From UHGV virus genome UHGV-0324485: 20,782 bases of DNA, one strand, 5' to 3'. This document shows positions 1-20,782 of the stretch, one piece after another. Within the stretch, counting starts at the first letter, position 1. Every line of letters starts with the position of its first letter. Source of the stretch: a virus. The notes under the pieces were generated by a model that was given only the letters and a program-made list of their open reading frames with translations, made no database searches and had not been told where the DNA came from. The translations under genes and the position numbers were made by a program.

Positions 1-158
1 TTATTGTTGGTGGCGAACTGTTCACTGATTACTCCGATCACCCTCGCAAACTTGTCACGCTAAATCCGAAACTCAAATCAACAGCCGCCGGACGTTACCA
101 GCTTAGGCATCCCACCAGCGTGAAAGAAGCTGGTAACGTCCGGCGGCTGTTGATTTGA
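1..158 (+). pseudogene. R: Endolysin (lambda R-like lytic transglycosylase), N-terminal fragment; 5' end lies outside the window; frame ends at TGA 156-158 inside an inverted duplication
   Basis: Frame starting at nt 3 translates to IVGGELFTDYSDHPRKLVTLNPKLKSTAAGRYQL, which matches my memory of phage lambda R, then reads RHPTSVKEAGNVRRLLI-stop through the inverted copy. Confidence 0.6.
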
Positions 159-282
159 GTTTCGGATTTAGCGTGACAAGTTTGCGAGGGTGATCGGAGT
201 AATCAGTGAACAGTTCGCCACCGAAACTCAAATCAACAGCCGCCGGACGTTACCAGCTTCTTTCACGCTGGTGGGATGCCTA
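10..282. repeat. Direct-inverted-direct duplication: nt 105-222 is the exact reverse complement of nt 10-104 plus the 23 nt now found at 260-282; nt 223-259 repeats nt 68-104 in direct orientation
   Basis: Base-by-base comparison in the sequence. The arms 10-104 and 128-222 form a perfect ~95-bp palindrome around a 23-nt spacer. Confidence 0.85.
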
Positions 283-529
283 CCGCAAGCAACTTGGTCT
301 GAAAGATTTTTCTCCAGAAAGCCAGGATGCTGTAGCGCTGCAGCAGATTAAAGAGCGTGGCGCTTTACCGATGATTGACCGCGGCGATATTCGTCAGGCA
401 ATCGACCGTTGCAGCAATATCTGGGCGTCGTTACCTGGTGCAGGTTACGGTCAGTATGAACATAGAATCGGTGACCTGATTTCCCGATTTAAAGAAGCTG
501 GTGGGGTGGTAAATGAAGCTGAGATATAA
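206..529 (+). CDS. R: Endolysin (lambda R-like), C-terminal portion; the GTG at 206 is an ORF-caller start inside the duplicated segment, not a native start
   Basis: Translation ...KLKSTAAGRYQLLSRWWDAYRKQLGLKDFSPESQDAVALQQIKERGALPMIDRGDIRQAIDRCSNIWASLPGAGYGQYEH... is near-identical to the C-terminal two thirds of lambda R as I recall it. It is in a different frame from the N-terminal fragment. Confidence 0.6.
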   Translation: MNSSPPKLKSTAAGRYQLLSRWWDAYRKQLGLKDFSPESQDAVALQQIKERGALPMIDRGDIRQAIDRCSNIWASLPGAGYGQYEHRIGDLISRFKEAGGVVNEAEI

Positions 530-905
530 GCTGGTTATTGTTGCCTTCTTTGTTACCGTCATCGGTTCTTTTATCTGGTCTGCCGGGCATTACTACAGCA
601 AATATCAACACGAAAAGGAGCGTGCTGATGAGGCTGTACGAAATGCTGAATCTGCAACAGCCATTACCAGTAACGTCCTGCAATCACTGCAAATCATCAA
701 TACAGTTATAGAGGCTAACCAGTATGCAAAACAGCAGATCGCACTGGAGTCACAGAGAACCCAGGAAGATATCAAAGTGGCTGTTGCGGATGATGATTGT
801 GCTGTTCGTATCGTTCCTTCTGGCGCAGTTAAGCGGTTGCACGAATACGCGAACGGTATACGTGTCGGTGCCGGTCGTTCCGTTACCAGCCAGTCTGACG
901 GATGA
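513..905 (+). CDS. Rz: Spanin, inner-membrane subunit (Rz-like)
   Basis: 130 aa with an N-terminal TM segment (LVIVAFFVTVIGSFIW) and a charged, coiled-coil-like periplasmic domain. It sits directly after the endolysin and overlaps its stop; resembles lambda Rz. Confidence 0.8.
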   Translation: MKLRYKLVIVAFFVTVIGSFIWSAGHYYSKYQHEKERADEAVRNAESATAITSNVLQSLQIINTVIEANQYAKQQIALESQRTQEDIKVAVADDDCAVRIVPSGAVKRLHEYANGIRVGAGRSVTSQSDG

Positions 906-1068
906 AACACCCCAGCCAGATTTACCCGACCCGTTTACGTGGGGAGCCAGCCTTAACCTGAATGTTGCGTTGTTGTCAGCGTTAGCACAGTGCAACAGGG
1001 ATAAGGCCGATATCAGGACTTTTGAGAAAAACAGGGCAGCACAAACCAATGGCACGATTAAACGTTGA
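790..1068 (+). CDS. Rz1: Spanin, outer-membrane lipoprotein subunit (Rz1-like), +1 frame, overlapped architecture
   Basis: ATG at 790 in the +1 frame of Rz. Signal peptide with lipobox L-S-G-C (MMIVLFVSFLLAQLSGC) and a Pro-rich mature region (PVVPLPASLTDETPQPDLPDP). Extends past the Rz stop. Confidence 0.7.
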   Translation: MMIVLFVSFLLAQLSGCTNTRTVYVSVPVVPLPASLTDETPQPDLPDPFTWGASLNLNVALLSALAQCNRDKADIRTFEKNRAAQTNGTIKR

Positions 1069-1234
1069 AGTTATCCCACCAGACAGCGAAACGATGAACG
1101 GGATTTTTGCAGAGATTGAACGTAAATATGCGCATCAGCCGATGACGCAAAAAGTTATCGATGAAATGCAACGCGAAGCGGCGCGCCTTGTAAGGCGAGC
1201 GACAAACACGAAGGTTACGTTTGTTCGGGACTGA
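1049..1234 (+). CDS. Hypothetical small protein (61 aa) between lysis cassette and terminase
   Basis: ORF with ATG at 1049 (the track's 1022 start is TTG). Overlaps the Rz1 3' end; no family recognised. Confidence 0.4.
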   Translation: MARLNVEVIPPDSETMNGIFAEIERKYAHQPMTQKVIDEMQREAARLVRRATNTKVTFVRD

Positions 1235-1291
1235 CATTACAGAAGCTCCTTTGATAAGGGGCTTCGATAATGTCACTAAGAGGAAAAATTC

Positions 1292-2041
1292 ATGGCAAAA
1301 CCGGACTGGGAGGCCATCGAATCGGCATACCGGGCCGGAGTCCTTAGCCTCCGTGATATAGGCGAGAAATACGGCGTTACAGAAGGGGCTATCAGGAAGA
1401 GGGCCAAAAAGCTTGGTTGGGTACGCAGTGGCGGTACGCAGGTTTGCAAAAATGGTACGCAAAAAAGAAAAGTGCGTACCAGCAGAAAGCCTGCCATTAC
1501 TGGCCTTACACAAAAAGGTACGCAACTAAAAACAGAACCTACACTGGATACGAAACCGATACGCGGAATGCGTACCGATCCCCCGACTAACCCATTCCAA
1601 CCCGGTAACCAACAGGCATTAAAACACGGTGGTTATGCCCGTCGCCTTCTGCTCAAAGATGAGGTGATAGAGGACGCTAAAGCGTTGACGCTCGAGGACG
1701 AATTATTTCGCCTTCGTGCTAACAACCTTGTCGCTGCAGAGAATATCGGTCGGTGGCTGGTGTCGCTGGAAGATGCTAATGGGGACCAGGAAAGGAAGAT
1801 GCTGATGGAAAATATCAGCGCCGCCGAGAAAGCAATGATGCGCAATACAGTTCGTATTGAGTCCATCGTTGGCACGCTTGCGACGGTAGGAAAAATATTT
1901 GCTGATACAGCCTACCGCAAGGCCGCCACTGATAAGGTGTCTCTGGAGGCTGATCGTCTTCGCCGTGATGCAGGTATTGATGATGGCAATGGAGAGCGTG
2001 ACCTCAATGACTTCTATTCTGACATCCAAACCGACGCTTAA
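1292..2041 (+). CDS. Terminase small subunit (putative, N-terminal HTH DNA-binding domain)
   Basis: RBS AGAGGA precedes ATG 1292. N-terminus DWEAIESAYRAGVLSLRDIGEKYGVTEGAIRKRAKKLGW is a typical terminase small-subunit HTH pattern; sits immediately upstream of the large subunit. Confidence 0.7.
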   Translation: MAKPDWEAIESAYRAGVLSLRDIGEKYGVTEGAIRKRAKKLGWVRSGGTQVCKNGTQKRKVRTSRKPAITGLTQKGTQLKTEPTLDTKPIRGMRTDPPTNPFQPGNQQALKHGGYARRLLLKDEVIEDAKALTLEDELFRLRANNLVAAENIGRWLVSLEDANGDQERKMLMENISAAEKAMMRNTVRIESIVGTLATVGKIFADTAYRKAATDKVSLEADRLRRDAGIDDGNGERDLNDFYSDIQTDA

Positions 2042-3410
2042 TCCGGCTTTACGTAGTTTCTGGACTACGCGGGCACGTAACAAAGTGCTTTATGGTGGCC
2101 GGTCATCGTCAAAATCATGGGATGCCGCTGGCATTGCCATATTTCTGTCGAATAAATACACCCTGCGTTTTTGTTGTGCCCGTCAGATCCAGAATAAAAT
2201 CGAAGAGTCGGTGTATACCCTGCTCAAAATTCAGATAGACAGGTTTGGCCTGCGGCACCGTTTCCGGATTCTGAACAACAAAATCATTAACCGGGTTACT
2301 GGCTCGGAATTTGTTTTTTATGGATTATGGCGCAACATCGAAGAAATTAAGTCACTGGAGGGGATCGACGTGTTGTGGCTGGAAGAAGCCCACGCACTGA
2401 CTGAATACCAGTGGAAAATTCTGGAGCCAACGATCCGTAAAGAGGGTTCGGAATGCTGGTTCATATTCAACCCCGGACTTGTTACTGATTTCGTCTGGCG
2501 TAACTTCGTTGTTGATCCGCCTGAAGGCACTCTCATCCGCAAAATTAACTATGACGAAAATCCGTTTCTGTCTGACACCATGCTTAAGGTTATCGACGCG
2601 GCGCGACGCCGTGATCCTGATGGTTTTAAACATGTGTATGAGGGCGTTCCGGAGTCTGATGATGATGCGGCAATCATCAAACTGTCCTGGATAGAAGCCG
2701 CAGTGGATGCGCACAAAACGTTAAATTTCGAACCCAGTGGAAGAAAGCGTATTGGCTTTGACGTGGCTGACAGTGGTACAGATAAGTGCGCTAACGTTTA
2801 CCGTCACGGTTCCGTTGTTTTCTGGGCCGACGAATGGAAGGCCAAAGAAGATGAATTACTGAAGAGCTGCCAGCGTACTTATCAGTCGGCGCTGGAGCGT
2901 GAAGCAGATATTGTTTACGACTCTATCGGTGTTGGTGCGTCTGCCGGTGCTAAATTCTCTGAAATTAACGCTGACCGGAAGAGCGAGAATGCATACGCGC
3001 GACGTGTGAATTACCAGAGGTTTAACGCCGGCGCTGGTGTGCATGAACCAGATGACGAATACAACGGCATCCCCAACAAAGACTTTTTCGCAAATCTTAA
3101 GGCTCAGGCATGGTGGCTGGTGGCTGACCGTTTCAGAAATACGTTTAACGCCATTAACAACGGAGAACAGTATCCTGTGGATGAGCTGATCAGCATAGAT
3201 TCTCGTTGTCCGTTGCTTGAAAAGCTGAAACTGGAACTGACAACACCTCATCGTGATTTCGACCGTAACGGACGTGTGATGGTCGAAAGTAAAAAAGACC
3301 TCGCAAAACGCGAGATACCGTCACCAAACGTTGCTGACGCATTCATTATGGCCTTCGCGCCAATTGATACATCGCTGGATATCTGGGAACAGCTGGGGAG
3401 ACAGGCCTGA
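2007..3410 (+). CDS. Terminase large subunit (PBSX/Terminase_3-like ATPase-nuclease)
   Basis: Walker A-like GGRSSSKS near the N-terminus and a long C-terminal nuclease-like region. Start set at ATG 2007 (GGAGAG about 11 nt upstream), overlapping the small-subunit 3' end; the track ORF begins at 1899 and the true start is uncertain. Confidence 0.8.
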   Translation: MTSILTSKPTLNPALRSFWTTRARNKVLYGGRSSSKSWDAAGIAIFLSNKYTLRFCCARQIQNKIEESVYTLLKIQIDRFGLRHRFRILNNKIINRVTGSEFVFYGLWRNIEEIKSLEGIDVLWLEEAHALTEYQWKILEPTIRKEGSECWFIFNPGLVTDFVWRNFVVDPPEGTLIRKINYDENPFLSDTMLKVIDAARRRDPDGFKHVYEGVPESDDDAAIIKLSWIEAAVDAHKTLNFEPSGRKRIGFDVADSGTDKCANVYRHGSVVFWADEWKAKEDELLKSCQRTYQSALEREADIVYDSIGVGASAGAKFSEINADRKSENAYARRVNYQRFNAGAGVHEPDDEYNGIPNKDFFANLKAQAWWLVADRFRNTFNAINNGEQYPVDELISIDSRCPLLEKLKLELTTPHRDFDRNGRVMVESKKDLAKREIPSPNVADAFIMAFAPIDTSLDIWEQLGRQA

Positions 3411-4876
3411 TGGCACGAAACAAGCAAGCCCTGCGAAGAACTGCGCAGGCCACAGCTGATGGTTATGAGAATTTTATTGCCCGCGTAGGGATGCAGACAC
3501 CTAACCAGCACTCAGCATCTACCTACCGGGCTAATTTCACCAGTCGTAACCGCATGCTGGTGGAATGGTCCTATCGTTCATCCTGGATCATCGGCGAAGC
3601 AGTCGATGCTATCCCGGATGATATGACCCGCAAAGGCATTCGCATCACTTCGGAAATTGATGCAAAAGATCGTGGCATTCTCGAATCACAACTGGATGAG
3701 TTGCAAATCTGGGATGCGCTGAATGACGTGCTGAAATGGTCGCGCCTCTACGGCGGCGCGGTGGGTTTCATCATGATTGAGGGGCAGGCACCAATGACCC
3801 CGCTGCGACCCGAAACCATCGGTAAGGGCAAGTTTAAGGGGATTCTCCCGCTCGACCGCTGGATGATTGACCCGGTACTGACCCGCCGCATTAAAGATAT
3901 GGGGCCGGACCTGGGTAAACCTGAGTTTTACGATGTGGTGACCACAGCAACGGGAATTCCTGCCTGGCGCATTCATCACAGTCGACTGATTCGCTTTGAT
4001 GGCGTCACGCTGCCATTTCAGCAGAAGATGACCGAGAACGAATGGGGAATGTCGGTTGTAGAGCGTATCTGGGATCGTCTTACCGCGTTCGACAGCGCTA
4101 CTGTCGGCGCGGCGCAGCTGGTCTACAAAGCGCATTTGCGCACCTACAGCGTGGAGAAGCTACGCGAGCTTATCGCACTTGGTGGTCCTGCGTATGAAGC
4201 GTTGCTGAAGAATATTGACCTGATTCGACAGTTCCAGAGCAATGAAGGCATGACGCTCATGGACTCGCGGGATAAGTTTGAAACTCATCAGTACAGCTTC
4301 AGTGGTCTGGATGACATCCTTTCACAGTTTGCAGAACAGATTAGTGGCGCTGTTGGTATCCCACTGGTGCGGCTGTTTGGACAGTCCCCGAAAGGATTTT
4401 CTACCGGTGATGCAGACCTTGCCAACTATTACGACCGCATCAGTTCGTTGCAGGAGAGACGTTTACGTCTTCCGGTGCGGCGGATACTTGACATCATGCA
4501 TCGTTCGGAACTTGGCAAGCCGCTCCCGGATGATTTCACGTTTGAGTTTAACCCGCTCTGGCAAATGTCTGATGTCGATCGTTCAACGGTGGCGTTAAAT
4601 ACCACCAACGCAATCAGTACAGCGCTGGGTGATGGTCTGATGACACTGAAAGCCGCTATGACTGATTTGCGCGAAAATTCTGACGTAACCGGCATCGGGG
4701 CATCCATTACCGACGAGGACATCGAGAATGCCGAAGATGAAGCGCCGCCCGGCATCGGCGAACCTGATGACGAACCGCAGGAACCGTCAGGCGGAAATCC
4801 GCTATCGAACCAGCCTACGCAGGATAGCGCGGGCGGTCGGAGACATCGTAAATGGTCGCTACGATGGTTCAAATGA
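3410..4876 (+). CDS. Portal protein (DUF1073-like)
   Basis: 488 aa, ATGA overlap with the terminase stop, acidic C-terminal tail (EDEAPPGIGEPDDEPQEP). Position and size are typical for a portal. Confidence 0.7.
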   Translation: MARNKQALRRTAQATADGYENFIARVGMQTPNQHSASTYRANFTSRNRMLVEWSYRSSWIIGEAVDAIPDDMTRKGIRITSEIDAKDRGILESQLDELQIWDALNDVLKWSRLYGGAVGFIMIEGQAPMTPLRPETIGKGKFKGILPLDRWMIDPVLTRRIKDMGPDLGKPEFYDVVTTATGIPAWRIHHSRLIRFDGVTLPFQQKMTENEWGMSVVERIWDRLTAFDSATVGAAQLVYKAHLRTYSVEKLRELIALGGPAYEALLKNIDLIRQFQSNEGMTLMDSRDKFETHQYSFSGLDDILSQFAEQISGAVGIPLVRLFGQSPKGFSTGDADLANYYDRISSLQERRLRLPVRRILDIMHRSELGKPLPDDFTFEFNPLWQMSDVDRSTVALNTTNAISTALGDGLMTLKAAMTDLRENSDVTGIGASITDEDIENAEDEAPPGIGEPDDEPQEPSGGNPLSNQPTQDSAGGRRHRKWSLRWFK

Positions 4877-5501
4877 CAGTATCACGGAAATTATTGAGGC
4901 GCTGGAACGCTACAGTGAAATCATCACCCCCTGGGCGACAAAGGTCGCGGAAAACTTTACTGCGGACCTAACCCGGCAGAACGAGAAAGTTTGGCGGCAA
5001 CACAGCAAGAACATCAGTCGCGAGCTCCGCAATCTTGTGGAAAGCGCTCCTGTGGGCCAGGTGATGCAATCCATCATCGCCGAACAGGTCAAGTACATCA
5101 AATCGCTCCCCCTCGAGGCGGCTGACAGGGTGTACGACATCCAGAATCGGGCGATAGAAGCTGTTGTGACCGGTGGGAGAGCAGAACATTTTGCTAAAGA
5201 AATAGCCGCATCGGGTGATATAGCAAAGTCCAGAGCTGACCTGATTGCCCGTACTGAACTTGGACGTGCAACCGGCGCGCTGGATCAGGCGCGTGCGCTG
5301 TCAATTGGTTCGAATGGTTATATCTGGCGTACAGCCGAAGATGGTGACGTCAGGCATTCTCATCGGGAAATGGAAGGTAAATTTGTCGAATGGGGCAAAC
5401 CTCCAACGCTTGACGGCATGACCGGTCACGCTGGCGAGCTCCCGAATTGTCGTTGTTATAAAGAAATCGTTTTTCCCACCTCCCAATCTTATCCCGCCTG
5501 A
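4728..5501 (+). CDS. Head morphogenesis protein (Mu F-like / SPP1 gp7 family)
   Basis: GAGGA sits 8 nt upstream of ATG 4728. C-terminal motif ...WRTAEDGDVRHSHREMEGKFVEW... is characteristic of MuF-like minor head proteins. Overlaps the portal ORF by 149 nt. Confidence 0.7.
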   Translation: MPKMKRRPASANLMTNRRNRQAEIRYRTSLRRIARAVGDIVNGRYDGSNDSITEIIEALERYSEIITPWATKVAENFTADLTRQNEKVWRQHSKNISRELRNLVESAPVGQVMQSIIAEQVKYIKSLPLEAADRVYDIQNRAIEAVVTGGRAEHFAKEIAASGDIAKSRADLIARTELGRATGALDQARALSIGSNGYIWRTAEDGDVRHSHREMEGKFVEWGKPPTLDGMTGHAGELPNCRCYKEIVFPTSQSYPA

Positions 5502-5515
5502 ATCGCAGGTAACAC

Positions 5516-6736
5516 ATGAAATATTTTTTCAATACCCGGCTGGGGGAAACCCGCTATCAGCTGGCTGACGGCTCGTTGCTGTGCAGAGACGTGCCGATAG
5601 GACGAACAGGTAAGCAGCTCTATGGTGCTGATGACCTGCCAAAACTGAAACCCGATAAGTTCGGTGAAATAGTCGTCACGCGTTCTCCTGAGCAGGTATT
5701 CCATCCGGCCACGCTTGCCTCATTCGAAGGGATGAGCATCACGATTCTGCATCCTGAAGATGAAAACGGGAATGTGCGGCTGGTAAATCCCGAGAACTGG
5801 AAAGAGCTTGCTGTCGGGCACCTCCAGAATGTCCGGCGCGGGACGGGTGAGCAGTCTGATTTGATGCTGGCTGACCTTATCGTCAAAGACGAAAACGCCA
5901 TTCAGCTTATCGAAGATGGCCTGCGCGAAGTGTCGTGCGGCTATGACGCGGAGTACGAGCAGACCGAGCAAGGTAAAGCTGAGCAGGTCGATATTACCGG
6001 AAACCATGTGGCTCTTGTCCCTAAAGGCAGAGCCGGAAATCGTTGTGCAATTGGAGACAGAGACACAATGGCAAATCAAAAGAAAAACTGGTGGAACCGC
6101 ATGCGTGCGGCCATCAAGACAGGAGATGCCGACACCATGAACGAACTGGTGGAGTCGGCTCCCGCATCGGTTACAGGAGATGAGGGGGATTTGCCGCAGG
6201 GCGTTAATCTCAATATCAACCTGTCCCCGCAGCAACCACTACCGGACAAAGCACCAGAGATGGGTGGAGGTCCAACCGGCGACAGTGATGATGACCTCAA
6301 AACATTACTGAAAGCCCTGCTGGCTAAGCTGGAAGGAAATGCCACGGGCGATAACGATAATAAGCCTGACGATAATCCGACCGGTGACGGCGAGGACGAT
6401 GAAGAGGAAACCACGATTACTGGTGACTCAGCCTGGCGTGCTGAAGTTATCGTTCCGGGTATCGATCTGAGCCGTAAGATGAAACCGACCGCGTTCAAAC
6501 GCGAGGTTCTGGCTTCTGCTGACAAAACGCTGGTTCGCCAGATAGTCGGTGATGCGGATATCCGCAAATTGCCGAAACAATCGGTCGACATGGCGTTTAA
6601 TGCCGTGTCTGAGATTGCCAAAGGGCGAAACACCCGCGCCACCACCGGCGATGCACAGCGCCCAAACATGGGCATGACCAGTATCGCTTCCCTGAACAAA
6701 CAAAACGCTGAATTCTGGGCAAACCGTAAAGGGTAA
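5516..6736 (+). CDS. Putative prohead scaffold/protease-like protein (possibly DUF2213-type) with acidic low-complexity linker
   Basis: 406 aa between the MuF-like gene and the capsid gene. Conserved-looking core (GNHVALVPKGRAG), then a D/E/G/T-rich linker and a C-terminal basic domain. Confidence 0.5.
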   Translation: MKYFFNTRLGETRYQLADGSLLCRDVPIGRTGKQLYGADDLPKLKPDKFGEIVVTRSPEQVFHPATLASFEGMSITILHPEDENGNVRLVNPENWKELAVGHLQNVRRGTGEQSDLMLADLIVKDENAIQLIEDGLREVSCGYDAEYEQTEQGKAEQVDITGNHVALVPKGRAGNRCAIGDRDTMANQKKNWWNRMRAAIKTGDADTMNELVESAPASVTGDEGDLPQGVNLNINLSPQQPLPDKAPEMGGGPTGDSDDDLKTLLKALLAKLEGNATGDNDNKPDDNPTGDGEDDEEETTITGDSAWRAEVIVPGIDLSRKMKPTAFKREVLASADKTLVRQIVGDADIRKLPKQSVDMAFNAVSEIAKGRNTRATTGDAQRPNMGMTSIASLNKQNAEFWANRKG

Positions 6737-6739
6737 AAA

Positions 6740-7246
6740 ATGAATAATGTATTTCTGTACCGGATGCCTGTTGGCATTGCCGGGGCCGTCTCTCGCCCGC
6801 AGGACTTAACCGTCGAACCGGTGGTCCTTAAATCCGATAACGCCTTTGCTGCTTATGGGCTGGCTGGTAAATACGATGATGACGGTTTTTTCGTGCCGCT
6901 GGCAGATGGTGATACCGCAGACAAGGTGAAGGGGATCTACGTGCGCCCTTATCCGACCACTTCGCAGCCGGACATGGTTCGCCAGGTGGGGAGTGGCAAG
7001 AACTTCCCGGGCGATGCCATGAAGCGTGGCTACGTGACCGTTAATCTCGGTTCTGATTTTGATGCCAGCACCATCAAAAAAGGCGACCCGGTATACGTTG
7101 TCGTCTCCACTGATGAATCCATCAAAGTGCCGCTGGGTGGATTCATGTCCACGTCAGTCAGTGGCAAAAACGTGGTGCTGACCAACGCTGAATTCACAGG
7201 TGCCGGTGATGCTGACGGCAATGCAGAAATTTCCTGGAAGATTTAA
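6740..7246 (+). CDS. Head structural protein (possible decoration or capsid accessory protein)
   Basis: 168-aa ORF immediately upstream of the major capsid gene; no motif recognised. Confidence 0.4.
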   Translation: MNNVFLYRMPVGIAGAVSRPQDLTVEPVVLKSDNAFAAYGLAGKYDDDGFFVPLADGDTADKVKGIYVRPYPTTSQPDMVRQVGSGKNFPGDAMKRGYVTVNLGSDFDASTIKKGDPVYVVVSTDESIKVPLGGFMSTSVSGKNVVLTNAEFTGAGDADGNAEISWKI

Positions 7247-7257
7247 GGAACAGACGA

Positions 7258-8199
7258 ATGATTACTTTTGATCAGGCAACCGTTGACAGCTCTGGTGCCT
7301 TTCTCATCGGGGAGCTGGAGCGACTCGACCAGACGCTGAACCTGCCACTGGTGGGGTACACCTGGACCCGCGATATTCAGTTGCGTGAAGACGTCTCCAT
7401 CGCAGATGACATTTCCAGCTGGACGAATACCAGCTTCGCCGCTGCGGGTACTGGTGCAAATCCGAATGGCAAAAACTGGGTAGGCAAAGACTCAACCGCT
7501 ATTGCTGGCGTGAACGTGGATACCGGCAAATCCGGTAACCCGCTGAACCTGTGGGGGATGGAACTTGGCTGGACGGTCATAGAATTGCAGGCTGCTCAGC
7601 AGGTCGGCCGCCCGATTGATACGCAGAAGTATGACGGTATGCAACTGAAATGGCAGATGGATAACGATGAACAGGTATATGTTGGCGATTCCGCATTAAA
7701 CCTGAAAGGCCTTGTTACCCTGGACGGCGTGCCTGTCAACAACGCTGCCAAAACGTGGGCAACCTCAACACCGGACGAAATCCGCGCAAGCATTAACCAG
7801 GTGCTGTCTGATGCGTGGGCCGCTTCCGGTTACTCTGTGGTTCCGCGTGATTTGCTGATCCCGCCTGAGCAGTTTGCTCTGTTGTCCAGCATCATCGTTT
7901 CATCTGCGGGTAACCAGTCCCTGTTGACGTATCTTCAGACCAACACCATCAGCTATCACCAGAACGGTGTTCCGCTGAATATCCGCGCGGTTAAATGGCT
8001 GAAAGGCCGTGGTGTGGGGAAAAAGGATCGCATGGTTGCGTACACCAACGATAAAAAATACGTCCGCTACCCGCTGGTTCCGCTTCAGAGCGTGCCGGTG
8101 CAGTATCGCGGTCTGTATCAGATCGTCACTTACTACGGCAAGCTGGGTGCGGTTGAGCCAGTGTATAAAGAAACTCTGTCCTATGTGGACGGTATCTGA
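7258..8199 (+). CDS. Major capsid protein (putative)
   Basis: 313 aa, RBS AAGGA, tandem stop codons, followed by a stable stem-loop. Position after scaffold and before connector genes. Confidence 0.6.
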   Translation: MITFDQATVDSSGAFLIGELERLDQTLNLPLVGYTWTRDIQLREDVSIADDISSWTNTSFAAAGTGANPNGKNWVGKDSTAIAGVNVDTGKSGNPLNLWGMELGWTVIELQAAQQVGRPIDTQKYDGMQLKWQMDNDEQVYVGDSALNLKGLVTLDGVPVNNAAKTWATSTPDEIRASINQVLSDAWAASGYSVVPRDLLIPPEQFALLSSIIVSSAGNQSLLTYLQTNTISYHQNGVPLNIRAVKWLKGRGVGKKDRMVAYTNDKKYVRYPLVPLQSVPVQYRGLYQIVTYYGKLGAVEPVYKETLSYVDGI

Positions 8200-8209
8200 T
8201 AACCAGAAT

Positions 8210-8225
8210 GGCCCCGAAAGGGGCC
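8210..8225 (+). other. GC stem-loop (GGCCCC-GAAA-GGGGCC) immediately 3' of the capsid gene, no U-tract
   Basis: Perfect 6-bp GC stem with a GNRA tetraloop, seen directly in the sequence. Confidence 0.5.
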
Positions 8226-8239
8226 TGAAGGAAACTGAA

Positions 8240-8608
8240 ATGGCGAAAGAAAAGCTGGTTACCATCCATGTTCACACCCCGTTTACGCTGACGCTCGGCG
8301 ATCAGTCAAAACAGGAGTTTGGCCGGGGACGACATAACGTACCGGAAGAAGTCGCGTCGCACTGGTTCACCCAGGCGCACTCTGAGCTTTCCGAAAGCGT
8401 GATTAGCGACACCGATGATCTGCAACCCATTATCGACGGCCTGCAAGCGCAGATTGCCGACAAAGATAAGCTGATTGCCGATCTGAAAGATGCATTGCTC
8501 AAACTGCAGGAGCAGAACGACAGCCTGCAGGCGCAAATTACTGCCGCCCGGGCTGGCGGTAATGGGGCTAAAGATGTCAAAGAATCAAAGTCTGCCAGCG
8601 GTAAGTGA
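8240..8608 (+). CDS. Hypothetical head-associated protein with C-terminal coiled coil
   Basis: ATG 8240 with RBS GAAGGAAAC. The upstream extension to 8009 in the ORF track overlaps the capsid gene and is rejected. Heptad-like [33 protein letters not shown]. Confidence 0.5.
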
Positions 8609-8981
8609 TTTTCGACGCGACTTCCCGCAGTTTGCTGACCCGGCAAAATATCCCGACGCCCAAATCGGGTTCCGTCTGAATCTGGCCGATGAACTGCTGA
8701 CCGAAAACGTCACCGGCAAAAAGTTGTTTCCGTACTTTGCCGGGTTGTTCGTTGCGCACTACATGACGCTCTGGGCGGCAGACCGCAGAGCGATGCTGGC
8801 TGGTGGTCCGGGCGGTTCAACCAATGGTGTTCAGTCCTCAAAGTCCGTTGACAAGGTAAGCGTCAGCTATGACACCAGCGCGACGCTGAATCCTGATGCA
8901 GGTTTCTGGAATAACACCCGATATGGCGCTGAATTTTATCAGTTGATCACGATGTTCGGTGCAGGCGGTCGCCAGCTATGA
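8574..8981 (+). CDS. Putative head-tail connector/adaptor protein (possibly DUF4054-like)
   Basis: ATG 8574, internal to the track ORF 8490-8981, overlapping the upstream gene end. Position in the head-tail joining block. Confidence 0.45.
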
Positions 8982-9532
8982 GTTTCAAAAGCGGTGTAAC
9001 AACGAGGGTGGATAACGCTAAGGCCATTCTGGATGCGCTCAGGTCGTTAACCAAAAAAGATGTGCTGGTCGGCATCCCTTCGGAAGACAGCGGGCGGGAT
9101 GATGTTCCGTTTGGTAATGCGGGCATCGGTTACCTCAACGAATACGGCTCACCAGAGCAGAACATCCCGCCACGACCTCACCTGGTCCCCGGCGTTAAAT
9201 CGGCAGAAGAGCAGACGGTGCCGCAGCTCAAAGCCGCGGCGCAGGCTGCTCTTGATGGTAATGCTGCGGGAGCAGAAAGCGCACTCAACCGTGCCGGAAC
9301 GCTGGCCGCTAATGGCGTCAGGCGTTACATGACCATTACCGGCTTTACGCCGCTTGCTGACAGTACTGTTGAAGCCCGGGCTCGTCGGGGGCGCAAGGGG
9401 GCAACACTGGAACTTGCCCGGCGTGCTGCTGGCGAATCTCCGGGAACCGATCTGGCGAAACCATTAATTGACACCGGGCAATATCGCAGAGCCATTACCC
9501 ATGTTGTGAGGGATAAAGATGCCGACTCTTGA
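8978..9532 (+). CDS. Putative virion morphogenesis / head-tail joining protein
   Basis: 184-aa ORF with ATGA overlap with the upstream gene; positional inference. Confidence 0.45.
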
Positions 9533-9908
9533 TGTAACAGATGTGCTTTTTGACCCCGATTTTTGCGACTTCAATTTGTGGGTAACACGCCGAGTGCAAA
9601 CGGTGGATGAGGACGGGATCGGCAGCGACAGTGAAGTTAAAAAGCAGTTTGCCGGAGTCGTAACTGTTGATCGCTCTCTGGAAAACCGCCGTATGCAGGC
9701 AGGGCAGGTAATCAGTGGTGCAATTCTGATTGTGACGACTGAGCGACTGACGCAGGGACAGACTGGCCGTGATGCCGATATCGTGACGTATCAGGGCCGT
9801 GATTATCGTGTGACCTTCGTCGACCCGTATACAGCTTATGGGGCCGGATTCGTTCAGGCGCATTGTGAGTTGCTGCCGTTTGATGGGGGAATTCCGGTTG
9901 AGCAATAA
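9519..9908 (+). CDS. Putative head closure / head-tail joining protein
   Basis: 129-aa ORF overlapping the upstream gene by 14 nt; positional inference. Confidence 0.45.
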   Translation: MPTLDVTDVLFDPDFCDFNLWVTRRVQTVDEDGIGSDSEVKKQFAGVVTVDRSLENRRMQAGQVISGAILIVTTERLTQGQTGRDADIVTYQGRDYRVTFVDPYTAYGAGFVQAHCELLPFDGGIPVEQ

Positions 9909-10446
9909 CACCAGCACAGAGCGCGGATGGCTGATACCAACCAGTGGCGATCCGGATTATGACGAAGCGCTCGACAGGCTGTTAAGCCAGTGGATGCGTA
10001 ACGTTTCCGGTCTGTCTGCCGGGATGGTTCGTCCGCGCTGGCAGAAAGAGCAGCCGCCACTGCTACCGGCTGAAACGAACTGGTGTGCGTTTGGGGTTAT
10101 CGGATGGTCAGGTGATGACAGTCCGGCATTCACCAGACAGACCGATGATGGCTCTCAGCTCTGGCGGCATGAAACGATTGAGTGTATGGCTTCGTTTTAT
10201 GGACCGGCGGGGATGGTGTATGCGTCCCGGTTTCGTGACGGTATATCTGTACCGCAGAACAATGCAGCACTGAATGCGCTGGGGCTGTCTCTTGGCGATT
10301 ACACAGGTCTGACTCCCTTCCCTGAACTTATTAATCAGCAATGGGTCCGCCGCTACGATATGACGGTGCGTCTGCGCCGGAAGATTGTGCGCGAGTACGG
10401 TATTAAATCGCTGGTGGAAGCACCAGTCATCTTTTTCGGAGATTAA
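9883..10446 (+). CDS. Putative neck or tail-terminator protein
   Basis: ORF in the track from 9838; ATG 9883 chosen as the first ATG consistent with the upstream stop at 9908. Immediately precedes the sheath gene. Confidence 0.4.
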   Translation: MGEFRLSNNTSTERGWLIPTSGDPDYDEALDRLLSQWMRNVSGLSAGMVRPRWQKEQPPLLPAETNWCAFGVIGWSGDDSPAFTRQTDDGSQLWRHETIECMASFYGPAGMVYASRFRDGISVPQNNAALNALGLSLGDYTGLTPFPELINQQWVRRYDMTVRLRRKIVREYGIKSLVEAPVIFFGD

Positions 10447-10449
10447 GCT

Positions 10450-11595
10450 ATGGCACAGGGCTTGCCTGTATCAAACGTTGTTAATGTTGATGTGATCATG
10501 TCGCCGCGTGCAGCATCAGGGCGAAATTTTGGTGCATTACTCATTCTCGGCCCGTCCACAATCATTCCGGTAAGTGAGCGCATTCGTCGTTATTCTGCCG
10601 CGGAAGATATTGGAAAAGATTTTGGCGTGGAATCACCAGAATATAAAGCTGCGCAGGTGTTTTTCTCACAATCACCGAAACCTCAGGAGGTTTTTGTTGG
10701 TCGTTGGGTGAAAACGAAAGGAGACAGCGAACAGGCCACGCCTGAGACGCTGGAGCAGGCTGTGAATGCCATGCTTGATTATACTTCATGGTATGGGCTG
10801 GGGATTGCAGACGATGCAGATATTCCGGATGCAGACTGGCTGAAAGTGGCTGCGGCGATCGAATCCTCTTCTGTAAGCCGTATTCTGGCGATTACGACAA
10901 GCGATGAGAAATGCCTGCAGACTGCATCCAGAGATGATTTGGCATCAAAACTGAAAAACGCCGGATATTCACGCAGTTTTATTCAGTATTCATCGGGTAA
11001 TAAATACGCTGCGTTATCTGCATTTGGCCGGGCATTCACGGTTAATTTCAATGGCAGTAATACCGCGATTACGCTCAAGTTTAAGCAGGAGCCGGGTGTC
11101 GGGTATGAAACACTGACAGTCAGCCAGGCATCGGCACTTGATGCAAAAAACTGCAATGTGTTCGTGTACTACCAGAATGATACGGCTATCCTCCAGCAGG
11201 GAGTGATGGCTAACGGCGATTTCTTTGATGAACGCCACGGCCTGGACTGGTTACAGAATTATGTGCAGACCAACCTCTATAACCTGCTTTATACCAGCAC
11301 CACGAAAGTACCCCAGACTGAAGCCGGTATTACCCGACTGTTATCAAGTGTTGAAAAATCACTGGATCAGGCCGTTCAGAATGGACTGATTGCTCCGGGC
11401 GTATGGAACGGTGGCGACCTGGGTCAGTTGTCATCAGGTGACACGCTGCCCAAAGGTTATTACGTATACGCCCAGCCGCTGGATGAACAGGCACAATCAG
11501 AACGTGAAGCCCGTAAGGCTCCGGTGATTCAGGCTGCAATAAAACTTGCAGGCGCGGTTCATTACGCTGACGTACAGATTAACGTTGTTCGCTAA
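10450..11595 (+). CDS. Tail sheath protein (DUF3383-type)
   Basis: 381 aa, RBS GGAGA 8 nt upstream. Followed by a tube-like gene, chaperone and tape measure, the canonical contractile-tail order; family assignment from memory. Confidence 0.6.
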
Positions 11596-11605
11596 GGGGA
11601 AGTGA

Positions 11606-12046
11606 ATGTCTACCTATTCTTTTATGGATGTCACTGCGACGCTGACCGGGCCGACCGGTTCGATTGACCTCGGGTACGGTTCGGCAAGTTCTGAAGAGGG
11701 GATTGTGGTTGCGATGGGCGGTCCTAAAAACACCATGACCATCGGTGCTGATGGCGAAGTGATGCACAGTCTCCATGCAGATAAAAGCGGGACGATTACC
11801 GTTAACCTTCTGAAGACATCACCGACAAATAAAAAATTGTCGCTGGCGTATAACGCCCAGAGCCAGTCTTCTGCCACATGGGGGAATAACGTTATCGTGA
11901 TCCGCAACAAGGTCAGCGGCGACATCATCACGGCACGCAGTGTTGCGTTCCAGAAACAACCGGATAACGCCAACGCTAAAACCGGTAATACGATGCCGTG
12001 GGTGTTTGACTGCGGCAAGATTGACCAGGTTCTCGGGGAGTTTTAA
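11606..12046 (+). CDS. Tail tube protein (DUF3277-type)
   Basis: 146 aa, RBS AAGGGGA, directly after the sheath gene. Confidence 0.6.
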   Translation: MSTYSFMDVTATLTGPTGSIDLGYGSASSEEGIVVAMGGPKNTMTIGADGEVMHSLHADKSGTITVNLLKTSPTNKKLSLAYNAQSQSSATWGNNVIVIRNKVSGDIITARSVAFQKQPDNANAKTGNTMPWVFDCGKIDQVLGEF

Positions 12047-12049
12047 TAC

Positions 12050-12502
12050 ATGGAATTCGAAATCAAAGGCGTGAAATATCGCGTGGCAAAACTCAGCGTT
12101 TTTGACCAGCTGAAAGTGACCCGCAAACTTCTGCCGGTGCTGGCAGGAATGATGTCAGATTTCGGGAGCATTCGCTCCCGTTTGCCTGCTGACGGCAAAA
12201 TCGACACCGTGAAATTCGAGCAGTTAAAACCGGTGTTTGAAACCATGCTCCCGCGTATCGCTGAGGAACTGTCTTCCCTGACTGAAGAAGATACCAACGC
12301 GATTATTCATCCTTGCCTGGCCGTAGTATCACGTAAGCACATGGACGGATGGACGCCGGTATTCAACAGCGGTCAACTGATGTTCGATGATATCGACCTG
12401 CTAACCATGCTGCAGCTGGTGGCGCGGGTGGTCGCCGATTCACTGGGAAATTTTTTGCCTACACCCCTTACCAGCACGACACAGAGCCTGCAACAGGGCT
12501 GA
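12050..12502 (+). CDS. Tail assembly chaperone (G-like)
   Basis: 150-aa ORF between tube and tape measure; contains a slippery heptamer near its 3' end. Confidence 0.6.
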   Translation: MEFEIKGVKYRVAKLSVFDQLKVTRKLLPVLAGMMSDFGSIRSRLPADGKIDTVKFEQLKPVFETMLPRIAEELSSLTEEDTNAIIHPCLAVVSRKHMDGWTPVFNSGQLMFDDIDLLTMLQLVARVVADSLGNFLPTPLTSTTQSLQQG

Positions 12503-12690
12503 CGTTTAACAGCCTGCCGGACGGGCTGTCCTACCTTCTCAATCCGGTTGACGCCGGGTTAATTCCTTATACAGCACTGAAAGATGGCTCTGTCGATTTG
12601 TACGACATTGCTCTCTTGAATGACCATCTGGCGGTAAAAGCGGATAACCAGCGGCGCATTGAGAAATGGAGAGAGGATAATGAACGCTGA
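12050..12690 (+). CDS. Predicted frameshifted chaperone fusion (G-T-like): chaperone residues 1-135 plus a ~78-aa -1-frame extension
   Basis: Extension translates without stops (FAYTPYQHDTEPATGLTFNSLPDGLSYLLNPVDAGLIPYTALKDGSVDLYDIALLNDHLAVKADNQRRIEKWREDNER) and ends 10 nt into the tape measure gene. Confidence 0.45.
12448..12454 (+). promoter_or_regulatory. Candidate -1 programmed ribosomal frameshift site A_AAT_TTT
   Basis: Heptamer fits X_XXY_YYZ in the chaperone frame (codons GGA AAT TTT). The -1 frame is open from here to TGA at 12688-12690. Confidence 0.5.
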
Positions 12691-14686
12691 AACTATTAAA
12701 GATTTCCTCGTCTCGCTTGGCTTCAGTGTGGATGATGCAGGAGCGAAAAAGTTCGGTTCTGTCCTCGCCGGTACAACTGCAAATGTCATCAAAATGGGGC
12801 TGGCCGTTGAAGGAGCCGCGCTGTCCGTGGTGGCCTTCACGGCTAAGATCGCCTCCGGCCTGGATAATCTTTACTGGGCGTCACAGCGCACCGGCGCGAC
12901 AGTCCAGGGAATTCAGTCTATTGGCTATGCGGTTTCGCAGGTTGGCGGCAGCGTGGACGCTGCGCGATCTTCTCTGGAAAGCCTCTCCCGGTTTATTCGT
13001 AACAATCCCGGTGCAGAAGGCTTTCTGAATCGCCTGGGCGTACAGACCCGTGATGCCAGCGGTAACATGCGTGACATGGCCGCTATTTTTACGGGCGTTG
13101 GACAGAAACTCAGCAGCATGCCGTATTACCGGGCTAACCAGTATGCGCAGATGCTGGGCATTGACGAAAATACCCTGATGGCTATGCGTCGCGGAGTGGG
13201 GCAGTTCAGCGCTCAGTATTCAGAAATGGTGAAAGCGATCGGATTTAATGCCGATCAGGCTGCCTTATCGTCAAACCGGTTTATGACCTCGCTGAAATCG
13301 CTCGGTGAAATGGCCGGGATGGCGCGGGACAAAATCGGATCGAATCTTGCGGACGGACTGGCGGGGCAGATTGATAACCTGCGCAAAAAGATAATTGAAA
13401 ATTTTCCCAAAATTGAAGTCACCATCACAAAGGTCATAAAGGGGATCCTCTGGCTGGGTGAGATAGTCGGGCGGGTAGCATTTCGGATAGTCGATGGTGT
13501 CGGAGATATCATCGAGTGGTGGGGGAAACTGGATGCCGAAACGAAAACCCTGATAGAGGTTATCGGCGGTCTGGTTGTCGCCATGCGGATACTTAACTCT
13601 ACTTTCTGGATGTCACCTATAGGGCTGATTACCGGTCTGATCGTGGCTCTCGGTCTCTTGTGGGAAGACTACAAAACATGGAAAGAAGGCGGTAACAGCC
13701 TTATCGACTGGGAAAAATGGCAACCGGCAATAGATAAAGCGAAGGATGCGATCACCTGGTTCCGCGACAAATTACTCGAGCTGAAAGACAGCGTGGGGGG
13801 ATGGCAAAAATCATTGGAAATCCTCGGTACATTCATCGCGGGTGTCTGGATATCCAAGGTTCTGGGGGCTTTCGGAAAAATATCAGGTTTGCCGATCCCA
13901 CCCTGGCTTAAATTGTGGGCGCTTTACGCGGGTTATATTGTTAGTGACAGAGAAAATATTGCCGATAGCGCAAAATCTTCACTGAGGTATACGAAGCGAA
14001 TTATCGGCGACACGCTGGCTGCTATTGGTATAAAAACAGATATCGGACGCAGGGATGTCAGTGAGGTCCGTGAATGGCCTGCGTGGATGGACTGGTTGCA
14101 CGGGGGACCCGGTAAAGTTATCCGGCAGGGACAGAGTAACGGTGTAGTGCATGGCTCCAACGTCCAGCCCGACATCCCCGGCGGCGGCACTCTTGCTGAT
14201 CGTAACAATAACCCCGGGAACATTCGCCCGGTGAGCGGTAAAGGGTTCCGGTTTTTCGAATCAGCGCTTGAGGGCTGGGAGGCGATGAAAAACCAGCTCA
14301 TGCGTTACTTTACCGGGAAAACAACCGGACGGGCATTACAGACTATTCAGGATATTGTCAGTACCTGGGCCCCGGCAGGTGATAACAACGATCCGAAAAA
14401 GTATGCACAGGATGTTGCGAAATGGATGGGAGTATCACCGAATGCAATATTGAATCTTACAGATCCCCAGACTATGGGAGCATTGATGCAGTCGATGGCG
14501 CGCAAAGAAGGTTATTCAAACTGGAACAGCCCGCTGGCGTATCAGGCCGCCGCTGGCAGCCTTAACCAGCAGACTGTTATAAATGTTCATGGAGTTAACA
14601 ACCCTCAGGAGGCGGCTAATCTGATCGCTGACAAGCAGGGGGCTGTAAATGCCAGGGCGGTACAGCAATTGAAAGGACCTGCGTAA
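12680..14686 (+). CDS. Tail tape measure protein
   Basis: 668 aa with strong RBS GGAGAGAGGA before ATG 12680 (the track's 12659 start is TTG). Several hydrophobic segments mid-protein; position after the chaperone pair. Confidence 0.75.
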   Translation: MNAETIKDFLVSLGFSVDDAGAKKFGSVLAGTTANVIKMGLAVEGAALSVVAFTAKIASGLDNLYWASQRTGATVQGIQSIGYAVSQVGGSVDAARSSLESLSRFIRNNPGAEGFLNRLGVQTRDASGNMRDMAAIFTGVGQKLSSMPYYRANQYAQMLGIDENTLMAMRRGVGQFSAQYSEMVKAIGFNADQAALSSNRFMTSLKSLGEMAGMARDKIGSNLADGLAGQIDNLRKKIIENFPKIEVTITKVIKGILWLGEIVGRVAFRIVDGVGDIIEWWGKLDAETKTLIEVIGGLVVAMRILNSTFWMSPIGLITGLIVALGLLWEDYKTWKEGGNSLIDWEKWQPAIDKAKDAITWFRDKLLELKDSVGGWQKSLEILGTFIAGVWISKVLGAFGKISGLPIPPWLKLWALYAGYIVSDRENIADSAKSSLRYTKRIIGDTLAAIGIKTDIGRRDVSEVREWPAWMDWLHGGPGKVIRQGQSNGVVHGSNVQPDIPGGGTLADRNNNPGNIRPVSGKGFRFFESALEGWEAMKNQLMRYFTGKTTGRALQTIQDIVSTWAPAGDNNDPKKYAQDVAKWMGVSPNAILNLTDPQTMGALMQSMARKEGYSNWNSPLAYQAAAGSLNQQTVINVHGVNNPQEAANLIADKQGAVNARAVQQLKGPA

Positions 14687-15336
14687 TGGACTTTTTATCT
14701 GTTTTACTGCAGCAGCGAACCCGCTCAATAGGAATCATTATTCCTGATGTGGTTATTACCGAAAAGCACACTGACGCCCTGGAAATTACGGAACATCCGG
14801 TTGAACAGCCCACGAATGCTGGTGCCAGTGGTGAGGACGCTGGTTACATATCAGAACACGCATTCAGGCGCCCTTCTGAGGTTGTGATGGAAACCGGTTT
14901 TTCCGGAGGCGGATCGCTGCTTGATTTTGCCAGTAACCTGACGGCTACCAGTTTACTGGGGCTGAGCCCGAAAGAACTGTATCAGGAACTGCTTAACCTG
15001 CAGCGGAATCGTATTCCTTTCGATGTGACAACCGGCAAGCGTATTTACAACAATATGTTGATAAAAACGCTGGAGGTCACGACCGATAAGAGTAGTGAAA
15101 ATGTGCTTCTGGCGACACTTACCCTCAGGGAAGTAATTATTACCTCCACGCAGTCAGTCAGGGCAGCCCCGAAAAACAATATGACCGAGGGAGTCGGAAC
15201 GTCTGCTGTGCAGAATACAGGCACCAAAACAACGGTGCCGCCGAATAATTCCATTCTGAAATCGCTGCCACAGATGGCGCAAGAAGGTATCTCCACTGTT
15301 GATGGGTATTTGAGCAATTTATTTCTGGGAAGGTGA
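14686..15336 (+). CDS. Tail/baseplate protein, hypothetical
   Basis: 216-aa ORF with TAATG overlap with the tape measure stop. Confidence 0.4.
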   Translation: MDFLSVLLQQRTRSIGIIIPDVVITEKHTDALEITEHPVEQPTNAGASGEDAGYISEHAFRRPSEVVMETGFSGGGSLLDFASNLTATSLLGLSPKELYQELLNLQRNRIPFDVTTGKRIYNNMLIKTLEVTTDKSSENVLLATLTLREVIITSTQSVRAAPKNNMTEGVGTSAVQNTGTKTTVPPNNSILKSLPQMAQEGISTVDGYLSNLFLGR

Positions 15337-15339
15337 TTC

Positions 15340-15642
15340 ATGAAAGCCGTAGAAATCCCACTGGTTGCTGACAATCAGACTTTTGCCACCACAATTAACG
15401 GTTCGGTTTATCACCTGTCTGTCATCTGGCGAGGCGAGTACTGGGTTCTGGATCTTGCTGACAGCAATGGCTCCGCCATTATATCAGGTATACCGATGAT
15501 TACGGGGGCTGACCTGCTGGCACAGTATCGATATATGGATCTGGGTTTTTCTCTGGTGGTGCTCTGCGACGTGGCAGGGCAGGAGAATCCGACGCAATTC
15601 GATCTTGGAACGCTCTCACACCTCTATGTTTTCACGGAGTAA
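15340..15642 (+). CDS. Tail/baseplate protein, hypothetical
   Basis: 100-aa ORF with RBS GGAAGG. Confidence 0.4.
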   Translation: MKAVEIPLVADNQTFATTINGSVYHLSVIWRGEYWVLDLADSNGSAIISGIPMITGADLLAQYRYMDLGFSLVVLCDVAGQENPTQFDLGTLSHLYVFTE

Positions 15643-15644
15643 CA

Positions 15645-16679
15645 ATGTCGAAAAACTGGATGCGTCACTTTGAATTATTGCTTGTTGATGATAAGGGCGA
15701 CGGGATAAAAATTTCTGAGCTTAAAGTCACTTTCAATATTCAGAAAATGCCTGCGACCATATTTAATGGATTCGTTGGAAATTTTAAGGTTTATAACCTG
15801 TCTCCTACCACTCAGAACCGGATTATGCAGAAGGAGTTTTCGCGTATACAGGTTATTGCCGGATACAAGGGGCAACCGGATGCAGCAGGTAATTATCCTG
15901 ATGAAAACGTTGGTATGATATTCAATGGAGATATCCGTTTTACTGTCACTGGTAAAGATAATGCCACAGACAGTTGGATCATGTTGCAGTGTATTGACAG
16001 CTGGGAAGGCCACCTGAACGCAAGTGTGAAAACCACAGTGGCAGCTGGCTGGAAGTACAGAGATCTTTTCAGTCTGGGTATGAAATCATTCGAACCATAT
16101 GGCATCGAATCCGGCGCAGTTTCTGACATGCCTGAAACGGTATTTCCCCGGGGTCGCGTTGTTTATCAAAACACATCAAGGTTGATGAATCATATCGCAG
16201 GGCAGTGTAAGGCTAACTGGTGGTATGAAAATAATCTGGTAAATATTGTTCCTGAAGATAAATATATTGGTGTTGCTACGGTGTTGAATGCTAACACCGG
16301 GCTTATCGGTATGCCACAGCAGACGATGGGAGCTGGCGTAAATGTCAGATGTCTGATTAATCCAAATATTAAGCTCGGTGGGCTTATTCGTCTGGATCAG
16401 GCATCTGTATACCGTGCCTCTTTGAGTAATGACCAGGTAGCGAAATCGCCAGCACGACTGGATGAGTCTGAAAGCGACGGTAATCTCTACGTTAACGGTC
16501 TGCCAGGCATGTCACAGCCTGCCAGCATTAATACTGACGGTGATTACATTGTGGGCAGCATTGATTATACTGGCGACACCCGAGGGCAGGCGTGGTATAT
16601 GGACCTGCTTTGCCTGGCTAAAGGTGGCAAAGAACTATTGGCAAAAGGCACTTTGGACAAAGTCGGAGATGTAGAGTGA
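15645..16679 (+). CDS. Putative baseplate hub / late-control-D-like tail protein
   Basis: 344-aa ORF with RBS GGAG, upstream of the spike gene; family assignment is weak. A sampled 60-nt stretch is about 40% GC. Confidence 0.35.
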   Translation: MSKNWMRHFELLLVDDKGDGIKISELKVTFNIQKMPATIFNGFVGNFKVYNLSPTTQNRIMQKEFSRIQVIAGYKGQPDAAGNYPDENVGMIFNGDIRFTVTGKDNATDSWIMLQCIDSWEGHLNASVKTTVAAGWKYRDLFSLGMKSFEPYGIESGAVSDMPETVFPRGRVVYQNTSRLMNHIAGQCKANWWYENNLVNIVPEDKYIGVATVLNANTGLIGMPQQTMGAGVNVRCLINPNIKLGGLIRLDQASVYRASLSNDQVAKSPARLDESESDGNLYVNGLPGMSQPASINTDGDYIVGSIDYTGDTRGQAWYMDLLCLAKGGKELLAKGTLDKVGDVE

Positions 16680-17011
16680 AAAAAGTATTTTTTTGTTTAT
16701 TCTTGGCCCTGCCGTTAACAGTTTCGGCGGCAACGCAGTGCGGACCATTCCGCTTTGATGCTGGTAATGATGGCCTCATGCACATCAATGGTCAAAAGCC
16801 AGAAACACAAAAAATGACCTTTTTGAAACAAAAAGACGATTTCGATAATGTCATGATGCAATGGATGTTACCTGATCCTAATACTGGACGTTGGTTAGGT
16901 ATGGACTACATCAAACGAAACAAAAAAGCGATCCTCAACGTTGAAGTTATCCGCAAAAATATGGACGAGCCTCGGGAGTTCTGGACGTATGATTGCCGGA
17001 AGGTGAAGTGA
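16676..17011 (+). CDS. Small secreted protein (111 aa) with cleavable signal peptide; accessory (moron) gene
   Basis: GTG start overlapping the upstream TGA (GTGA) with GGAG 7 nt upstream. N-terminus MKKVFFCLFLALPLTVSA|ATQ and two Cys in the mature part (C22, C107); AT-rich. Confidence 0.5.
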   Translation: MKKVFFCLFLALPLTVSAATQCGPFRFDAGNDGLMHINGQKPETQKMTFLKQKDDFDNVMMQWMLPDPNTGRWLGMDYIKRNKKAILNVEVIRKNMDEPREFWTYDCRKVK

Positions 17012-17085
17012 ATTACATTGGCGTCCAGCTTCTGCAGAACAGCATGGATGCACCGAAAATCATCGGTTCCTTTCCATGCAAAAAG

Positions 17086-17113
17086 ATTGTTGATTAATCA
17101 CTCGTAATTATAA
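17086..17113 (+). promoter_or_regulatory. Candidate sigma70 promoter (-35 TTGTTG/TTGATT, -10 TATAAT at 17108-17113)
   Basis: TATAAT hexamer lies about 38 nt upstream of ATG 17151, with TTG-containing -35 candidates 13-16 nt upstream of it. Spacing is not ideal. Confidence 0.35.
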
Positions 17114-17150
17114 TGTGATACTTCTACTTTCACGATAAGGAATTTGTCAC

Positions 17151-17390
17151 ATGTTCGGATTTGATAAATTAATAACTCCAAAAATCATCAACGTTCTGTA
17201 TGGCATCACAATGTTACTTCTGGTTGTTGCCGCCATTATAACGTTTGTTAATGGGAAGGCTGCTGGCGCTTTAGTGCTTTTGTTATGTGCTGTATTTTGC
17301 CGAATATTCTTTGAGTGCATCATGGTTTCATTTAAAAACAATGAGTATCTTCGCCGAATAGCTGAAGCGTTAGAAGCAAACAAGCAGTAA
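17151..17390 (+). CDS. Small membrane protein (79 aa, two predicted TM helices, C-terminal amphipathic tail); accessory (moron) gene
   Basis: RBS AAGGA about 10 nt upstream. Hydrophobic stretches ITMLLLVVAAIITFV and ALVLLLCAVFCRIFFECIMV; a sampled 60-nt stretch is about 32% GC. Confidence 0.55.
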   Translation: MFGFDKLITPKIINVLYGITMLLLVVAAIITFVNGKAAGALVLLLCAVFCRIFFECIMVSFKNNEYLRRIAEALEANKQ

Positions 17391-17408
17391 TGAAACTTCA
17401 ATAATGAA

Positions 17409-17430
17409 CCCGCCACCCGGCGGGTTTTTT
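17409..17430 (+). terminator. Rho-independent terminator (CCCGCC-ACCC-GGCGGG followed by TTTTTT)
   Basis: 6-bp GC stem, 4-nt loop and a 6-T run 19 nt after the stop of the small membrane protein gene. Confidence 0.7.
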
Positions 17431-17449
17431 ACTTTCTGGAGACATATGA

Positions 17450-18202
17450 ATGCCCGTTTCTTTAAGCGCTCAACTTGGTAGCAAAGAACAGGCCGATGTA
17501 AGACTTGCTGGCTCTGTCATGTCGGCGCTGCGTGTTTCTATGCCCGGCATCGTCCAGTCATTTGATCCGGACACGGTAACAGTGGTTGTTCAACCTGCGA
17601 TTAAAGGCTATGAGCCGGACTCAAATGGAATCAACCAGTCGACGACATTACCCCTGCTGGTGGATGTACCAGTGGTATTCCCGCGCGGCGGAGGCTGTAC
17701 GTTGACTTTTCCGGTAAAAGCCGGGGATGAGTGTCTTGTCGTTTTTGCCGATCGTTGTATTGATTTCTGGTGGCAGAGTGGCGGGATACAGGAGCCGGTC
17801 GATGACAGAATGCATGATTTATCGGATGCGTTTTGTATTGTCGGTCCCCAGTCGCAGGCGAGGAAGATTAGCGGTATTAATACCAGTGCCACACAGTTGC
17901 GTAGTGACGACGGCAGCACCTATTTTGAGCTTAATCCTGACACCAGGAAAATTAAAATTGTCGCTCCGGGTGGTCTTGATGTGGTTGCCCCTCTGGCTGA
18001 TTTTTCTGAGAAAGTAACCATTCATGGCCTGTTAACCTGGATGGGGGGCATGGTGGGGTCTGTTGTTTCTGGTGTGGCTTCAAAAATCACTGGTGCTGTT
18101 GAGTTCTTGGGGAGCGTTAAGGCTAACGGCAAGCCAATCGATGATACGCACACTCATGGCGGTGTTCAGCGCGGTGGAAGCAATACCGATGGGGTAAACT
18201 GA
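17450..18202 (+). CDS. Baseplate central spike protein (Mu gp45 / P2 gpV-like)
   Basis: 250 aa, RBS GGAGA. C-terminal HTHGG motif and Gly-rich beta-like repeats typical of gpV-family spikes. Confidence 0.6.
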   Translation: MPVSLSAQLGSKEQADVRLAGSVMSALRVSMPGIVQSFDPDTVTVVVQPAIKGYEPDSNGINQSTTLPLLVDVPVVFPRGGGCTLTFPVKAGDECLVVFADRCIDFWWQSGGIQEPVDDRMHDLSDAFCIVGPQSQARKISGINTSATQLRSDDGSTYFELNPDTRKIKIVAPGGLDVVAPLADFSEKVTIHGLLTWMGGMVGSVVSGVASKITGAVEFLGSVKANGKPIDDTHTHGGVQRGGSNTDGVN

Positions 18203-18555
18203 TGCGATACAGACGTGAAGACGCCGATGGCGATTACACCTTTGGCAGCGGTGATGACACCTGGCTGATTAACTCACCGGAGGCCGTGGCGCAGGCGGTA
18301 AAAACGCGATTCGAATTGTGGTATGGGCAATGGTTTCTCGACACCACCGAGGGGACTCCGTGGATCCAGTCCGTACTCGGTAAGCAGAAGCCGGAAACCT
18401 ACAACCTGGCGATCCGTAAGCGCATCCTCGAAACGCGGGGCGTTAAATCAATCCTCTCTTTCAATACGACGGTGGATACCACGACCCGACGTGTCATGTT
18501 TTCCGCTGAAATCGACACTCTTTATGGAATAACGACTGTTACATCGGAGGCGTAA
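18202..18555 (+). CDS. Baseplate wedge protein (gpW / gp25-like)
   Basis: 117 aa with ATGA overlap with the spike stop; size and position match P2 gpW / Mu gp46. Confidence 0.55.
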   Translation: MRYRREDADGDYTFGSGDDTWLINSPEAVAQAVKTRFELWYGQWFLDTTEGTPWIQSVLGKQKPETYNLAIRKRILETRGVKSILSFNTTVDTTTRRVMFSAEIDTLYGITTVTSEA

Positions 18556-19754
18556 TGGCTCTGAACCTTGATTCTCTCGGTTTATCTGCAAAGGTAACCG
18601 CGGAGGGGATCAGTGCGCCTGATTATCAGACGATACTCAGCACCCTGATTAGCTATTTTCAGCAGATTTATGGCAGTGATGCCTACCTCGAACCGGACAG
18701 CAAAGACGGCCAGATGGTGGCTCTGATGGCGCTGGCGATTCATGATGCCAATAATATGGCGATAACTGTCTACAACTGTTTTTCACCAGCAACCGGCTAT
18801 GGAGCCGCACTGACCAGTAACGTGAAAATAAATGGTATTTCACGTAAAGGCGCGACGAATTCTACGGTTGATTTGCTTCTTACAGGAACTGCCGGAACAA
18901 CCATCATTAATGGCAGCGTGAAAGACAGTAATAATGTGATATGGCGTTTGCCTGCTTCAGTGGTGGTCGGCGTGGATGGTACAGTGATGGTGACCGCAAC
19001 ATGTTCCGTCAGTGGTGCAGTGGCGGCGCTGGCTGGAACTATCACTGAAATTAATACGCCAACCCGTGGCTGGGTTTCGGTAACTAATCCTGCTGCGGCT
19101 ACTGTGGGCACTCCGGCAGAAACTGACGCTGAGTTACGTATCCGCCAGTCGCAAAGTGTTGCGTTGCCATCATTAACCCCATTTGAAGCACTGGGTGGTG
19201 CTGTTTCTAATGTTATCGGTGTAACCCGCCACAAACTCTATGAAAACGATACTGGTTCGGAGGACGGTAACGGATTACCGCCACACTCTGTTGCTGTAAT
19301 TGTGGATGGCGGTGATGTGACGGATATTGCTCAGGCTATCAGAGGGAATAAAGGCCAGGGGACATCCACTCACGGTACAACATCCGTTACGGTTCCGGAT
19401 AAATACGGCAATCCCCATGTAATCAAATTCTCGCGCTCTAGTGATGTGCCTGTTTATGCCCGGATTAAATTAAAAGTTTTTACGGGTTATACCTCACAGA
19501 TAGGGCAGCAGATCCAGCAGGCTATTTCCGACTATATCAATAGTCTGATGATTGGTGATTCGGTCCTTTTAAGTCGCATTTACTCACCGGCGAATCTTGG
19601 CGTGGTGAGTGGCGGGAATGCACGCTATTACGATATTCAGGAACTGACGATTGGGAAATCCCCGGGGGCTTTGTCGTCATCAAACATTGATATCAGATAC
19701 AACGAATCTGCGTCCTGTACACCGGAAAATATCGTTATAACGGTGGAGTCATGA
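18555..19754 (+). CDS. Baseplate protein J-like (Mu gp47 / P2 gpJ family)
   Basis: 399 aa, overlaps the upstream stop; size and order after the gpW-like gene. Confidence 0.6.
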   Translation: MALNLDSLGLSAKVTAEGISAPDYQTILSTLISYFQQIYGSDAYLEPDSKDGQMVALMALAIHDANNMAITVYNCFSPATGYGAALTSNVKINGISRKGATNSTVDLLLTGTAGTTIINGSVKDSNNVIWRLPASVVVGVDGTVMVTATCSVSGAVAALAGTITEINTPTRGWVSVTNPAAATVGTPAETDAELRIRQSQSVALPSLTPFEALGGAVSNVIGVTRHKLYENDTGSEDGNGLPPHSVAVIVDGGDVTDIAQAIRGNKGQGTSTHGTTSVTVPDKYGNPHVIKFSRSSDVPVYARIKLKVFTGYTSQIGQQIQQAISDYINSLMIGDSVLLSRIYSPANLGVVSGGNARYYDIQELTIGKSPGALSSSNIDIRYNESASCTPENIVITVES

Positions 19755-20431
19755 GCAAATACACCGAACTAATCACGAACTACCACGCCACCAAACCTAA
19801 ATTTCTTGCACATGTTGATCTGATGACCCGGCCGCTTATTGATGTTGCGGCGGCCACCAGAGGGCTGATTACTGCATTTGATATTGACTCTGCGGTTGGT
19901 GTGCAACTTGACATTCTGGGATTGTGGATCGGACGTAGCCGTGTTGTCAGCCAGCCTATTTCAGGTGTCTATTTCAGCTGGGATACCGACGGGCTTGGAT
20001 ATGATCAGGGTGTATGGCAGGGGCCATACGATCCTGATTCCGGATACATGTACCTCAGCGATGAAACTTATCGTGTCATCCTTAAAGCGAAGATTGCGAT
20101 TAATAACTGGGACGGACGGAATGATTCGCTTCCAGCAATTCTTGACGCTGCAACAGCAGGATCCGGGCTGCGAATGCAGATAGTCGATAACCAGGACATG
20201 ACGATATCGGTCTGGGTCTTTCCTGATACTGATATTTCAGATGTATCGCGTGAGTTAATTGCGGCAATTAAACAGGGGTATCTAACAGTAAAAGCCGCCG
20301 GGGTATGGGCGGGGGGCATTGAAACACCTTCGGTGGAAACTCCATCGGAAGGCTCTAAATTTTTTGGTCTTGATATGGATAACGAATTCATCAGTGGTTT
20401 TGATGTAGGGGCATGGGGAGTATTACTCTGA
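19751..20431 (+). CDS. Tail protein I-like (Mu gp48 / P2 gpI, DUF2612-type)
   Basis: 226 aa with ATGA overlaps on both sides; position between the J-like gene and the tail fibre. Confidence 0.55.
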
Positions 20432-20782
20432 TGGCAAAAAATGACTTTAAAGCGTTTGCAACTGATCGAAATGCCAATGTTATGTCGCAGGAGGAATGGG
20501 AAGCGTTGCCTGCGCTTATATCCGGATTTACAGCAGGGAAAGCATCCAGTGCGCAAGTCAATAAGGTTATTCGGCAGGCCAGCTTTATTGCTGCAGCTCT
20601 GGCCCAGTTTGTAAGTGATAAAACGCAACGGGATGTGCTTGATAATGGTGATCTGCCCGGTTTTGTTGAATTGCTGGGATCGGGGTTTGCTGTTGAATAC
20701 CTGAGCCGCAAGAATCCGTTTGGCGATATCAAATCGGATGGCACGGTGAAAACGGCTCTCGAAAACCTTGGTTTGGGAGAAG
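20431..20782 (+). CDS. Tail fibre protein, N-terminal part (3' end outside the window)
   Basis: Begins [49 protein letters not shown], a conserved tail-fibre N-terminal anchoring region in enterobacterial phages; the ORF runs off the window end. Confidence 0.6.

Follow-up and report, generated by a model that had tools for sequence, protein, structure and literature searches.

The window analysed here, a 20,782-nt stretch of viral DNA (UHGV virus genome UHGV-0324485), opens within an endolysin gene that is interrupted by 155 extra nucleotides in a direct-inverted-direct arrangement. We conclude that these extra nucleotides are probably a technical fold-back chimera that was kept at the tip of a contig and is absent from the prophage in the cell. 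This reading is favored because the palindrome lies 8 nt from what behaves as a contig end, because the structure is unique among thousands of otherwise identical loci, and because the joined segments share only 1–2 nt at the junctions.

The anatomy of the rearrangement (nt 1-282) was resolved by a base-by-base comparison of the window (w) with the native uninterrupted locus of E. coli S163-2, which serves as the reference (N) and is numbered such that N1 corresponds to window nucleotide 1. Specifically, w1-104 correspond to N1-104, w105-222 to the reverse complement of N9-126, and w223 onward to N68 onward, giving a net gain of 155 nt relative to the native gene. The features at this end of the window are as follows:

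1-104, plus strand: segment 1, native endolysin sequence N1-104, identical to positions 3001-3104 of the S163-2 locus (L001) and to E9.
105-222, minus strand: segment 2, exact reverse complement of N9-126 by comparison with N; 105-126 form the palindrome spacer and 127-222 the right arm.
223-529, plus strand: segment 3, native gene from N68 through its stop codon, with zero mismatches to S163-2 over 3,445 nt after removal of 105-259.
9-222, no strand: interrupted palindrome with 96-nt arms and a 22-nt non-palindromic spacer, from the repeat search and the fold energy.
104-105, no strand: junction J1, at which N104 meets the complement of N126; 1 nt (T) is shared, by comparison with N.
221-223, no strand: junction J2, at which the complement of N9 meets N68; 2 nt (CC at 221-222) are shared, by comparison with N.
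66-104, plus strand: left copy of a 39-nt direct repeat (right copy 221-259) from the repeat search; the triplicated core is N68-104.
156-158, plus strand: first in-frame stop (TGA) of the native frame, within the inverted copy, by translation.

Because of the shared nucleotides, the match of segment 2 can be extended to N127 via the one shared T, and that of segment 3 back to N66 via the shared CC. There are thus three copies of N68-104 (direct, inverted, direct) and two each of N9-67 and N105-126, and the flanks are intact. A repeat search of nt 1-1500 and of the whole window returned the 100% complementary inverted repeat with 96-nt arms (9-104 and 127-222) separated by the 22-nt spacer, a second perfect inverted repeat of 62 nt (104-165 with 221-282), and the perfect direct repeat of 39 nt (66-104 and 221-259); all remaining repeats in the 20,782-nt window are imperfect and at most 25 nt in length. 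A perfect inverted repeat of 96 nt cannot have arisen by chance in 20.8 kb, and the single-stranded DNA fold of the palindrome region has an energy of -141 kcal/mol (z = -25.7 against shuffles). The window begins mid-gene, with nt 1 being position 2 of codon 35 of a 158-aa homologue of lambda R, and the rearrangement shifts the C-terminal 107 codons to the frame of an ORF at 206-529, which has a GTG start and carries ~100 C-terminal residues.

These results agree with most of what an earlier note had proposed from the letters alone. It had read nt 1-104 as part of a lambda R-like endolysin gene, which the similarity to lambda lysozyme described below bears out, and it had described a direct-inverted-direct arrangement with nt 68-104 present three times, which is exactly what the decomposition against S163-2 gives. 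Its perfect palindrome with arms of ~95 bp proved to have 96-nt arms of 100% complementarity, and translation places the stop at 156-158 and the C-terminal part in the frame 206-529, as it had stated. Its coordinates were correct overall and off by one in the inverted copy, which starts its match at nt 9 rather than 10 and includes 22 rather than 23 additional native nucleotides, a difference that stems from the 1-nt ambiguity at the junction. The comparison with the same locus in related prophages, which it had put forward as a check, returned an uninterrupted gene, with the native sequence regained by deleting 105-259.

The identity of the interrupted gene is clear once the extra nucleotides are removed. 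Without nt 105-259, the window and E. coli S163-2 are 100% identical (3,445 nt compared), and the repaired window together with 103 upstream nt of S163-2 encodes an intact 158-aa protein identical to WP_001194120.1. In a search of PDB sequences, this native protein matched lambda lysozyme 1AM7 over residues 3-157 with E = 4e-95. Neither of the two endolysin fragments in the window had a Pfam match. In relatives, the native gene is 477 nt long and uninterrupted, and it is flanked by a lambda-family holin gene upstream and by spanin-type genes downstream; full-length similarity and this position between holin and spanin genes assign it as a lambda R-type endolysin. RefSeq labels for members of this one lambda R-type family differ between "glycoside hydrolase family 24", "family 104" and "glycoside hydrolase family protein". 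Lambda R is a lytic transglycosylase (GH104), and the GH24 label therefore looks inconsistent.

Downstream of the endolysin gene, a 130-aa ORF at 513-905 encodes an N-terminal membrane helix and has a sub-threshold match to DUF2570, while a 114-aa LysC/Rz1-like ORF with an LSGC lipobox at 724-1068 starts inside it and extends 163 nt beyond its end. The two ORFs represent overlapping spanin-type genes. In RefSeq, ORF 513-905 is annotated as a truncated pseudogene in E9 and is unannotated in S163-2, despite the S163-2 DNA being identical to the window. The remainder of the window corresponds to the late genes of a myovirus-like prophage (terminase, portal, head, sheath, tape measure, baseplate, tail fiber), and collinearity with the prophage of E. 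coli E9 at 99.9% identity extends over the entire window, except for the 155 nt; the E9 prophage adjoins pinE-pphA-yebV-rsmF. Within this region, a 249-aa ORF at 1292-2041, which is hypothetical in relatives and has weak Pfam helix-turn-helix matches, lies directly upstream of and overlaps the gene for a PBSX-family large terminase, a position that suggests that it encodes the small terminase subunit. The tail-fiber gene contains a mosaic boundary: the S163-2, 8178, DEF2/DEF10 and FEA3 prophages match the window only to 20608, and the E9, GCEC19 and CDE6306 prophages match past this boundary (20609-20782) to the window end.

The main alternative to a technical origin is a real event in the cell, in which two consecutive template switches (FoSTeS/MMBIR-like or in the manner of a miniature tandem-inversion duplication) would have generated a DUP-TRP/INV-DUP within the endolysin gene. 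We regard such an event as unlikely. The architecture itself speaks for it, since an inverted center, a triplicated core and duplicated flanks are exactly those of known inverted triplications (PMC4689423), and in the window all flanking sequence is retained around three copies, of which the middle one is inverted. The distribution of the structure argues against it. Nucleotides 1-600 are matched in 2,737 of 5,426 complete E. coli genomes; the best of these matches (100% identity) all cover 81% in two pieces and span 445 nt of the respective record, i.e., the uninterrupted gene. None of the 5,426 complete E. coli genomes spans either junction in BLAST searches with 61-nt junction probes, and exact 30-mers over both junctions had no occurrence in IMG/VR viral contigs, in GTDB-representative contigs (one genome per species) or in JGI metagenome contigs. 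Similarly, the products of the two aberrant ORFs are absent by exact look-up from a gene-position index and from ~15 billion proteins, the exact allele of the intact protein occurs in 899 contigs, and none of 80 IMG/VR loci encoding this endolysin contains an exact inverted repeat of at least 20 nt. The rearrangement is a singleton. This status, set against the 5,426 complete genomes, the 899 contigs with the intact allele and all contig collections searched, counts against a real event, which would moreover have to be extremely recent because the three copies are 100% identical to one another and the flanks are 100% identical to S163-2.

We also considered where the rearrangement lies relative to the ends of the assembled sequence. 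At the right end, the window stops 1 nt past a 26-bp site, its last base corresponding to position 26627 of the E9 locus (L002):

20756-20781, no strand: Hin/Gin/Cin/Pin-type 26-bp recombination site inside the tail-fiber gene, at the boundary of an invertible tail-fiber segment, from the inverted repeat in E9 and a 20/26 match to what we take to be the hixL and cixL reference sites.

The only exact AAACCWWGGTTT core in the window lies within this site at 20763-20774. In E9, an inverted repeat (left arm 26608-26627, right arm 28482-28501) flanks a segment with tail-fiber, tfa and pinE genes. In E9, the closest complete genome, the crossover site has an inverted partner at a distance of 1.85 kb, and the two sites flank alternative tail-fiber and tail-fiber-assembly genes beside pinE; this invertible segment resembles the Mu G or P1 C segment, a host-range switch. 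A short-read graph assembler stops where both orientations of an invertible segment are present. The break exactly at the crossover site suggests that both orientations were present in the sequenced DNA, and because the right end coincides with a repeat arm at which the two orientations would diverge, we infer that the window represents an entire contig of a short-read assembly. No k-mer with k of at least 21 is repeated in the window outside nt 9-262.

At the left end, the palindrome starts 8 nt from the terminus, and the aberrant part (nt 1-222) could be covered by a single long read or a single pair of overlapping reads. With the native 801-nt region as query, the endolysin region was found to be multi-copy in E. 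coli, occurring in up to five places per genome, and a contig break inside the endolysin gene is therefore expected. Among E. coli alleles, no mosaic boundary was found at N1; such boundaries are concentrated at the start of the gene and close to its end. We simulated a de Bruijn graph on the assumption that the genome carries the structure as a real, clonal feature. Unitigs then broke at 8/9, 126/127 and related positions when k was 96 or smaller, and there were no breaks when k was at least 97; no value of k gave a break at nt 1, demonstrating that the end of the contig is not explained by the palindrome. Consequently, either the junction-bearing reads were exhausted at the left end, leaving a dead end, or another endolysin paralogue produced a fork there. 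If a real mutation had a position independent of the contig ends, it would lie at most 8 nt from an end with a probability of ~1e-3, which together with the simulation weighs against an event in vivo. A chimera that persists only at points where the true path is unresolved is expected to lie by a contig end.

The junctions carry further information on the process. The 1 and 2 nt shared at J1 and J2 are at the level of random joins (chance probabilities 0.28 and 0.11), and reading of the native sequence revealed no inverted repeat that would pair N104 with N127 or N9-10 with N66-67 beyond these 1 and 2 nt. All breakpoints lie within 127 nt of a single locus, which excludes random ligation of unrelated fragments and indicates a local strand-switching reaction of a polymerase, in the tube or in the cell. 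For the cell, the comparison is unfavorable: the models for tandem-inversion duplication (TID) and ODIRA require a pre-existing inverted repeat at the junctions (PMC4689423), and there is none at the native site, while in a genome-wide analysis of spontaneous rearrangements in Salmonella the verified inversions had junction homology of at least 12 bp and shorter ones were inseparable from library chimeras (PMC3411829). The microhomology of 1–2 nt in the window is well below these 12 bp. For the tube, multiple displacement amplification (MDA) of a single E. coli cell yielded chimeras of which more than 85% were inverted, with intramolecular events favored and most primed on 2–21 nt (Lasken and Stockwell 2007, PMC1855051), and libraries prepared by sonication and by enzymatic fragmentation also formed local chimeras between opposite strands (PDSM model, PMC10908179).

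Our working model for the technical origin is that a double strand switch driven by a polymerase during amplification or library preparation would have generated a molecule reading N..104, then the complement of N126..9, then N68 onward. Possible settings would be multiple displacement amplification and the end-repair or fill-in of partly single-stranded fragments. The assembler may have kept this molecule solely owing to its location at the end of a contig, at a point where the true path into a lambda-type lysis gene present in multiple copies was unresolvable, and the real locus would then be the uninterrupted 477-nt endolysin gene, as in every relative. Three of the four features that define such chimeras are present: the structure lies within about one read length of the presumed contig terminus, it is absent from all related genomes and its deletion restores the native sequence exactly, and the junction homology is at chance level. 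The fourth is read support; under this model, the junction-spanning reads would be few or derive from one molecule.

Several considerations argue against a chimera. First, a plain unitig model would not fuse a rare branch to the main contig if native reads cover N65-N170 at full depth; a chimera therefore needs a path-extending assembler, low local depth, or an appreciable depth of its own, for instance because it was amplified before fragmentation. Second, it is uncommon even for library chimeras that one molecule contains two fold-back junctions, here 118 nt apart. The same graph reasoning gives a point in favor of a real event: the contig crosses both junctions and runs unbroken into 20 kb of unique sequence, as a unitig assembler with k of at least 97 would do for a clonal structure. 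Also, because the joins share only 1–2 nt, the junction k-mers must have been present in the reads, as an assembler alone cannot create them; their necessary existence is in line with a real event and weighs against a technical origin.

This last point bears on a purely in silico join, in which the assembler, a scaffolder or gap-closer, or an extension or polishing step would have strung together graph segments of endolysin paralogues in an incorrect orientation with no read across the junctions. We consider this reading very unlikely. It is known that assemblers can emit sequences that are absent from the genome (PMC9528984), and the ends of the segments have a property that graph branch points would give. 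Specifically, when the native allele was aligned with six other E. coli alleles (L003-L008; 84–95% identical), four of the five positions immediately flanking the maximal segments (N0, N8, N65 and N128) were allele-variable, compared with a density of 0.19 (binomial p ~0.005, a statistic that is post hoc and drawn from six alleles only). N65 differs in four of the six other sampled alleles, and the third copy begins at the next base, N66, a natural starting point for a unique contig, which also speaks for the technical chimera. Moreover, an APEC-O117H42-like allele has an exact run, N45-142, in common with the window allele, which for k = 77 would place the start of the unique contig at N66, the start of the third copy. 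This fits a true unique contig that began at N66, with everything leftward of it added at a graph branch point. The position of segment ends at variable sites thus hints at a coincidence with branch points of the assembly graph, and the junction k-mers would still need reads. De Bruijn and overlap assemblers require shared k-mers or overlaps, and joins with 1 and 2 nt in common provide neither; furthermore, the three segments overlap in native coordinates and cannot be disjoint nodes of one graph, and the variable sites inside all three segments carry the same allele. An origin in the assembler only is therefore largely rejected, as an overlap of 1–2 nt cannot support a join in the graph.

We also considered that a dedicated element generated the structure, i.e., inversion by a Pin-type invertase, a transposon-like insertion with target duplication, or a hairpin telomere or its resolution site. 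Relatives of the prophage encode a Pin invertase beside the tail-fiber genes, and the structure could formally be described as an insertion of 118 nt between the two copies of a 37–39-nt duplication. Nevertheless, an origin of this type is extremely improbable. The sole invertase core in the window is the one at the right end, and the motif scan of the window found none near nt 1-300; accordingly, no inverted 26-bp crossover sites with an AAACC..GGTTT core, as in Hin/Gin/Cin/Pin inversion, bound the inverted segment. In addition, a simple inversion duplicates no sequence, the "inserted" DNA merely repeats its own target, and the native site is ordinary coding sequence in all relatives. We know of no transposase that a target duplication of 37 nt would fit. 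Pin-mediated inversion, transposon insertion with target duplication and a hairpin telomere were all rejected on the grounds that recombination sites are absent near the junctions.

The stability of a palindrome of this size is no argument against a real origin. Recombination-proficient E. coli tolerates palindromes of such length: SbcCD cleaved an engineered 246-bp interrupted palindrome in the chromosome (in lacZ) once in each replication cycle, and the break was mended by recombination, with induction of the SOS response and a cost of only 0.6% per generation (PMC4213011). Because a 246-bp palindrome is tolerated, instability of the 214-bp palindrome in the window does not rule out a real event.

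The earlier note had left two readings, a real rearrangement and an assembly or library artefact. Of these, the artefact is the one favored by the location at the presumed contig tip, the uniqueness and the 1–2 nt junctions, and the real rearrangement is the less likely. By the same three arguments (8 nt from the tip, unique among loci, 1–2 nt at the junctions), its proposal that the endolysin of this prophage is inactivated and lysis blocked is unsupported as a property of the prophage. If the structure is an artefact, it amounts to a quality flag only: the first ~220 bases are to be trimmed, the endolysin gene is not to be annotated as a pseudogene, and the prophage is not to be scored as lysis-defective. 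More generally, a palindrome at a contig end whose deletion yields a perfect native sequence is best treated as technical until reads show otherwise.

If the structure is real, the endolysin would be truncated after residue 68 and followed by 17 foreign residues, and the prophage could not lyse its host with its own endolysin. A hairpin would be expected on the lagging-strand template, with SbcCD cleavage at each replication and SOS induction; the SOS response, which would be triggered chronically, is the inducing signal of lambdoid prophages, and it would act here in a lysogen whose phage lacks lysis by its own endolysin. The window would then contain a natural, base-resolved, tiny DUP-TRP/INV-DUP in a bacterium, formed without repeats at the junctions, and a natural counterpart of the engineered SbcCD palindromes in a prophage with SOS-dependent induction. 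Even so, it would be a single recent mutation, of interest mainly as a natural substrate of SbcCD within an SOS-inducible prophage.

Several known systems resemble parts of this locus. The likeness to bacteriophage lambda R (lytic transglycosylase; PDB 1AM7, 3D3D) identifies the interrupted gene and not the rearrangement. TID in Salmonella (Kugelberg et al. 2010, cited in PMC4689423), ODIRA in yeast and human DUP-TRP/INV-DUP from FoSTeS/MMBIR have in common with the window the direct-inverted-direct order, a triplicated core between duplicated stretches, and two palindromic junction regions. These rearrangements range in size from kilobases to megabases and are under selection for gene dosage, whereas the unit in the window is 118 nt, destroys a gene, is unselected and lacks such repeats. 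The lacZ palindrome of the Leach laboratory (PMC4213011) is similar in size and form to the 2 x 96 nt with a 22-nt spacer found here; it was engineered and experimentally verified, whereas the palindrome in the window is known from one contig end only. In form and context, an equally good match is provided by the inverted chimeras of MDA and sequencing libraries (PMC1855051, PMC10908179). Those described differ in that they mostly have a single junction and usually arise from 2–21 nt of complementarity or from native inverted repeats, whereas two junctions are present here. They agree with the window in joining a nearby reverse complement of the same locus, in the local nature of the event, in having little junction homology and in lacking a counterpart in related genomes, and they are normally removed by assemblers except at a contig end, which is where the palindrome appears to lie.

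Follow-up and report, generated by a model that had tools for sequence, protein, structure and literature searches.

The locus described here lies in a 20,782-nucleotide stretch of viral DNA (UHGV virus genome UHGV-0324485; the whole stretch is called the window below), in which the tail genes follow each other in the order sheath, tube, chaperone, tape measure. The features relevant to the analysis are as follows:

10450-11595: sheath gene (DUF3383).
11606-12046, + strand: tail tube gene, 146 aa (Pfam KPP10_Orf10 / Phage_Tube_PhiTE, E 8.8e-61).
12050-12502, + strand: tail assembly chaperone gene, short zero-frame product (G-like), 150 aa, 16.7 kDa.
12050-12690, + strand: predicted G-T-like frameshift fusion, 213 aa, 24.0 kDa.
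12426-12433, + strand: SD-like element GGGTGGTC inside the chaperone ORF, a candidate 5′ stimulator.
12445-12457, + strand: compound slippery run GGGAAATTTTTTG of three overlapping in-frame heptamers, G_GGA_AAT, A_AAT_TTT, and T_TTT_TTG.
12445-51, + strand: in-frame heptamer G_GGA_AAT (register A).
12448-12454, + strand: A_AAT_TTT (register B), with tRNA-Asn in the P site and tRNA-Phe in the A site.
12451-12457, + strand: T_TTT_TTG (register C), with tRNA-Phe in the P site and tRNA-Leu in the A site.
12454-12690, + strand: −1 frame extension, the putative T-like C-terminal domain of the long product, 78 codons and TGA (Pfam DUF6889).
12680-14686, + strand: gene for the tape measure protein (phrog_2276), which has 668 aa and includes a transglycosylase region at its C-terminal end.

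The chaperone ORF is matched by the Pfam family Phage_TAC_15 (PF21822; E 1.8e-32, 113 bits, residues 6-138, the gathering threshold of the family being 22 bits) and by phrog_1688 (E 2.9e-66). Its position is defined by its upstream neighbor, the tube gene, named “DUF3277 family protein” by PGAP. The tape-measure gene, which PGAP calls “lytic transglycosylase catalytic”, corresponds to phrog_2276 “tail length tape measure protein” (E 1.7e-248) and, weakly, to Pfam PhageMin_Tail; its ATG at 12680 is preceded by GGAGAGAGGA. The region of the −1 extension is present in 334 of the 5426 complete E. coli genomes, and the stretch 11600-12720 is 100% identical in E. coli S163-2 (NZ_CP058709).

The letters AAATTTT occupy positions 12448-12454, and the zero-frame codons of ORF 12050-12502 are GGA (12446-48), AAT (12449-51), TTT (12452-54), and TTG (12455-57). 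Hence, the A_AAT_TTT heptamer proposed in the earlier note is real and does lie in the chaperone frame; it is not the sole candidate, as that note missed the two flanking in-frame heptamers, G_GGA_AAT and T_TTT_TTG. These three are the only in-frame X_XXY_YYZ heptamers of the chaperone ORF, and all are situated inside the overlap of the zero and −1 frames. The whole window (23 genes, 6147 codons) harbors only 19 such heptamers, three of which overlap within the 13 nt of GGGAAATTTTTTG, in the last 18 codons of the chaperone gene. An open run in the −1 frame has a median length of 8 codons in the window, and runs of at least 78 codons are found at 3.2% of positions, so the combination of the heptamer cluster with a 78-codon −1 run exceeds the chance expectation within the window. 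G_GGT_TTT at 15543 was also considered as a frameshift site and was rejected.

The slip site is strongly conserved. Ten phages, with chaperones sharing 55-89% identity with that of the window, carry exactly the same 13-mer GGGAAATTTTTTG, likewise in frame. Its codons are fixed at synonymous positions (GGA in 30/33 sequences, AAT in 31/31, TTT in 33/33, and TTG, the codon of Leu136, in 30/30); elsewhere in these genes, the same amino acids are encoded by mixed codons. In a broader comparison of 44 diverged representatives, reaching Alphaproteobacteria and Bryobacterales, T_TTY is present in all 44 lineages, and only two of them lack a full heptamer. Register B is found in 35/44 lineages and register C (T_TTT_TTN) in 34/44. 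The former is the sole full heptamer in five lineages and is accompanied by register A only in three more (eight in total); the latter is the sole heptamer in seven. An alternative view, with T_TTT_TTG as the only conserved site and the earlier note off by one codon, was overturned by a metagenome scan, which revealed lineages with register B alone or joined only by the upstream register A. The predicted slipping tRNA (tRNA-Phe on U_UUY) is invariant, and the remainder of the signal varies between lineages.

Heptamers of the type H_HH.U_UU.Y are among the most efficient in E. coli (PMC4066793). By this classification of Sharma et al., A_AAT_TTT belongs to the efficient class and U_UUU_UUG falls outside it; slippage on A_AAU_UUU, in turn, needs re-pairing of tRNA-Asn on AAA. 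Registers B (A_AAU_UUU) and C (U_UUU_UUG) are considered about equally likely as slip registers, and both may be used. The universal slipping element would be tRNA-Phe on UUU 12452-54 with a U before it. In the first possible route, this UUU would be in the A site (A_AAU_UUU), giving the junction ...GNFF/AYTPY; in the second, the slip would take place one cycle later, with the same UUU in the P site (U_UUU_UUG, as in P2), giving ...GNFL/AYTPY. Since T_TTY is universal and registers B and C are each the sole heptamer somewhere, residue 136 of the fusion would be F or L. Accordingly, the predicted tryptic junction peptide VVADSLGNFFAYTPYQHDTEPATGLTFNSLPDGLSYLLNPVDAGLIPYTALK would indicate Phe-UUU in the A site (A_AAT_TTT or G_GGA_AAT), and the predicted peptide VVADSLGNFLAYTPY...K would indicate a slip at T_TTT_TTG.

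The −1 frame is open from 12391 to the TGA at 12688-12690, with 78 sense codons counted from 12454, and the +1 frame is closed. The frame scan thus bore out the earlier estimate of an open run of about 78 codons; the suggested overlap of this ORF with the start of the tape-measure gene was also found and amounts to 11 nt. The extension is matched by Pfam DUF6889 (E 8.8e-20) and by phrog_4364, a family of “unknown function” in PHROGs (E 1.9e-23). A profile search against PDB sequences returned noise only. In an AF2 model of the fusion, for which the alignment rows comprised the chaperone only, the T part was of low confidence. The extension is intact at 219 loci, and its 87 unique sequences come from several phyla.

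In these 87 sequences, the entropy of the −1 frame at codon positions 1/2/3 is 0.68/0.57/1.27 overall, 0.79/0.74/1.30 in the overlap of the zero and −1 frames, and 0.53/0.39/1.34 before any annotated start. Such values point to purifying selection on the −1 frame, with a coding substitution pattern apparent from the first codon after the slip. These observations bear on the view adopted by RefSeq/PGAP and by most phage records, namely that the −1 ORF is an independent small gene with its own start, not joined to the chaperone. In E. coli genomes, PGAP annotates only 12526-12690 as a CDS (“DUF6889 family protein”, 54 aa, CTG start); small CDSs are placed there in the records of phages GZ7, yong1, and ST11-VIM1phi8.3; many stand-alone entries of 43-78 aa exist in databases, and both Pfam and PHROGs model the extension as a family of its own. 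However, there is no ATG in the −1 frame between 12391 and 12690, and no ORF of at least 40 aa starting with ATG, GTG, or TTG and ending at 12690 is found in the window, so most of the conserved domain would be missing from the longest ORF of this kind. Likewise, 67 of the 87 unique relatives have no ATG, GTG, or TTG upstream of the conserved LPDG motif. The annotated starts seem arbitrary, given that the annotated lengths vary between 43 and 78 aa, and the onset of selection coincides with the slip site, which precedes the start chosen by PGAP by 24 codons. An independent gene would also have no need for the synonymous freezing of the slip-site codons. Overall, a separate gene is very improbable here.

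A stem-loop or pseudoknot 3′ of the heptamer, which the earlier note had proposed to look for, is absent from the window according to folding, alignment, and Rfam. Folding of 12458-12560 and 12400-12540 yielded z-scores of −0.70 and +0.20, respectively, with no 3′ structure, and the nearest predicted stem in the window starts at least 20 nt downstream. RNAalifold applied to 35 diverged sequences gave a consensus of −0.41 kcal/mol without structure; individual folds of the 50 nt after the run had a mean z of −0.14, with none below −2, and the Rfam search returned no match. Frameshift efficiency in the window may, therefore, be low.

The distant relatives without the T6 run harbor a hairpin 6-7 nt after X_XXU_UUY. 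Ten of the 44 lineages possess only T3-T4 (CCTTTTA, AATTTTA, CCTTTCT) together with a hairpin at a spacing of 6-7 nt, and the lineages with register B as the only full heptamer, or with A and B only, carry a hairpin 6-7 nt downstream as well. In a five-sequence subgroup, 94% of the cells of the hairpin pair vs. 26-52% in slid controls, and three of its pairs display compensatory double changes. The X_XXU_UUY heptamer and hairpin of the distant relatives represent the canonical −1 signal.

The lack of a 3′ stimulatory structure in the window would be expected if the heptamer and the long −1 ORF coincided by chance, 12503-12679 being a non-coding spacer from which nothing is made. Still, the open −1 frame encodes a conserved protein sequence and is marked by the third-position pattern in the 87 unique sequences from several phyla, and it is recognized by DUF6889 (E 8.8e-20). 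The chance expectations for the heptamer cluster and the long −1 run are low. Coincidence appears to be effectively refuted by the selection on the −1 frame, the frozen codons, and the conservation across the 44 lineages, and its probability is negligible.

A possible stimulator of another kind is located upstream of the slip site. The GGGUGGUC element at 12426-33 has an anti-SD energy of −12.7 kcal/mol, the strongest in 12050-12700 (the tape-measure RBS reaches −8.3); in 24/33 lineages, it scores better than 95% of synonymous recodings. Arg137 is encoded by CGG in 22/32 sequences, a codon used at about 6% in other parts of these genes, and GTG encodes Val138 in 31/33. The element precedes the three heptamers by 11, 14, and 17 nt; the published SD spacing for −1 stimulation is 9-14 nt (PMC5009743). 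Since the element pairs with the GAUCACC portion of the 16S tail, the effective spacing may exceed this range. The element is found in 20/27 lineages with the compound site vs. 2/10 hairpin lineages, a difference confounded with phylogeny; the signal as such is confounded both with phylogeny and with the conserved peptide ARVV. Overall, GGGUGGUC may stimulate the frameshift. An upstream hairpin, GGCG-CGGGTGGT-CGCC (12421-12436), was also considered: it beats synonymous recodings in only 12/33 lineages, most of which are alike in their nucleotides here, and it changes register from lineage to lineage. For this region, the anti-SD reading is more consistent than the hairpin reading.

The long product could also be generated mainly by transcriptional slippage, with RNA polymerase adding one U on the T6 run (12451-12456). 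The window does possess this homopolymer, some relatives have T7, and a T7 DNA variant encodes exactly the predicted fusion; this in-frame version (P0001/L146) is 94% identical and contains both Pfam domains. However, for E. coli RNA polymerase to slip efficiently, a run of six is short, and the non-T bases of GGA AAT are likewise frozen at synonymous sites. Moreover, the 10 lineages with T3-T4 retain the frameshift with a hairpin at 6-7 nt, a spacing typical of ribosomal frameshifting. Sharma et al. noted an avoidance of U7 and A7 runs in every frame, for which transcriptional slippage is a possible reason (PMC4066793); this speaks for the explanation, but P2, with an identical TTTTTTG, is presented in PMC3091744 as a case of translational frameshifting. 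Taken together, these findings make polymerase slippage very improbable as the main source of the fusion.

The locus can be compared with several known systems. As in lambda G/G-T, two overlapping ORFs are flanked by the major tail gene and the tape-measure gene, and the first heptamer of the window, G_GGA_AAT, resembles the G_GGA_AAG of lambda. Lambda is not known to need a 3′ stimulatory structure. At the same time, lambda is a siphovirus whereas the tail of the window prophage is contractile; the two share no sequence homology, and the A-site codon of lambda is AAG (tRNA-Lys) whereas the conserved slipping tRNA of the window is tRNA-Phe on the U run. The lambda mechanism (Levin, Hendrix and Casjens 1993; Xu, Hendrix and Duda 2004, 2013, 2014) is covered in the review PMC5009743.

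Another parallel is offered by phage P2 (NC_001895), a myovirus with the chaperone gene likewise inserted between the tube gene (FII) and the tape-measure gene (T). According to the passage on P2 in PMC3091744, citing Christie 2002 and Xu 2004, E/E+E′ slips at TTTTTTG without a 3′ structure; the window shares with P2 the identical T_TTT_TTG encoding F-L and the lack of a 3′ structure. The −1 ORF ends inside the tape-measure gene in both cases, over 8 nt in P2 and 11 nt in the window. The P2 E protein is shorter (91 vs. 150 aa), and P2 has the T_TTT_TTG register only (GGT TTT TTG), to which A_AAT_TTT and G_GGA_AAT are added in the window. Homology to E/E+E′, suggested by TTTTTTG, the F-L junction, and the peptide “(A/G)(K/R)VV(G/A)”, was rejected since the searches were not significant (BLASTP E 16; hhalign probability 0.6%, E 0.094, 16 columns only). 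The window chaperone would work like E/E+E′ and is not a detectable member of the P2 gpE family.

Within the family itself, Klebsiella phage Mulock (CPT_Mulock_014/015) and Burkholderia phage Magia (gp15/gp16) have been deposited with a “tape measure chaperone frameshift product”. Their chaperones belong to the same family as that of the window (61% and 27% identity, respectively), and the gene order and the −1 extension are the same. Mulock, like SEN34 a plaque-forming relative, possesses an identical GGGAAATTTTTTG; Magia has C_CCT_TTT, a 6-nt spacer, and an 8-bp hairpin in place of the T6 run. Both frameshifts are known from database annotations alone: the Mulock paper does not mention a frameshift, and an exact look-up of three candidate Mulock fusion sequences in the sequence collection found none of them.

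In Pakpunavirus/Andersonviridae, a −1 frameshift yielding TAC-N / TAC-NC at a conserved GTTTTT motif was inferred comparatively, by reasoning like that applied here (PMC12846349). Like the phage of the window, they are myoviruses, and the signal inferred for them is of the same kind, a slippery poly-T stretch where the chaperone gene ends; a wrong label as hypothetical protein is routine for the ORF that follows. They have other hosts, and none of them is among the tblastn matches to the window chaperone. Finally, an internal SD-like sequence 5′ of a slippery heptamer is shared with E. coli dnaX and IS elements. The spacing of GGGUGGUC, 11-17 nt, compares with the published 9-14 nt (PMC5009743); dnaX has an additional 3′ hairpin and A_AAA_AAG, whereas the window is devoid of the hairpin. 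Unlike in the dnaX/IS type, SD stimulation in the window is suggested by anti-SD complementarity and synonymous-site conservation.

The sequence-level features characteristic of G/GT-type loci (Xu, Hendrix and Duda 2004) are all found here: the position between the tube and tape-measure genes, a startless overlapping ORF, a slippery overlap, a conserved site, and a selected extension. Together with the Phage_TAC_15 match and the in-frame T7 version of the fusion, they support the tail-chaperone frameshift proposed in the earlier note. With a probability of roughly 0.9, the locus is therefore interpreted as a site of programmed −1 frameshifting by the ribosome, of the type known from lambda G/GT and P2 E/E+E′, in the tail-assembly-chaperone gene of an E. 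coli prophage with a contractile tail. Translation of 12050-12502 and release of the 150-aa chaperone would be the outcome for most ribosomes; a minority would, within A_AAT_TTT_TTG (12448-12457), slip one nucleotide back and read on in the −1 frame as far as the TGA at 12688-12690. The resulting 213-aa product would consist of the same N-terminal chaperone domain and a T-like domain of 77-78 residues (DUF6889). In the window, this frameshift would proceed without a 3′ RNA structure as stimulator, with the upstream SD-like GGGUGGUC possibly acting as one.

By analogy with lambda, for which alone it has been demonstrated what the G and T parts bind, the two parts may play G-like and T-like roles. 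Both forms would coat the tape-measure protein via the shared domain, the T-like domain would recruit the tube protein, and neither form would be present in the virion.

As a tentative suggestion, the signal may have been rebuilt within the family: the distant relatives would rely on X_XXU_UUY with a 6-7 nt spacer and a hairpin, and the enterobacterial lineage would have lost the hairpin. It is equally tentative, as part of the same scenario, that the latter lineage came to use the tandem A_AAU_UUU_UUG together with the upstream SD-like GGGUGGUC; the tandem would offer tRNA-Phe two successive chances to slip.

A frameshift of this type is an ordinary, well-known feature of tailed phages, strongly conserved here, and the finding leaves the knowledge of their tail building unchanged. 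Its value for annotation is that DUF6889 and phrog_4364, listed as “unknown function” and formerly as “NTP pyrophosphohydrolase”, would be explained as the T-like C-terminal domain of long Phage_TAC_15 chaperones. To recoding biology, it would add a well-sampled family with an invariant tRNA-Phe on U_UUY and an otherwise variable signal. If the rebuilding scenario is true, this family would represent a natural series for the swapping of 3′-structure, 5′-SD, and tandem-heptamer stimulators at a constant ratio of the short and long products.

The window carries the contractile-tail morphogenesis genes of an E. coli prophage. Over 11600-12720 it matches E. coli S163-2 at 100% identity, and this stretch occurs in 334 of the 5426 complete E. 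coli genomes. The genes are ordered as follows:

10450-11595, sheath (DUF3383)
11606-12046, tube (KPP10_Orf10)
12050-12502, tail assembly chaperone, 150 aa (Pfam Phage_TAC_15 / phrog_1688)
12680-14686, tape measure
3' of the tape measure, Dit-like, plug and hub genes

The zero-frame codons at the slip site are GGA (12446-48), AAT (12449-51), TTT (12452-54) and TTG (12455-57). The heptamer A_AAT_TTT, proposed in an earlier note as the site of a -1 frameshift, is located exactly at 12448-12454 and in frame, but two further in-frame heptamers of the same run, GGGAAATTTTTTG (12445-12457), were missed. A scan of the whole chaperone ORF returned only these three X_XXY_YYZ heptamers in frame, designated here as register A (G_GGA_AAT), register B (A_AAT_TTT, the one initially proposed) and register C (T_TTT_TTG). 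The -1 frame is indeed open, from 12391 to the TGA at 12688-90 (78 codons counted from 12454), and stops 11 nt within the tape-measure ORF. Overall, the interpretation put forward in that note, i.e., -1 ribosomal frameshifting resulting in a fusion (213 aa, 24 kDa), is supported by selection in the -1 frame, near-fixed slip-site codons and missing start codons, and its probability can be put at roughly 90%.

A chance coincidence of a heptamer with an open -1 frame is excluded by the entropy pattern of the -1 frame, by the slip-site conservation across 44 lineages (see below), and by the scarcity of such configurations in the window. Its 23 genes contain 19 in-frame X_XXY_YYZ heptamers in 6147 codons, and the -1 open run has a median of 8 codons, reaching at least 78 at only 3.2% of positions. 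Another in-frame heptamer, G_GGT_TTT (15543-15549), resides in the Pam3_gp18-like plug gene (15340-15642), where the -1 frame stays open for 378 codons, reaching into the hub gene (15645-16679), and would yield a plug-hub fusion. This candidate was treated as chance, since it is unconserved in related phages: in SEN34, the plug-gene heptamer is kept but a stop intervenes, and in Mulock, the plug gene lacks the heptamer, the hub frame being open for just 9 codons upstream.

The chaperone with its -1 extension displays a second Pfam match, DUF6889 (E 8.8e-20). Among relatives drawn from annotated phages, bacterial genomes, viral contigs and metagenomes, the intact extension was found at 219 loci (118 unique). 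Nucleotide entropy at -1-frame codon positions 1/2/3 was 0.68/0.57/1.27 in 87 unique sequences. It was 0.79/0.74/1.30 in the 15 codons overlapping the zero-frame tail and 0.53/0.39/1.34 in the 8 codons from the zero-frame stop to the start assigned by PGAP, the RefSeq annotation pipeline; hence, selection on the -1 frame begins at the slip site. Beyond F135, the zero-frame tail is unconserved, with tblastn matches ending at residue 134-135 in all 40 phage homologues. Decayed copies also occur (the -1 extension is disrupted in L041 and L108, and L018, from Apirhabdus, is frameshifted near the beginning of the chaperone ORF), which would fit defective prophages or errors of assembly. A 212-aa Logan protein, P0072, is a chimeric ORF joining an N-terminal DUF977-like part (PF06163) to chaperone residues ~29 to 150, probably a rearranged prophage or misassembly.

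The selection already apparent from the slip site and the near-fixed slip-site codons contradict the view that DUF6889 is encoded by an independent gene, as does the lack of a suitable start. The -1 ORF of the window contains no ATG, no ORF of at least 40 aa with an ATG, GTG or TTG start ends at 12690, and 67 of the 87 unique relatives have no canonical start ahead of the conserved LPDG motif.

The slip-site codons are close to fixation among 33 diverged sequences: Gly GGA (30/33), Asn AAT (31/31), Phe TTT (33/33) and Leu TTG (30/30). At other conserved columns, these amino acids are encoded by mixed codons, e.g., Phe TTC/TTT at ~60/40 and Asn AAC in 22 vs. AAT in 7. The registers were surveyed in 44 representatives sharing <80% identity in the extension.

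Registers retained among the 44 lineages
A, B and C: 21
B and C: 6
C only: 7
B only: 5
A and B: 3
No full heptamer: 2

Every one of the 44 has a T directly ahead of a Phe codon (T_TTT in 41, T_TTC in 3), and the T_TTT tetramer alone remains in the two lineages without a full heptamer. Enterobacterial lineages devoid of A and B retain register C (GGC GGT TTT TTG; GGT GAT TTT TTG), two alphaproteobacterial relatives possess T_TTT_TTT, and where register C is absent, the register-B heptamer is A_AAT_TTT, C_CCT_TTT or C_CCT_TTC. Register C as the single conserved site was overturned by the metagenome scan, which revealed the B-only and A-and-B lineages. In L217, a human-gut contig (OGMN01000055.1) near-identical to the window, the site reads ...GGA AAT TTT TGG (GNFW); T_TTT_TTG is lost, A_AAT_TTT and G_GGA_AAT are kept, and the -1 ORF is intact.

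The window site can thus be regarded as a compound slippery site offering tRNA-Phe two slip routes. The tRNA on UUU (12452-54) would slip while in the A site or, given a second chance in the next cycle, while in the P site; residue 136 (F or L) would be the sole difference between the resulting fusions. Transcriptional slippage on the T6 run may be a minor contributor, although it leaves unexplained both the near-fixed GGA AAT codons and those lineages that have a hairpin and no more than T3-T4. A 94% identical Logan sequence (L146 1896-1909, SRR23924998) carries seven T (GGGAAATTTTTTTG). There, chaperone and extension form a single in-frame 213-aa ORF with both Pfam domains (P0001, a cluster of 16 member sequences), reflecting either a homopolymer sequencing/assembly error or a "fusion-only" mutant prophage.

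The 3' stem-loop or pseudoknot envisaged in the earlier note was not found in the window by folding, 35-sequence alignment or Rfam. Of all anti-SD complements within 12050-12700, the strongest is GGGTGGTC (12426-33), upstream of the slip site (-12.7 kcal/mol; the tape-measure RBS is weaker, -8.3). In 24 of 33 lineages, its pairing is stronger than that of 95% of synonymous recodings. The surrounding block GTGGCGCGGGTGGTCGCCGA (12417-12437; core 12426-12433), also able to form a small hairpin, is nucleotide-identical in many lineages with other synonymous sites saturated; this hairpin, as an alternative to the anti-SD reading, is less consistent between lineages. The SD-like element occurs in 20 of 27 compound-site lineages vs. 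only 2 of 10 hairpin-bearing ones. It lies 11/14/17 nt from the three heptamers, compared with 9-14 nt published for -1 stimulation by an upstream SD (PMC5009743); since GGGTGGTC also pairs with more internal bases of the 16S tail, the effective spacing may be longer. The element is a lead, a candidate 5' stimulator confounded with the ARVV peptide and phylogeny. At this element, Arg137 is encoded by the rare CGG in 22 of 32 sequences, and Val138 by GTG in 31 of 33.

In all lineages without register C, a hairpin starts 6-7 nt past the motif (L059, L060 and L151-L166, ~6-7 nt after X_XXT_TTY; Burkholderia phage Magia, L231 1001-1046). Within a subgroup of five in-register sequences, pairing is seen in 94% of cells, with compensatory double changes in 3 of 10 pairs; slid controls gave 26-52% pairing. 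The Magia signal, C_CCT_TTT followed by ATCAGC and an 8-bp stem, is a canonical -1 cassette, and the register in that phage is thereby set, with Phe occupying the A site as initially proposed for the window. The conserved hairpin in distant relatives lacking the T6 run therefore indicates two frameshift-signal architectures in one chaperone family.

The lambda frameshift is not known to need a 3' structure. Like the window, phage P2 combines the register C heptamer, the reported E/E+E' shift site T_TTT_TTG, with no 3' structure (PMC3091744). The heptamers of highest efficiency in E. coli include the H_HH.U_UU.Y class, to which A_AAU_UUU belongs and U_UUU_UUG does not (PMC4066793). In P2 (NC_001895 19666-19684; L148 667-685), TAAGGTGGTCGG lies directly upstream of the TTTTTTG slip site, and the SD-like AAGGUGGU is merely 2-4 nt from the heptamer. 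The string GGTGGTCG, common to this element and that of the window, may be meaningful or may reflect the similar K/R-V-V-G/A peptide. The homologues in Mulock (61% identity, with the 13-mer unchanged) and in Magia (27%) are deposited as "tape measure chaperone frameshift product", and a similar poly-T chaperone frameshift was inferred in 2025 for other myovirus families, Pakpunavirus and Andersonviridae, with the downstream ORF mis-annotated as in the window (PMC12846349). Accordingly, the window frameshift is an unannotated case of a known mechanism, bordering on already known.

Database entries for the extension comprise 43 to 78 aa, called "DUF6889 family protein" or, in older records, "NTP pyrophosphohydrolase". 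RefSeq/PGAP places a 54-aa "DUF6889 family protein" with a CTG start at 12526-12690 (L147 12927-13091), and PHROGs files phrog_4364 under unknown function. The separate small CDS looks as if gene-calling software had imposed a start on a frameshift extension, and all three labels appear to be artefacts of the unmodelled frameshift. The finding is of practical use for the annotation of DUF6889 and phrog_4364.

Follow-up and report, generated by a model that had tools for sequence, protein, structure and literature searches.

Predicted periplasmic barrel proteins encoded beside the baseplate hub gene of lambdoid myoviruses: candidates for a block to phage entry

T5 Llp and the lambdoid Cor proteins are encoded beside the tail or receptor-binding genes to which their own function corresponds. 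The Spackle protein of phage T4 (Sp, gene 61.3) is periplasmic; it binds and inhibits gp5, the tail lysozyme, a component of the cell-puncturing device of the incoming tail (PMC7677548). T5 Llp is a phage exclusion protein that acts against FhuA (PMC9586334), and P22 SieA acts at DNA entry (PMC10883804). HK97 gp15 is a moron, encoded in the tail region, that blocks DNA entry, and morons in general are independent transcription units with a sporadic distribution (PMC3594210).

The gene described here resembles each of these systems in part. As with T4 Spackle, the product is a small phage protein predicted to be exported to the periplasm, and inhibition at the tail tip, as by Spackle, is the mechanism proposed for it below; no sequence or fold homology to T4 Spackle was found, nor was homology of the ORF protein to known exclusion proteins. 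Llp and Cor are envelope-targeted exclusion proteins, more precisely outer-membrane lipoproteins, and some relatives of the ORF protein, and some of the proteins that replace it, are lipoproteins too. The ORF protein itself, in contrast, has no lipobox and is predicted to be soluble, and it is the hub, plug and spike genes, not those for fibres or receptor binding, to which its gene is linked. With the lambdoid morons (HK97 gp15, lambda lom and bor) it shares an accessory, non-structural character and a location between tail genes with nothing separating them in the most distant relatives. Unlike the morons, it overlaps the hub stop codon, shows neither a promoter nor a terminator of its own that could be detected and is present in 80-88% of the lineage.

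The gene is located in a 20,782-nt stretch of DNA (UHGV virus genome UHGV-0324485), hereafter the window, which is a lambdoid temperate E. coli prophage with a contractile tail. The chromosomes of strains E9 and LWY24 are 100% identical to the window over the region tested, and the gene order follows from the annotation of E9 in RefSeq and from scans with Pfam and PHROG. The tape measure gene (12659-14686) is followed by genes encoding a Dit-like baseplate protein (14686-15336), a Pam3_gp18-type plug (15340-15642) and a 344-aa baseplate hub of the E217_gp41 type (15645-16679, plus strand; Pfam E217_GP41, 1.4e-7; PHROG 196, baseplate hub, 8e-80). Then come the 111-aa ORF under study, a member of the STY1065/STY2022 family (16676-17011 with its stop codon, plus strand; PHROG 3443), a gene for a 79-aa DUF4282 small membrane protein (17151-17390, plus strand; Pfam DUF4282, 1.2e-10; PHROG 12129, 8e-48) and the gene for the 250-aa central spike (17450-18202, plus strand; Pfam PF18352, 1.3e-44, with an Apex motif), which is the downstream limit of a variable junction. 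The sheath initiator, baseplate J and wedge genes follow the central spike. Elsewhere in the prophage, the E9 RefSeq annotation documents a lysis cassette with holin, GH24 endolysin, Rz-like and Rz1-like genes. The Pfam SLT model matches the tape-measure homologue of Erwinia, and RefSeq gives the name lytic transglycosylase to homologous tape-measure proteins of related prophages in E. coli; the window's own tape measure gives no match to the SLT model. An Rfam search of positions 16300-17600 returned no match.

A preliminary description, made from the letters of this DNA, had assigned to the ORF a GTG start overlapping the stop of the upstream gene, a GGAG, a Sec signal peptide and two cysteines in the mature part, and all of these are borne out. 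The GTG start (16676-16678) and the TGA stop of the hub gene (16677-16679) run into each other as GTGA, an overlap of 4 nt, and the Shine-Dalgarno sequence GGAG (16665-16668, plus strand), read from the sequence, lies 7 nt 5' of the start; an SD-like motif is present upstream of 74 of 118 distinct homologous genes. The n-, h- and c-region layout identifies residues 1-18 (16676-16729, plus strand) as a Sec-type signal peptide with predicted cleavage between VSA and A. The N-terminus, MKKVFFCLFLALPLTVSA followed by ATQC, begins with a basic n-region and continues with a hydrophobic core of 13 residues; position -6 is a proline and the residues at -3 and -1 are small, and by a rule-based reading its succession of MKK, VFFCLFLALPLTV and SA before the A is that of a Sec substrate cleaved by SPase I. 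This layout recurs in 118 distinct homologous genes, the sequence itself being variable, with AxA-type motifs 2-3 residues ahead of the first cysteine across the family. Exactly two cysteines are found in the mature part in 109 of 116 distinct genes, and C22 and C107 are both invariant among 46-50 aligned sequences. The lipobox [LVI][ASTVI][GAS]C is absent from the ORF protein, in which Cys22 is preceded by A-T-Q; lipoboxes occur only in longer relatives and in proteins that replace it. The protein is predicted to be exported via Sec and is presumably soluble in the periplasm; as was first suggested, it looks exported and non-structural.

The ORF is a real gene, far beyond a chance reading frame, and its mature part is under strong purifying selection. 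Comparison with a Salmonella copy gives a dN of 0.004 and a dS of 0.249 for the mature part (dN/dS 0.016), comparison with a copy that lies beside a 79%-identical hub gives a dN of 0 and a dS of 0.17, and across more distant copies the median dN/dS is ~0.12. For the signal peptide, dN/dS is ~0.4-0.7, i.e. near-neutral, and this pairing of a constrained domain with a freely evolving signal region is, at the level of sequence comparison, the signature of a cleaved signal peptide. The base composition is less distinctive than had been proposed. With 42.6% GC against a window mean of 50.7%, the ORF is AT-rich, and just 3.4% of the windows of 336 nt equal it in this respect, but the hub gene has 44.9% GC and the GC3 of the ORF, 48%, is ordinary for the window, whose other genes range from 44 to 63%; there is therefore no composition step at the hub/ORF boundary. 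The true minimum is in the DUF4282 gene (GC 37.5%, GC3 39%). The tape measure value of about 58% GC, offered originally for contrast, is found in one 300-nt window (58.7%) but not over the whole gene (52.0%).

Although the family was not recognised at first, it had already been catalogued, as PHROG 3443 and as the STY1065/STY2022 family of RefSeq, without a described function or structure. The protein is identical to WP_000755137.1, named "STY1065/STY2022 family phage-derived protein" in RefSeq, and matches PHROG 3443 over its full length (E 7.4e-48), its residues 2-111 covering positions 2-114 in a profile of 115. It belongs to no family of known function, PHROG 3443 being listed as of unknown function and the RefSeq name carrying none. 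At least 1000 contigs from E. coli and its relatives encode exactly this protein. A homology search recovered 134 clusters of 100-122 aa, all from Enterobacterales, and a profile search of 1.84 billion representatives yielded only 58 matches, so the family is narrow. Its marks, namely the signal peptide, C-G-[PG]-[FY] near the mature N-terminus and a second cysteine 4-6 residues from the C-terminus, are present in the ORF, which shares with the family its length, the CGPF and DC motifs and the place after the hub gene. No Pfam or NCBIfam r20 model matches the ORF protein, the PADLOC profiles gave no family at E<=1, and a literature search found no paper on the STY1065/STY2022 or PHROG 3443 gene. 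Weak matches of the family profile to large repetitive proteins (P0165, P0172, P0175 and P0176) look spurious.

AlphaFold2, with an alignment of 46 sequences, models the mature domain (residues 19-111; 16730-17008, plus strand) as an eight-stranded beta-barrel (pLDDT 87.6, pTM 0.74) with strands at residues 19-22, 25-29, 35-37, 44-49, 59-66, 73-81, 84-92 and 101-110. The mature chain of ~93 residues is thus confidently predicted to be a small up-and-down barrel, probably closed by a disulfide between C22 (16739-16741) in the first strand and C107 (16994-16996) in the last. Two lipoprotein relatives (P0126 and P0137) have the same barrel at the C-terminus, fused to an N-terminal domain. The profile search and structure prediction that had been recommended gave a PHROG 3443 match and an eight-stranded barrel with no specific structural relative, Foldseek finding none in the PDB or BFVD at E<=0.001. 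A profile search of the PDB returned only nanobody matches, judged to be chance. MliC and PliC are small exported eight-stranded beta-barrels that have cysteines near both mature ends and inhibit cell-wall hydrolases. The ORF protein has no match to the corresponding Pfam model, PF09864, and no close structural match to MliC/PliC.

The position beside the hub gene is widely conserved. Among 152 related hub loci, taken from one genome per species and from IMG/VR contigs, 128 (~85%) have a family member with its start codon at -8 to +27 nt relative to the hub stop, with 59 of 74 loci in the species genomes and 69 of 78 in the IMG/VR contigs (80-88%). In a count of 117 loci, the start overlaps the hub stop in 87. 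Family members follow the hub in Escherichia, Salmonella, Klebsiella, Pantoea, Erwinia, Serratia, Yersinia and Photorhabdus. Syntenic E. coli prophages have a 111-115-aa member directly after the hub, and Pantoea, Erwinia, a JGI metagenome contig, Salmonella phage SEN34, Klebsiella phage Mulock and induced coliphages share this order. Every carrier is a lambdoid temperate phage, Mulock being classed as temperate because it has an integrase and CI/CII-type genes. The family is the usual occupant of the slot by the hub gene in temperate lambdoid myoviruses of Enterobacterales. The remaining loci mostly have another exported protein or lipoprotein in this slot, including secreted proteins of 80 aa (Cys-rich), 154 aa and 182 aa as well as lipoproteins of 233-379 aa, and these replacements have no Pfam or PADLOC match. 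It had been proposed to ask whether syntenic prophages lack the gene; a family member is in most cases kept, and the variation consists mainly of its replacement, either by another allele or by a different exported protein. In five loci (L092, L094, L095, L097 and L102), which have the most divergent hubs, the hub abuts the spike with a gap of -11 to +48 nt. Two distant family members are located between plug and hub, and one orphan copy is in a chromosomal neighbourhood without phage genes, so the protein can be kept without the tail module.

Within this conserved arrangement the gene is polymorphic. An identity profile in 60-nt windows against the E. coli EC02 prophage delimits an allele-specific cassette at 16600-16943 (plus strand) that is 43-73% identical between flanks of 95-100% identity. 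The cassette covers the end of the hub gene (the last ~12 codons, ~60 nt) and the first ~270 nt of the ORF, and the C-terminal tails of the hub differ with each ORF allele. Three discrete alleles occur on hub backgrounds that are at least 94% identical, mature proteins being either 98-100% or 73-76% identical, and an identical ORF protein is also found beside the 79%-identical hub. Strains E9 and LWY24 carry allele 1, and EC02 and EC2001 carry alleles 2 and 3. Downstream of the ORF, 75 nt at 17023-17097 (plus strand) are what is left of the 3' end of a subfamily B family gene, the frame from 17011 reading NYIGVQLLQNSMDAPKIIGSFPCKKIVD up to a stop codon; it is near-identical to the end of the intact gene in the E. 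coli Rb-50 prophage (L023). This being the relic of an older allele, the present allele arrived, by this evidence, through cassette replacement. Discrete alleles that are exchanged as cassettes are, to judge from these sequences, showing behaviour typical of specificity or exclusion genes.

Start and stop codons overlap, there is no intergenic space between hub and ORF, and the arrangement is that of a gene predicted to be translationally coupled to the hub gene. Within 15300-18300, five sigma-70-like sites were found against 5.2 expected. The promoter-like site nearest to the ORF (16543-16571, 9/12) is within conserved hub coding sequence, and inspection by eye of the allele-specific block at 16600-16676 revealed none with workable spacing. 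A terminator scan of 17011-17150 found none, the first terminator being located beyond DUF4282. Given the start/stop overlap, no excess of promoter sites and no terminator of its own, the ORF would be read with the late tail operon. Expression is apparently late, although a promoter might be buried in the hub coding sequence.

The textbook moron of the window is the downstream DUF4282 gene, a separate cargo unit with its own terminator. A promoter-like site for this gene, TTGTTG and TATAAT separated by 16 nt, was noted by eye at 17087-17114 (plus strand); its -35 element matches at only 3/6 positions, and the promoter scan, which needs at least 4/6 per hexamer, did not flag it. A strong intrinsic terminator, GAACCCGCC-ACCC-GGCGGGTTT followed by a T run, was found by the terminator scan (at 17406-17427) and in the sequence between DUF4282 and the spike (17406-17437, plus strand), and an equivalent hairpin terminator is present 3' of the Erwinia DUF4282 gene. 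Among the prophages compared, the presence or absence of DUF4282 is independent of the ORF. The interval between ORF and spike is variable and may contain DUF4282, an Arc/Arc/antirepressor set, a YafO toxin pair, Phd/Fic, IS elements, a pair of hypothetical genes that includes a HEPN-like one (PADLOC HEPN_IX, 2e-6), or immI-like genes. The hub-spike junction thus has two parts, a fixed slot for an exported protein followed by a hotspot for toxin-antitoxin, HEPN-like and immI-like cargo. For the ORF itself, the designation as a moron fits its location between hub and spike, genes that are adjacent in the five most divergent loci, but not its non-sporadic distribution (128/152) or the lack of a terminator of its own; promoter-like sites do not exceed chance.

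As the best explanation, held tentatively, we propose that the ORF protein may be a periplasmic binder or blocker of the membrane-penetration step of the tail, either excluding superinfecting phages or sparing progeny from wasted ejections. The protein would be exported by Sec and lose its 18-residue signal peptide, leaving the barrel in the periplasm, where it would bind or block a step carried out by the plug, hub, spike or ejected tape measure. Superinfecting phages of the same tail type would then be excluded, most economically at the DNA-entry step, or, as an alternative benefit, progeny would be kept from spending their ejections on debris or on cells already infected; each discrete allele would then represent a specificity type. 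The exclusion reading is based on the predicted periplasmic location, the binder-type fold, the linkage to plug, hub and spike in two gene orders, the replacement by other envelope proteins, and the old, discrete alleles swapped as cassettes. The same spike, plug and hub body are found with different alleles, and the carrier's own tail, if it were the target, would not explain the allele diversity. A variant in which the protein inhibits a tail lysin has no confirmed target here, since the tape measure of the window has no Pfam SLT match. The coupling to a late operon without a standout promoter apparently argues against exclusion, as classical prophage exclusion needs expression in the lysogen.

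That same coupling is what a late accessory of the lytic cycle would show, acting on the producer's own envelope in lysis, in peptidoglycan or outer-membrane breakdown or in the conditioning of release, and not against phages. The frequent overlap of its start with the hub stop (87/117 loci) and promoter sites that are not above chance are consistent with such a role, as are carriers that are all lambdoid temperate phages, whose late transcripts read through terminators, and a slot that unrelated exported proteins can fill, so that what is conserved would be something in the envelope that is made late. We nevertheless regard it as fairly unlikely: a complete lysis cassette is already present elsewhere in the prophage, the predicted fold is a binder-type barrel, neither hydrolase nor spanin, and discrete old alleles and an orphan chromosomal copy are ill-suited to a housekeeping lysis factor. 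An exported, non-structural product, a GC content below the window mean, flanking genes that adjoin directly in the most distant relatives, neighbours that are typical cargo, including toxin-antitoxin systems and immI-like genes, and the abundance of the exact protein in E. coli and its relatives (at least 1000 contigs) would also suit a classical lysogenic-conversion moron that acts on the host or its environment in the manner of Bor or Lom, in serum resistance, adhesion or stress tolerance, with no link to the tail. The gene is, however, fixed by the hub in 80-88% of loci, and by plug and hub in the distant members, unlike the variable cargo downstream. No independent promoter or terminator was found for it, and the niches of its carriers are very different (plant-associated Pantoea and Erwinia, insect-pathogenic Photorhabdus and gut E. 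coli), which speaks against a host-niche factor and makes conversion quite unlikely.

The barrel might instead bind a small ligand, as an avidin- or lipocalin-type protein sequestering a periplasmic metabolite or lipid. This is very unlikely; the likeness to avidin-like biotin binders is limited to the generic barrel fold, and neither a Pfam avidin match nor biotin-site residues were found in the ORF protein. A protein of the virion or of baseplate assembly, with an N-terminus that is an anchor or an artefact, or one that folds in the periplasm and joins the tail tip after lysis, would account for the conserved synteny and translational coupling with the hub, plug and spike genes and for hub C-terminal tails that change along with the allele, although this last correlation is trivially explained by the physical overlap of the two genes. 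Tails are assembled in the cytoplasm, whereas the protein has a canonical, predicted cleavable signal peptide and an invariant cysteine pair. Lipoprotein versions exist, ~15% of related tail modules have no family member, and five have nothing between hub and spike; a structural role is extremely unlikely.

A broader reading, which we consider unlikely, is that the hub gene has an obligatory slot for an exported partner, filled by polymorphic and partly non-homologous periplasmic proteins or lipoproteins that are matched to the membrane-penetration machinery. If so, the alleles may define 'injection-exclusion groups' among near-identical prophages; in a more radical form of this idea, the protein would undergo oxidative folding in the periplasm, and only after lysis would it bind the tail tip of its own phage or act on it.

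Returning to the preferred reading, a periplasmic block of phage entry, the gene itself is already catalogued, and what it represents is probably a new family among phage-encoded envelope exclusion proteins. If exclusion is indeed its function, a new and, in Enterobacterales, common family of superinfection-exclusion proteins, soluble in the periplasm, would be at hand, and differences between its alleles could account for the temperate myoviruses against which a given prophage protects E. coli, Salmonella and Klebsiella, with a bearing on phage therapy and on competition between prophages. Whatever the function of the ORF protein, the hub-spike junction is useful for mining new defence genes.

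The nominally 'intergenic' DNA immediately 3′ of the 111-aa exported-protein ORF contains a 25-codon relic (17023-17097, …VQLLQNSMDAPKIIGSFPCKKIVD-stop) of a second allele, from subfamily B of the same STY1065/STY2022 family. The relic is near-identical to the end of the intact gene in E. coli Rb-50 and is the footprint of cassette replacement. Of the coding stretches sampled, the 5′-terminal 150 nt of the hub gene (15645-15794) are the richest in AT (34.7% GC), and low GC therefore begins well upstream of the exported-protein ORF. Downstream, a DUF4282 unit with an upstream promoter-like site and terminator occupies 17087-17437. The DUF4282 gene (37.5% GC) is preceded by a TATAAT sequence with a weak -35 and encodes a 79-aa protein with two predicted membrane helices, and the unit ends in a strong intrinsic terminator, mid-way through the baseplate operon. 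The combination of gene and terminator is also present in Erwinia rhapontici (L010 6399-6680), and the DUF4282 gene has the appearance of a self-contained moron.

Where the slot directly following the hub gene lacks a family member, other uncharacterised exported proteins are encoded there. The comparison loci with such replacements form three groups, L024 (4545-4787), L116, L117, L122, L125, L143 and L164; L006 (3514-4239), L036, L037, L057, L161 and L175; and L039 and L077. One replacement is an 80-aa secreted, Cys-rich protein with CT(T/S)xxTGTTYC repeats. The others are modular lipoproteins, 233-379 aa long, and two sizes of secreted protein (154 and 182 aa). Pfam and PADLOC gave no match for any of the replacement proteins, and their domains are shuffled with one another and with the STY1065-type barrel. 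In E. coli FDAARGOS_943 (L021 5088-6795), two copies of IS1 lie directly 3′ of the hub gene, at the family-gene position, followed by a gene for a 113-aa hypothetical protein and then the spike gene.

Family genes are also found in other positions. Distant relatives, one of them from a marine metagenome, carry the family gene on the other side of the hub gene, with the plug gene before it (L186 5001-5330, L187 371-709 and L188 367-705). P0150 (112 aa; L184 5001-5339) is an orphan member of the family in ordinary chromosomal surroundings (tsx, yoaK, a LysR regulator and ubiD), and phage genes are absent within 5 kb of it.

RefSeq records name the same 117-aa sheath initiator (18202-18555) inconsistently, as 'thioredoxin domain-containing protein', 'hypothetical protein' or 'contractile injection system sheath initiator', and one designates a 241-aa slot lipoprotein 'HMG-box domain-containing'. 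Such labels are likely to mislead.

Between the exported-protein slot and the spike gene downstream, the junction is a cargo hotspot, as documented in L002, L003, L005, L012, L013, L028, L036, L077, L161 and L175. Across these loci, the cargo comprises Phd/Fic, a YafO toxin pair, an Arc/Arc/P22-antirepressor set and IS1/IS2, together with recurrent gene pairs that encode a 257-273-aa protein and a 126-140-aa HEPN-like protein (PADLOC match to HEPN_IX, 2e-6). These may be uncharacterised defence systems.

Follow-up and report, generated by a model that had tools for sequence, protein, structure and literature searches.

A DUF4282 membrane-protein gene in a cargo slot of the tail operon of a lambdoid Escherichia coli prophage: a probable moron with a possible role in superinfection exclusion

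Why should the tail operon of a prophage contain, directly ahead of its spike gene, an AT-rich unit that encodes a small membrane protein and appears to carry transcription signals of its own? Such a unit lies in the UHGV virus genome UHGV-0324485, in a stretch of 20,782 nucleotides that is referred to here as the window (positions are counted from its first letter). The original prediction, made from the sequence, described an autonomous unit of promoter, gene and terminator, took it for an accessory element within the tail genes and proposed that its product acts in a two-component system with the secreted protein encoded next to it.

What the window contains is the late region of a contractile-tailed lambdoid prophage of E. 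coli. Its positions 15645-18202 match, at 100% identity, a prophage integrated beside pphA/yebV in E. coli LWY24. In this prophage, genes for a tape-measure protein (with a lytic transglycosylase domain), a Dit-like protein, a Pam3-type plug and an E217-type hub are followed by a 111-aa ORF and the 79-aa ORF of interest and then, 3' of the latter, by spike, sheath initiator, baseplate J and wedge genes. The unit was correctly placed inside the tail operon and 5' of the spike gene, but it does not adjoin the hub gene, from which the gene for the 111-aa secreted protein separates it (Table 1). The 79-aa ORF, termed the DUF4282 gene after the family of its product, is flanked by gaps of 139 and 59 nt, while the neighbouring tail genes are packed at spacings of -4 to +3 nt. 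The identical LWY24 prophage also encodes a Q-like antiterminator upstream (DUF1133 and Phage_antitermQ, 27.5 bits), and the holin, endolysin and spanin genes of the prophage are located more than 15 kb upstream of the DUF4282 gene.

Table 1. Features of the DUF4282 unit, its slot and the flanking backbone genes
Feature	Position	Strand	Remarks
Baseplate hub gene (upstream backbone)	15645-16679	+	Pfam E217_GP41, 31.5 bits; PHROG 196 'baseplate hub', 8e-80
111-aa secreted-protein gene	16676-17011	+	GTG start overlaps hub stop; left border of slot
Left arm of slot	17022-17084/17100	+	63-76 nt; 3' coding end of the commoner small-ORF allele
Candidate sigma-70 promoter	17087-17114	+	TTGTTG-16 nt-TATAAT; unique in window
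Candidate -35 hexamer	17087-17092	+	TTGTTG
Candidate -10 hexamer	17109-17114	+	TATAAT
Ribosome-binding site of DUF4282 gene	17137-17141	+	AAGGA, 9 nt 5' of ATG; read from sequence
DUF4282 gene	17151-17390	+	79 aa; ATG start (ORF list)
Right arm of slot	17404-17441	+	Terminator hairpin (invariant stem, variable loop) and spike ribosome-binding site
Intrinsic terminator	17406-17427	+	GC-rich hairpin and T run, Ts to 17430 (feature 17406-17433); in right arm of slot
Ribosome-binding site of spike gene	17438-17441	+	GGAG; end of right arm
Membrane-puncturing spike gene (downstream backbone)	17450-18202	+	Pfam PF18352, 1.3e-44, and GpV Apex motif

The features that had been described for the unit were confirmed, since every one of them is present in the sequence. 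Both the TATAAT -10 element and the AAGGA ribosome-binding site were found, and the GC content was 35% against 51% for the window (0.352 for the core, positions 17085-17405, versus 0.507 for the window, 0.449 for the hub gene and 0.513 for the spike gene), with a value of 0.303 for positions 17085-17150. The TATAAT is the only one on the plus strand of the 20,782-base window and lies 36 nt upstream of the DUF4282 ORF. The composite pattern TTGNNN-N16-18-TATAAT occurs once on the two strands of the window, compared with 0.37 occurrences expected from first-order (dinucleotide-frequency) simulated sequences. The -10 hexamer of this candidate promoter is perfect, but the -35 hexamer has only three of six matches, because of which the candidate is omitted by a standard, stricter sigma-70 scan. 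The candidate promoter is retained in cassette alleles of 87% identity (loci L025 and L026), and the AAGGA is retained in these two loci and in L029.

Downstream of the gene, the predicted strong intrinsic terminator has a stem of nine pairs, six of them GC (dG -16.7 kcal/mol; z -3.9 versus shuffles), and is the sole plus-strand hairpin in the window with a T run directly 3'. An Rfam scan of positions 16600-17600 yielded no known RNA element; the only match was to a Phe-leader, at chance level (E 0.9). An 89-aa ORF on the opposite strand (17147-17416) was discounted in favour of the plus-strand frame, because the latter is matched by Pfam and PHROG profiles and its protein is conserved across genera.

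The 79-aa protein is a full-length member of two families without an assigned function, Pfam PF14110 (DUF4282; score of 42.2 bits, with the cut-off at 27; E 1.2e-10; residues 2-71 aligned to positions 2-85 of the 86-position profile) and PHROG 12129 (8e-48), and its RefSeq entry is WP_000466689, 'DUF4282 domain-containing protein'. As a member of these families, the protein is not entirely undescribed. No paper naming DUF4282, PF14110, WP_000466689 or phrog_12129 was found in a literature search. Searches with the 79-aa protein gave no NCBIfam match, no match to a Pfam holin family (E <= 0.1), and no known tail family or tail-assembly factor in Pfam, PHROG or NCBIfam. Neither the 79-aa nor the 111-aa protein matched PADLOC-DB 2.0 at E <= 1 or any solved structure by sequence. 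A match to YbhQ (19.7 bits, below the cut-off of 27.4) was treated as noise from transmembrane composition. Fold searches of the 79-aa model against the PDB and viral structure libraries returned nothing at E <= 0.001; this is uninformative because a helical hairpin is too simple a fold.

Two hydrophobic helices and a charged C-terminus, as predicted, were supported by hydropathy (Kyte-Doolittle peaks of 2.67 at residues 15-33 and 2.55 at residues 41-59, with a charged C-terminal helix after them) and by an AF2 model built with 33 homologues (pLDDT 85). In the model, helices at residues 10-33 and 37-78 form a hairpin, and the second helix runs into the charged C-terminal segment. Lysine plus arginine counts are two in the N-terminal segment, one in the loop and four in the C-terminal segment, so that, by the positive-inside rule, both termini would be cytoplasmic. 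The protein is predicted to be a two-helix inner-membrane hairpin with cytoplasmic N- and C-termini and a periplasmic loop of approximately six residues. Among 33 Enterobacterales homologues the conserved elements are an N-terminal F-x-x-LITPKI, the residues R51 and E55 of helix 2 (in its cytoplasmic half) and FKNNEYL(R)RI, which is invariant. Variation is seen in helix 1, in the loop and in the half of helix 2 on the periplasmic side. Conservation scores were 0.85 for the N-terminus and 0.93 for the C-terminal helix. The Enterobacterales DUF4282 subfamily has its own invariant motif, FKNNEYL(R/K).

A hub-to-spike region related to that of the window was detected in 304 of 5426 complete E. coli genomes. 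The cassette core (17085-17405) was present in 86 of the 5426, at 99% identity or higher in 84 of these 86. Thirteen slots of the hub/small ORF-to-spike kind, from E. coli, Erwinia and Pectobacterium, were then compared. DUF4282 occupied five of the 13, including those of the Pectobacterium and Erwinia relatives, and it was also seen in the same slot in metagenomic contigs. At least eight alternative cargos fill this position in related prophages: three distinct two-gene cassettes, in each of which the second gene resembles PADLOC HEPN_IX (E 2e-6 in one case, weak matches of approximately 9e-3 in the other two), a 190-aa protein together with a toxin of the YafO family (Pfam 4e-17), a membrane protein with DUF2335, an oppositely oriented ORF of 151 aa, an ORF of 170 aa (in vB_EcoM-606R2, an isolated phage) and a membrane protein of 176 aa (in strain IAI1). 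None of the 13 slots inspected was empty; Edwardsiella phage GF-2 lacks the small ORF, and its hub gene directly adjoins its spike gene. A 'Thioredoxin domain' was rejected as a slot cargo, as this is an annotation label on the sheath-initiator gene 3' of the spike gene. The prediction of an accessory cassette is borne out by these data: most related prophages carry another cargo here, so that the gene is far from universal in related phages, and the cassette is at least 99% identical in 84 of the 86 E. coli genomes with it, while its flanks diverge down to 47% amino-acid identity.

Homology of the slot variants to the window is restricted to two short arms. Positions 17022-17097 align, at 87-98% identity, with the 3' coding end of a 113-aa allele of the small ORF (loci L002-L005 and L008). 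Judging from this alignment, the segment in the window is a non-coding relic of the end of that other allele (terminating in VQLLQNSMDAPKIIGSFPCKKIVD and a stop codon); it is non-coding here because a different small-ORF allele stops upstream, at 17011. On the other side, the same terminator hairpin, with loops that vary, lies 3' of every alternative cargo. Since it is shared by all of them, the terminator belongs to the slot and not to the DUF4282 gene. By this comparison, the terminator and left flank are properties of the slot, and the exchangeable core extends from approximately 17085 to 17405, with the TATAAT included.

The backbones on which the cassette is found differ considerably. IMG/VR contains 31 viral contigs with a DUF4282 protein 99-100% identical to that of the window; 12 have a backbone of the window type, and the other 19 a backbone in which the hub is approximately 47% and the tape-measure protein approximately 56% identical. 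Comparison of these sequences provides clear evidence for recent horizontal exchange of the cassette. The presence of an identical cassette on divergent backbones argues against a need for the protein to match its tail.

The wider family was also found near tail genes. DUF4282 homologues form 87 clusters across Enterobacterales, with 45-87% identity, and a profile search recovered 616 representatives (50% identity, E <= 0.001), a few of which repeat the domain five or six times in tandem. The gene lies directly 3' of the tape-measure gene in phage GF-2 and in Klebsiella prophages whose tails are non-contractile; in another contractile-tail group (Salmonella-type phages) it lies between the tape-measure and Dit genes, and in Pantoea prophage remnants it lies beside gtrABC. 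Three phage groups other than that of the window, two contractile and one non-contractile, thus have DUF4282 just after the tape-measure gene. The interval from the tape-measure to the Dit (distal tail protein) gene was also scanned from the Dit gene, a seed that is unbiased regarding DUF4282. DUF4282 was present in 23 of 30 loci and a divergent DUF4282-like gene in one; five held other membrane or secreted proteins, either of 78 or 93 aa with a single N-terminal hydrophobic segment or of 245-260 aa and secreted, and one was unassigned. A hairpin and T run followed the DUF4282 gene in all ten contexts examined. Promoter-like elements were clear in some contexts only, and the positions after tape-measure genes leave little or no room for them. 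In GF-2 and the Salmonella-type phages, where DUF4282 starts 0-9 nt past the tape-measure stop with no clear promoter, late expression together with the tail genes is probable, as judged from this spacing.

Members of the family were found outside phages as well. In a scan of one genome per species, syntenic non-phage chromosomal paralogues with 38-47% identity were detected in 25 species of Serratia, 10 of Enterobacter/Lelliottia/Leclercia, seven of Escherichia/Pseudocitrobacter and five of Yersinia. The paralogue of the Escherichia group is located between accA and yaeR-tilS. Chromosomal copies have no consistent operon partner.

The proposal that the membrane protein and the adjacent secreted protein form a two-component system is favoured by the adjacency of the genes and by predicted compartments that are complementary, a periplasmic beta-barrel and the inner membrane. 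The distribution of the two genes does not follow this model. A member of the small secreted-protein family was present in 13 of 13 slots, whatever the cargo. The alleles found beside the identical DUF4282 gene are 100%, 60-65% or 26-35% identical to that of the window (at least three alleles), and alleles of the subfamily of the window, with approximately 80% nucleotide identity to its gene, adjoin other cargos. Of the 86 E. coli genomes with DUF4282, only 21 have the allele of the window next to it. In Klebsiella, GF-2, the Salmonella-type phages and the chromosomes, DUF4282 occurs without such a neighbour. Because the two genes assort independently, both across the 13 slots and among the IMG/VR contigs, a two-component system is not supported and can be considered very improbable; in its distribution, the 111-aa secreted protein is a fixed feature of the lineage and not part of the cassette.

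These observations make it very probable that the unit is a moron that occupies a cargo hotspot. Morons were defined by Juhala and Hendrix as restated in PMC3594210. The hub-spike interval holds extra, differently filled DNA (at least eight cargos, with abutting hub and spike genes in GF-2), the core departs in GC content from the window (0.352 versus 0.507), and a terminator follows the gene, though the same one lies 3' of every cargo in the slot. The unit would be one of at least eight alternative cargos in a recombination hotspot of a lambdoid contractile-tail lineage of E. coli prophages, in which two short conserved arms would allow cargos to be swapped by homologous recombination. Cargo and defence hotspots of temperate phages include those of P2 and P4 and the lambdoid morons. 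The slot resembles these in its fixed position, conserved borders and many unrelated, often toxin- or defence-like cassettes in otherwise collinear phages, and differs in being inside a baseplate block, between hub/small ORF and spike gene, with a conserved terminator as its right arm. No description of a hub/small ORF-to-spike slot was found in a non-exhaustive literature search.

The closest known system is gp15 of phage HK97, a tail-operon moron that has a promoter and a terminator of its own (Juhala et al. 2000; Cumby et al. 2012; reviewed in PMC3594210). This small inner-membrane protein blocks genome injection, an effect that depends on the tail and tape-measure genes which the superinfecting phage carries, and its chromosomal homologues in Enterobacterales are the YebO proteins (PMC3594210; PMC10883804). 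The DUF4282 unit is similarly a single small gene with a promoter-like element, a terminator and atypical GC content, located between tail-operon genes; insertion beside tape-measure or tip genes, a small inner-membrane product and a family with non-phage chromosomal homologues in Enterobacterales are also common to both. However, gp15 has 62 aa and one N-terminal hydrophobic stretch while the DUF4282 protein has 79 aa and forms a hairpin, and exclusion is a demonstrated phenotype of gp15, whereas for DUF4282 the role is assigned by analogy. The inner-membrane proteins T4 Imm and P22 SieA also mediate superinfection exclusion by phages, SieA by blocking DNA injection through action on the ejection/tape-measure-type conduit (PMC10883804). 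Both resemble the DUF4282 protein in being phage-encoded and in the inner membrane, and Imm, with 83 aa, is of similar size. Imm is described with two transmembrane segments. It is an early protein of a virulent phage; SieA differs in length (162-164 aa), in having three transmembrane segments and in being encoded outside the tail operon. Homology was not detected between the DUF4282 protein and gp15/YebO (no BLASTP alignment; hhalign probability 0.2%) or T4 Imm (hhalign probability 0.1%).

Taken as a whole, the best explanation is a moron that encodes a lysogen-protecting membrane protein, a reading to which we assign slightly less than an even chance. The product would insert in the inner membrane as a helical hairpin, with its tiny variable loop facing the periplasm and the conserved N-terminal segment, R51/E55 pair and FKNNEYLRRI helix at the cytoplasmic face. 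In the lysogen, transcription would start at the gene's own TATAAT promoter and stop at the terminator. During lytic growth, a Q-antiterminated late transcript would pass the terminator and allow expression of the spike and baseplate genes; such read-through is suggested because the identical LWY24 prophage encodes a Q-like antiterminator. The protein may guard the lysogen at the envelope, most probably by blocking delivery of an incoming genome at the inner membrane; in function it would then be comparable to HK97 gp15, T4 Imm or P22 SieA, to which it has no sequence relationship. By this analogy, superinfection exclusion at the inner membrane is the single most likely function, although it can be put forward only tentatively. 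Several observations weaken it. The conserved surface appears to be cytoplasmic and the loop has approximately six residues, which is unlike what direct contact with a tail tip would lead one to expect. Expression appears to be exclusively late in some phages, and the chromosomal paralogues in core-like contexts, such as accA-DUF4282-yaeR, suggest a general membrane role. PADLOC gave no match, gp15 and Imm proved unrelated in sequence and the fold searches were uninformative.

Such a general role leads to the rival with most in its favour, that DUF4282 acts in lysogenic conversion and has nothing to do with phage defence. Like MgrB, AcrZ or MgtS, it would be a small membrane protein with a regulatory role, co-opted by phages from the chromosomal family, and would bind and modulate an inner-membrane protein of the host, for instance a transporter, a sensor kinase or a protease. 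The syntenic paralogues of the Serratia, Enterobacter, Escherichia and Yersinia groups, at 38-47% identity and without a consistent operon partner, fit this idea, as does the concentration of conservation at the cytoplasmic face, in the N-terminus and C-terminal helix. It is nevertheless considered unlikely. The gene recurs in tail-operon slots by tape-measure or spike genes in four phage groups, several alternative cargos of the slot are toxin-antitoxin or HEPN-like, and chromosomal homologues are also known for gp15, which is an exclusion protein (PMC3594210).

The probable late expression noted in GF-2 and the Salmonella-type phages raises a different possibility, that the main role of the protein lies outside the lysogen, as a late lytic-cycle accessory co-transcribed with the tail genes that either stops progeny or free tails from injecting the producer cell or tunes lysis like a two-helix holin or antiholin. 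Class II holins have two helices and an N-in/C-in topology, which that of the DUF4282 protein resembles; moreover, the gene is on the strand of the late operon, abuts the tape-measure stop in these phages with no room for a promoter, and was found at 23 of the 30 loci scanned in one phage group. Against this stand its replacement by unrelated cargos in most relatives, its identical sequence on divergent tails and the terminator that follows it in ten of ten contexts. A lethal holin in particular is difficult to reconcile with stable chromosomal paralogues, the lack of any Pfam holin match at E <= 0.1 and the separate holin/endolysin/spanin cassette of the prophage, and a late accessory is regarded as rather improbable overall. 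An abortive-infection or toxic effector that depolarises the membrane on infection has a still smaller probability: the slot does hold toxin-type cargos (YafO and HEPN-like) and the product is a small two-helix membrane protein, but the gene is single, with no sensor or antitoxin partner, its chromosomal paralogues are solitary in housekeeping contexts and PADLOC gave no match. A structural or assembly factor of the tail would account for the tail-operon position and for recurrence beside tape-measure and spike genes, and for these alone; a gene that is not universal in its lineage, is identical on tails only 47-56% identical, encodes two transmembrane helices, matches no tail family and has chromosomal paralogues is most improbable in that role.

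If exclusion is taken as the function, the distribution of the subfamily suggests a broader and more doubtful proposal. DUF4282 proteins with the FKNNEYLRRI motif might be a widespread class of phage inner-membrane proteins that block genome delivery through the action of their cytoplasmic-face motif on a conserved host factor for DNA entry. They would have been captured repeatedly near the genes for the tape-measure protein and the spike, the parts that traverse the inner membrane, in at least four tail lineages, contractile as well as non-contractile, and the chromosomal paralogues would represent the ancestral host version.

Morons, small phage membrane exclusion proteins and the DUF annotation of the 79-aa protein are already known. 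New here are the anatomy of the slot, with its conserved arms, of which the right one is a terminator, the dismissal of the two-gene model, the repeated acquisition of DUF4282 beside tape-measure or spike genes in several tail lineages, and the chromosomal paralogues. The cassette is carried by approximately 1.6% of complete E. coli genomes, O145:H28, O55:H7 and O111 strains among them. Assignment of a function to DUF4282 would not overturn current ideas. If the protein is a modulator of the host membrane, the gene would still be one of lysogenic conversion. If it does mediate exclusion, a domain of unknown function would gain a role, and a second, unrelated tail-operon exclusion moron of the gp15 type would be added, now in contractile-tail phages, for which inner-membrane blocks to injection appear to have been little studied. 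The slot itself is a compact and recognisable cargo site that could be mined for new prophage-borne defence genes.

Just 3′ of the stop codon of the small post-hub allele present in the window lies a non-coding remnant of the alternative allele's 3′ end; if translated, it would read ...VQLLQNSMDAPKIIGSFPCKKIVD*. This stretch is both the scar left by allele replacement and the homology arm on the left side of the cargo slot, which lies between the small post-hub gene and the spike gene.

Upstream of the region corresponding to the window, the identical prophage of strain LWY24 encodes a DUF1133 protein that also scores above the Pfam threshold for Phage_antitermQ (27.5 bits versus 26) and is a probable late-gene antiterminator. 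This predicted antiterminator would account for the tail operon tolerating a strong terminator in its interior.

In another group of contractile-tail phages, a second cargo slot was located immediately 3′ of the tape-measure gene. DUF4282 occupied this slot in 23 of 30 loci, with widely divergent alleles (40–100 % identity to the three query alleles used). In five further loci the slot encoded either a secreted protein of 245–260 aa or a protein of 78 or 93 aa whose only hydrophobic segment was N-terminal, and L223 carried a divergent DUF4282-like gene together with a secreted protein; the contents of L195 were left unassigned. The gene order in Edwardsiella phage GF-2 was tape-measure, DUF4282 and then an immI-type Arc/Arc-like/Ant module amid the tail genes. 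This module is a further accessory insertion at the same junction as DUF4282.

DUF4282 was also found in other contexts. Some distant family members contained 5–6 tandem DUF4282 units and, given this number of units, would be polytopic membrane proteins of repeated hairpins. Non-phage chromosomal paralogues, with the same FKNNEYLRRI motif as the phage copies, occupied syntenic positions; the order accA, DUF4282 gene, yaeR-tilS was observed in several Escherichia and Pseudocitrobacter species, and a chromosomal DUF4282 gene was also kept in 25 Serratia, 10 Enterobacter-group and 5 Yersinia species.

Features of the cargo slots and of DUF4282 relatives
Feature	Locus	Position or length	Remark
Relic of alternative post-hub allele, 3′ end	Window	17022-17097	Non-coding
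DUF1133 protein	L001	922-1476	Pfam
Second cargo slot (tape-measure-to-Dit gap)	L194-L223	About 2640-3000 per locus
Arc/Arc-like/Ant module	L020 (GF-2)	7408-9316	3′ of DUF4282 gene
Tandem-DUF4282 protein	P0121	507 aa
Tandem-DUF4282 protein	P0126	341 aa
Tandem-DUF4282 protein	P0134	551 aa
Tandem-DUF4282 protein	P0211	632 aa
Chromosomal DUF4282 paralogues	L072-L078, L086, L091	Around 5001-5240
Chromosomal DUF4282 paralogues	L081, L061, L106
Alternative slot cargo	L002	2745-3735
Alternative slot cargo	L003	2904-3476
Alternative slot cargo	L004	2697-3849
Alternative slot cargo	L006	3032-3487	(-) strand
Alternative slot cargo	L007	2954-4125
Alternative slot cargo	L022	2537-3243
Alternative slot cargo	L023	2732-3244
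Alternative slot cargo	L024	2081-3240

Alternative cargos were identified in related E. coli prophages, in the same hub-to-spike slot as the DUF4282 cassette. They included a YafO toxin accompanied by a 190-aa partner protein, a DUF2335 protein and three unrelated two-gene cassettes, in each of which the second gene matched PADLOC HEPN_IX (E=2e-6 for one, weakly at ~9e-3 for two). Several were unannotated proteins; among these, the 176-aa product in L022 had hydrophobic transmembrane-like stretches. As most of these cargos from related E. coli prophages had no family assignment, the hub-to-spike slot looks like an unmined reservoir of prophage accessory or defence genes.
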